From Haliotis cracherodii (taxonomy: Eukaryota), in the NCBI RefSeq assembly GCF_022045235.1, contig NW_027266308.1, positions 51,770,001 to 51,834,000 of the forward strand: 64,000 nucleotides of DNA, in the 5' to 3' direction. A program made the position numbers and the translations under genes. Position 1 is the first letter of the stretch; each line of letters begins with the position of its first letter. The notes under the pieces were generated by a model. It ran no database searches, was not told the origin of the DNA, and was given only the letters and a program-made list of their open reading frames with translations. Shown one piece after another: positions 1-64,000 of the stretch.

Positions 1-304
1 CTTGTAGTTAATTGTAGCAATGTGGTATTTTAGGCTATAAATAATCATGAAAGGTCAGCACAATGTATGAGACAAAGGTGCATCTTCTATCTACTATGGT
101 GAGCTAGGGTGTCACAAATGCAACCTTTATCATCTATCATTCTATAAGCATGATAACAACAAAATTAATAATTCACTTCATAATTCTTGAATACATTTGC
201 ATAAATGAAACTCTTACCACATATTAAGTCTGCAGGTAAAGCAAGATTCAATGGGCAGTTATTAACAGTCCCTTTCTTTGCTAAAATAAAACATAGTTCC
301 TTAC

Positions 305-433
305 TTGTCTGTGAAGCAGACGGTTGCCTTGGCGATGTGAGGGAAGGGGACGTCCATAGAGAACTGGATGATGGCCTGCACCGTGCCAGACAGAACCAGT
401 TCCTGTATGACCATGTCAAAGCCAACATTCACC
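305..433 (-). CDS. SMP-domain gene exon 5 (VNVGFDMVIQELVLSGTVQAIIQFSMDVPFPHIAKATVCFTD); gene continues left of the window
   Basis: Acceptor ggcag and donor AA|GTAAGG. 129 nt, phase 2 to 2. The L-S-G-x-V...P-F-P-x-I...V-x-F pattern is SMP-like. Confidence 0.82.
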
Positions 434-1013
434 CTGCCATGGAGAGAAACACTGTATACAGTCCTGGAGCTAAGTATTAGAGTTTTCACCCTGTCATGGA
501 GGGATATTCCTGCAATATGAGCTCATGTTCACAGCAGTGCAAATTTACCTAAATCATTTACTAGCCCGAATAGTGATAACATATATCAGGATACCCCTTG
601 AGTTAGCAAGTAGAATTTACCATCACTTTGAACAGTACTTTAGTAATATCACAGCAAGTCAGTTTAATGTTTGAGGAAAGCCGAAAGTGTTGCAGGTCTT
701 AGACATTCACTGTTTTAGTGAAACCCAACAACAATGGTATGGTGCTGACAAACCCAAAATCATAATCAGGGCAAATCTGGGATTTAAACCCACAATCATA
801 TGGGCCAAGGGGCACAACTCTTCACAGTAAATTGCATCGCCTTTGATAAAAGGGCTTTCCATGGAAACAAATATTGGTGATTGGATGGCCTAAACATAAT
901 TTTGCTTCTATTTTTAATGCAGCCCTCCAAATTTAGACTAGATGCATGTTCAAGCTAATAATTTCACACCAGGGTTTCATATTATGCATGAGTATCACTT
1001 TCATCACAATCTG

Positions 1014-1168
1014 AGCCTAGTGGTTAAAGCGTTCACTCGTCATGCCAAAGACCCGGGTTCGATTCCCGACATGGGTACAATGCGTGAAACCCATTTCTGG
1101 TGTCCCCTGCCGTGATATTGCTGGAATATTGCTAAATTCAGGGTAAAACCATACTCACTCACTCACTC
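1014..1168 (+). mobile_element. SINE family A
   Basis: Matches 20141-20306, slightly 5'-truncated. Confidence 0.85.
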
Positions 1169-1930
1169 AGTATTGACATATTCAACTGACCATGCTAAAC
1201 ATATTTACTGCTTCTTCTTTATCTTTATCAGCTAAGTACTTATTCAGCTGACTATACTGAATGTTTTGTCCCTACTGTGCAGGCTTCCTCCCAGGTGTAT
1301 TGCACAGATGTGGATGGTAAACAAGCTATAGCATCCCTGTATGTAAATCAGTCAATGCAGCGATGTGGAACATCCTGTGTTATATCCCAGAGAATCAGTA
1401 TGCATCAGCAGTTGCCGGGGACAACAATCAATATCTGTAACAGGTCACGATGTGACCATTTATCACATGAGCAGGATGTACAGCCAATGTGATAGAGGAC
1501 AAAATGGATCAGCAATTAAGCTCCCAGTAAACTCATGAGCTCCAGATACTGATAGCCTCACCACTTACCATAAACCCCTACTAATCTAAGCAATAACATC
1601 TACATTAACAATAACAGAAATCTAATTTGAATTTTTGCCTTATCTTTTGAATTCATGAAAGCTAATAATTTTTTTTAAACAAATGACTGATATTGATAAA
1701 CAATTATGGAAATTATAGAAATAATAATTGTATTTTGAAAATAGTTCCAATAAGCAAGATGTCATAAATGCAAATATAATGAATTTTTGTACAAAGATAA
1801 TGTACACTAAAGATATGATGACTTGTAAAGATAAGCTTGCATCAACTTGTAAATTATAAAGATTAATAATATGGTTTGTTAATTGCGAAGATTCACAGGC
1901 GACCTTGGCTCCATGTAACCTTGACCTTAC

Positions 1931-2007
1931 CTCTTGCTGCCTACACGTCCACGAAAGATCATCTTGAAGTCCTCACAATGCATCGTCACGTCAGACTCAA
2001 CCACGAC
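1931..2007 (-). CDS. SMP-domain gene exon 4 (VVVESDVTMHCEDFKMIFRGRVGSK)
   Basis: Acceptor cctcag and donor AG|GTAAGG. 77 nt, phase 0 to 2, in frame with neighbours. Confidence 0.8.
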
Positions 2008-2393
2008 CTGAGGATCACAAACACAAACTGCTATTCCACTGCTTTTCTCAATATTGCATAAATTGAACTTTAAGTACAGAAAAAGAGAATTCAAACGAGT
2101 CAGGACCAATACAATACTTGCATCCACCTCTAAGCAGATATTGTAAACATTCTAGGACCCACTGTCTCGGGCTAGCACTTTCTTAAGTGCTGTTTTCCAA
2201 CAAAATTTTGATGATTCTGATGGACTCGAAGGCTGTTGTACTGCATGAGCCTAGCATAAAGATGTATCGTAACTCCGATACCCTAGTGGAACAGGGCTCT
2301 GATTCTGGCAAAGTTATGATGAGCATTTAGTTTTCCATAAGAAACAGAGAATATAACAGGATATGTTGTTAATGTGGGCGAGTCTTTGCTCAC

Positions 2394-2605
2394 TGTTTGT
2401 TTGTTTGTTTGCTGTTTAACACCACACTCAGCAATATTCCAGCCATATGATGGTGGTCTGTAAATAATCGAATCTGGGCCAGACAATCCAGTGATTGACA
2501 TCATGAGCATCAATCTACACGATTGGGATACGATGACAAGCATCAACCAAGTCAGCAAGCCTAACGACCCGATCCCATAAGTCGCCTCTTACGACAAGCA
2601 AAGTC
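2394..2605 (-). mobile_element. Retroposon family B, 5'-truncated
   Basis: Body and (gttt)n tail match the other B copies. Confidence 0.82.
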
Positions 2606-4121
2606 ACTGAATAATGTCCCAACCATAAGCCTTCATCAGTCAACTGCACCACTGCATGTGTGCTAAAACCTTATCCATCACTTACACTCGAGACTCACAA
2701 CACAACTCATGACATGACATATGATCCCAAGCAGAAAAACACTATACTTAGTTTGTTAGGTGTTTATCACTGACGCCCATCACGACCCCCATACAGCTGC
2801 AGTGAGGTGTGCTATGGGAACACATTTGAACAGGTCTAGAAATACCACTGATCTACGGCTCCTCCAACAAAGAAAGACATGAACTGCATGTCCCTGTAAC
2901 ACACCTTAATAGGTTTTCTTCAAATTATCACTGCAAGTATTAATAACCTCATCAATGGATTAACTTCATGAGCACTTAAAGTAATTTATGACTCTTGGAA
3001 GAGGAAACGGGAATATTCTTATTCACAAAAATATCTTATACAAAATACATATTTAAACAATCATCCTAAGATTCATAGGTGGATCACGTGAATCACATCA
3101 TTCACAGTTAACGTACTCAGATTCCCTTTTTTTAAAAAACAATCATATCATAAAAAAATATTTATACTCATGCTCAGGCTGTCTCACATTTTCTAAATAT
3201 CTGGATGAGATCTAAAAAGTAATTCAACGCCCGTCGGAAAGAGTAACTGCCTTTTATCAAAGGGAATCTACTCTAACCTTAGGCTATGAGAAATCATGTT
3301 GGTTTAGAATCTGCCTGGTCTGTCATAACGTTACGAAGATGTACACACAGTGACAAAATGAAGCAAGGTAACAGTTCAGAAATATTTCAAAATACATATC
3401 TCTAAAGTTGCCAAATCTTGTTAAATGCCTCAGCCGCGTGCCACTTAGACACTGATTTTCAGTATTTTGGACTATTGTTTTGATAACAATTATTATTATC
3501 CCAGTAGTTTCTCCAGATTCCTGATGGTTAATTCTGACTCCATGGCCAGTTGACAAGGGCAACACCATTTTGCTTGAAAGTAGTACCTACATGACCTTTC
3601 ACAACATGAAATCTTTATCCTATATAACCCATATTGATATAGTTTTTATCCATTGGCTTTATCCTGCTAAGAAAACTATTTATTATATGATAAAGCAATA
3701 TCTCCAAAGAGATATGGCAACAATGAAATTGCATCACAATGCTTTGCAAACCATTGTGACATCATCATTATCATGATGTCACAATCAAATGACACCACTA
3801 ATCTCTCTGCTACTGAAACTAGTTGGCTGGACTAGTTACACTCAAGACACAGGATACTACAGTTTACAAACCGAAACAGCTGGAAAATGATTTTGGATGA
3901 TAAATAGAATCTCACCCTCATATATTACAAGCTCAAATATACGAAGACTTGTTGATAAAAAGTAACAATATCCTCAGGCAGCTTCAGATATTCTACCAAC
4001 TCATCATGATATATTTGATCTCGGAAGACACTTGCGTGAGATTCTCGAGTATCCCACGGTAGACACTTGTTCCTGCCACTCTCCGCTGAGCTTCTCTCCA
4101 CTAGACTTAATGCCCACTGAC

Positions 4122-4285
4122 CTGGTAGGTGGACATATTGTCCAGTCCTTTGGGTGGTTGGTTGACGTTGAACCAGGTACAAGGCTTGTGCCCTCCAGGG
4201 ACTCCCTCCGAAAACTCAAACACTCGGACATTGCGGATGTGCGGTGTCTGCTCGCCCACGTTAAAGGTTGTTAAGGCAAGGCTTT
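4122..4285 (-). CDS. SMP-domain gene exon 3 (ESLALTTFNVGEQTPHIRNVRVF...STYQ)
   Basis: Acceptor tttcag and donor CAG|GTCAGT. 164 nt, phase 1 to 0. Matches the SMP F-x-L/V-G-x-x-x-P-x-I-x-x-V motif. Confidence 0.85.
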
Positions 4286-4544
4286 CTGAAACACAAGCAT
4301 ACAGGCATGACATCACTGCAGACAACAAGTACTGATATTACTCATGTTTAGTTGCTCAATACCAAACATGAATTTACTGGCGCAGAGAGGAACCAAAGTG
4401 CCCAGGTTTGTCATTAAAGTCCACTAAAACACTGTGTTTACAATGTGTTGCTGACTGATTCTGTAGTTTCCCAAGGTTTGTTTGGTCCATGGCCTCATTC
4501 CGCAATCCAATCCTAGTGCTACAACTGCCATAACTCTAACATAG

Positions 4545-4770
4545 TGAGTGAGTGAGTGAGTGAGTGAGTGAGTGAGTGAGTTGGGTTAAAGCCACATATA
4601 ACAGTATTCCATTTATATCACGGCATGTCAACTTAGTGTGGGAGGAAAGCCTGAAGTGATGCAGGTCTCAGACGTTTACCACTTCGGTGAAACCCACGAG
4701 CCCGGGTATGGTGCTGATAAACCTAGGAACATAATTGGGGCGAACCAGGACTCAAACCCACAATCATAGG
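4545..4770 (-). mobile_element. SINE-like family D with (gagt)n tail
   Basis: ggaaagcctgaagtg.tgcaggtct.agac...gtatggtgctga.aaacctag shared with about 600-810, 5020-5200 and 7530-7730. A more diverged + copy lies near 45205-45376. Confidence 0.72.
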
Positions 4771-5832
4771 TTTAGAAGTTTAGTGTCCTTTGGTGCGCAC
4801 CGACGTTCTTTAGTACACATTGTTCTTTCTTTTCATATGATGTCTTTACTTAACATTTGACTATTGTATTGCATACTTCTGTCCCTTATTTCAACTTTCT
4901 ATTTTTTTACCAAATGGCCACCCATACATTACGCAACTGTAATAATGGTGACTACAAACAACTTTCCGTCATTCACTCACTCATCATCTATAGATATAAC
5001 AGTTGAGTGTTCCTCCACTCTGAACAGGATTTCAGTACTATCATGGCATGACAGCTATTGATTGAGGAAAGCCTGAAGTGACGCTGATCGTAGACAACCC
5101 CACTGAGCTAAAGTATGGTGCTGACAAACCTAGGATCATAATCAGGGCGAATGTGAAATCAAACCCATGATACACGCAAAACCAAAGGACCCAACTCTGC
5201 ACACGATATTTTGGTATAGATCGTAACCATGGTGACAAACAAACCAAACAAATCAGCATGTAATTCAAATATTAGCTGTAATCCACTAAAATACATTGTG
5301 AGGCCTGGATGGTTGCCGTCAATCACCGATTACATGTATTATAGCTCAGGCTCTCAATTCATTACAAGATGTGCAATAATCTTTCTGTCACTCACTCACT
5401 CATTGTATGTGTTAAAGTCATCCATATGCACTAGGTGGTGACAAAGTAGACACAACTGATGGATAACAATTTCTTTCTTTAATGTACTATACATTTCGGT
5501 ATGGACCCTTATGCCCTTGTCAAGCAAGGAATTATGGTGTACATTAAAGAAGTGTTCTCCATAAATTGTGTCTTCTTTGTCATCCGTCAACATCTAAGGA
5601 ATGCCCAAACTATGTGGGGTGTTGCATTGTGTATAGTTCATTTGGTTTGAGTCTTGCTGTGTGCAGACATGTTGTGACAGCTGAAGAAGAAGCCATTGCT
5701 GCATTACCCTTGATATGACAGTGGAATGACATGAACTGAACAGACCAAACTAACTATACTCCTCCCTGTTACATGTGAACAGTTTCTGCAGTCTGTTAGC
5801 ATAATCAGCATTCCTTACATGATTAATGTTAT

Positions 5833-6203
5833 GGGTAGAATAGGTCTTCAGCAACCCATGCTTGCCATAAAAGGGGACTATGCTTGTCGTAAAAGGGGAC
5901 TATGCTTGTCGTAAGAGGCGACTAACGGGATCAGGTGTTCAGGCTTGCTGACTTGGTTGATATATGACATCGTATCCCAATTGCATAGATGCTCATGATA
6001 TCAATCACTGGGTTTAACGCCGCCCTAAGCAATATTCCAGCTATATGATGGCGGTCTGTAAAATAATCGAATCTGGACAAGACAATCCAGTGATTGATAT
6101 CAAGAGCATCGATCCACGCAATTTGGATCGATGGCATGCATCAACCAAGGCAGCGAGCCTGACCACCCAATCCCATTAGTCGCCTATTACGACAAGCATA
6201 GTC
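5833..6203. mobile_element. Inverted fusion of two family B copies (+ 5833-6011, - 6012-6203)
   Basis: About 5878-6011 is complementary to about 6087-6203. Confidence 0.8.
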
Positions 6204-9200
6204 ACCTGATGAGAGAATTAATGCATTAGTCAACAATATTTCAGAGAATTAACGCATTAGTCATCAATATTTCAGTCATAATAAGATGGCCTGTAAATAA
6301 TCAAATCTGGGCGAGGCAAACCATTGGTTGATTTCACAAGCATTGCACATTATCTCAGCTACCAAATGCCAGCAAGACAGTTCCGACTTCATGCATGGGA
6401 CACTGGGGAGTGGACACCTGGAGTGGACACCAGGAAGTTATTCTGCCCCAGAATCCCCAAAGGACAATTATCCATGTCCAACTGCACTACCATAACACAT
6501 GTGATAAAATTGTCAAAGCAAACCCAGACCGCACACAAAAACAGCTGACTTTGTGTTGACATAACTGTGTTGTCTAAAATACCCCATCAAACCCTTCCAG
6601 TATGTCAACAGATATTTTAAACCATATTTATAAACATCAAAGTGATAGGCAAGTAGCTAATATATAGAGAGCTGGAACAGTGATAGCACTAGATGCAAAA
6701 ACAGATGCAACACCCCACTGTAATCAGCAGTTAATTAACAACAAAATTATAAGCCCTTCCTGGTTGTCTGGTTAAAAATCCATGTATTTTAAACCATGTT
6801 TTAAAATCTGACCTCTAGTAACAATGACCTTATGTAAAAAATTACCAAAACTTTGATACAATTCAGACCACACCTGATCAAAAGCCAATCATACTTTTTT
6901 AATAATCGCCAGTTCACACTAAGTGACCTTGACCTTAAATGCCATCTAATCACATGCAAAAACATAACTTGTTGCACACTTAGATTGTATTACAAATATA
7001 AAGTCTCTATACCACACTGATAAAACTTTCTGAATAAAACAATTTAAAGGTAATTTCATGAGTGATTGACCTTCAAAGTGACCTTTACATTTGACACAAC
7101 CATGACATATTACAGGCATGGAGTTCATATTGATAGTCTGTCATAAATGATTGGAAAATGTACAGATTAGTTAGTCGCCTCTTACGAGAAGCATGGGTTC
7201 TGGAAGCCCTATTCTACCCCGAATCCTGGTGACCTTGACCTCACACATATGTCACTAAAAGGGGATCAAGAACCTGCCTGAGAAATCATGATTACCAAAT
7301 TTCATTAAATTCCATTCATAAATACACACATTCTCGGGTCCACATGCTTTTACAATGTCTATTTTTGTCACTCGTGACCTTGACCTTCAATGTCGTAAAA
7401 TCAGAATTCCCCAGGGGTATATGAGAGGTATTTCAGGCATGTAATGTAACATCCATCACTAGCTCACAGTTAAGGAAACCAATTGCAGCGGCGGTACAGG
7501 GACCTGCTTAATAAGAATAACAAATTATTTGAGTGAGTGAGTTGGGTTTAATACCACTTTTAACAGTATTCCAGTCATATCATAGTGTATCAGCTTGACG
7601 TGGAAGGAAAGCCCGAAGAGATGCAGGTCCCCGATGCTTACCACTTCATTGAAACCCACAAACACAGGTATGGTGCTGACAACCTAGAAACATAATCGGG
7701 GCGAACTGGGATTCTAACCCACAATCATAGGTTTCTGGCGTGGATGGCAGAAATCCATTAACATTTGTCATAGATATTGTTTTTAAAACTTCTAAAAAGT
7801 TTTAATAACTTTCATGTGACCTCTCAGCTCATTCATATTGACCAATTTGGCTGACTGAAATTCTTTCATGATTAACATGATTAATAATCCATAAATTAAA
7901 ATATCCATCACTATATATACACTATATATATCACTATATATATATATATATTTATATACACATGTATATGAATCAGGAACCAACTACTTTAACACATGCA
8001 CATGGATTTATATAACTTTTTACATTTATTTTACATTTTACACAAAACGCACAAGATGAATCCACTAGTACGAAGCCTGAGTCTAGTAAAAGTCAGATCA
8101 GTCTAGCAAGCTGAGCTAATAATAGTTCATATAATAACACTAAAGTCTACAGCAAATGATGTTATGAGCCATGTTTGCACAAGTAGATTAAAAGATTTTG
8201 GCACAGACTGCTTACACAGATAAAAGTATACACCTGACTTTCTACAACCTATACTATATAGTGTTGGATATAAAAGAAAATGCCATGCTGCCATCTGGAC
8301 CCACAGACTTTAGAAGCTGCAGGCCCAAACTAAGTTCTTTAGGCCCTCATTCGAAACACTGCAGCTTACTGTGACAAATAAATCAACACATAAACTTACT
8401 GCCGGTGATAAGGAACCTTATAAACCTCATGTGACATCAGCCTATTGTTCTAGTCGGGTTATATCTCACAAACAGGGATGTTATAATATCCCCAGGATTT
8501 GTTATAATATCCTTGGGATTTTATATAATACAACTTCCGTTTAGATTGTAACATAAGAATGTTTCTCGTTGGAAACTTATTTTGAATTTGAACACAATGT
8601 AATGAAATGTAGAATCAAATGACAAATGTTTTCTAAATATTCCCGAGGATAGTACCGCATGCCAGCAACAGATATTTTATGTCTGTTTTCTAATATTTGT
8701 GGAAAGTATGTTTGAAACATAAAAATTTGGATAAATATTGTTTTAAGTTGGGTTTTTTCGGTTTATAAGTTAGATAAAACATTTTTCCTTGGGTATTTAT
8801 GTTATTTAAAAACTTTAACCCACAGATGTGGGTTTTCAATATGATAAAAACACTCAATCGTACTTTATCCTACACATACAAATTTGAAACTACAAGCTTA
8901 ACACAAGATGTACCTGCCACAACCCTACAGTAGGCGCTTATTTGGAACACTGACCATGTGCACCAGTAGTTGTATCTGAAATGTTGGAGTTATCATGACA
9001 ATGCTGGAATATTGCTTACTGCAATGTAGAACAACCCACTCTCATTCACTCATTGTCAAACTGTGTTCACTCATTCAATCAATACGTCTACAGCAAATTA
9101 CATCAAATGATTGATGATATCAGATACAGAGAAAACATCACAACTAAATTGCCAAATGGAAAATGGAACAATAGCCCATATGCTGTCAAGATGTGACAAT

Positions 9201-9946
9201 GAAGGTATTATATAATCATTTTCAATTGATGCAGCCACACAAGGCTGAATAGAATGTGCAGGTACAGAACAGCTGATGTATGCTGCAACATAGTACTATT
9301 AATAGTTGTTTCAGGAAACTAGCATGTCAGCTGTATTCAAGGCAGCCATTAGTATCCATCATGTGCAATACTGTCCTACTTTCAACATTTCATGTATCTA
9401 CTCCAGCTCTCCCCAATAATTGGGAAACGTGTATATTTGAATTAATCCGAAATGTTGTTTAATTTGATCCATGTTTCATAATTTGACCTGGAAGGACATT
9501 AACCTTATACAAAGATGTGATAAAGGAGGTGGTCACTCTGTTGAGTTGACTAGCTCAACTTGTCCATATGCAACATCTTCATAGGCTTGAATGTTAATGT
9601 ATGGACAGTAAGAACTGTACTAGGCTGTGGCTTTATGCTGAGTGGCTCTGTATATTTAAATCACTGTTTTCTTCACTTTCTTCTATAGATTCAAACTGCA
9701 TACAAAGGAAAAACCATGATAAAAGTCACCTGGTCATACCATTAATTTTGAACATTTATCCATGAACAACAGTAACTACTCATTCAAAAAATTAAATTAC
9801 TTTTTACCTCAACTTTTACCTGTCTTTTAACACAACTAATTCTACTTTCTTACCTTATGCTAAACATTCCTGCCAATGGTTAACAACATTAATTTAGTGG
9901 TCTTTTGAATCTTCTCATCCCAGCTGTTCTTTGGATATCATTTTAA

Positions 9947-10110
9947 GTGAGTGAGTGAGTGAGTGAGTATGGTTTTACGCCGCTTTTAGAAATATTCTAG
10001 CAATATTTCACCAGAAATGGACTTCACACATTGTACCCATGTCGGGAATCGAATACCGATCTTTGGCGTGACGAGTGAACACTCTGACCACTAGGCTACC
10101 CGACCGCCCC
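9947..10110 (-). mobile_element. SINE family A
   Basis: (gagt)n tail, TSD tcattttaagt. Confidence 0.85.
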
Positions 10111-10927
10111 TCATTTTAAGTAAACATGCATCGTTATGAGCTGACCTAATCAGATTTCGGACTAGTGTATAGTATGACTCTATTATCGCAGGCTCTATAT
10201 AATCACTGTATCGATAAATCTCAAAATCCACATACCCTGAGCTTTCACTATCTAAGCACGATATTTCATCATTTGATTGAATACAGGACTCCTTGCGGTA
10301 TGTCACGGCTTCTTGTAACTATACACGTTAACTTTAAATGATAGTTTCTGGAAAGTTTTTTATAAGAGGAATTACCTCTACCTCCATTCGTAAATGGTCA
10401 GAAAAGAGCCCATTTGTTTGGACAATGTTCCTTGGCCCAAGCTAAGTCGTAGGCATACTGATTATGCATGATCCAAAACAGGAAGTGATGTAAACCACAT
10501 AATCCACACATATCACACCACAAAATAGTGATAACGCAAGTCAGTAACAATAATAAGTGCATTTATAATGCGCCTGATTCCATTCACCAAGTAGATGCTC
10601 ATGGCGCTACACTATTATTATTGTCTGCCCTTGACTCGCTAATGACAGGTACTTTGTTTTCCGAACTCCGTCAAGAAAATCAATCAATCCTAATTGATGT
10701 GTCCTAAAAGTTGAACAAAGAATAAGAAACAGTTTGCGCATGAAATATTTAATAGGTTAATAAGGGTTCCCCATTACTTTCCATCATAAATTAACTAGAG
10801 CAATAATTTTGCGTACCATGCATCAAGCCAAAGACTGCATAAGGAAGGCAGATATAATGAAACAAATTCAGAAACATGGACTTTATTCTGATGGTTTTAT
10901 AACAAAATTATCTGCCACAATAAACTA

Positions 10928-11106
10928 CAGTAAACTATGGTTATAACGAACTCAGAGGGACCACTAATTTCAGTTTGTTATAATATAACCGTTGTTCATT
11001 ATAACCATATATACAGCATCTACACAGCAAATTGAGGAGACAAAAATCTAGTTTGTTATATCCGTCAGTTCGTTATAAATGTGTTCACTATAAACATAGT
11101 TTACTG
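10928..11106. mobile_element. pogo/Tigger-like MITE
   Basis: TIR cagtaaactatg / catagtttactg, TA TSD. Confidence 0.82.
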
Positions 11107-11752
11107 TACTTGCAAGCTCACTCAAACAAATGTGACAGCTATCCTTAAATATTTTCCTGTTTGCCAGTATGTTATCATTATTGCAGAGGGTGATCATTTT
11201 ACCTCAGGGGGCCCCTAACATATCAGCACTACCTGCAACAAACACCCACACTCACAGTGATCCCCCGCATTTGGCCGTCATCACACTGAGACAAGCCTAC
11301 TATTGCAACAGTGGGACAATCAGCACAGCCCATGAGGCAAAAGGCACATACTCCATATACCAACTGCCACCTCGGGGTGACCCACTTTGCTAACCAATAC
11401 ATATACCGAGTGTGGATGTGTTTACTTACAGCACTATAACCTGACCTTTTTACAGAGATATAAAATACTTCGTGCCTTGATTTACCAAAATCAAACCTAG
11501 TACATGACCAGTATTTCGCAACCTCTTACAACAGTGGTAGAGGTATGGAACGACATGCCAACTCATAGGTCTTATTTTTTTTATTTAGGACAAATTATTT
11601 ATGGACATTCTTAAACCAAAAGACAAAAGCATGTGTTGACAGTTTTAATAACTAGCAGATAGCGAATAAACAACTGGTCTAAGATGTACCATTATGTGAA
11701 AAATGCACTGGACCCAATCACCACTAAAGCTTCTTTTCCTAAATGAGAATTA

Positions 11753-12085
11753 CCGTATTCGACATAATAAGCACCCTGGGAACTCTCAAAATTAGAAATA
11801 GGGGGCTCTTATTAGAATATTATTTTGGTGAAACAGACAGAGTTGAAAGATAAATTTCGTGGTTTATGCTGACAGCCTGAATTGTTTATATATGACAGAT
11901 ATATTTTTCCAGAATTTAACTGACCATAATTAAGGGTGCATATAACATACAAGTGTGTATAATATACGCCATTAAATAAGTCTTGTGTACGTTGATAAAT
12001 CGGAAGGTGTGCTAATTGGGATTGTTCACTAGCCAATATATTAGCAAATATTGCCGTGAGCGGGCTCTTATTACGTCGAATATGG
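11753..12085. mobile_element. Tc2-like MITE
   Basis: TIR ccgtattcgac / gtcgaatatgg, TA TSD. Inverted homologue at 32318-32663. Confidence 0.85.
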
Positions 12086-12921
12086 TATTACTATTTTGCT
12101 TGAATCTAGTTCTTTCCAGCAGGAAGTGCATATCAAATCTCGACTGGAAAACAATTTTGTTAGTATCAACATAATCAACCACAAACAGTAATAACAAAAA
12201 AAAAAAAGTGAGAGGCTTTTTCACATGGACAAAATAATACGTTCCAAAGTTCAAAGAAAGACACCATAAAAAAGCATGCAGTGACTGATTTATTGTCTTT
12301 TTTTCTAAATTACTAGTCAAACAAGCTTTGTAAGTCCTCACACGCTTTTACTGTACTTCACAGGTTCATGTCGCGATCATAACTCTTAAAGTCAGACTTG
12401 CAAATCTTAAAAAAATGTTCGGCTACATTAAGCTTCATAATGAGTCATATACACACAGTGTCATAAAAGTGGAACTGTCACTGTCTCGACTGGCCACGCT
12501 GGAGTAAAAGGAACTTTTTTCAAAAGTGGAGTAGAATATAATATATTATTAAGACAACTGCCCCCTATCATTGAGTAACAAACACAAGCAACGATGATAT
12601 TCTCTCATGGTAATATAGAGATAATATACACTAGATCTGCATGCTTCACCAGATACATGTTATGAGTGTTAGAACAGTATTGGTAAGTTCAGCTCACAAA
12701 AAGGCTTTGTAGACAACTGATCATTCAGAACTGACGGAATCGTATATCCAATATATCAAGAAACAATGTTGTGTTCAGTGTTTGGGATCCATACATTAGT
12801 CCATATGCCTCCAGGAGTATTTATCCTTGACACAGTAGGGAACACTTCCTACACTTTCACAGCTCAACACACAGCAGATATGTTGAAGATATCCATCAGC
12901 AAACTACCTGTCAGACTTGCC

Positions 12922-14137
12922 GGTATGTCACGCTACAGATACCTGGTCTGCTACAGGTGTTATGCTCTACCTTCATCTCTGGTAGGTCACGCTACAGATA
13001 CCTGGTCTGCTACAGGTGTTATGCTCTACCTTCATCTCTGGTAGGTCACGCTACAGATACCTGGTCTGCTACAGGTGTTATGCTCTACCTTCATCTCTGG
13101 TAGGTCACGCTACAGATACCTGGTCTGCTACAGGTGTTACACCCTACCTTCATCTCTGGTAGGTCACGCTACAGATACCTGGTCTGCTACAGGTGTTACA
13201 TTCTACCTTCATCTCTGGTAGGTCACGCTACAGATACCTGGTCTGTTACAGGTGTTATGCTCTACCTTCATCTCTGGTAGGTCACGCTACAGATACCTGG
13301 TCTGCTACAGGTGTTACACCCTACCTTCATCTCTGGTATGTCACGCTACAGATACCTGGTCTGCTACAGGTGTTACATTCTACCTTCATCTCTGGTAGGT
13401 CACGCTACAGATACCTGGTCTGCTACAGGTGTTATGCTCTACCTTCATCTCTGGTAGGTCACGCTACAGATACCTGGTCTGCTACAGGTGTTACACCCTA
13501 CCTTCATCTCTGGTATGTCATGCTACAGATACCTGGTCTGCTACAGGTGTTACACTCTACCTTCATCTCTGGTATGTCACGCTACAGATACCTGGTCACG
13601 CTACAGGTGTTACGCTCTACCTTCATCTCTGGTAGGTCACGCTATAGATACCTGGTCCGCTACAGATGTTACACCTTATCTTCATATCTGGTAGGTCACG
13701 CTACAGTTACCTGGTCTGCTACAGGAGTTACAGTCTACCTTCATCTCTGGTAGGTCATGCTACAGTTACCTGGTCATGCTACAGATACCTGGTCTGCTTC
13801 AGGTGTTACGCTCTACCTTCATCTCTGGTAGGTCATCTTCAGTTATCTGGTCACGGTACAGTTACCTGGTCTGCTACAGGTCTTCCACCCTACGTTCATC
13901 TCTGGTAGGTCATGCTACAGTTATCTGGTCACGCTACAGATACCTGGTCTGCTTCAGGTGTTACGCTCTACCTTCATCTCTGGTATCTCATGCTACAGTT
14001 ACCTGGTCTGCTGCAGGTGTTACGCTCTACCTTCATCTCTGGTAGGTCACGCTACAGTTATCTGGTCACGCTACAGTTACCTGGTCTGCTGCAGATGTTA
14101 CACTCTACCTTCATCTCCGGTATGTCACACTACAGAT
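12922..14137. repeat. 59-bp minisatellite, about 20 unit-equivalents, degenerating 3'-ward
   Basis: Unit gtcacgctacagatacctggtctgctacaggtgttatgctctaccttcatctctggtag. Confidence 0.95.
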
Positions 14138-14347
14138 AAATGTTCCAACACATGGCATTTAAATTATTTAAATCACAGCCACTCCGACACAATATATTCC
14201 AACTCTTGTCTCCACTTATATTTGCTGTATCCTAGGGTACTACACAGGTCTAAGTTTCCACATGTAGATCACAACACAACGGCATTACTGATACCCAGTT
14301 TATTCTATTGCCTACAGATCTAGTGGTTAAGGTTCAAATCCTCATGA

Positions 14348-14697
14348 GGGGGCAGTGGGTCTGCCCAGAGGATAAAGCATTCACTCATCACACTGAAGAG
14401 TGAGTGAGTGAGTATGGTTTTACGCCGCTTTTAGCAATATTCCAGCAATATCATGGCGGGGATCACCAGAAATGGGCTTCACACACTGTACCCATGTCGG
14501 GAATCGAACCCGGGTTTTCGGCGTGATGAGCGAACACTTTAACCACTAGACTACCCGACCTCCCCTCACACTGAAGACCCAGGTTCAATTCCCCACATGG
14601 GCACAATGCATGAACTCATTTCTGGTGTCCCCAACCTCGATATTGCTGGTATATTGCTAAAGTCTGTGTTAAACCATCCTCACTAAATCACTCACTC
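14348..14697. mobile_element. SINE A (+) interrupted by a SINE A (-) at about 14400-14565
   Basis: Inner copy flanked by the 12-bp TSD tcacactgaaga. Outer halves rejoin to the consensus. Confidence 0.85.
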
Positions 14698-15764
14698 CAA
14701 TCCCCATGATTATCAAACTCTCAGAATAGCATCTGCATCCAGGTTGGTAAACACTTTAATGCATCACAGTTCATGAATATATTGTTTCGGTCTTGTTTCC
14801 ATACCAGACTAACTTTGCCCACACTGACTTCAGGAATAACATTCCACAGCAAATCGTAAACAGCATTTTTTGTGTCAACATCACTGGATAATACACATTA
14901 TTTGTGCTGAGGTGGGACATGTTTACACCACATTAGCAGCGTGTCCTAACCCTGTATAGCACAGGCGTAACGTATCACACTTGCAGCCATAAACCCTGGC
15001 CCTGTGTAAGACAGAGTAATATAACATGTGTTAGCCATTGCAGCCACTGGTAGTGCCTGTAGTCTTACAGTTGGTTCCTCTTTGGTTTGTGGCAATAATC
15101 TGACAGGAAAGTCTTGGCATTCCTCAGATCTGCCCATCTTACTTTCTTGTTTCACAGATTTAAAAATATTAATAAATTGCATTAGAGTAAAAAATTGGAT
15201 TTTCTGCAACATTCTTTGTATTTTGGTTAAATTATATTACAAATTAAACGTGACAACATGTTTGAATATATTTTGCACCCTTTCTCTTGATATCTTAACC
15301 AATACAAACACAAGAAGCTCAATTATTCTGGCCCTATACCATGTTTACCAGAATACCTTACTTCAAATAAACTGCCTGCAAGACTTTCAATACTTGCCTT
15401 TTGTCACCTACTAAAATACTGAAATGAGTTCCCAACTCCTTCCACTCTCCGGGCAGATGCTCTACCACTAGACCATGGCGGCGGTATACATGGATGGAGG
15501 GTTAGTTGGCATGTAGTGTGGCCTTAGGGACCCAGACCACACGAACATCACATATTAAGTACATTCATGTTGTCGACAGCAGGACCTTACTGTGATGCTA
15601 AAGCATAATTTACACCTTACTTACAATTAATTCTTAATTCAATTCTTCTTTGGCTCCCTCACAACATTTAAAAGCTTCTCATTTTTTTGTTTAAAAAGAA
15701 ATTAAGGTAATGTTATTGTACATACACACCCGAAAGTGAGCAGGTATACATCTTGAATATAAGA

Positions 15765-15767
<3 letters not shown>

Positions 15768-15805
<38 letters not shown>

Positions 15806-16050
15806 CTATATAAGTATATACTGTAGGGACCTACGCAGAGCTCATGGCAAACATCGTCATCGCCGACATCATCATCATCACCATCATCGATCATCATTCA
15901 CTATATAATTATATACTGTAATAGCACCATGTTGGGACCTATGCAGAGCTCATAGCAACATCGTCATCACCAACATCACCATCATCATCCACTATATAAT
16001 TTTAAGCTGTAACAGCACCACGTTGGGACCTACACAGAGCTCATGGCAAT
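15768..16050. repeat. (CAT)n microsatellite merging into 3 copies of a unit of about 90-100 bp
   Basis: cactatataa...gggaccta..cagagctcat.gcaa occurs three times, separated by CAT runs. Confidence 0.8.
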
Positions 16051-16456
16051 ATTGCACCCTTTTAAGTTTTCACTAAGGGGCAATGAATATTTGAAAGCCA
16101 ATTTAGGTTAACATAAAACAGATAAATCTATACAGTAATGTTGGTGAAATGTGTTTAGTGTTGCCCACACATGCCATGCATAAACTCAGGAAAATATTTA
16201 TATAAATGAACAGACAAAACTGACACAAACAGCCACGTTACAAGTGGGGTTTGTCCTCACAAACCAGCCTGATCTAGGCAGAGATCCAGCATCAAACAAC
16301 ACAAGGCAGAAATCCAACTTGGTCTACAATCACAAACTTTTACTGAATTTAATGATGTATCAAGTTTGTAACTGACCATCTGTCGCTGAGCTACCATTAC
16401 TGTTACAAATGTCCAAACACCTGGTACAATTATAATCCAAACATAATCAAACTACT

Positions 16457-16623
16457 AGTGTGAGGATGGTTTTACCCTGCTTTTTCGCAATATTCCAGCA
16501 ATATCACGGTGGGGGACACCAGAAATGGGCTTCACGCGATCACATGATACCCACACGGAATTGAACCCTTATTTTCAACATGACAAGCAAATGCTTTCAC
16601 CACCAGTCCAGCCCACCATCCCA
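16457..16623 (-). mobile_element. SINE family A, diverged
   Basis: gcaatattccagcaatatcacgg..gacaccagaaatgggcttc core. Confidence 0.75.
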
Positions 16624-19409
16624 AACAACTAGTGCCTGTTTAGTCAATGTATGCTCAAGTTGCTGCCACCACTAACATGTACTTTGGTTCATTATCACAA
16701 CACATAGGCTGTGCATTGTTCATGAATCAATACAATATATCCTGATACACAAAGTTCCACAAAAACAATATACAAAGGTTTAACATTTCTTCCCCCTTAG
16801 GGAATTAGAAAAACAGTCAAACATAGTCATTCAACCAATCTTTTCTAAACCTTACATAGAGACCATTTTAACATGTTTCAAGATTTCTTTTCGGGGGATA
16901 GAATGTAGTTTTACTCCACAATAATCAAAATACCACCTATATCATTGCAGGATTTAACAATAACGACTTCAATATGTGTGCACACTTTGCGTAAATCTAC
17001 TACGCTAAACAGATTTACACAGTATGCACACAGGTTTTTACGTTTATTCCTACATAAAAACACAAAATATGGAAGTATTTATTTTAAACTAAATCTGCCT
17101 TAAACATGTTAAAAACATACAGCAATTAATTGTCATTTCAAATAGAAATTGTGGACAAAGCTAAAGAAATAACTCAATATTTCATGATAGACAGTTGTCA
17201 TCCCAACAGCACAGAAGGAGCATGTCCATGAATCATAAGATTAAAGATAGGAATCAACCGATTGCACACCAGGGTAATGTGATCCAGTACATAACATTAT
17301 CCAGATGGCTTGAGGCTTTATTGTTCTATTCTTGACTAGAAAATCAGTTGAACCCAATACACAATTAATTCGTTCTAATTATGTTCTGATGCAAGTCCTG
17401 GCGACCATGTTGAAATCTGTCTGACAGCTCATGAAAGCCAGGTCAAAGCCAGACAGGCAAATGGTGCACGAACTGACAACAAATCTCACCTTATGCCTGA
17501 GAAAAACCATAATGCAACATTAACAGCCCTGTATCAGGCCACTAAACCTGGTATTGTATTTTTTGTTCTCTACAGATGAGATTGAGGCTGGAGTGAATGT
17601 TCTCATAAATCTGCTAGCACTGCATTGGTCCAATGTGACAACCTTGAGGTTTATGATCGGAACAGTTTGATCTCTACTGAAATACAACACAAGGTTCACA
17701 TGCTAATCATGACCTAGAGACAGGTTCGGTGAGATTTCTTTTTCAAAAGTATGTAATTTTTCTGTACATTTTCCAGAAAAACATCCATATATATTATCTA
17801 CCTTCAAACATCAACCCTGCAGGCAAGTTAAATGTTGCTGAGTGTGATCCCGAAACACAACATAACCAAGGCACTCAAGGATAGACAAAGAAAGATGTTT
17901 GTACATCCTTACCAACTTGTCATGGTGGATGATGACTGCATTGGGATTCCAGATTAGAATAGGTCCCAACCTATGCTTTGGTAAATGGCGACCAAATGGA
18001 TTGGGTGGTCAGTCTTGGTGACTTAGTGTGATTGCATATTATCATTATCATTGTTGTTTACTTTATCAAACACTGGATTGTTTGCTCCAGACTAAATTAT
18101 TAGAAGGCCGATGTCCAATAGCTGAAATACTGCTGCATGCAAAAACAGAAGTTTTAACTTTTTCTAATTTATGTGAAGAGAGTAATCGTACATGTAAATA
18201 TTAGGAACAATACCAGAACAAATATTTATTTGTGACAATATGCTGCATGTACATGATGTAGATATCATGTGTTTACAGTACTGTTATTTCACAATGTGCC
18301 TTGTTGTATTAATATGCAGTACTTATAATAAAACACAACAGGAAACATCTTCTGAAATTCTCTGAATACTCCCTTATCTTTTCAAATAAAATAAAAGTTT
18401 GGAGAACATCAAGATATCAACTTTTTCAACAATAAAGAAGTTGTTATCCATAAAAGCTTCAGTTCTACAAATCAGTCTAGACAAATGGTCTAGGTCGCCA
18501 TATTGTGTGGTTTTGCAGTCTGTGGCTACACAGTATCAGCTACACAGGACATGTTTCTATAGACTATTCAACATCGCTGTCTGTCCCCAGGCGTGTCACT
18601 ACGTTACTATCAAGCCCCACTGCCCCTGCTCTGAAGGGTCATTCAATATAGTCATGAGACATGACACTTATTAGTTACCTTTTGTCAATAAGGGAACTCC
18701 TTTGGCATAAAGTTACTTGTGAAGTGGCCTATGGGTTTGAGTTGATAAGTGATATATATCGTGCAAATCCATACAATTAACTTGACATAAAACAGTGTGA
18801 TTGACATTCTGGATACACCTTTAATACAAGTTCTCAAAATCTGACCATGGTAAACAATAAGCACTACATTCCGTAAGGATAGTTTATCTAGATGTACATA
18901 TTGTTCAAGAGTTGGGGTTGTTGAAAGCTGCACAGCAAATCTGAAGCAGTATCATTTAACACCATGCAAAGATGGACATATGTCCACTAATCTGGCTCAC
19001 AGACTATAACCAGGTCTTTAATTGGGCTCAGACAGAAACTTGAGTATGAGAGCGGGGTAAGGCTGAGATGGAATTGAGCCCAATGTCAAGGACTTGAATA
19101 CCTTACCAGGGGAGGTAACTCACATCTTCAGTTCTCTTCAATTTCAGACAAAGACAAACAGTACAGTATCTGGTAGAGGTGTAACGATACAGGAGGGTTG
19201 CGATACGATACTTATCACGATACAGTGTTTACTGGTACAAGCTAAACCAAGTTGATGTCTTTCTGCTCTCTAAGAGATGTGACAAGTACAGTTGAAGAAG
19301 ATATAAGGTGTTTTTTTACTGTTATAGCAAATTGTCAGCAATACAGTATGTTTTACTGAAACAACAAACTGGCTTTGAAACTGTTAAACGTATTTCATGT
19401 TTAAAAGTA

Positions 19410-20706
19410 CTGTATTTTCTTGAGTATAGTGCGCACCCATGTATAAAGCTCACCCCCCTCTAGCGGGTTCAATATTTTGGAAAAAAAGAAATTTGAATAT
19501 TATGCGCAGAAAAAAATTACACCATACCCCTTCAGCGAAATCCGGCAAACGAACGGGTGATGAGAAACTTTGTCAGTACAAATTCGAAATTTGAGATAAA
19601 AAATCACCAGACATGTTGATTTACCGTTTAAATTGTATTTTTTGTTCATCTAGGCATTGTTTTATATCCAGGGATTAAGATTACCTTGTGTATTTTCTCG
19701 TAAACTAAGCCGGACACAGCAATCAGCTGTACACACGTTTTCTTGGAATCTACTGGTGATTCGGTCAAGACACACCCAATGATATAACTTTACAGGATTT
19801 TAATGCAAGGATCAGCAAAAGTTGTATCTGAAACTATTCTTTTATCAGGAATAATATATTCCAATATCTTGTTAATCTATATGCAGATTTTACTAAACAT
19901 ATTTAAAATAATAATAACCCTAAGCGAAGCAGCTGATCGCTCTTGCCGGGTTTTAATTTTTACATGGAACCAGTCTGACCAGTCACCGTCAAGGCTCCCT
20001 TGCACGTGATCGCGTGATCGCGAGAATTACGTGTTGACATAGAATCGTCCAACAAAAACAAATATGACTTTTAACAAATCAAAGTATGGCATTTATGTTA
20101 CATGTATCCATTCTCTGTCAACTAAAGTTCGTTTCAAGGAGGGGCGGTCGGGTAGCCTAGTGGTTTAAGCGTTCGCTCTTCACGCCTAAGACCCGGGTTC
20201 GATTCCCGACATGGGTACAATGTGTGAAGCCCATTTCTGGTGTCCCCCGCCGTGATATTGCTGGAATATTGCTAAAAGCGGCGTAAAACCATACTCACTC
20301 ACTCACTCGTTTCAAGGCGTCAATAGCAGTAATCTGACCGTGGTTGCTGTTAATAACGGTGAGTTGTGCGATCTTCCGATCGCTTCACACATGATTTCGC
20401 CGAAATTAATTAAAACAATATTAAAAGGAATTTTGAATAAAATTATAGAAATAAGTTACAAACATAAGTCCAGATATACAAAGAACACTTTTTATAGCCA
20501 GACAGTGTAATTACATAAATAATTTGCGAACTTCAGTATGGATTTGTTGACATGGTATTTCCGGTGTTACTTGCACACGGTAATGGTAATGTCTTTCCAT
20601 GGGGGGAAAAAACATCAAAACTCATTAATTCTTGTATAATGCACACCCCCTTCCACACAGCTGTGTTTTTTTTTAAAAAGTGCTCACTATACTCAAGAAA
20701 ATACGG
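19410..20706. mobile_element. Tc2/pogo-like non-autonomous element nested in the hAT element
   Basis: TIR ctgtattttcttgagtatagtg / cactatactcaagaaaatacgg, TA TSD. Confidence 0.85.
20141..20306 (+). mobile_element. tRNA-derived SINE family A, full-length young copy
   Basis: A box tagcctagtgg, B box ggttcgattcc, tail gctggaatattgctaaaagcggcgtaaaac followed by (cact)n. TSD tcgtttcaagg. Confidence 0.9.
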
Positions 20707-23059
20707 TAAGTAAAACTGTGGTATGAAAATATCGTATGTATCGCGATACATGCTTTCCAAATCGATGCATCGTATCGTGGGCTGTGCATCGGGATACAAT
20801 ACTGTATCGCTGTATCGTTACACCACTAGTATCTGGTTATATTTGAACAAAGATGATGCTGAGACAAAAAGACAAAATGTTGATTGTGTGGCTGATTACA
20901 GATGAAATTTGGTACCTGAGTCCGGATCAGGCACTGTGACATGGGTCCTTCTTATCTACCCGTCATAACTCTTGTCTAGCTCTTGACAACCAGTCGTTAT
21001 ATTATAAGCATCATCACATGTGGTAAGGGTACAATGACACATTCTGAAAACTTCACCAAGCCCGACCACCAGACCCTTTAACTACTGGTAGTCAACTACT
21101 GGGGACCAGACCTATCTTGAAATCTCCAAAGGGCAGTTTCCAGACTAGCAGGATCCAAACTAATGAGTTCTTTTTGTACCTTGAGAGCAATTTTTCTAGA
21201 TCAGTAGAATCTGCTTAACAAGGGTTGACAGTACTAAGAAATATAACTGAAGAGCCATGTAAACATTCACTATTCATGAACATATGTTCTTTGGAAGCAT
21301 GTCTTATCAAGTAATCTGACAGCTCTACACATTCATATAGGTAACGGATATCTCCAAGTTTATGTGACTGCAGTCATATCTGCACTTCACTTTCAACTTA
21401 ATCTCTGTTGTCAGTTTTAAGACAGCACACTTTCAACCAAGAATGATTCTCCACTTGAATATGTCCACCTACTATGTCAGTGATAAATATATGGTCCACT
21501 TCAAAGACAATATGCTTATCATACCTTCCAGTATGTACTGCTTGCATACAACTTATCTCGATCAATATTTGAAAGCAAGATTATACATAGTTTAATACAC
21601 ATGCCATATACAAATAATTTTCCTCTGAGTTTGTAAATGTTGGTGACTTGATCTGTTATACAAGAAGGAATTAACTTGTGCTGTTTTCTCCAAAAACAAA
21701 CCAAGCAATCAGCTGGTGATGCCACCAACACAATTGGAGAGACAATTGAATTTTTGTATCAACTTAATGAATAAATGTCTACTTAGCATTCACAACCCTG
21801 CTGTATTTCCTGTTTAAATTATATCCCCTGTGTATGTAAAACCTTACACTGCCAACAGTTCTTCAGTACTGCTCACAAGCAACATTTGGAATAATCCTTC
21901 ATAATATTCTCAAATAAACATTTTCTCTTCAAACAAATTACAGTTCCCCAATGACAGCAAACCTCCTCCTCCATCTAAACTGAGTATAGAGGATTGCTTG
22001 TAGAATACTGGTGCATTGCAACGCTCTGGAGTTCAGATCATGATCTTGAATAAAGCCAAGCGGTAAGGAAAATGTATCGATGAGAAAGGGTCCATGTATA
22101 TATGAAAAAAGACATGTTACGTGGGATGTTGGTTGTGACAGAGTATGTGTTTGGCCACTGCTCCAAGAAATATAACTGTTTTCTCTCCAAAAGAAGAAGT
22201 TAACATTTTGGCTTCACAAAACATTTCTATTCAAGACATCCAGCTTTTCCAGCGAACAATGTATTTTTTCTGGAATAACTTGTGGAAAACTAAATTTCCA
22301 ACAGTATTTTCCAGGACATGTTTTTTCTTCAATAATCTCAGGCTCTTCCTCCCTACCCCCTGAATAGCAAATATAAAACATCAGACCTTCACTCTAATGT
22401 AAGGAATTGAGAGGGTCCCAAGATTCCTGTAGGAGTATACCTCAAGGACCTGCTTTATAATGTAACTGTGGCACACTTGTATCCCAATAAAGTGAATGAC
22501 ATACACATGTGCTGCTCTCCCCCTCTCGGGTCACTCTGACACAGACTCGTAGTATCAGCACCACCATGTTTGTGTGTATCTGGAGATAACCTCTCAAGTG
22601 GTCTTCTGCCACCACCAGCAACAGCCTGGGTCAGCTGCTATCAACATTACATACATGTTGGAGTGACTACAGGTTTACATGCTGATAGACCTGGGCTGAA
22701 ATGTTTGTTCATCCTCATCACCATGGTTACGATGCAGATTCAAGAAACACTGAATGCTTGAACTGCAGTAAGTGACTGCAAGGCAATGTTAAGTTTTCAG
22801 AGTTTGAACGATAGTTAAAAAACTTTGTTCAAACGTTGATGTAAGTAAAACTTATCAATAATAGTAACAAGGCAATTATATAGCCCTATATGCTCTTCTG
22901 TTTTATGAAAACAAATCCTTATTATACACAAGTAAATATACTCAGTCATGTAATGTTTCAGTCTTAGTAGGGGGTGCTTATAAAGATTACTTACAGATTA
23001 GTCTAAAAGTTCGTCAGGAGGTACATATTGGAGCAGGACGTTTAATAGATCAAATACAG

Positions 23060-23131
23060 TACTACTCAAAATAAGTTAAGAACACACGAATTCTGTAAGA
23101 ATTGAGTGTTCCTTAGCTTTTTGGAGTAGTA
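23060..23131. mobile_element. Very short Tc1-like hairpin MITE (tactactcaaa family)
   Basis: tactactcaaaataagttaagaacac ... gtgttccttagctttttggagtagta. Confidence 0.7.
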
Positions 23132-23385
23132 TATACAATAAAAATAGAGCCAGAAAAAGCTCTTCATTTTCAGACTGAAGAAATATAGACTTGGAGTTTT
23201 CGGATATTCGTTTCAGGGATTGTATGAGAAACTACATAAGCAGGTTTGCAGCTGTGTATAACTAAAACCTGTGTATATTCACTAAGTGTTGTAAAAGTAG
23301 AGCAAGTGGGCTGTATGTATGCATGTATCCAGTTTACCACATATTCAAGGACAACATGGTACAAGCTGCAAGGCCGTCAACTCAC

Positions 23386-23471
23386 CTAAAAATGTAGGTT
23401 TGATGGCAAGCAGTCGGTCATCCAACCTCTTCTTGACTAAATCTTCTATTGTCGAGGAGCTAAACACCCAC
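23386..23471 (-). CDS. SMP-domain gene exon 2 (WVFSSSTIEDLVKKRLDDRLLAIKPTFL)
   Basis: Acceptor tttcag and donor G|GTGAGT. 86 nt, phase 2 to 1, joins in frame with exons 1 and 3. Confidence 0.8.
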
Positions 23472-24473
23472 CTGAAATATATAAATTGAGCGACATACAG
23501 CCTGATGTTTGGATAAAGAATAAGATGGATAAGACGACATAGGGCCCATTTTTCCTCCAAATGTATTAGTGCCTCTGCTTGTATAATGTTTCATGGAAAG
23601 TGAAGGTAGGTGGGCGTATCATAGACATGGATCTGCCCATGAGAGGTTTTTCAGACTTTATAAAGCTCTTCTACAAACACCAAGAAACATCTCACCTCAA
23701 TGACCTTGACCTTAATATAGATAAGGGGTCAACAATGTCATCATCTGTGGTGCTCTTATGACATTTGTTTGAACCAAAATATGCATTGAGAAAAAATAAA
23801 GAAATTTATTCAGCCCCACCCTGAGAATAATAAGCAGCAAGAGGAAAGCAGGGATTATAAGTGTATAATGGGTAAAATTGTCACTTACAGTTGCTAAAAT
23901 AGTCTACATGTGTTAACGTGAAATTGATCTGTCCCAAACAAACATTCCTCGTGCCAACCTGAAAAGGAAATAGAAATAGTCTATCCTTAACCCAAGATAA
24001 CCTTTTACCTTGGTTCATAAATACACAGACTTTTGAAGCATTTCCAGAAACAGGAATGACAGTTTTGAGGAGGGGCCAGCAAGCATGGCAAGAGAGCACT
24101 TAGGCCTCACATCTCTCTCGGGGCTGTATTTCAGTCATGGTCATCAAGTACGGCAAATGTATGTCTTAACTGTTCGAGAATCAAACCAAGATATTCCGAA
24201 TATTGACCACATACACCAGTCACTGAACTACCTCACAAGCCCAATCATCCTTGACACCATGGCACACATGGCCAACAGTTCGTCCCTCTCAACTGAAAGA
24301 TCAGATATATATGCTCCATGGTATATGTCCACTAGTCGGAGACTAGTAAAATTCAGGAAGGACTAGTGACATTTCCTTGAGGACAACCACTCTCACTTAA
24401 TCAAAGATGCAACTCATGCAGATCATTTTTACGAACTAATAAAAATATAAATTAATTTCTATTCCTGCATATA

Positions 24474-24606
24474 TACTGAACAAAAAAGTTAGGGATCATG
24501 AATATCTTTTGGGATATGAGCAGTTTTATGAAATTGTGTGCGCAGTCTTCACTACAAAAAATATTCCCAAAATCATTCATGATCCCCCAGTTTTTTTTGT
24601 TCAGTA
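24474..24606. mobile_element. Tc1-like MITE
   Basis: TIR tactgaacaaaaaa..gggatcatgaat / attcatgatccc..ttttttgttcagta, TA flanks. Confidence 0.78.
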
Positions 24607-25119
24607 TAAGGAGAGAAGCACCCAGCATGAGTCTTGGTTTCTTGGTGTCATTGTCTGATTGATTGTTCGGTGTTTAACGCAGCACTCAGCAATATTCCAG
24701 CTTATGACAAGTGTGTCTGGGCCATGCAATCCAGTAATTGACATCATGGACATTAATTGATCCATGCCATTGGGATACAGTGACTATGAACCAAGTCACC
24801 GAGCCTGACCACCAGATCCATATCATCGCCTCTTACAATAAGCATATGTAGCTTGGGACCATGCACTTTATCATTTCCCATGAAAGTGCTGTGGAACTTG
24901 CATATACGTGGGGGTTCTGAGGGGTTTCATGGACAGAAGTAGGGGAATGAATATTATTGAACTTCTCAGTCAGCAATATTCCAGCCATATCACTGTGACC
25001 TGTAAATTTCCATGTATATACCACAGCATGACACCAACAGAGCTTGAGCAACAATCCAAGCCACTGGGGTATGTACAGTGACACACAAACGGCTACATCA
25101 TAGTGTATGACCAACCGAT

Positions 25120-25802
25120 CCCCTTTTAGGGTCCTCTTGAGAAAAGCATGGGACACTGGGGACTCATTTTAGAGTGTTCCATAGACAAGAATGGGGCACT
25201 GGAGACCTATTTTAGGGTGTCCTTAAGACAAGTGTGGAACCCAGAAAACCAATTTTAGGATGCTCTTCTGACAGACAAGCATGGGGCAACAGGGACCCAT
25301 TAAAGGGAGCTCTTCAGACAAGCATGGGGCACCAGGGACCCATTAAAGGGAGCTCTTCAGACAAGTATGGGGCAACAGGGACCCATAAAAGGGAGCTCTT
25401 CAGACAAGTATGGGGCAACAGGGACCCATAAAAGGGAGCTCTTCAGACAAGTATGGGGCACCAGGGACCCATTATAAGGAGCTCTTCAGACAGACAAGCA
25501 TGGGGCACCAGGGACCCATTTTAGGGAGCTCTTCAGACAGACAAGCATGGGGCACCAGGGACCCATTTTAGGGGACTTGAGACAAGCATGTGGCACCAGG
25601 GACCCATTTTAAGGTGCTCTTGAGACAAGCATCGGACACTGGGGACCCATTATAGGGAGCTCTTCAGACAAGCATGGGGCACAGGGGATCCATTTTAAGG
25701 TGCTCTAGAGACAAGCACAGGGCACTGTGGATCCATTTTAGGGTGCTCTTGAGACAAGCATGGGGCACAGGGGACCCATTTTAGGGTGCTCTAGAGACAA
25801 GC
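25120..25802. repeat. About 41-bp minisatellite (about 16 units) homologous to the family B 5' domain
   Basis: Unit gacaagcatggggcaccagggacccattttagggtgctctt. Confidence 0.9.
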
Positions 25803-26768
25803 TCTGGTATACAGCATGTGACGTACAATGTATTCAATGTATCTTCATACAATACTGCGGTTAACTATAGAAGCCATTGTGGGCGATCACAGCCGTCAAT
25901 AACCCACCACACAGTACCAGCAGGAGCAGATCCTTCACTTTCTAACACAAGCAATAAAGCTGAAATGTGCTTCAATGCATTCAACTGCACATCCAGACTG
26001 ACGCACCTTTGTGTTGAAGCAACGCGGGAACACGGCTAACTCAAACACTTGAAAACTTCTCAGTGGGGATCCCATCCAACTAAACACACTGAGAAAACAC
26101 CCCATGCACTGGGAAACTCTTGTCTCATTCAAACCACATAATCAGTGTTCAACTGCATGCATTATTTAGGAATGTTTTATATTGTCTTCCTATTGTTTTT
26201 GATATTCATATCATTTTAGTATTTATATCATGTACAATAGCACCTACCATATGTATAAAAGATATAATACTTGCAGTCCTGCAAATATGTTCTTAGGTCG
26301 ATGTGATCATGTCAATATATCTCAAAGGATATACCATCTACCAATCTAGGTCTAGCCTCAGATAGGAGTGTGGGTACAATCTACCAAACCAGGTGTAGGA
26401 GGCTAATTTTGACGATAATCAAGAAAAATGTTGTATCTTCGACAGCTGAAGGCCAATCATTATTCCTTTACTGTTTAATGTGATCAGAGTTGTCATCAAA
26501 TATTTATCTCCATGAATAATTAACACCAGCATTAAAGATAAGATCACTTATTCCAGAGGTTAAGGGTGAATAGCGTCTTCTTGCAAACCAAGCAACCATG
26601 GCAATCATGTGTCTTCAGCTGTCTTTGTTTTACTTAAACTAAAATATTCACTCCAGTTTTTGGACGTTTACAGTAACTAGACATGCCATCTACATGACCT
26701 GGATGATCTTTGAAATTTAAAAAAAAAAGAACCTACCATAGGTGTTTACTAATAACAAACAAATAATG

Positions 26769-27333
26769 TTTGTCTGTTTGTTTAATGCCACTCTCAGCAA
26801 TATTCCAGCTATATATACAGCGGTCTGTAAACAATCAAGTCTGGCCTAGACAATTCAGTAATTGATCATCGATTTTCAAAAACTGGGATACAATGACATG
26901 CATCAACCATCTCCGCGAGCCTTACCACCCGATCCTGTTAGTCGCCTCTTACGACAAACAAAGTTGCCTGTTATGACAAGTATGGGTTGCTGAAGACCTA
27001 TTCTACCCCAGATCTTCACGGGGGAAGACAAGCATGGGATGCTGAAGACCTATTCTACCCGGGTCTTCACAGGGGGAGACAAGCATGGGATGCTGAAGAC
27101 CTATTCTACCCGGGTCTTCACAGGGGGAGACAAGCATGGGATGCTGAAGACCTATTCTACCTGGGTCTTCACAGGGGGAGACAAGCATTGGATGCTGAAG
27201 ACCTATTCTACTCCGGATCTTCACGGGGGGAGACAAGCATGGGTTGCTGAAGACCTATTCTCCTCCGGATCTTCACGGGGGGAGACAAGCATGGGTTGCT
27301 GAAGACCTATTCTACCCCGGATCTTCACGGGTG
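26769..27333 (-). mobile_element. Retroposon family B whose 5' domain is amplified about 7 times (51-53 bp units, 26974-27333)
   Basis: TSD aaacaa(a/g)taatg at 26757-26768 and 27334-27345 encloses both the element and the array. Confidence 0.85.
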
Positions 27334-27778
27334 AAACAAGTAATGATGATGTAGTCACGGGTGTCTATGGTTTACCAGATTGATCGTCCTTGATCAATAG
27401 GGTAGCTTGATGTAGTCCAAATGAAAAGAGTCCCAGGGTTTCAGATTGGTTGATTTTCTAGGACATCAAGACTGTCATCCACAACATCATAAAGATTATT
27501 TTCCAATTTGGGAATGACATCGAAGACCGTCCTGTCAAAAGTGTACTGAGAATGTACTAATGCTATGTGTCTCAAAATTTCTTTCTCTTTCAAAATGCTG
27601 TACCAATGAAAATGACAATACCACAGTCATTTCACCATAACTTGGAGAAAGTGCAAACTAAATTGCAAGAAAGAATTTGAATTTGTTCAAATTCTAAATT
27701 TTTAGAAAATACATGAGGTCAACCCAGCTAAACACCAGTACACATTAAATCTGCTATACAACATGATACAAAATCATT

Positions 27779-28066
27779 TAGCTTGAAAAGTGATGCCATC
27801 ACCATACTTTCAGTGACAAACAACAACATAGCTTGCCAAGTGATGCCATCACCATATTTGCAGTGACAAACAACAACATAGCTTGCAAAGTGATGCCATC
27901 ACCATACTTTCAGTGACAAACAACAACATAGCTTGCAAAGTGATGCCATCACCATATTTGCAGTGACAAACAACAACATAGCTTGCAAAGTGATGCCATC
28001 ACCATATTTTGAGTGACAAACAACAACATAGCTTGCCAAGTGATGCCATCACCATATTTTCAGTGA
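27779..28066. repeat. 50-bp minisatellite, about 5.7 copies
   Basis: Unit gcttgcaaagtgatgccatcaccatatttgcagtgacaaacaacaacata. Confidence 0.95.
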
Positions 28067-29848
28067 TGAACTAGCCAAAGGCAGCAAGACAGGAATGTGA
28101 AGCAGCCCTGCCTGCCCTATGTGATAGACATGTCACACACCACCGAGCACACCACTCACAACTTCTGTCCTGACACACCTCATCGCACAATGACACAGTA
28201 CTCACAATCCCTCAGCGGCATGCAAGTGCAATTGGGTTACAAATAATTCACAATTCCCATACAAAGTTCAGGTGATCCTGGGTGTGTTTTTCAGCCTGAA
28301 CAGTAACATATGCTAACAAATGTTATATTTGGGATATCACTTTCCCAGTAAAGTACAGATTCTCGAACTTTTTTTTTTGGTGGGGGAGGGGTCGAGTCCC
28401 ATGCAGGATTTAAACCCTCACTGCCAGAGTGAAGCACCTAATCGCCAACACACAAAGTCAGCGATCTAATGCACTCAGCCACCAAGGCTTCCACAAAATG
28501 AAAGTCTGACAACCGGTAGTCTGGATCATGTACTTTGTGTACCCCTCTAACAAGCGTAAATCAAATAGCGTTGATTGATGCTCATGATGTCAATCAATGG
28601 ATTGCCTGGTCCAGACTCGAATATTTACAGACTGCCGTCATATAGCTGGAATATTGCTGAGTGCGGCTCTAAACGACAAACAAACAACAAACAACCAACA
28701 AGTGTAAATTGGCACGGCTCCCATTGGCCAAAAGCTGACTTTGTGTGCTGGCGATTAGGTGCCTTATTCTGGCAGTGTGGGTTCGAATCCCACTTTCTAA
28801 ATGGCATTGTGAGTTCATAGTAACATAAGATGCCTGAAAGTGAATATATATAGTATGTGTACATTTAGCTGTTTAGTTTTCTTTATTCATTTCCAGTAAA
28901 CACCTGGATTTGATCTCCACAAAGATTGAGAAAGATGGCTCTTCAGCTCACCTGAATTTTACTGGAATATTTGCAACACAATATTCGAAGATGTTAAAGG
29001 TCATACTTAAAAGGGGGCAAACAAGAATATGCCAGCAACAAAAATGTATGAATATTTAATCATATGCCATAGTATAAATCATATTATATGCTATGTTGCA
29101 TACCACAATCTTACTGCATTTCAAATTTCATTTCATGATAATTCTAAAAATGCCTTAGCACATGGCAAAAATTACATTTTCAATATGGCTGCTATGGATG
29201 CCCTGTCTAAAATGGGACCTGAAGTCTGTTGACAGCTTTCAGAGCAATATAGCTTTAAAAAAACAATCAACCTTTCAGCATCACAGACCTCTAGGGCTGG
29301 GACAGGTCCAAATATACTACCAGAGGACCTACTCTCTATTACCACGATTACCCGACCATACCTGGGTATCCACTGTAGGTCTCAAGAGTTGGGTACTGAT
29401 TGGGAATTCTTTGACCATCGCCATGGAAAAATGTATTAGATACACGTATAAAACAATCTGGCAATGCATACACTGAAGTTTACTGAAGTTTTATCTTTAT
29501 TCAAACATATAAATTTCAGAAGGAATGAGTGCACAGTCAGAATATAATGCGAACATTGGTGACTTGTAGTGTAACAATCAAGTTCCAGTTAATTTTTGTC
29601 ATTAAACAATATCAATATATCACATGACTAACCACGGGTCCGGGTAGTCCTGTGGGTACCCACTCAGTACCCACCGGACACGAGCACCTGAGTTACCTGT
29701 CCAAGCCCTACAGACCACATTGTTTGAGAATTATTTTAAATATACAATTTGAAAAAAAACGCCTACAACTGATGGACATGTTAAGTGTCCACCTGCTTCG
29801 GCAGTATTTCAGTTCATGCTTTCCTGAGAGTATTGTCCTGTCTTGACA

Positions 29849-30238
29849 GTGTGAGTGAGTATAGTTTTATCCTGCTTTCAACAATATCTTAGCAAGGGGA
29901 CACCAGAAATAGGCTTCACATATTTTACCCATGTGAGGAATCAAACCCCAACTTTGGCATAACAAGTGAACGCTTTAACCACTAGGCCACCTAAACATTG
30001 CTATCATCTTCAGAATCTGTCAATGCTTCAATACAACTGGACAATGGACTTCCCACCTGAATTGTGAAAGAGTGAGTGAGTGAGTGAGTATGGTTTTACG
30101 CCACTTTTAGCAATATTCCAGCAATATCACGGCGGGGGACACCAGAAATGGGCTTCACACATTGTAGCCATGTTGGGAATCGAACCTGGGTCTTCGGCGT
30201 GATGAGCGAACGCTTTAACCACTAGGCTACCCGACCGA
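29849..30238 (-). mobile_element. Two SINE A copies (about 29849-29990 diverged; about 30072-30238 young)
   Basis: Second copy has TSD ctgaattgtgaaaga. Confidence 0.85.
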
Positions 30239-30968
30239 CTGAATTGTGAAAGAGAAAACTGAAATAAGCATAACTGTGTATTATGCTACACTCATGACTT
30301 AAAACTGGCATTTTTTCTCTGTACCATTTTGCACCCAAAATATATTCTTTGCAAAAACAAAACAACAGAGCGGTTCAGTCAATAACTAATATAGATGTAT
30401 TTTCCAAATACATTGTGATGACTATTCATTCAAAACAGTCAACCTTCATGTCATTGACAACTACCGTTACAATATGTAACAGATGTTAAGGCAATTTTTA
30501 TCCTATTCAAATGTGCTTGATTTAGGCTTCTGTTATAATAGCAACAAACGTTTGAGTGTTTCTGCACAAAAGTGGACAACTTTTTACTAAATGAACATTT
30601 TAATATATTATATCATGGATACATGCTCGGTAAAGAGCACTATAGCCTCATGTAACTAAAACAGCATGTTCAGTTGTCAAGCAATCCATATCAAAAACAA
30701 ATTGAAATCATGTTTTTTTGAAAGATTACCCAATGCAGTGACCCACATGAAGGATCCTGGTCCTTGAGGTCAACTGCTAAAGTACTGGACCATTTGAAGT
30801 AATAGACCCCCTTAAGTTATACTTTAAACATTAGGGGTAACCATGGTAATGACAAAGACCCACTTGACTTTCAGGCCTAAGTTCAAACCCTGCTGAGTCA
30901 ACAGTTTCACTGAACATGCTAAAAGGACTAGTGACTAACATATTCACAGAGTTACAGCTGGATATCAA

Positions 30969-31240
30969 CCGTGAAGATCCTGGGTAGAACAGGTCTTCAG
31001 CAACCCATGCTTGCCGTGAAAGGCGACTATGCTTGTCTTAAAAGGCGACTAACGGGATCGGGTAGTCAGGCTCGCTGACATGGTTTATGCATGTCATCGT
31101 TTCTCAATTGCATGGATCGATGCTCATGATGTCAATCACTGGACGGTCTGGTCCAGACTTGATTATTTACAGACTGCTGTCATATAGCCGGAATATTGGT
31201 CAGTGCGACGTTAAACAAGAAACGAACAACAACAACAAAA
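30969..31240 (+). mobile_element. Retroposon family B, full length
   Basis: Starts ccgtgaagatcc..gggtagaa.aggtcttcagcaacccatgc, ends in an (aac)n tail. Confidence 0.85.
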
Positions 31241-31699
31241 AAGTTGATATTAAACTCTACTTATTGAAGGATATAGAGGGACAAACATATGTGGAACAAT
31301 TTTTGTCAAAGTACAAAATTATGTCCAATTAATCCTTTTAAGATTACCACCATGTTTTAGCAAAGAGGTGACATACCAAATATCAACATACCATGCTTAA
31401 GAAGCATTTTTATTGAAAACACACGTAAACTTTCTTCTGCAATATTAATTTTCAGCTTTAACATGTACCAAATAATATACCTTAAGAAACCAACACCCGT
31501 TTAACAAGCTGGAGCTACAACAAACATCCTGTTTAAGAATATATCATATTTCCTACGCAAATATTTACTGTGTGCATGTGCAGCCACTGTTAGAAACTGA
31601 TCATGCAAAATGTTCAAATAACCTGTCTTGCAAGGTGCAAAAAGCTGATGAAGATATTTCGAGACGTCTGCCAGACACTGACTGATGATGAGAGCAATT

Positions 31700-31761
<62 letters not shown>

Positions 31762-31849
31762 AAAATGAGGTAAATGTTCACTCGGTGTACATGTAATATA
31801 TAATAAAATAATAAAGTCCACGTTAGTCCATCATCTTCTTTATATCAGT

Positions 31850-31903
31850 TTCATATACATAGTACTTTCGCTGTCTCATGACAGCTCTTCAGTGTTACAA
31901 ATT
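31850..31903 (-). ncRNA. Type I minimal hammerhead ribozyme (Penelope-like element type)
   Basis: CUGAAGA core, stem II GCUGUC-auga-GACAGC, GAAA, palindromic helix III AGUACU, CUA cleavage triplet. Helix I is about 9 bp with one bulge (uuuguaaca / uguauaugaa). Confidence 0.8.
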
Positions 31904-31948
31904 CACTGAAGAGCTGTCATGAGACAGCGAAAGTACTATGTATATGAA
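31904..31948 (+). ncRNA. Mirror-image hammerhead core with truncated helix I
   Basis: cactgaagagctgtcatgagacagcgaaagtactatg. Identical core, but only about 2 bp of helix I remain. Confidence 0.7.
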
Positions 31949-32317
31949 ACTGATATAAAGAAGATGATGGACTAACGTGGACTTTATTATTTTATTATAT
32001 ATATATATATACACACACACATACACAACTTGTGATCTGTAAACTGAAGATAAACCCATGACAGGCTTGACAGCCATCTCAGTTGGAAAACTTTACCACC
32101 GACATCACAAGGGCATGTAGGCATATGAAAATGTAGAAACACATCTGAACAAATAAAAGAGCATTTTTTTCATCATCAGAAATTGTATGAGTCCCATCCT
32201 GATACTCCTTTTGTCATCTTGGTTCTCCTTAGATCTGTCTACCTGATATTACCAGGTTTTTTCAACATTTTTATAATAAAAACATCCTTAGCTATCCTTA
32301 AGCTTTCTTATAGCATA

Positions 32318-32663
32318 CCGTATTCAACGTGATAAGCGCCCCGCTCTAATAAGCTCACATGGCGATATTTGCTAATATATTGGCTAATGGACAATCCCAA
32401 TTAGCACCCCTTCCGATTGATCAATGTACACAAGACTTATTTATGCGTGTACAATACACACTCGTTAGTTATATGCACCCTTAATTAATCATGTTAATGG
32501 CAATTAAATTCTGGAAAAAATAAATCTGTTGTACATAAACATTTCAGCTGTCATAAATCACGAAATTTGTCTTTCAACTCTAGTTTTTTCACCAAAATAA
32601 TTTCTAAGAGCCCCCTATTTCTAATTTTTAGAGCGCCCTGGGCGCTTATTACGTCGAATACGG
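32318..32663. mobile_element. Tc2-like MITE, same family as 11753-12085, opposite orientation
   Basis: TIR ccgtattcaacgt / acgtcgaatacgg, TA TSD, internal homology. Confidence 0.85.
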
Positions 32664-34589
32664 TATTTGCCCATTTTAATCTGGTTTATGTATCCAGCTA
32701 CTTTGCATGGGTGTTACTAACTTTAGTAATCTTGTAGTTTGTACCAAGAGCCAAATGATATTATGGGGTATCAAATGATTCATTGTGGTTTGATGTATAA
32801 TATGCATGGCCCTTAAAATAACTGTCCATTTTGGATTGCACACAGAGCACAAAAGGATTTAACCAGATACGCTAGATATATATCTTCACAAAATCATTTT
32901 ATACAAGCAATGTCACAGTGACTCCCTTGAGAAAGCAGAGCTGCAAACCTCGACCTAGGTGGAATATTGTTATAGCCGAGCAAACGTTCCCGGATTTCCC
33001 ATTGAAACGTATATTATTATGCCCCTGAAAGAGGTATACCTTTTGTATGCATTTTGATAAAGTTTAATGATGTAGAATCAAAATAAATTTGTCGTAATGG
33101 ATTTCACATGGACGTTAATCTAGAAATTTGGAACAAAATATGCATCGGAAACACCGACATGTCTGTATATATAAAAGTAGTTGTCCATACATCCTCAGCT
33201 GGGAGTGATCTCCCTTGTTGTCACTAAACGTAAACACAAACGCACAATGGTCACAGGAAATAGTTAATGAGATAAATACTGCTCATGCAAGACATATCAC
33301 ACAGTTAAAGTTGGTATTGTAGCGAATATAAATTCAAATTATAAAGATTTATCAAAATATACAGTGAATATGCTTCGGGAAATGCCGACCCACACATTTC
33401 ATTGTTAGCAGCGTGCCACTTGCCATGTGTATCTTTATTATACTAGTAGGATAAATTAAATATTTTGGCTAAATGATCGTAATGACGACAAACGTTGTGT
33501 AATATATATATTTTTCTTATTTAATAAGACCAAAAACAAAAGTGCTAGTGGTATGAGTTAGGCCTAGACATGGCTACACCGTGCCGCACTGCCAAAGGTT
33601 AATACTGCTTTCCTCCCCGCTAATAATGATTACAAAGGCGTCTGTCGGTTTACACGTTCTAATACTAGAAAACACAAAGAAAGCAAGTTGAATATTTTCT
33701 GTAAGAAAAACACAAGCAAAGATTTATTTACAGATTAATGAAGGAACCTTGCAATTCAAGCGACCCCAGCCCTCTAAAGCCGGAACCAGTAAGAAAAAAT
33801 AAAGTTCTCTTTTAATGATGTACACGAACAGTGTCTGATTTGTGGGCGACAGGACGGGGACATCACATTAGGAACAATCCATGGTTCAAAATGTGTAGTC
33901 TCAGCTGCACACAGTCGTCAAGATGAAGTATTGAGTCGCATCATAAACGTCAAGCATGATGATTCACTGACATTATCATACCTAGATCTGTCAAATCAAT
34001 AAAGTGGTCGTCTTGTTTAATCTCTGGCTTCAAAAAGCATCGTGGTTACAACAAACTACTCACAATTCAGTCTTTTGAACGAGCTGTTGACCTAAATGCA
34101 GCAGCAATAGGATTGGGGGACATGGGTGTAATTGGGAGGATAAAAGGTGAAGTGAGTGAGTGAGTATGGTTTTAAGCCGCTTTTAGCAATATTCCAGCAA
34201 TATCACGGCGAGAAGGTTTATATCATGAGACTTGTATGAGACGATTTCTGAGAGCAGCCAATCAAGTACAACATATGAATGACAATGACGATGATCACAC
34301 GATTTCTGAGAAATCTGTGTATGATGAGGCATTTGCAACTAGTGGAGGAGATAGAAATCGATCTTTTCACAGAAGGAAAAGCTCTATCAATGGCAAAATT
34401 CACCACAAGATATAATGAACTCATAACAAATCAGTCCTCAAACAACAGCAACTACAAAAGTGACAAACTTAAAACGAGACTCTGTCTTTTTTCGGCGACA
34501 GAATATCAGTGTGGAGTATTGCTGGCAAGGGGTCACCAAACATGTTACCCAGCAGTTCCATAACTCTGGCTGATGTAATCCACGCAGCT

Positions 34590-35215
34590 AATGCTGCAAG
34601 ACGGCTTACTGCATATTTGTATGACCCCAAAGAAAGCATGAAACCCATTCACCATGACCTCAACCTCACGAGAGCTAGGATGTGCATGAGAAGAAATACA
34701 GACCTCTCTTTCCCTCCTCCTTGTGAGTCCGGGTTTGAACAGCACGTAAAACGTGCATGGGGCAAACACAAATTTGGAGTGAGTGAGTGAGTGAGTTTGG
34801 TTTTACGCCGCTTTTAGCAATATTCCAGCAATATCACGGCGGGAGACACCATAAATGGGCTTCACACATTGTACCCATGTCGGGATTCGAACCCGGGTCT
34901 TCAGCATGACGAGTGAACGCCTTAACCACTAGGTTACACGGCCGCCCCCAAATTTGGATGAAGTCACATGAAGCACTGTCTGACCTTGGAAGTCCTTTAG
35001 ACTTTGGGTGGACAAAAACTGTGAACATGTCGCTTGTACCGAACTTCTTTGAAGGGCAATCTGCATCAGAGCTGCTTGAGAGCCTTGTGTGCCACTGTGT
35101 ACGTGGTATCTGTCACACCAGATGCACATGCAGACAAAATAATTTGACATATGTTGAATTATGTTCTTGTGGGGCTCAGGAGAAATGCAAAAACAATGCT
35201 GATGGACTTGTGTGA
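34590..35215 (+). pseudogene. Academ transposase C-terminal pseudogene fragment
   Basis: Frameshift near 34760, and a SINE (34779-34948) with TSD caaatttgga splits the KRA..Q..IW motif. Confidence 0.78.
34779..34948 (-). mobile_element. SINE family A inside the Academ element (3' fragment also near 34150-34210)
   Basis: TSD caaatttgga. Confidence 0.88.
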
Positions 35216-36403
35216 ACGCTGTGAACGACGTTGTGATTGTTGTGAACGCTGCGAACGCTGTGAACGCTGTGAAGGTATCTCGTTGAAACTGTTAAAATAT
35301 TTGTTTATACTGCGCGAAATTGTCTAACAATGTAACATACCATAAAGGGTAGTAGCTATAGCTTCATGGATAAAGCCATGTTAGTAGTTAAGGAATTATT
35401 CACTTTTAACTGTCTTCGCACAGGATTACACTGATACTTAAGTACAATATAAGTACAATACCTATTTGGATGACTTATTGTACAAGCTGTTCTTCAGAAT
35501 CTATATCTTTAAAGATTCTGTGGCCATCAAGTCATAATGACTCGCTATGAAATAATTTACAAGCAATGAAGTATGTATTGCCGTCATTTTATTTCGGAAT
35601 AGCATAGAAAATTGACTGAAATTTACCTACATTCAAATGCCTGATAAAAAAAAACTGTCCACATCGTTTTTATTACGACATGCATTTTTGTAATCCATAT
35701 GTTTCAAGCTTTCATTTGATATATAATATGACTATACCTCTTCCCGGGGCAAAATGATCATCACTTTCTGGTCTCGTTTCCTGCTCTATTAATACCTAAT
35801 TAAGACTCAAGTAGAACTAACACTCTTTGACTTGTCATTGCACTGAAAATTTATTCGTTCACATGTGAGATCAACAAAGGTGCAGAGGAATAATGTCAGT
35901 TCTCATTGTCAGCTGTGCTGCATCAAGGTAATATGCTGACCGGATTACAGGTGGGAATATACTGTTCACAGAGATATTCGCCTTCACTGTATGTCAATAA
36001 GTGACGCTCTGCTGGCTAAGCAGTCAAGCGTGTACATTTCAGCAGTTCATGCTGGGACGAATATCAAGGGCAACTGTTCAAGCAGGAAACACAAGCTGCT
36101 TCTGCAGGCTACATGCACTTTGGGGAGCCTGACAATTCTTTTAGAAGTCTAAATTTGTCTATCAGTGTGATACAAAAAGACAAATATTGATTTCATAGTC
36201 GAACAATACATGACAAAAACAATAAAAGTGTCATAGATCAACCAAGAGTGTTAGATATTTCATGATATGTTAACTGATGCTTTTTACTGAGTTCTAATGA
36301 AGCTGTCACATTGCAAATCCCACCTGTCAATATCCAATGTTGACATCGAATGCTAACGCCACGCGTCCGAACTCACACCTGTTAAGACAAAACATGAACT
36401 TAC

Positions 36404-36726
36404 CATCTATTCAGCAGAAAGTTAAGCCATTCCACAGTCTCGCTCTGTCGCAATGCTCTTTTTCTGTGTAAAGTAGCCTCTTCAAAATCCAAGTGTCTTT
36501 TGATAATCCGACTGATCTTAGCTCTCCATATCACAAATAAACAAGAAACTAGAAAGAATACCCACAGGAATGAACATCCATAGCAGCCGAGCCCCCATGC
36601 AATAGCAACCAAGGCTGCAACCAGAATATACATTCCAGTGAGGCTTGTCACAGCCTCTTTCTGTCCATCCCTGGCTGCTTTTATGTCCACATTTTTTACA
36701 TCACCATTTGCAACTTTCGTCGCCAT
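36404..36726 (-). CDS. Extended synaptotagmin/tricalbin-like SMP-domain protein, coding exon 1 (membrane anchor and start of SMP domain)
   Basis: ATG at 36726 (MATKVANG...). Long hydrophobic segment GMYILVAALVAIAWGLGCYGCSFLWVFFLVSCLFVIW followed by ETVEWLNFLLNRW, the typical E-x-x-E-W-L-N start of an SMP domain. Donor TG|GTAAGT, phase 2. Confidence 0.85.
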
Positions 36727-37199
36727 CCTGAATTTACCGCTTACTACGGTTACCACCGTCTAGTGTACCATGTTGACATGTCCAATCGGTTCCTGACTAA
36801 CATTTGACCTCACAGCGATAAAGTATTTTCGCAACGACTTGTTAACATGTTAAGACTTATTTGAGTCGTCTACTGGAGCATAGCTTGGTGCATGGTTACG
36901 GGGTTTTCACAGGGGGAATTACTCTTTCTAAATCTAACGCGGACCCAACACTTATGGAGATACCAACACTAAGTGTGACTATTACTTTACTGACCAATGG
37001 GCTAATGACTTTAAAAAGGGCGTGGCGATCGTCGCAAGTCAACAGACATATAGACAAACAGGTGTCTAAGAACAATGTGTGTACAGTACAATTTTCATAT
37101 AACATTCAAGATACTCAACACATAAAATATACATACATCCATAAAGGAATTACGAGATATTATGCATGAAATAGACAAAACGAGAGAGCTTACACGAGT

Positions 37200-37492
37200 T
37201 TCGTAAAATCAATATTACACACATGCGAGCGCATGACTAACTAAGGGTAAGTCGGGGCTAATCTTCTGCAGGTTTTATAGTGCTAGCCAACTGCGATACC
37301 ATGCTGCAGTTTAACCCACTGAGACACAATATACAGACTTTGAGCCCGTGGGTTCTTGCTTCATTGCCTTAATGACGAGCGCCAGGCAGGGCAACAACAA
37401 GTACCGTCTATTTTTCGTATGACACGGCTAGGGGTTCGAACCACCGACCTTCCACACACCGGGTAGATGCTCTATCCACTAGACCACGGAGC
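37200..37492 (-). mobile_element. tRNA-derived SINE family C (Meta/MESC-like central domain), between the divergent genes
   Basis: A box tggtctagtgg, B box ggttcgaacc, then gtcatac...ggtacttgttg..ccctgcctggcgctc..cattaagg. Related copies near 40975-41290, 52960-53250 and 59605-59880. The domain name is from recollection. Confidence 0.7.
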
Positions 37493-38379
37493 CTAAGTGG
37501 CGATTCTACTGATCGGGTGACTAAATTGGTTGAACGCTTGTCATCGTACACAAACGGTTTGGATCGTTTCTCATAAATATATGAAAACAATAAATTGACC
37601 ACCGCCTGATGAGTGCGGCGAAACAATATACACACATATCAAAGCCAAGAAACGTATTTGTCCCGGGTTGATTTATATGTAAAGGCATGCATGTATTGTG
37701 CTGGATAATAAGTCATTTTCTAAAGACAACAATGGTCCATAACTTGAATGAGATGTTACTTTTCCATTTTTTTATACTTATGTGTCAAACGCTTATGAAT
37801 ATAGTATGGTCATGAACAATGAAGTGCTGCTTCATTGACCTCATTCAAAATATTTATGATTGCCAGGTAGGAACAGTGTCAAAAGGTTTGGAAATTATGG
37901 AGGGAAAATGACACTTTCCGTTGACTCATAAATATCATAAACAAAATTCATATCACGCAGAAGGCATAACTGAGTCAATAATAAATTGTACGTATCGCAC
38001 CCGTTTGAAGCTCACGCTAATATATTTGAATATAATAGGTTTCGTGGAAAGCAGAATTTGACAATAGAGTTTGTTTATTTCCATCTCGCGCCACAAGCTT
38101 CACGAAATATTATGTCCACAGTATCCTTGTTACATATACGCATGACCAAAACCTTAAGGCAGAGTCGATATTTAGCTGTCAGTGCATCTGGTACAACTTT
38201 TGCGTCAGCTCTATCATTCACGCGTTTCAATGACTTCGGTAATACCGGTGTAATGATATATGTTACCCTCTGAACAAAAGGTAACAAACTTGAAACGTAC
38301 ATCGTACAAGTTTCAGTTTCAAACACTGTTAAGTGGATATTCATATTACTCAACTTCGAAGAGTCACATAATGTTGTGA

Positions 38380-38560
38380 TATCAAATTGGAATGCTTTTT
38401 AGAGAATACTTAATTTGAAGCGTGAACGATGAACACTTTTTGTAAGTAGGAACACAAAATACTCAACACAAGGGGAGGTAATAAATAACGTGGTTGACAA
38501 CGTTTCTCCTGACCAATCAAAAGAAGCGACACAGTTTTCGAATGTGGATGTTGCCAGTGT
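38380..38560 (+). promoter_or_regulatory. Putative G2/M-type promoter of NUSAP1 (CCAAT boxes and CHR-like sites)
   Basis: ATTGG near 38386, TTTGAA near 38414, CCAAT near 38513, then TTCGAA near 38537, within 230 bp of the ATG. This fits the NF-Y/CHR architecture of mitotic genes, but the motifs are short. Confidence 0.45.
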
Positions 38561-38609
38561 TGATGTGTGTGATTTCCGCTTCGGGACAGGATTAATATAA
38601 TCTAACAAA

Positions 38610-38699
38610 ATGGAACAAATGTTGAAGAATATAGATGATATGAAATATAGTGAATTGCAAAAGATAGCTAAAGGTGTTGGCATAAAAGCCAATGTAAAG
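38610..38699 (+). CDS. NUSAP1: NuSAP exon 1 (SAP-like domain MEQMLKNIDDMKYSELQKIAKGVGIKANVK)
   Basis: ATG in aaaATGg context. Resembles the vertebrate NUSAP1 N-terminus (LKYSDLQNLAKSLGLRAN). Donor AAG|GTTTGT, phase 0. Not in the ORF track because it is short. Confidence 0.85.
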
Positions 38700-39875
38700 G
38701 TTTGTATATTTTGTTGTCCTTGAAATTGAAATGTCAGCTGATGAGAGTTTGCGATGTTTGATGAAATGGCTTCGTATGTAAATTCCGACTGACGTTTGTT
38801 GGATTTCAAATATATCGTGATATCAAGACTTTCGAAAATCTCGTGGAGTAAATATGATGATAAAGTTAAATCGTCAACAAGTTCAGCACACAAACCCGCA
38901 CAGACAATTCCCCAGATGTAGGCCTATTCTCTCCAATATTTTCTGTATGAGGCCTAGGCCTACAACATACAACAAGAGGTAGCCAAATAACATAAAACAT
39001 TATTATTTTATTTTATTATATTTTATTTTCATTGATTTAAACATATATTCAAAACAAACAAATAAGTCCATTGATAATAGTACGAGAAGGTTTTAGAGAT
39101 GAGATCCCTCAAGATTCCTGTTTATGAACATTTGTTTTAACAATAGTAAGCCTTCCTAATCCATTCCAAAGCCAATTTACTCCGATAATTTACTAGAAAC
39201 ATAATCTGTTTTTTATTGAAGTACTCTTACAATAAGGTGACATTAAAAGCAAAATATTGTTTGGTATGGAGAATTATATGTGTGCGAATTGTTTGGACAC
39301 CTATTTACCATGTTAACAATAAACAATAGATTGCATGAGCATATTTTAACTATTCAGCAACAGGATTTGCTACAGAGTTGTCATCTGCCAATGGCAGAAT
39401 GGTTGTCCAGATGCCTCCACAAGGAAATGTCACCAGTTTACCTGAAGTTATCTAGGCTCAGACTAATTTTGAACCCTGATCACTCCAAATACAAGCGTCC
39501 AAAGCAATTTTCCCAAATCAATCCAAATATTGCATTACATAATCATTGATAATCATGATAATGACTGTTGACATCTACTTCATGGTCCCTCCCTTGATCA
39601 CTTGATAACCTAACCTTGATATCGAACAGTATTACCTTATATGGGGGTAGAATCAACTACGACCATGTACACAACTCCCAAGAGTAAATAATTGATCAAT
39701 TTCCAGTGATTGCAAATGAATATATTATGTAGAGGCCCTATGTTCATTTTTGGAGTAAACTTACACATTTAGTCTCAGTCAGACTGATTATATGCATGTT
39801 ATTTTTGTGTTTACCCTGCTGTTATGGCCAACCTGCATTATGTACACTATATCCTCAATAGCAAGTAGTATACTG

Positions 39876-40160
39876 TAGAGCTGGCTGAAAACAATCAATA
39901 ATTGCAAGTATCATTGATGGGAAGAAATATTAATGATTATCGATATAAAATTTGTCATCAATAATATCTCACATAAACCACGAGTAATCCATGCATAAAC
40001 CATGAATGTGTTACCACTCACCAGTGTCATGAAGTGTGCTGATTTCTTTCAGACTGTTTTGCAAATTTGCTCAAACTTACCTCACTGATATTTATTGATA
40101 ATTGATCAATATGTAATGATGATTATCTCTCTCTATGATCAGTACCGATAGCCAGCCCTA
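39876..40160. mobile_element. hAT-like MITE
   Basis: TIR tagagctggct / agccagcccta, 8-bp TSD gtat(a/t)ctg. Confidence 0.72.
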
Positions 40161-40277
40161 GTATTCTGGTTTATCCTTCCTTAGGCTTAGTACTTTTAAT
40201 GTTTGCAGACCAATAGGAATGATTTAGATACTGTTTTGTATTCATCTTGTTCAGTGCAGATAGTTGTCATGACAATT

Positions 40278-40936
40278 GGGAGCAGGTGAAAACGGCCTCA
40301 TGTCAGAACTGCCTCAAAAGGTAAAGTCGAAACGGCCACCATCCAATGTCAAAATGGCCACCATAAAAAGTCATAGCGGCCACACACAAAAAATCATAAC
40401 GCCACACAGAAAATAAAGAAGACAAAACTCAAGTATTGTGTATTATATACATTGTATAACAGTTGATAACACAATGTGCATGATATACACACAGATGTTA
40501 ATTCAGCAATAACTCAGCACTAAACATCACATATCACACATCCCTATCCCCTAAACCCTTAGTCCATGGTTTGAAGCGCTTATGTTAAGCAGCTCAGATG
40601 GTGTTATGTCGCCTCACTTGTACAATCTGCAGGCCGCAAAGATTTGTTCTTGTTGCCAAGGGGCTGTTCTGAACTCTTGAACACAGTACAGAGATCAAAG
40701 CAAAGTGATGAGATTGGTAAAAACAACACATGAACTCTACTGGAAGATATTACATTGTAAACAACATCTAACATGTATACTCTGTACACATCCTGCTCAC
40801 ATTAGATATTCATTTATTATTATCCTGGACAATTTGACTTTTTTCTGGCCATTATTTTTGTTGTGGCCGTTTTGACTTTTTATGGCCGTTTTGAGTTTTG
40901 AGGCGTTCTGACATGAGGCTGTTTTGACTACAACCC
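40278..40936. mobile_element. MULE-like non-autonomous element
   Basis: Long TIRs starting ggg with reiterated aaaacggcc, 9-bp TSD atgacaat(t/g). Confidence 0.7.
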
Positions 40937-41507
40937 ATGACAATGATGACACATAAGTACTTCTGGACATAACAGTGTAGTGGGTTAGGATTAAGAGTGG
41001 ATCCTAGGATTTTGTAGTATCTGAATCTATTGCCCCCGGCCACATCATACCAAAAGACGTTACAAGATGGTATTTGTTGTTACCCTGTCTGGCGCTCGGC
41101 ATTAAGGGGCTAAAACAAGGACTGGTCGGCTCCGAGTCAGTATACTGTGTCTGATTAGGATATTCATGTTAAACTGTGGCATGGTATCTCAGTGAGCCAG
41201 CGCTATAAATCGGACTAGTGTATGCACGCACATTGCTATATAAGTGCAATAATCTTGGACGCGACGTTAAACCCAATTTCACCCCACCTCACCTTTATTT
41301 TTAACATTCCGGTTATGACATGTTAAGCATGGAAGACCTGGAAAAAAGTAAACACTGGTGTACATAGTCACGACACAGCCTAGAATTTCAACCATAGAAA
41401 CATAGTACTTATGTCTTCATGTTTTAACAGTTGACTCATGCATAGAGTACAGCCAAGGAATGACAACTGTGTGCAGTTCTATTCAGTTCATGATTGCTGT
41501 GTTTCAG

Positions 41508-41612
41508 ATTGACAAGCTCCAGAAGGCTTTAAGAGAATACTACACTCAGCAAGCTGAACCTGGAGACGCCAAGACCAAAAATGATCAACAGAGACAAGAA
41601 GAAAGTGTAACT
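41508..41612 (+). CDS. NUSAP1: NuSAP exon 2 (IDKLQKALREYY...ESVT)
   Basis: Acceptor tttcag, donor GTAAGC. 105 nt, phase 0. Completes the SAP helix (compare ATKLLKAL). Confidence 0.82.
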
Positions 41613-42280
41613 GTAAGCATGATAAGAACGGACTCCTCAATATACATTTCACTGCAACATGCATTGCTGGATTTTCTTGATCATTGTTGATTGTTCTCTT
41701 ATGTCTTTGGTTGTGTCTGTTAAAACACTGTCAAAAATGTTAACACATGGTTAAAGATTTTAACGTGTTAACATTAAAGATACATATTTCCCTGATTTTT
41801 GTTATCCACCAACTAATCCTTAATCTCCTGACATACCAGGTAGTGTTCTTCCACAGACTACCAATGATCTATGTGGAATTGCAGATGAATATGGCATAAG
41901 CCCTGAGCCTTTGGCAAGGTACTTTGTTAACAGGTGAAGGGTGATCTATAATTCTGAGTAGGCTATTCAGCATCTTACTCATTGTCATTTTAAGAAAGAA
42001 AATTAAGAAAAATGTATGACATGTCAACCCTGATGGGATACCTATTATTCGGATTCATGATGCAATCATGGCCGTGTTATAAATTTGTGATGGCAACCAG
42101 TCTCATTAAAATCAGATCTTAGTTCTTAGTTCTCTCTATTGCTAAACAAAGATCTGAGGACAGCCCATTAAGGGTCACGTCAGAACGACCTTTCATCCAA
42201 CCAATCAGAGCGTTGCTTACCAGATCATGAAAGTGACAGTCGGAATGTGCAGTGTTATAAATTTGTGATGGCAACAATCA

Positions 42281-42560
42281 TGTACTCATCTTATCGAAGC
42301 AAGGGAGTTAACTCTAAAAGTCCAGTTTCCACCCTTTCTGGAATTTCTAATCTAACTCCTGGCACCACCAGTAGTTATTTTGAGTTGTCCCTTCTTTGCC
42401 CTCCTATTCACCAATCAGATTCCACCTTCCCATAACACTTGCATTTGCTTCAAACACCAAGTCAAGATGATCTGATCGATGATCAAGATCTACATTATAA
42501 TAAAGGGGTCTTACCTTTTACAGTCAGTTAACTCCCTTGCCTTGGGAAGATGTGAAATAC
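42281..42560. mobile_element. MITE-like element of unknown class
   Basis: Inverted repeat catctt...gcaagggagttaact / agttaactcccttgc...aagatg. Confidence 0.55.
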
Positions 42561-42832
42561 TGTTCTCAACAACAAAGGAGACATGTGACATCATCCCCCG
42601 AAGTAGTGACCATTTTGGTTTCCAATTCGACTTAAATGTATTATTGGCGACTTAAATTTATCTTCTGCTTGCCACTTGCCTTCCTAAAAGTAAACATAAC
42701 TGGCAACAATATCTATTTAAACTATGAATAGATAGTAACTCCAGATCATGTTAACTAACTCATGTTTGCAAGGCCAGTGTCATACACATAATAATTATAA
42801 ATGTGTCATTTCATGATTTTTTTTATCATGAA

Positions 42833-43608
42833 GATACCCCGACCTTAATAGGGCGGAGGTAATTCCGTCCGCAAGGACATTTTTTTTGTGTTGCCTATAA
42901 AGTGAAAACTGGTGCATAGATTCTTTTCAAACTTAGGGAACACTTTTTGTACCTATAGGAGAGGTGCAGTGTGAAGTTTGTTTGCAATATTTGGATCTTC
43001 TCGAAAAATACAGCTTTTAAAAAAGTTAGGTTTTTTTCTTTCTTTTTTTTACTTGAACATTTGAGCAATCTATCATTTGAAAACTACTTCATGGATTCTT
43101 TTCCAATTGGGGGTACAGTATTTATACCAATAGGAGAGGTGCAATGCTAAGTTTGTTTTCAATGGTAGGATTTTCTGAACAAATACAGGTATGTTTCACT
43201 TAGATTTTTTTACTGAAACATTTGTGTGACCTTTAACTAGAAAACTGCTTCATGGATTCTTTTCAAATTTAAGGAATAGTTTTCCATACTAATAGAAGAG
43301 CTTCAGTGCAAAGTTTAATTTTGATATGTGTATTTTCTGGGGGGGAAATGATGTTTTTCATGTTTTTAACTCAGAATATTTTTTTTACTTGAACATTTGT
43401 GTGACCTATAACTTAAAAAAACTACTTCATGGATTCTCTTCCAATTGGGGGGTACAATTACTTTACCAATAGGAGAGGTGCAGTGTAAAGTTTTATTTTG
43501 ATAAGCAGATTTTCTGAGAAACATTTCTTTTTTTGTGTTTTGTACTTATAAATATGTTGGAATCAAAGTAGGGGGCATTAGTGAGCCCAGCTCACTTTTC
43601 GTCTTGTT
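42833..43608 (+). mobile_element. Helentron/HINE-like element with 4 internal repeats of about 160-180 bp
   Basis: 5' atacccc and subterminal ggggcat inverted repeat, 3' hairpin gtgagc-cca-gctcac then cttgtt. Repeats start gaaaact...catggattcttttc near 42904, 43079, 43240 and 43418. Confidence 0.7.
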
Positions 43609-43784
43609 TATTTATAGTTAATGCAATTAGAGGTGTTTCATTAATAGCTAGGATATTTTGTACCCTGTTACATAGACATGGACACAAGTGATATTGTACC
43701 AAAAGGAAATGCAATTTACATTATTATTTATGTCTATAACAATAGAATACCCATCTTTAGATTTCACGCATTGAAGCCCCTGCA

Positions 43785-44000
43785 AACATATGTCCTACCT
43801 CAAATGAAACTTGGGTGAATATATGTCCTATCTCAAATGAAACCCGGGTGAACATATGTCCTACCTCTAATGAAACTTGGGTGAATATATGTCCTACCTC
43901 AAATGAAACTTGGGTGAATATATGTCCTATCTCAAATGAAACCTGGGTGAACATATGTCCTACCTCAAATGAAACTTGGGTGAATATATGTCCTATCTCA
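43785..44000. repeat. 33-bp minisatellite, about 6.5 copies
   Basis: Unit atatgtcctacctcaaatgaaacttgggtgaat. Confidence 0.93.
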
Positions 44001-44366
44001 GATTCTCAGTCAGGCTCCTTGGAATAAAAGGTTGGCTCCTATAAACGAAGGTTTGGCTCCTATAAACGAAGGTTAGGAGCTACTTGGCTTTCCAATGAAA
44101 AGGACTCAGAGGGCAGGACATCATATTGCTTTAACAAGTTCAAATAAACAATCAGCATTGAAAATCACCATAAATGCACATAGATGTGTTGAAAAGCTAT
44201 ATAAGCTACACTTGATCCTAAATAATTTAGGTCCATGGTTAACATGGTTAAGGGTATTATTTTATTTTTTTTCCAAATTGCCTACCGAGGGCACTTATTT
44301 TAGAATCCAAGATAATTTCCTGTCATGGGGATATTGTGTCCTAAATGCTGTGTCCCATTGTTTCAG

Positions 44367-44477
44367 AGTGACAGTATGGACACAGATGAAGTGGAGACGA
44401 AGCAGGCCGGGCGTGTCACCAAGAAGGCCAAGAGACGAGGGAGGGGGAAGAAGGCAGCCAAGAAGACTGTAGAGGAG
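44367..44477 (+). CDS. NUSAP1: NuSAP exon 3 (SDSMDTDE...KKAKRRGRGKKAAKK, basic NLS-like)
   Basis: Acceptor tttcag, donor GAG|GTAGTG. 111 nt, phase 0. Confidence 0.72.
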
Positions 44478-44860
44478 GTAGTGGCCCTTTTGACCGATGA
44501 TCTAAAGTAGCAAGTTGTGTAACAGACAGGGTTTATCACAGTGTGTGCTGTAGTTTGACAAGGAGTGTAACCAGTCAGCATTTAGTGATACTCATAATAC
44601 CTGTTCTCTCACACAATAAGGTATTTGTCATGTGGCAAGTATTCATATAAACATAGTACACTATTAGCAGGCTTTCACAATAGGTTTTTATTGGAATCCT
44701 AATCATCCAAATAGTTGATGAGTGTTCATGTGTAGTGGAGAAACCAGTGGCCTGATACACCATGCACACTGATGCAGTGATGGGTTACCTCCTTACTCCT
44801 AATTTGTGCATCATCTGTCATCTCCAAATTCAGTAAGTTCGGCACATGAAGTAAGTGTCA

Positions 44861-44969
44861 GGGCCCCGTTCCACAAAGCCATCTTAGCGCTAAGGTGATC
44901 GCAACACCTATACTTTAATACTGGCTTACGACAATCGTAGCTCTAAGATCGCTTTGTGAAACGGTGCCC
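44861..44969. mobile_element. Harbinger-like hairpin MITE
   Basis: TIR gggccccgttccacaaag / ctttgtgaaacggtgccc, TNA flanks. Confidence 0.65.
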
Positions 44970-45412
44970 TGACGGTCCATCCTCCAACTGCTGCAGATTT
45001 CATTGCAGTGTGAGTGTATATGGGTTCATACTTCCCACTTGGTACTTGTAGACAAATTTCTAAATCCTACATTCATGTTTGCCCCTGTTTTAAATTTGTT
45101 GATAATTGCGAACATGGAAGTGTGCAGTCGTCTAATTTGTCTAAGGCGATGAAATTTAATGTACAGAGTTGTGTCCCTTATGCATGTCAGGATCTTTATT
45201 CCTATGGTCATGGTTTCAAAAGCCAGCTCTGATAATGGTCCTTAGTATTTCCAGGCTCGTGGTCTTCAAAAAAGTCGTAAGTGTCCAAGACTTGGATAAC
45301 TTCAGGGTCTTCTCCTACATGTAGACATGATGACTGAAATACTGTTAAAAGCGGCATTAAACCCACTCACTAACTCTCCCTGTGCACAATCTGACTCCTG
45401 CCACTGTTCCAG

Positions 45413-45631
45413 GACCCCAAGCCTGAAGTCAAGCTGTGTGCAACTCCTGTAGCTGCAGTCAAGGCAGGGTCCAGGAAGACAACACCTCGTACCCCGGAAC
45501 CCCCCAAGGTAGAGGCTCAGGTCAGGCCATCACCCATGACTCCTCAGATGAAGGCTGTCACGAACCTCAAGCAGACCAAAACACCTATGTCGCAGAAAAG
45601 GAAACGGTCAGGGTCTTTGCCCAAACCACAG
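45413..45631 (+). CDS. NUSAP1: NuSAP exon 4 (Pro/Thr/Lys-rich, TP sites)
   Basis: Acceptor ttccag, donor CAG|GTAATA. 219 nt, open in phase 0. Confidence 0.75.
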
Positions 45632-46002
45632 GTAATATATCACTGTCACTGTCTACTTAGATGACTGTGTCCATTTCTTAGCTCACTTGAACTGGAATTA
45701 TAGTCTGTGTTGTCCATCCATCTATCATTCTTTCATTCTATGAGTATTATGACTTTAGCATTTCAGCAATCTCCTCAGCAACAATACTGATGCTCACAGC
45801 AATGTCCCCCAAAATGTCACAGAAATCTGATCTGAATGTTTTATTCAAAAAGTTTATTATCCCCCAGATTTAGTTACGTCATGGGTCACTTTTGTGACAC
45901 ATGCCATTATAATGTACACCTTAATAATATAGTCCCTCAAACCCCAGCGAACTTTCATTGGTTGTATTTATTTGAAAAAAACATTCTCATACATTTTTTT
46001 AG

Positions 46003-46225
46003 GCTGACCGTAAACCATCTACACCTGTAGCTGAGCATAGCAACAAGAGAATTCGCAGAAGCACATTTGAGAAGAAGGATGACATGAACTTGACCCCATC
46101 ATCCCAGGGGGTGAAGGACACCAGTCCAGGCGTGAAGGCCATCCTTGGGGTGATGAAGCCGGAGATGAACAGTGCTGAGCGGAAGGCTACTTTACTCCAG
46201 GCACTAGACGAGAAGGTGCAAAAAG
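46003..46225 (+). CDS. NUSAP1: NuSAP exon 5 (ADRKPSTP...RRSTFEKK...DEKVQK)
   Basis: Acceptor ttttag, donor G|GTAAGT. 223 nt, phase 0 to 1. Confidence 0.78.
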
Positions 46226-47045
46226 GTAAGTAACTCAAAACCAGATGTGCGGGCAAGCCCTTTCCATGTCAGCTTCAATGCACATACATGTTAAATGGTT
46301 AAGGTGAACCATCCGCTTTCACAGCATTTGGAATTTCCTTTTGGAATATCAAACTGGACTGAACTAGCTAGCTTGGTATCCTCATAAGCAGCCTCCTGCT
46401 TTGTCATGTGAATTCTTCCATGGCAGACATATGTATTCAGCGGACCGTTTTGTATCCTGGTTGGTCCTCTCTCCACAGTATCACATTCTGTTATGGTCAG
46501 CTTTATGGTCAGAATATTCTCATTACATAAATTTGTAGCTCACTTTTACATTCATGGCAAGAGCAGTCTACACTTTTCATTTACTAGTCATGATGGTTGT
46601 TTGGAATCAATAGTGATTGATGCATGGCTCTCAAGGAATGCAACCCCAGCGTTAGAAATTAGCACTAGTCCTGTAGTCCTTGCCAAACTGCCCAATAGTT
46701 AAGGTATCATAAGGACTAGTAGAAATTTGCCATTTTTTAGGGTTTTGCTATATGTTATTAGAAGGACAAGTGAACTAAATAGTTAGTTTCTACCCCTGCA
46801 ACCCTTTACCTTATGTTACTTTAACAGAACAAATTGTTGCTCACAGTATGTACAAATTATCAGTATTTTGTCTCATCCTTTGCGATCAATTGTGGGTTAT
46901 CGTGATAGTGTGTTCGATTATTGACAAGCTGCTAGGTACAGCTGATGTGGCTAGATTATTGCCGTCAGTGGCCTTAAAACAACACTCGCTCACTCACTCA
47001 CCCTTACTTACCATGAGTTTTTCTGTGTTGCTGATTCAATATAAG

Positions 47046-47260
47046 ACAGAATAGGTCTTCAGAAACCCATGCTTGCATTAAAAGGCGACTATGCTTGTCG
47101 TAAGAAGCTTCTGACGGGATTGGGTGATCAGGCTGGCTGACTTGGTTAATGCATGTCATCGTATCCCAATTGCGTGGATCAATGCTCATGATATCAGTCA
47201 CTGGATTGTCTGGTCTGGTCTTGATTATTTACAGACTCGCAGTGTGGCATTAAACAACAA
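47046..47260 (+). mobile_element. Retroposon family B (other diverged copies near 17955-18140, 24655-24855, 28575-28700)
   Basis: agaataggtcttcag..cccatgcttgc..aggcgactatgcttgtcg core. Confidence 0.8.
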
Positions 47261-47391
47261 TAAAAGAAAAGAGAGAAAGATTCCATGTAAGCCACTCACT
47301 CCAGCCCTGATTAAACCAGTGATCCTAGTTACAATATATCGTTTATTCTATGTTCTAAATTACAGTTATCTCATGGTTTATATTCACACAG

Positions 47392-47511
47392 CCAAGAAAA
47401 CTGGCACCCCTACTCGAGGTGATGAGAAGCCACCTAGCAGTACACAGATCCCAAGGTTTGCTGCATTCCTGGCCAAGAAGAAGCAGGAATCTCAGAAGGC
47501 CATAACTCCTG
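47392..47511 (+). CDS. NUSAP1: NuSAP exon 6 (AKKTGTP...TQIPRFAAF...AITP)
   Basis: Acceptor acacag, donor G|GTAAGT. 120 nt, phase 1 to 1. Contains an SxIP-like TQIP motif. Confidence 0.8.
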
Positions 47512-48728
47512 GTAAGTCTGGACACTGCCTGCCCCACAGACCTTTCCATGCTTACAGATACTTGTCTTGAGGCCCAGTCAGTGTGTATTATACACAAGAG
47601 ATTAATTTTCCTGGATTAAATTGCCCATAATTAGGGGTGCGTATTTTACACAAGTGCGTATTATTCACAAGTAATTAGTACTTCGATTTGTCAACAAGAA
47701 AAATCATCTTAAACCGAAGGTACACTTTTGAACTAAACATACGTCCTTGAAAATAAATGAAATAATGATGTCACAAGACTGTCTTCTATGTGTCATAAGT
47801 AGCACCATGTGTGAAGCCCTGCGTCATGTTTATAATGAATTGGAAACAAATGACGTGTCATGACTGCCAATTGAGCCAGGATTGTGATGAAAAATATTCA
47901 GGGCGATTACCAGCACTAGACTGCTACAATATATTACCTGAACTTGTGAATATCATATACACTGGATGTAATCAATTGCTCCCATCTGTTTGGCAGTTGG
48001 GTAACCTAATGGTTAAAGCCCTTGCTTGCCATGTCGAAGGCCTCTGTTCATTACCCAACATGTGTACACCGTGAGGCCTATTTCTGGTGTCCACCGTGTA
48101 TTGCAGGAATATTGTTAAGCTGTGTAAAACCTAACTCTTGCACTGAATTACCCCATGTCAGTTTGAAAGAGGGAAAACCTGTAAGCTACTACTTAACAAA
48201 CATGTGTTAGTTAATATAAGATAGCTACGCGATAAGTTGCAAAGAACAATGAAGAACGAAGCCTGGTTTATTTCACGATAAAACATTGTTCTATCATGAA
48301 ATCATTTCTGGAGATTCGAACATGATCGATGTCATATGTTTGACATCATTGTTTTTGAGAGGGCAGTGTCTAGTGAGTTGTTCCCCATAGATGTAGCTGG
48401 GCAACACAGATGAATGGGATGGACGATCGATCGCATCCCAAACTGAGAGAGATATGACAATCGGTATTGGGAGAAAGATACAGGAAAGTGAGGATTGTGA
48501 GAATATGCGGGAAATACCCACCTGTGCATGAAATGGACTTGTCCGACATTGCCGAGGTTGGATTCTATTGAGGGAGTCATCATTAATTAAATATGGGTAC
48601 TCATGGTTTATTCTCCCTGCAGTGTTTTATTGTATGATAAACAACTCCCACTCGTCGTTTATTTCTTATATACACAGGATATTGTTTCTGTGTAGTTACT
48701 TTGTCACTCTCTTCTTCGTTGTATCCAG

Positions 48729-48922
48729 GTAACAAGGATTGGACACGAGTCCACCAGAAGGAGTTCGACAGATTCGACTCTATTGATGTGTACTTAGAGA
48801 AGAAGAGACAGAGAACAAAGTCTATCACAAAGTCTGTTACCAAGGTCAACCAGATTCTGGAGGAGTCCAAGAGGACCATCAACAGTCTGAGAAACCAGAA
48901 GACTCCAAATAATGAAAACAGG
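48729..48922 (+). CDS. NUSAP1: NuSAP exon 7 (conserved charged helix KDWTRVHQKEFDRFDSIDVYLEKKRQR)
   Basis: Resembles the NUSAP1 motif DFKKLHEAHFKEMESIDQYIERKKK. Acceptor tccag, donor GTGAGC. 194 nt, phase 1 to 0. Confidence 0.9.
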
Positions 48923-49204
48923 GTGAGCAAGCGCAGGGAAGATGACAGCTTTTCTCAAACATTTAACAGTTAACAGTCTTTCTCTTCAGCATCTTCAGGT
49001 ACATGATCACTGGTTGAGGGATTGGGTAGAAATGATTTCCTCAAACATTGGAGCAAAACTTTCAACATGGCCAGCATTAACCAGCCGTCGGATATTTCAG
49101 TATTACAGTCACATGGAACCAGTGATCAGTGATGAAAGTCTGAACTTATAATTATGTTAAAAGATTTTCTTGTAGTGTAGGGTTATTTGTTTGTCTGTTT
49201 TCAG

Positions 49205-49466
49205 TTGAAGCCCAAACCAAAGACAGATGCCAAGACCAATCTGTTCAAGTCCCCATCGGGGCCTACTCCTTTCAAGCCGACTGTGTTTAAGACCAAAAAC
49301 ATTAATACCAATTTTGGTGCCAAGACACCGAACTCCAACCCAGGAGGTAAGACTCCAGTCACACAGGGGACTGGCAAGAAGACGACACCTAAAGCAGGAG
49401 GCACGGTTGAGAGGAAGCCTGAGAGAAAGTCACTGGGAGTCGTGTCCACCAAGAAGACAACTGGAG
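49205..49466 (+). CDS. NUSAP1: NuSAP exon 8 (basic, TP/SP-rich)
   Basis: Acceptor tttcag, donor G|GTGAGA. 262 nt, phase 0 to 1. Confidence 0.85.
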
Positions 49467-49946
49467 GTGAGATAGATTTAGATATATACAAGATACAACA
49501 GGATATCTGCCCAGTCAGACTCAGAATGAATTAAAGAGACATCGTTTTAAGATCTGACAATCTATAGGACTGCTCCATTCCAGTCCAGGTCTATGCTATG
49601 TAATTAGTAGTATGTGTGAAACTTGGACATTGTCTCAGTGTAATTCAGTAACACTAACTGTTTAAAGTGGGGATGGGTGGCCCAGTGGTCCAGGGAGTCG
49701 CAGCTCTGTTGCACCCATTTACTGTTTCAGTGTTCCTTGGTCATGGGTTTGAATCCATGATTCACTATGATTCTATTCCTTGGTTGATGGTTCAATAACA
49801 GTGCAAGTCTACAATCTGCATCACAACTAAGATGATATTTAATCAAACTTTCACAACTTATCCCCAAATATATTATTATATCCTGCTGATACAAGATGCC
49901 CAAACACCTTCTTTCTCATTCTTAAATCACAACATTTTGTCTTCAG

Positions 49947-50148
49947 TCACTCCTTTCAAGTTCACTGGTTCTCTGAACACCACCATGCCTGATGGCAAGT
50001 CGTCCAAGAAGGCCAGCTTTGATTTGAAAGCCAGTCTAGCCAGGCCCGTGACATGGAGGGCCCACAAGGGCAAGCTGAAGCCAGTAGGGGATACTTCCTA
50101 CGCTGGACAACTCAATTCAGGGATGAAAGCTCCAAAAGTTGCCTCTAG
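49947..50148 (+). CDS. NUSAP1: NuSAP exon 9 (VTPFKF...FDLKASLARPVTWRAHKGKLKP)
   Basis: Close match to the hallmark NUSAP motif [22 protein letters not shown]. Acceptor cttcag, donor AG|GTTGGT. Phase 1 to 2. Confidence 0.92.
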
Positions 50149-50449
50149 GTTGGTACATCAGGCAGTGATATTGCCAACACATGAGGGGTGTGACACAGGA
50201 TACCCTGTGACACCCTTGTTACATTGTATGTAATTAGTCTATATACAGGGAGGTGTCAAGTGTGTGTGCCAAGTGTAGCATTGTATGTAAAGAGTGAGGG
50301 AATGAGTTGGTTTTTAACCTCTGTTTTCTTTTATTATTATTTTTCAATTTGTTTTAATTCTTTTACAATGGCAGATTGAAACATGCTGGTTGGATAAATT
50401 TGATGTAGCAGTATCGTGAGGAGTATATGTAGTTTTTATGTGTCCCTTG

Positions 50450-50611
50450 TTAGGCTATATACAAGCCAGAGAGGCTCATATCCTTCGTTAGGCTATATAC
50501 AAGCCAGAGAGGCTCATAGGCTATATACGAGCCAGCGAGGCTCATGTCCCTCATAAGGCTATATACGAGCCAGAAAGGCTCATAGGCTATATACGAGCCG
50601 GAGAGTCTCAT
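50450..50611. repeat. 27/38-bp intronic minisatellite (5 units here, 6 units at 57085-57283)
   Basis: Core taggctatatac(a/g)agccagagaggctca. Confidence 0.88.
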
Positions 50612-50762
50612 GATACTGCTTCAACTTATAGTGTTTGAATTTGTTTTTCTTATATTATCTAATGTATGTGTTAGAGACTGTAAAAGAATGGTTTATTTGA
50701 TATTTAGAATGTTTAGCTTTATTCCATAAGTAACAAATTGTAACCTCTATCTCTTCTGCTAG

Positions 50763-50847
50763 AGACGACAGACGAGCAGCCATGGCACAACACAGAGCCA
50801 ACAAGAAGTTCAGTAGCCAGATGCATAGACGAGGGATCAACACCTAA
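50763..50847 (+). CDS. NUSAP1: NuSAP terminal exon 10 (RDDRRAAMAQHRANKKFSSQMHRRGINT*)
   Basis: Acceptor tgctag, phase 2. C-terminal M-x-R-R-G as in NUSAP1. TAA at 50845-50847. Joined CDS is 1611 nt, or 536 aa. Confidence 0.85.
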
Positions 50848-51033
50848 GTACAGGATCTCAACTCATCCATCACGAACATCAAGTCACCATACAATGTCAG
50901 CTGGCTGGTCAGAGGGCAACTTGAGCGGTTTCCCTCACAAGTGCTAACATAGATCATCTCCTGTCTGTCACAAGCACATCCTCTCGAGCTCTTCATCGTC
51001 ACATCTATGTCAGGCATGCACATCATACATATA

Positions 51034-51153
51034 TACTACTCAAGGGAAGTTAAGAACCCCCCATGTTTTCATATGACTATAGTTAATCTGCCATGACTGA
51101 TTAACTATAGTCATATGAAAAAAGTGGGTGTTCTTAACTTCTTTTGAGTGGTA
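51034..51153. mobile_element. Hairpin MITE in the NUSAP1 3'UTR (copy 57683-57802)
   Basis: Near-complete fold-back including a perfect ttttcatatgactatagttaatc / gattaactatagtcatatgaaaa stem. Confidence 0.82.
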
Positions 51154-52464
51154 GACATACACCTTCATACTCTCATAACAGCCTAACATGTCTTAACATT
51201 CATGCAACTTACATTATCTCTGTACACCCAGTCATACATCTCTATGTATATACTTAACCTCTGCATACAGGACACTCTGTGACATAACTATCTTATCACA
51301 TCATATTCATCTCCATTCCTATCTATATCTGAATCTGTAGATCAGAAGCATGGTGTAATATAGGCATGTATTCGCTGCCTTGTATATAGGCACTTTCATG
51401 TTTTAGTCCTCGATATTGTCTCAAGTGTGACTGCTGTAACAGAAGCGTTTTCTACATCTTATGCAGCATGACAATTGACATCTTCTGGCAGACTAGTTCT
51501 TGCCATATACAGGTCTTTTCTCTGTGCCTCACTACATTATACAGTCAAACACTGTTGTGTTGAAGTCATCCGAGGTTCGACACACTCAAAAGATTACAAA
51601 TGAAGAAGGAATATGCAGGGACCGAGCTTTTACCTCGAGACAGCCGAAAGTTCGACACAACAGTGTTTGACTACTACTCAAAAACATTTAGGACCACCTG
51701 ATTCTTTCAAATATACTTCTTCAAAGTATTTGTGTTCTGTCAAACATGTCCATAACTTTTTCGTTAATCTTTGGTGCAAGTCTGTTTGTGATAAGTCATT
51801 GTCATTATTTCAAAGACAGAACTGCTCTGGTTCGGTTTAAACCGGAAGAGGTTCACAGTTCTCCTTCCAAGAACCCCAGGCTCCTCAACAGGCATGGTCA
51901 GGGTCTTCTAGTCTGAAATCGGTGGGAAATTGTAAGGATATGTAGTTAGCATACTGAAGCTAATGAAATGAATTGCTGAATTATGTTAAATATTTCTTCC
52001 CTGACACATTATTCTACTTCATTGTGCAATAGTTTCTTTTGTTATACATGTAGTGAACGTTTTTCTAAAAGCCATCATACAGAAAGAAGACACTGTTGGA
52101 ATTCAACACTTCACATCTATTCATCCTAAGTAAAGTAATGTAATGAAAGAAGTAAAGTAATGTGTACATCATTTGTAGCTAATGTCAAGTCTTAGTATCT
52201 TCAGATTTTGGCCCCTACTGCTACTATATATTATCAACAACTCCAAATACGTTTTTACCCATCTCATCATTCCAAAAAACTGATTGCTGACTTTAAGACA
52301 AAGTACTTGCTTGGACACTTTATAGAGCGCCCAGAGCGCCCAGCTCACTTCACAGGATGCATAGGATAACCACCTTTCAAGAATTATATTTGGGTGAAAC
52401 AAGTGAAAAGAAACCTATCTACAAAACTCTGCACAGTAGCCGACAATTGATGCCCATTTGTGTT

Positions 52465-52575
52465 TATACTCAAAAGAAGTTAAGGACCACCCTATTCTTT
52501 CATATTAGTATTGTTACTCATTCATACTACAACAGATAGTAATATGAAAGGGGTCCTTAACTTCTTTTTAGCATA
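52465..52575. mobile_element. Second hairpin MITE of the same family in the 3'UTR (copy 59104-59214)
   Basis: aaaagaagttaaggacc ... ggtccttaacttctttt. Confidence 0.75.
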
Positions 52576-52903
52576 TTATGTCAGGATATGAATACCGGGG
52601 ATTCATAGGTGGAAACAATCATTCTTGAAGTGGAGGTGAAACATTCACTCCATCCAGTTCAATGTTGTTAAGCTTTACATTTATGTAAGTTTTCGAAAGA
52701 TACTGACATCATTTTAACTAATTGCTTTAAAAAGAAAGAAAAAAACATCTTGACCTCAACTACTGTTTATTATGTATGTTTTGTACATGCCAAAATTTGT
52801 TGCAGACTTAATGTCATTGTTTGTTGAGATTTTATGTGTAGTAATGTAATAGTTTGTCATTCCAGAAACTTTTAAAACGGAAACATTTTAAGTTCTGGGA
52901 GGA

Positions 52904-52909
52904 AATAAA
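52904..52909 (+). terminator. Probable NUSAP1 polyadenylation signal (copy at 59543-59548)
   Basis: AATAAA followed by a T/GT-rich tract, about 2.05 kb after the stop codon. Confidence 0.55.
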
Positions 52910-54056
52910 ATATCCTATTCTGATCCTATTTTTTTGTCTCGTCTTCCTTTGACATATACTTTTAACTGGTTTGAACCTCAGCCGTTAAGAGATGGTACTT
53001 GTTACCCTGTCTGGCGCTTTGCATTGAGGGATAAAACAAGGACTGGTTGGCTCTGAGTCAGTATACTGTGTCTGAGTCGAGTTTTCATGTTAAACTGCGG
53101 CATGGTATGTCAGTGGGCTAGTACTATAAAATCGGCATTAGTCCAGACTAGTACAAGCAGCCACACAAACACACACACACACGTGCATGCACGTCGCAAT
53201 GTGAGTGCAATAATCTTTGACATTAAACCCCATTTCACAACACCTCACAGGTACTTGATGAAATATGTAAGGGGAATAACTCTTGCTGGACAAATGAATG
53301 GTCATAAAACATTCACAAAGGCATCAGTTGTATGTTTAGTTTTGTCTCCCAGTTTGAGGGAGTTTGGTTTTAACACTGCTTGGAACAATATTTAAGTTTA
53401 ATCACAGCCTGTCAGTTTGTGTGATGGTGTATAAGAGATGCCGGTCAAATTCTGCCGAGAGAATTGTGGCATATTTGACAAGAGCCACCCATGTCCCCTC
53501 TCCCAGCATGAGTGTCGGCTATCTTTACTCCTGACCATACAGTGGGATGCCGATCTGGAAATCGTTTAACCCCACCAAAATACAAAAACGCAAAAACGGA
53601 ATCAGATAAATGATTTTATTTGAAGCAGTATAAACATGTAGACAGATTACACAATATCAATTTAAAAAAAAAAAAAAGATGTGTAAAAGCAATCACTGGA
53701 CAAATCGGTTAAAATCATCACATAACATATAGAAAACAAAGTTTTCTGGTGAGATTTCACATTTAAAACAAGCTGAGCGGATAGCAGCAATATCTGGAGC
53801 AAGGGTGTCACTGGAGTGCATGTATCTTCAGCCTGATCAGCTCTGTAGCGAATAGTGGACAGCAAAAGAGAATATATACATGACAGGGGAGGGAGTGCAT
53901 ATTATTCAATATTTGCTTTCCTCATGTTCCTGTGGCTGTTTGGGACAAGGAAGTCCAACAGATGAATATCAACCAATCTGGGGTACATATCATTTCAAGA
54001 GTGATACAAGACAAGTATACCTGAATACAAGTAATTCTGTTTAATCTCCAGCAGTC

Positions 54057-54382
54057 GTAAATTGGACATATAAACAAAAAGTGTAATTCATTTTCAATAT
54101 GGTTTTCGCAGAATGGACAAAAACGCATATCCTTAGGAATAGAGGAGAAGCGACCCCTGTTGCACATCAGATCATTTAACCCTAGCCTAAGTTTAATAAA
54201 TGTGTCTCTAATTTTTCTCTCTGTTATAGTATGCAGGTAAACCTCTGGTGTTAGACAATATTTAAAGGTTTTATAAATGTCGTAGCGTGTACTGTTATCT
54301 AGTGACGACCTCCAATTTTGAGTAAACATATCAATTGCTACCTGCTTAAAAGAGCTAAGAAAATACATTTTGTCTCCAACGC
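54057..54382 (-). mobile_element. Non-LTR retrotransposon (L2/Crack/Daphne-like) ORF2 C-terminal fragment at the duplication junction
   Basis: Translates ...WRSSLDNSTRYDIYKTFKYCLTPEVYL...FIKLRLG...RFCPFCENHIENELHFLFICPIY, the CCHC-type C-terminal motif of L2/CR1-group ORF2. Has no counterpart in copy 2. Confidence 0.85.
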
Positions 54383-55036
54383 TCAATTGCTCCCATCTGT
54401 TTGGCAGTTGGGTAACCTAATGGTTAAAGCCCTTGCTTGCCATGTCGAAGGCCTCTGTTCATTACCCAACATGTGTACACCGTGAGGCCTATTTCTGGTG
54501 TCCACCGTGTATTGCAGGAATATTGTTAAGCTGTGTAAAACCTAACTCTTGCACTGAATTACCCCATGTCAGTTTGAAAGAGGGAAAACCTGTAAGCTAC
54601 TACTTAACAAACATGTGTTAGTTAATATAAGATAGCTACGCGATAAGTTGCAAAGAACAATGAAGAACGAAGCGTGGTTTATTTCACGATAAAACATTGT
54701 TCGATCATGACATCATTTCTGGAGATTCGAACATGATCGACGTCATATGTTTGACATCGTTATTTTTGAGGGGAGAGTGTCTAGTGAGTTGTTCCCCATA
54801 GATGTAGCTGGGCAACACAAATGAATGGGATGGACGAACGATCGCATCCCAAACCAGGAGAGATATGACAATCGGTATTGGGAGAAAAGATACAGGAAAG
54901 TGAGGATTGTGAGAATATGCGGGAAATACCCACCTGTGCATGAAATGGACTTGTCCAACATTGCCGATGTTGGATTCTATTGAGGGAGTCATCATTAATT
55001 AAATATGGGTACTCATGGTTTATTCTCCCTGCAGTG

Positions 55037-55202
55037 GGGGCGGTTGGGTAGCCTAGTGGTTAAAGCGTTCGCTCGTCACGCCGAAGACCCGGGTTCGATT
55101 CCCGACATGGGTACAATGTGTGAAGCCCATTTCTGGTGTCCCCCGCCGTGATATTGCTGGAATATTGCTAAAAGCGGCGTAAAATCAAACTCACTCACTC
55201 AC
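55037..55202 (+). mobile_element. SINE family A, present only in duplication copy 2
   Basis: 13-bp TSD tctccctgcagtg. Empty site near 48612 in copy 1. Confidence 0.92.
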
Positions 55203-55282
55203 TCTCCCTGCAGTGTTTTATTGTACGATAAACAACTCCCACTCGTCTTTTATTTCTTAAATACACAGGATATTGTTTACAG

Positions 55283-57496
55283 GTAACAAGGATTGGACAC
55301 GAGTCCACCAGAAGGAGTTCGACAGATTTGACTCTATTGATGTGTACTTAGAGAAGAAGAGACAGAGAACAAAGTCTATCACAAAGTCTGTTACCAAGGT
55401 CAACCAGATTCTGGAGGAGTCCAAGAAGACCATCAACAGTCTGAGAAACCAGAAGACTCCAAACAATGAAAACAGGGTGAGCAAGCGCAGGGAAGATGAC
55501 AGCTTTTCTCAAACATTTATTTTCAAGTTAACAGAGTCTTTCTGCAGCACCTTCAGAAACATGATCACTGGTTGAGGGATTGGGTAGAAATGATTTCCTC
55601 AAACATTGGAGCCAAACTTTCTACATGGCCAGCATTAACCAGCCATTGGATATTTCAGTATTACAGTCACATGGAACCAGTGATCAGTGATGAAAGTTGG
55701 AACTTCTAATTATGTAAAAAGATTTTCTTGTAGTGTAGGGTTATTTGTTTGTCTGTTTTCAGTTGAAGCCCAAACCAAAGACAGATGCCAAGACCAATCT
55801 GTTCAAGTCCCCATCGGGACCTACTCCTTTCAAGCCGACTGTGTTTAAGACCAAAAACATTAATACCAATTTTGGTGCCAAGACACCAAACTCCAACCCA
55901 GGAGCTAAGACTCCAGTCACACAGGGGGCTGGCAAGAAGACGACACCTAAAGCAGGAGGCACGGTTGAGAGGAAGCCTGAGAGAAAGTCACTGGGAGTCG
56001 TGTCCACCAAGAAGACAACTGGAGGTGAGATAGATTTAGATATATACAAGATACAACAGGATATCTGCCCAGTCAGACTCAGAATGAATTAAAGAGACAT
56101 CTTTTTAAGATCTGACAATCTATAGGACTGCTCCATTCCAGTCCAGGTCTATGCTATGTGTGAAACTTGGACATTGTCTCAGTGTAATTCAGTAACACTA
56201 ACTGTTTAAAGTGGGGATGGGTGGCCCAGTGGTCCAGGGAGTCGCAGCTCTGTTGCACCCATTTCAGTGTTCCTTGGTCATGGGTTTGAATCCATGATTC
56301 ACTATGATTCTATTCCTTGGTTGATGGTTCAATAACAGTGCAAGTCTACAATCTGCATCACAAATAAGATGATATTTAATCAAACTTTCACAACTTATCC
56401 CCAAATATATTAGAAGAGCCAAGGTGCAAGTCAGTGTCCGATCCAGAACAGGTTCTATTCCCAAGGATGGCTACAAGACATTGTTTAGGCCTCTCCTTCA
56501 TCTCACCTGCTGTGATCCTGCTGATACAAGATGCCCAAACACCTTCTTTCTCATTCTTAAATCACTACATTTTGTCTTCAGTCACTCCTTTCAAGTTCAC
56601 TGGTTCTCTGAACACCACCATGCCTGATGGCAAGTCGTCCAAGAAGGCCAGCTTTGATTTGAAAGCCAGTCTAGCCAGGCCCGTGACATGGAGGGCCCAC
56701 AAGGGCAAGCTGAAGCCAGTAGGGGATACTTCCTACGCCGGACAACTCAATTCAGGGATGAAAGCTCCAAAAGTTGCCTCTAGGTTGGTACATCAGGCAG
56801 TGATATTGGCAACACAAGATGGAGGTGAAACAGGATACCCTGTGACACCCTTGTTACATTGTATGTAATTAGTCTATATACAGGGAGGTGTCAAGTGTGT
56901 GTGCCAAGTGTAGCATTGTATGTAAAGAGTGAGGGAATGAGTTGGTTTTTAACCTCTGTTTTCTTTTATTATTATTTTTCAATTTGTTTTAATTCTTTTA
57001 CAATGGCATTTTGAAACATGCTGGTTGGATAAATTTGATGTAGCAGTATCATGAGGAGTATATGTAGTTTTTATGTGTCCCTTGTTAGGCTATATACGAG
57101 CCAGAGAGGCTAAATCCTACGTTAGGCTATATACAAGCCAGAGAGGCTCATATCCTTCGTTAGGCTATATACGAGCCAGAGAGGCTCATAGGCTATATAC
57201 GAGCCAGCGAGGCTCATGTCCCTCGTAAGGCTATATACGAGCCAGAGAGGCTCATAGGCTATATACGAGCCGGAGAGTCTCATGATACTGCTTCAACTTA
57301 TAGTGTTTGAATTTGTTTTTCTTATATAATCTAATGTATGTGTTAGAGATATTTAGAATGTTTAGCTTTATTCCATAAGTAACAAATTGTAACCTCTATC
57401 TCTTCTGCTAGAGACGACAGACGAGCAGCCATGGCACAACACAGAGCCAACAAGAAGTTCAGTAGCCAGATGCATAGACGGGGAATCAACACCTAA
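55283..57496 (+). CDS. NUSAP1: Duplicated NuSAP exons 7'-10' (55283-55476, 55763-56024, 56582-56783, 57412-57496), intact but without their own promoter or start exon
   Basis: Same lengths, phases and splice dinucleotides as exons 7-10. By manual comparison about 7 synonymous and 3 nonsynonymous differences (R>K, G>A, T>A). Confidence 0.7.
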
Positions 57497-60199
57497 GTAC
57501 AGGATCTCAACTCATCCATCACGAACATCAAGTCACCATACAATGTCAGCTGGCTGGTCAGAGGGCAACTTGAGCGGTTTCCCTCACAAGTGCTAACATA
57601 GATCATCTTCTGTCTGTCACAAGCACATCCTCTCGAGCTCTTCATCATCACATCTATGTCAGGCATCCATATCGTACATATATACTACTCAAGGGAAGTT
57701 AAGAACCCCCCATGTTTTCATATGACTATAGTTAATCTGCCATGACTGATTAACTTTAGTCATATGAAAAAAGTGGGTGTTCTTAACTTCTTTTGTGTGG
57801 TAGACATTCACCTTCATACTCTCATAACAGCCTAACATGTCTTAACATTCATTCAACATACATTATCTCTGTACACCCAGTCATACATCTCTATGTATAT
57901 ACTTAGCCTCTGCATACAGGACACTCTGTGACATAACTATCTTATCACATCATATTCAGCTCCATTCCTATCTATATCTGAATCTGTAGATCAGAAGCAT
58001 GGTGTAATATAGGCATGTATTCGCTGCCTTGTATATAGGCACTTTCATGTTTTAGTCCTCGATATTGTCTCAAGTGTGACTGCTGTGACGGAAGCATTTT
58101 CTACATCTTATGCAGCATGACAATTGACATCTTCTGGCAGACTAGTTCTTGCCATATACAGGTCTTTTCTCTGTGCCTCACTACATTATACAGTCAAACA
58201 CTGTTGTGTTGAAGTTATCCGAGGTTCGACACACTCAAAAGATTACGAATGAAGAAGGAATATGCAGGGACCAAGCTTTTACCTCGAGACAGCCGAAAGT
58301 TCGACACAACAGTGTTTGACTACTACTCAAAAACATTTAGGACCACCTGATTCTTTCAAATATACTTCTTCAAAGTATTTGTGTTCTGTCAAACATGTCC
58401 ATAACTTTTTCGTTAATCTTTGGTGCAAGTCTGTTTGTGATAAGTCATTGTCATTATTTCAAAGACAGAACTGCTCTGGTTCGGTTTAAACCGGAAGAGG
58501 TTCACAGTTCTCCTCCCAAGAACCCCAGGCTCCTCGACAGGCATGGCCAGGGTCTGCTAGTCTGAAATCGGTGGGAAATTGTAAGGATATGTAGTTAGCA
58601 TACTGAAGCTAATGAAATGAATTGCTGAATTATGTTAAATATTTCTTCCCTGACACATATTATTCTACTTCATTGTGCAATAGTTTCTTTTGTTATACAT
58701 GTAGTGAACGTTTTTCTAAAAGCCATCATACAGAAAGAAGACACTGTTGGAATTCAACACTTCACATCTATTCATCCTAAGTAAAGTAATGTAATGAAAG
58801 AAGTAAAGTAATGTGTACATCATTTGTAGCTAATGTCAAGTCTTAGTATCTTCAGATTTTGGCCCCTACTGCTACTATATATTATCAACAACTCCAAATA
58901 TGTTTTTACCCATCTCATCATTCCAAAAAACTGATTGCTGACTTTAAGACAAAGTACTTGCTTGGACACTTTATAGAGCGCCCAGAGCGCCCAGCTCACT
59001 TCACAGGATGCATAGGATAACCACCTTTCAAGAATTATATTTGGGTGAAACAAGTGAAAAGAAACCTATCTACAAAATTCGACAATTGATGCCCATTTGT
59101 GTTTATACTCAAAAGAAGTTAAGGACCACCCTATTCTTTCATATTAGTATTGTTACTCATTCATACTACAACAGATAGTAATATGAAAAGGGTCCTTAAC
59201 TTCTTTCTAGCATATTATGTCAGGATATGAATACCGGGGAAACATAGGTGGAAACAATCATTCTTGAAGTGGAGGTGAAACATTCACTCCATCCAGTTCA
59301 ATGTTGTTAAGCTTTACATTTATGTAAGTTTTCGAAAGATACTGACATCATTTTAACTAATTGCTTTAAAAAGAAAGAAAAAAACATCTTGACCTCAACT
59401 ACTGTTTATTATGTATGTTTTGTACATGCCAAAATTTGTTGCAGACTTAATGTCATTGTTTGTTGAGATTTTATGTGTAGTAATGTAATAGTTTGTCATT
59501 CCAGAAACTTTTAAAACGGAAACATTTTAAGTTCTGGGAGGAAATAAAATATCCTATTCTGATCCTATTTTTTTGTCTCGTCTTCCTTTGACATATACTT
59601 TTAACTGGTTTGACCCTCAACCGTTAAGAGATGGTACTTGTTACCCTATCTGGCGCTTTGCATTGAGGGATAAAACAAGGACTGGTTGGCTCAGAGTCAG
59701 TATACTGTGTCTGAGTCGGGTGTTCATGTTAAACTGCGGCATGGTATGTCAGTGGGCTAGTACTATAAAATCGGCATTAGTCCAGACTAGTACAAGCAGC
59801 CACACACACACACACATGCATGCACGTCGCTATGTGAGTGCAATAATCTTGGACATGACAATAACCCCCATTTCACACCTCACAGGTTATTGATGAAATA
59901 TGTAAGGGGAATAACTCTTGCTGGACAAATGAATGGTCATAAGACATTCACAAAGGCATCAGTTGTACGTTTAGTTTTGTCTCCCAGTTTGAGGGAGTTT
60001 GGTTTTAACACTGCTTGGAACAATATTTAAGTTTAATCACAGCCTGTCAGTTTGTGTGATGGTGTATAAGAGATGCAAGTCAAATTCTGCCGAGAGAATT
60101 GTGGCATATTTGACAAGAGCCACCCATGTCCCCTCTCCCAACATGAGTGTCGGCCATCTTTACTCCTGACCATACAGTGGTATGCTGATCTGGAAATCG

Positions 60200-60256
60200 G
60201 TTAACCCCACCAAAATACAAAAACGCAAAAACGGAATCAGATAAATGATTTTATTT
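60200..60256 (-). terminator. Probable polyA signal and GU-rich element of the minus-strand microprotein gene (copy near 53575-53621)
   Basis: Minus strand reads caAATAAAatcatttatctgattccGTTTTTGCGTTTTTGTATTTTGG. Confidence 0.5.
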
Positions 60257-60705
60257 GAAGCAGTATAAACATGTAGACAGATTACACAATATCAATTTTT
60301 AAAAAAAAAGATGTGTAAAAGCAATCACTGGACAAATCGGTTAAAATCATCACATAACATACAGAAAACAAACAAGAGTTTTCTGGTGAGATTTCACATT
60401 TAAAACAAGCTGAGCGGATAGCAGCAATATCTGGAGCAAGGGTGTCACTGGAGTGCAAGTATCTTCAGCCTGATCAACTCTGTAGCGAATAGTGGACAGC
60501 TAAAGAGAATATATACATGACAGGGGAGGGAGTGCATATTATTCAATATTTGCTTTCCTGTGGCTGTTTGGGACAAGGAAGTCCAACAGATGAATATCAA
60601 CCAATCTGGGGTATATATCATTTCAAGAGTGATACAAGACAAGTATACCTGAATACAAGTAATTCTGTTTTATCTCCAGCAGTCTGTATAACAGTTGAAC
60701 TCAAA

Positions 60706-60970
60706 TGTTTTGTTTGTTGTTTAATGCTGTATTCAGCAATATTCAAGCGACATGATGGTGGTCTGTAAATAATTGAGTCTGGACCAGACAATCCAGTGAC
60801 TGACATCACAAGCATTGATCCAAACAATTGGGATATGATGACATGCATCAACCAAGTCAGCGAGCCTGACCACCCGATCCCATTAGTCGCCTCTTACGAC
60901 AAGCTTAGTCGCCTTTTACGGCAAGCATGGGTTGCTGAAGACCTATTCTCTACCTGAATCTTCACTGGTC
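60706..60970 (-). mobile_element. Retroposon family B (about 265 bp, no tRNA head), full length
   Basis: TSD tgaactcaaa. Contains gcttgtcgtaagaggcgactaa and a 3' gaatattgctga...aaacaacaaac tail. Confidence 0.85.
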
Positions 60971-61229
60971 TGAACTCAAACGATTACCCCCCGGATCAAT
61001 ATTAAAAAAACCCAGCAAGCCACAAAGAACAAGACATGCTTGAGTAAGTGCAGCATATAGAAAGGTAGTGCATTGTCACTGAGCAATCAACACTACAAGA
61101 CATCATCCTTCACAATCAGATTTACGTCTGTCAACACGTTGAAGAGCTAGACAAGAATGCCCAATACCAGGTGAGGAAATACACTTCAACTTGAGTATGA
61201 AGGGTGTACACATACAGATTGGTATTTTC

Positions 61230-61382
61230 AGGGGAGGGGGGGTATGTTTTTACGCCGCTTTTAGCAATATTCTAGCAACATCACATCGGGGGACACCAGA
61301 AATGGGCTTCACATGCGGGGAATAGAACCCAGGTTTGTGTGACAAGCGGAGGCTTAAACCACAAGGACACCCCATCACCCCT
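61230..61382 (-). mobile_element. SINE family A, diverged
   Basis: Core match to family A. Confidence 0.7.
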
Positions 61383-63173
61383 TTTCAGTGGAAATGAACC
61401 AAGCTGATAACAAACATATTTGGCACCCTGAAATTTGAATAAAAACAATTTAGATGTTGAATGTAAACAGTATCTTGAAATTAGCTCTTTACACGTTTAT
61501 GTAAATTCCACATCCCAATTTGTTGAAAGGTTCTAGATATCTTCATCTAAATGCACATTGAGCAACTAACCAGAACACATAAAGCAGTGAAATATATCAA
61601 CCGGCATTACATTACAGTTGAAAACAAAATACACTGGAGTCAATAAATGATGTCAAATGTACAATCACACATGATCACCAATTATGTCGGGGTAACATAC
61701 TTTTATCTAAACTACAGCAATCGAAATGTGTAAAACTACTTCAGTAGGCAATTTAAAATACATGCTTGTGTAAAAGTATGAGTGGTGGAATGGGTCACAA
61801 TTGCAATGATCCTCGACTCACGACATGTCATGATACAGTGCCAACAAACAGTCATCCAGCAGATTGTTCCTCATTGCAGCTGTCAATTCATAAATTCATC
61901 AGCTCAGCTTTATCTAACATGCTGTTTCATTGGATAACAGACTACATCATGCTGTTCAAATAGCCAATCATAAATAGGCCAGCAATTTCATGGCAAAACT
62001 TTGACCACTTCAAAGGGAGTCTCTAAAGTGGGTTTAAGATTTGTGATGTATAATTTTTTGTTCCCAGCGTATACGGATCATATTGTGAGCCGGGACATAT
62101 GCATACATACTAAACAATGGTCTTCACTAATGTTGCACCCCTAAGTACTATAATCACATTAGCAATGCACATGCTTTACACTAACAATAAACATCAACTA
62201 CTAGTTTTATGCAACAATGGCTGAGGTAAAGTGTTTCCATCGAATCGAGGAAACATATTTAAGATTTGAAAGACTTGTTAATTATTGAAATAGATCTGTA
62301 ACAATGAATCAGTAACATACCGGCAGCATACTTAGCACCATTAATATCAAAACTAGTACAAGTTATTAAATGCATAAATGTTTGGCTAAAACAATCCTTA
62401 TTCATTTTAAAAGGCACAGATATATAAAAATATTGCAAACAGGCTCATATTTGCATAAAGAAAATACACTGTACATAATAACAGCTGTTCAATCTAAGAA
62501 AAGCTACTGATTATTAGTGATTAATCAAGCTGTGCCTGACTACATGATAGTGTATAACACTTAATATCAATTACTTATGGATGACAGAACGTAATGAATC
62601 ACCCTGATTGGATAAAAGCCGAAAATGCTCTATCCCAAAAAATGACCTAATGTAAAAATTTTAATATTTATCTGTTTTTTACAGGCATCATCATAACGAC
62701 ATAGGAAGACATATCAGAATATAAGACATACTTAATTCCCAATAATCTCCTTCCATGGATTCAAACTTGAAAGAGTTAAAATTTCTTAATAAAATATAAT
62801 ATAAACATTAGATAACAGTCCAATCCCTCAGAATCCTGAAATCAGCCCACTACACTACCGCTCTACTTGCAGGACATGCATATATAACCAACAGGAGCTA
62901 CAACAGTAACAGCGATCCATATGGGTACACTGGACCTTTGACTACACTGATAACTAATATTCACTAAGGCTGTAGTTGGGTGGTCCCTCCGGTCAAATTG
63001 CAATTCCTTCCTTCATCGCTTCAACATGCTAATGATGATGTCATTGGTGATTGGAGTGGTCAATGGTGTTGGGTGTTGTGTTTGTAGCTGTCTTGCTTGG
63101 TTGAAGAAAGTCATTTGACTACCGACGTGAGCATCCTTCTACGAATTGCCACATTATGCCCTGGTGATCCAGC

Positions 63174-63392
63174 TCAACACATGGACTTCCCACTGACCAT
63201 GTTCTGTGCGCATGTGAGGGGCAGTTTAACACCCCTCTCTAATAAATTTATAAGTTCTACACATCCAGAACAGCAGGCTGCACAGGGACTAAGCAGAACG
63301 TAGAAGACGGCACAGAAGAATCCGATTGGCCAACCAAAGACGATCAGGATAATGAACCAGATGAAACTCCACAGCCACCCACAATTAGCCAT
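63174..63392 (-). CDS. Small (72 aa) Cys-rich membrane protein, uncharacterised
   Basis: aagATGg Kozak context, preceded by a splice acceptor (ttacag, exon from 63416). Long hydrophobic segment WLWSFIWFIILIVFGWPIGFFCAVFYVLLSP, then CAACCSGC, ending in MC*. Coding-like composition. Confidence 0.75.
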   Translation of the reverse strand: MANCGWLWSFIWFIILIVFGWPIGFFCAVFYVLLSPCAACCSGCVELINLLERGVKLPLTCAQNMVSGKSMC

Positions 63393-64000
63393 CTTTGATC
63401 AAGGGAGGTAATTCACCTGTAAGTACAGAAAAGGTATCATCAATTCATTTTACGCACTTCTGCGAAACATTTAAAATTTATTTCTGATATTTACCAGTGT
63501 TTACTGAATCAAATGAAAGTAGACTATATTCAGGAAAGCTAGCGGGGCAGACGAGCAGACGACACACTAAGGGACACAACTCCACCTTTTTACCACCCGG
63601 GCTGATATTAATCATCCATTCAAAATGCAATGAAAAGCCATATCAGCCTGGCAGAGAGTATAATACAAGTCTGGTTATTACACCCCCTGTGATATGACTG
63701 TCTCTATACTGGCTCTGTAGCACATACAAAATGCTTCATGTCATTGATAGGTATATGATAACATATCTTATACACCCAATGGAAGCTGATGCTCTTCTAC
63801 TGCTAGCAATATTTGTCCTTTTAAAGTGATCCTCTAGTGGTGTCATCCCATTATCCTACTTATATCTTTGAAAAACCTCTAGTGATGTCATCCTTTTGTT
63901 CTAAGCAGGGATGTTCTACAGAATATCCCTCTGTCCCAGGGATATCCTCCATAAAGTCCCACTAACCTATGGATATTCTATCGCAAGTCCTTGTACCAAA

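Follow-up and report, generated by a model that had tools for sequence, protein, structure and literature searches.

The window analysed here is a stretch of 64,000 nucleotides from Haliotis cracherodii, whose minus strand carries exons of a gene for an SMP/C2-domain protein. The first of these exons opens an ORF (36403-36756) matched by phmmer to the N-termini of 1000-1250-aa proteins, and the best homologue, P0001, has both C2 and SMP domains; tblastn of four homologues places further consecutive minus-strand exons at 4119-4286, 1915-2010 and 271-435. Exons 1 and 2, mapped by tblastn, bracket a palindrome at 31796-32002 and, as originally predicted, put it inside an intron of the SMP gene, which by homology mapping is intron 1, of ~12.9 kb. 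An Rfam scan of the window at gathering score returned only a borderline tRNA match. The features of the locus are given below, where PLE stands for Penelope-like element and C1 for the contig that carries a sister locus.

36403-36714, minus strand: exon 1 of the host gene for an SMP/C2-domain protein (tblastn, 68% identity to residues 6-108 of P0001)
23378-23470, minus strand: exon 2 of the host gene (tblastn, 81% identity to residues 109-139 of P0001), the downstream boundary of intron 1
31702-31759, no strand: (TA)29 microsatellite, read from the sequence, the putative left remainder of the insertion target
31760-31795, minus strand: PLE 'tail', a 36-nt 3' extension that only the minus-sense copy has
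31796-31898, minus strand: T-arm, a 5'-truncated copy of the terminal 103 nt of the PLE, differing by a single substitution (31896)
31841-31898, minus strand: hammerhead motif, minus copy (core 31892-31886, helix II 31885-31870, GAAA 31869-31866, GUAC 31865-31862)
31899-31903, no strand: filler of 5 nt at the head-to-head junction (4 nt at the C1 sister locus)
31904-31957, plus strand: hammerhead motif, plus copy (core 31906-31912, helix II 31913-31928, GAAA 31929-31932, GUAC 31933-31936)
31904-32002, plus strand: N-arm, the last 99 nt of the PLE, 5'-truncated, without a tail and flush with (TA)n
32003-32011, no strand: (TA)n with (CA)n next to it, the putative remainder of the target on the right

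A repeat search of the window returned inverted arms at 31796-31894 and 31904-32002, each of 99 nt, 100% complementary and 9 nt apart, which bears out the perfect 207-bp palindrome of the original prediction. The palindrome had also been described as lying between (TA)n tracts. There is indeed (TA)n on both sides, but the left tract is not adjacent, being separated from the palindrome by the 36-nt tail. The 9-nt spacer had been thought to supply the 5' strand of helix I to the minus-strand ribozyme; it resolves into 4 nt of genuine element sequence, including the substitution, and the 5-nt filler. The window copy itself has no ORF.

The arm is not a chance sequence, since its exact 26-mer occurs 234 times in the genome and a reversed control does not occur at all. 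In the window's own 1.18-Gb assembly, a 108-nt query gave 468 candidates, of which 59 were scored as matches. The copies form convergent inverted pairs with the AT-rich end outward and spacings from a few bases to 3.3 kb; divergent pairs were absent among the first 100 places listed for the 26-mer, and the reversed control pattern gave none. Single arms, with or without a tail, also occur.

The genome-wide search for a parent Penelope element proposed in the original prediction led to a 3.5-kb copy, L031, with a 765-codon frame that contains a reverse transcriptase domain (Pfam RVT_1, PF00078, 29.6 bits, at the cut-off) plus, at its C-terminus, a GIY-YIG nuclease domain (PF01541, 30.5 bits vs a 22.6-bit cut-off). 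By eye, the L031 translation has a Cys-rich linker, C-x4-C-x2-C, just upstream of GIY-YIG. The same copy holds a second, inverted and 5'-truncated version of the last 188 codons, and thus consists of a long copy and a truncated one that meet head to head. The window arms correspond to the terminal 103 and 99 nt of L031, downstream of its ORF stop: the T-arm matches positions 1-103 of the 3' end at 99% and the N-arm matches positions 99-1 at 100%, and the counterpart of the T-arm at the sister locus (L002/L121) is a 100% match. A genome search for related PLE ORFs gave 1675 first-look candidates, 71 of them scored as matches, so that many related and diverged PLE ORFs are present.

Sixteen pairs spanning 184 to 3508 bp were aligned to the reference copy. 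The same 36-nt tail, with at most two substitutions, flanks one arm at 17 of 17 loci examined; in 16 of 17 other copies the tail is followed by (TA)n, and the opposite arm is flush with (TA)n. The window arms belong to an abundant and apparently young PLE of this genome.

This anatomy follows the published pattern of PLE insertions, which combine 5'-truncation, an adjoining inverted 5'-truncated copy, a one-sided tail of 30-40 bp, a bias for microsatellites and hammerheads in the terminal repeats (PMC8557442). The inverted, truncated arrangement that the original prediction had named for Penelope insertions is accordingly what we find here. The family resembles canonical endonuclease-positive PLEs (Penelope/Poseidon, Neptune, Nematis) in the RT and C-terminal GIY-YIG ORF of its long copy as well as in strong 5'-truncation, the abutting inverted truncated copy, the one-sided tail of 30-40 bp and the terminal hammerhead, and its Cys-rich linker resembles the Neptune/Nematis-type motif of PMC8557442. 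The target here is (TA)n, which that study noted for Naiads, with the microsatellite bias holding for PLEs generally. Unlike usual canonical PLE insertions, both copies in the window are cut to ~100 nt and retain neither ORF nor promoter.

Each arm contains a full hammerhead core, read directly from both strands as originally described: CUGAAGA, a 6-bp helix II (GCUGUC/GACAGC) with the loop AUGA, GAAA, the self-complementary GUAC, and UA. The minus copy has its predicted cleavage site between 31860 and 31859, the site originally proposed and recovered here by a script parse, and the plus copy has UA at 31937-31938 with predicted cleavage at 31938/31939. Within the element, the motif sits 46-116 nt from the 3' end, and the core is constant, position 7 excepted, across 34 distinct family sequences. 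Helix I of full-length copies has 4 proximal and about 10 distal pairs (3+7), with its 5' strand reaching to arm position ~116, and the minimum free energy (MFE) structure of the full-context ribozyme of this family (family A) is a three-way junction with a helix I of 4+3+7 bp.

The same genome contains a second PLE family (family B), whose ORF is 48% identical to that of family A at the amino acid level. Its helices were compared with those of family A by a core-anchored parse; MAFFT had put the two families 10 columns out of register. Family B retains CUGAUGA, GAAA and UA, with a helix II of 9 bp and unrelated sequence: family A has GCUGUC/GACAGC and family B GACUCGUAC/GUACGAGUU, different sequences that both pair. 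The proximal helix I changes from UACA/UGUA in family A to GGC/GCC in family B and is compensated, and the palindromic helix III is GUAC in family A and GCGC in family B, with one exception in each (L086 in family A, L068 in family B). Helix II is closed by G10.1-C11.1, and G-U variants of it occur inside family A (L043, L079). These compensatory changes between two PLE families support the hammerhead motif, at the level of sequence, as a genuine feature of the family.

The assignment to minimal type I hammerheads with a palindromic helix III, of the PLE type, is borne out by the core, by GUAC and by the family comparison. Such PLE hammerheads are thought to be dimeric and have low activity (PMC4209133, PMC6765202). 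The likeness to those of Cervera and de la Pena 2014 (PMC4209133) extends to the full core, the CUA cleavage triplet, the open helix I, a G10.1-C11.1 pair closing a longer-than-usual helix II of 6 bp, and a 4-nt palindromic GUAC that could pair between two copies. Unlike them, the motif has no unpaired base between positions 9 and 10.1, its full-length helix I is long by MFE (4+3+7 bp vs 4-5 bp in schistosome minimal hammerheads, and 2-3 bp in the window), and it is matched by no Rfam hammerhead model. The Rfam search proposed in the original prediction gave no hammerhead in the window at gathering score, nor did permissive scans (E<=10) of 31700-32100, of the copy in full context and of the family B copy find one.

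The minus-strand motif had been called a complete ribozyme, a description that does not hold against full-length copies. The window arms end at positions 99 and 103 and the family helix I reaches ~116, so that the plus copy is left with 2 and the minus copy with 3 proximal helix I pairs. Read against the family, neither predicted ribozyme in the window is complete, and both are cut inside the 5' strand of helix I. The MFE folds of the isolated window arms form no helix I.

Host transcription would add a second obstacle. As originally stated, the sense motif in the SMP transcript is preceded by its own perfect antisense: the strand order in the pre-mRNA is antisense arm, loop, sense arm, tail. 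The 99-bp double-stranded RNA (dsRNA) hairpin expected from this order also appears in the predicted fold, at -170 kcal/mol (z = -30 vs shuffles) against about -20 kcal/mol predicted for an isolated arm, and would be predicted to outcompete the ribozyme fold. The earlier picture of a 'self-silenced' ribozyme is thus thermodynamically reasonable, but even a transcript free of the hairpin would carry a crippled ribozyme. With most of the helix I 5' strand missing and the sense copy paired in the 99-bp hairpin, the ribozyme is unlikely to work, and the locus is most likely inert in this respect. Activities that plausibly remain are those generic to long hairpins and palindromes, namely dsRNA processing and DNA instability.

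The origin of the structure can be read from other short head-to-head pairs in the genome. A census with 15-mer anchors taken from the two arms and stepped gaps between them yielded 55 pairs (5+20+25+5) whose inner spans are 48-231 nt, and both arms of all 55 were measured against the long copy. The pairs show variable 5'-truncation and distinct junctions. Exactly one tail is present in 52 of the 55 and two tails in none; the flanks are TA-rich in 43 of 55 on one side and 41 of 55 on the other. Orientation is always convergent, both in the census and in the 16 pairs aligned to the reference copy.

The lengths of the two arms are coupled (Spearman 0.65, p=1.6e-7). They differ by at most 2 nt in 14 of 52 pairs, where shuffling predicts 4.0 (p=4e-5), and neither the T-arm nor the N-arm is systematically longer. 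In all 27 informative pairs the two arms agree on the state of a 2-nt subfamily indel, although neither of its states is commoner than the other. The coupled lengths and the shared indel state point to both arms being made from one template in one concerted event. We infer one of two routes, both of which fit the coupling: twin priming, after which one cDNA jumps onto the other, or self-copying by snap-back.

Arm ends cluster at 48-55, 76-83 and 96-103. The last of these clusters, located just 5' of the ribozyme core, is the largest and includes the window ends at 99 and 103. The ~100-nt cluster was first seen in a sample biased by the 108-nt query and was rechecked by exact-pattern censuses, in which it persists as one of three. 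At 20 junctions the arms overlap by microhomology, in many cases within a local palindrome, helix II itself among them, and filler of 4 or more bases is found at 19. Judged from these positions, reverse transcription stops would be favoured where the 3' edges of the folded hammerhead are met, at the entries to helix I and helix II, and also just past the core. A template cleaved by the hammerhead would yield arms of exactly 64 nt; with just 2-3 of 110 ends at 62-64 and no visible enrichment there, we rejected this candidate.

The most populated class includes L121, L122, L123, L128 and L136 as well as the window pair (103/99, filler of 5). The window arms are among the 10 of 55 pairs without mutual differences, which places it among the youngest pairs.

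Taken together, the palindrome is very probably a single insertion product of a canonical endonuclease-positive PLE with RT and C-terminal GIY-YIG domains. The order of events proposed here draws on the anatomy of the end products and on in vitro experiments with another PLE, Poseidon of the green anole. In that work, the purified protein acts on both target strands, cleaving and extending each, and reverse transcription begins at two adjacent internal sites, the interval between which is the tail (PMC11167929). By analogy, the element nuclease would have cut the (TA)n microsatellite in intron 1 of the SMP/C2 gene, and both DNA ends would have served as primers from which the 3' end of the element RNA was reverse transcribed. 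One end may have started from the distal site, giving the copy with the 36-nt tail, and the other from the proximal AUAUAU site, giving the tailless copy. Both cDNAs would have stopped about 100 nt in, just past the hammerhead core, and would then have been connected in head-to-head orientation through a few filler bases, leaving tail + 103 nt + 5 nt + 99 nt between (TA)n. The structure is therefore a normal by-product of PLE integration and not a special ribozyme arrangement. The hammerhead motifs are passengers and not the reason for the structure; they are present because they lie within the 3' end of the PLE that was copied into the arms.

The proposed process has a relative in the twin priming of L1 elements, in which, as Ostertag and Kazazian are reported to have described in 2001, priming occurs a second time at an internal site of the same RNA and leads to inversion of contiguous sequence. 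In common with L1, both target strands would prime on one template, and the product is inverted and 5'-truncated with a join by microhomology or filler. The difference is that here both arms copy the same 3'-terminal segment, and a palindrome results.

A second comparison concerns the non-LTR retrozymes of animals, which are derived from PLE pLTRs and consist of tandem hammerhead repeats that give circRNAs (bioRxiv 10.64898/2026.07.22.740005). The window shares with them an ORF-less PLE-derived sequence with type I hammerheads. However, retrozymes are direct head-to-tail repeats whose monomer is bounded by two sense ribozymes, whereas each window strand has one sense and one antisense copy and would release no monomer. 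Direct pLTR tandems were absent among the copies sampled, and the inverted arrangement predominates in the PLE family of the window. Of the earlier proposal of a recent ORF-less mini-Penelope or retrozyme-like insertion, the very recent ORF-less PLE derivative stands, and the retrozyme likeness does not, the copies being an inverted pair and not a direct tandem.

The same junction is found at just one other genomic place, C1:63015816-63016021 (L002/L121). The arms of this sister locus end at 103/99 and its filler has the same 4 nt; the window copy differs by one substitution and one extra base. The flanks of the two loci are unrelated and homology is confined to the unit and the TA repeats; segmental duplication was rejected as the source of the sister locus for the reason that homology stops there. 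This distribution suggests that the whole unit may have been copied once as a block, either as a retrotransposed transcript or by repair synthesis between (TA)n loci.

One can go further and regard the tail-plus-palindrome unit as a 'hairpin mini-Penelope', a template copied whole by the PLE machinery, for instance out of a transcript of the host intron, in which the sense arm and the tail come last on the minus strand. This extension is compatible with the origin proposed above and adds ongoing mobility to it; we regard it as possible but less likely than not. The shared arm ends and filler in unrelated flanks are what it would produce, and the window copy lies in the transcribed orientation, so that its RNA would possess a proper 3' end and the tail. 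All other filler-bearing junctions differ from one another, and the filler shared between the window and C1 argues for descent. Against ongoing mobility, there are only two copies (the window and C1), repair synthesis of DNA between (TA)n loci would look alike, and the ends at 99-103 fall in the main stop cluster, so that similarity is partly expected. Junctions also recur independently: the 83/99 junction occurs at three loci, and at one of these the tail is on the opposite arm, which cannot be descent. Since filler-free junctions recur in this way in the PLE family of the window, part of the likeness between the window and C1 could be a hot-spot effect.

In another reading the hairpin would be functional: the 99-bp dsRNA would give rise to endogenous siRNAs that silence the PLE family or be edited by ADAR, and the locus would be beneficial or regulatory for the host instead of inert. 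Long perfect hairpin RNAs are substrates of Dicer and ADAR in animals. The perfect hairpin predicted above lies in an intron whose gene is read from the minus strand, and since hundreds of family copies share 97-100% identity with its arms, any small RNAs from it would match them. Nevertheless, such a function seems unlikely: at least 55 similar hairpins exist genome-wide as insertion by-products, and nothing singles out that of the window. The microRNA-precursor matches in the permissive Rfam scan of the palindrome (MIR837, 78 bits vs a gathering score of 117), though strong, are sub-threshold and of the generic kind that long perfect hairpins produce, and the microRNA reading was rejected.

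Inverted terminal repeats with a variable internal length and TA-rich flanks would also be expected of a MITE or foldback DNA transposon with terminal inverted repeats of ~100 bp and TA insertion. We rejected this reading as highly improbable, because the ends are asymmetric, with the one-sided tail seen in the census, and the would-be terminal repeats are the 3' end of an RT/GIY-YIG retroelement with inner ends that vary as 5'-truncations; furthermore, a transposase was not found, and arms also exist singly, with or without the tail. Palindromes are a known class of assembly artefact, such as those from chimeric palindromic long reads, yet a fold-back artefact can hardly account for an inverted duplication that is confined to the element and excludes the unique flanks, with two sides that differ in the tail, 55 analogous pairs with their own junctions on many contigs, a matching unit at the C1 sister locus, and an architecture that is the published norm for PLEs (PMC8557442).

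In itself, the locus is of little importance, being a typical dead-on-arrival Penelope insertion with truncated and hairpin-buried motifs. For annotation, the result means that perfect palindromes with hammerhead cores in this genome represent twin 5'-truncated PLE ends, and should not be annotated as ribozyme genes, MITEs or microRNA precursors. The 99-bp perfect intronic hairpin is a candidate siRNA source against an apparently young PLE family. The junction census is the part likeliest to interest specialists: the 55 junctions provide a clean natural data set on how inverted PLE structures are built, and they fit the in vitro result that the PLE protein extends both target strands. We tentatively suggest, as a possibility that we would not yet favour, that the short pairs record an undescribed concerted step of Penelope integration whose palindromic product may be recopied as a block. 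If this is true, the fold of the ribozyme would shape where the reverse transcriptase stops or jumps.

The lengths of the two arms are strongly coupled across the 55 short head-to-head pairs of the palindrome's Penelope-like element (PLE) family that were collected genome-wide (loci L095-L149), and the subfamily indel state is identical in both arms in 27 of 27 informative pairs. The arm ends are concentrated at positions 48-55, 76-83 and 96-103, counted from the 3' end of the element, and these three clusters match the edges of the hammerhead helices in position. The coupled lengths, the common indel and the location of the clusters at helix edges together suggest that PLE integration includes a concerted single-template step.

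Identical microhomology junctions are shared between unrelated loci in four sets (L104 and L137 vs L126; L131 vs L141; L120 and L130; L135 and L142), and in two of these cases the 36-nt tail, an extension found on one arm only, is carried by the opposite arm. The preferred junctions therefore have independent origins, and descent is not their sole source.

Further features were found in the window:

55048-55106, + strand, borderline Rfam tRNA match, 29.7 bits vs a gathering score of 29
32315-32341 / 32640-32666, 27-nt inverted repeat, 93%, 298 nt between arms

The tRNA match spans only model positions 7-64 and may represent the head of a tRNA-derived SINE rather than a tRNA gene. The inverted repeat lies ~300 bp downstream from the palindrome and is possibly a small TIR element. 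Similar spurious ORF translations were obtained from window 28575-28820 and 31087-31332, both in the palindrome's intron, and from 2164-2418 of L031, adjoining the long PLE copy at that locus. Their common motif resembles ...PDLIIYRLLSYSRNI..., and this likeness in translation indicates that the three stretches are copies of another dispersed repeat family.

The genome also contains a second PLE family, whose distinct hammerhead (helix II of 9 bp, helix III GCGC) is located ~100 nt downstream of the family's ORF:

L045, L048, L067, L068, L071, L073, L074, second PLE family loci

A complex arrangement within the palindrome's own family was observed at L094 (G000:C1:84228400-84228800), where two direct-orientation copies spaced by 161 nt are accompanied by one inverted fragment; such an arrangement may be a seed of tandem hammerhead arrays.
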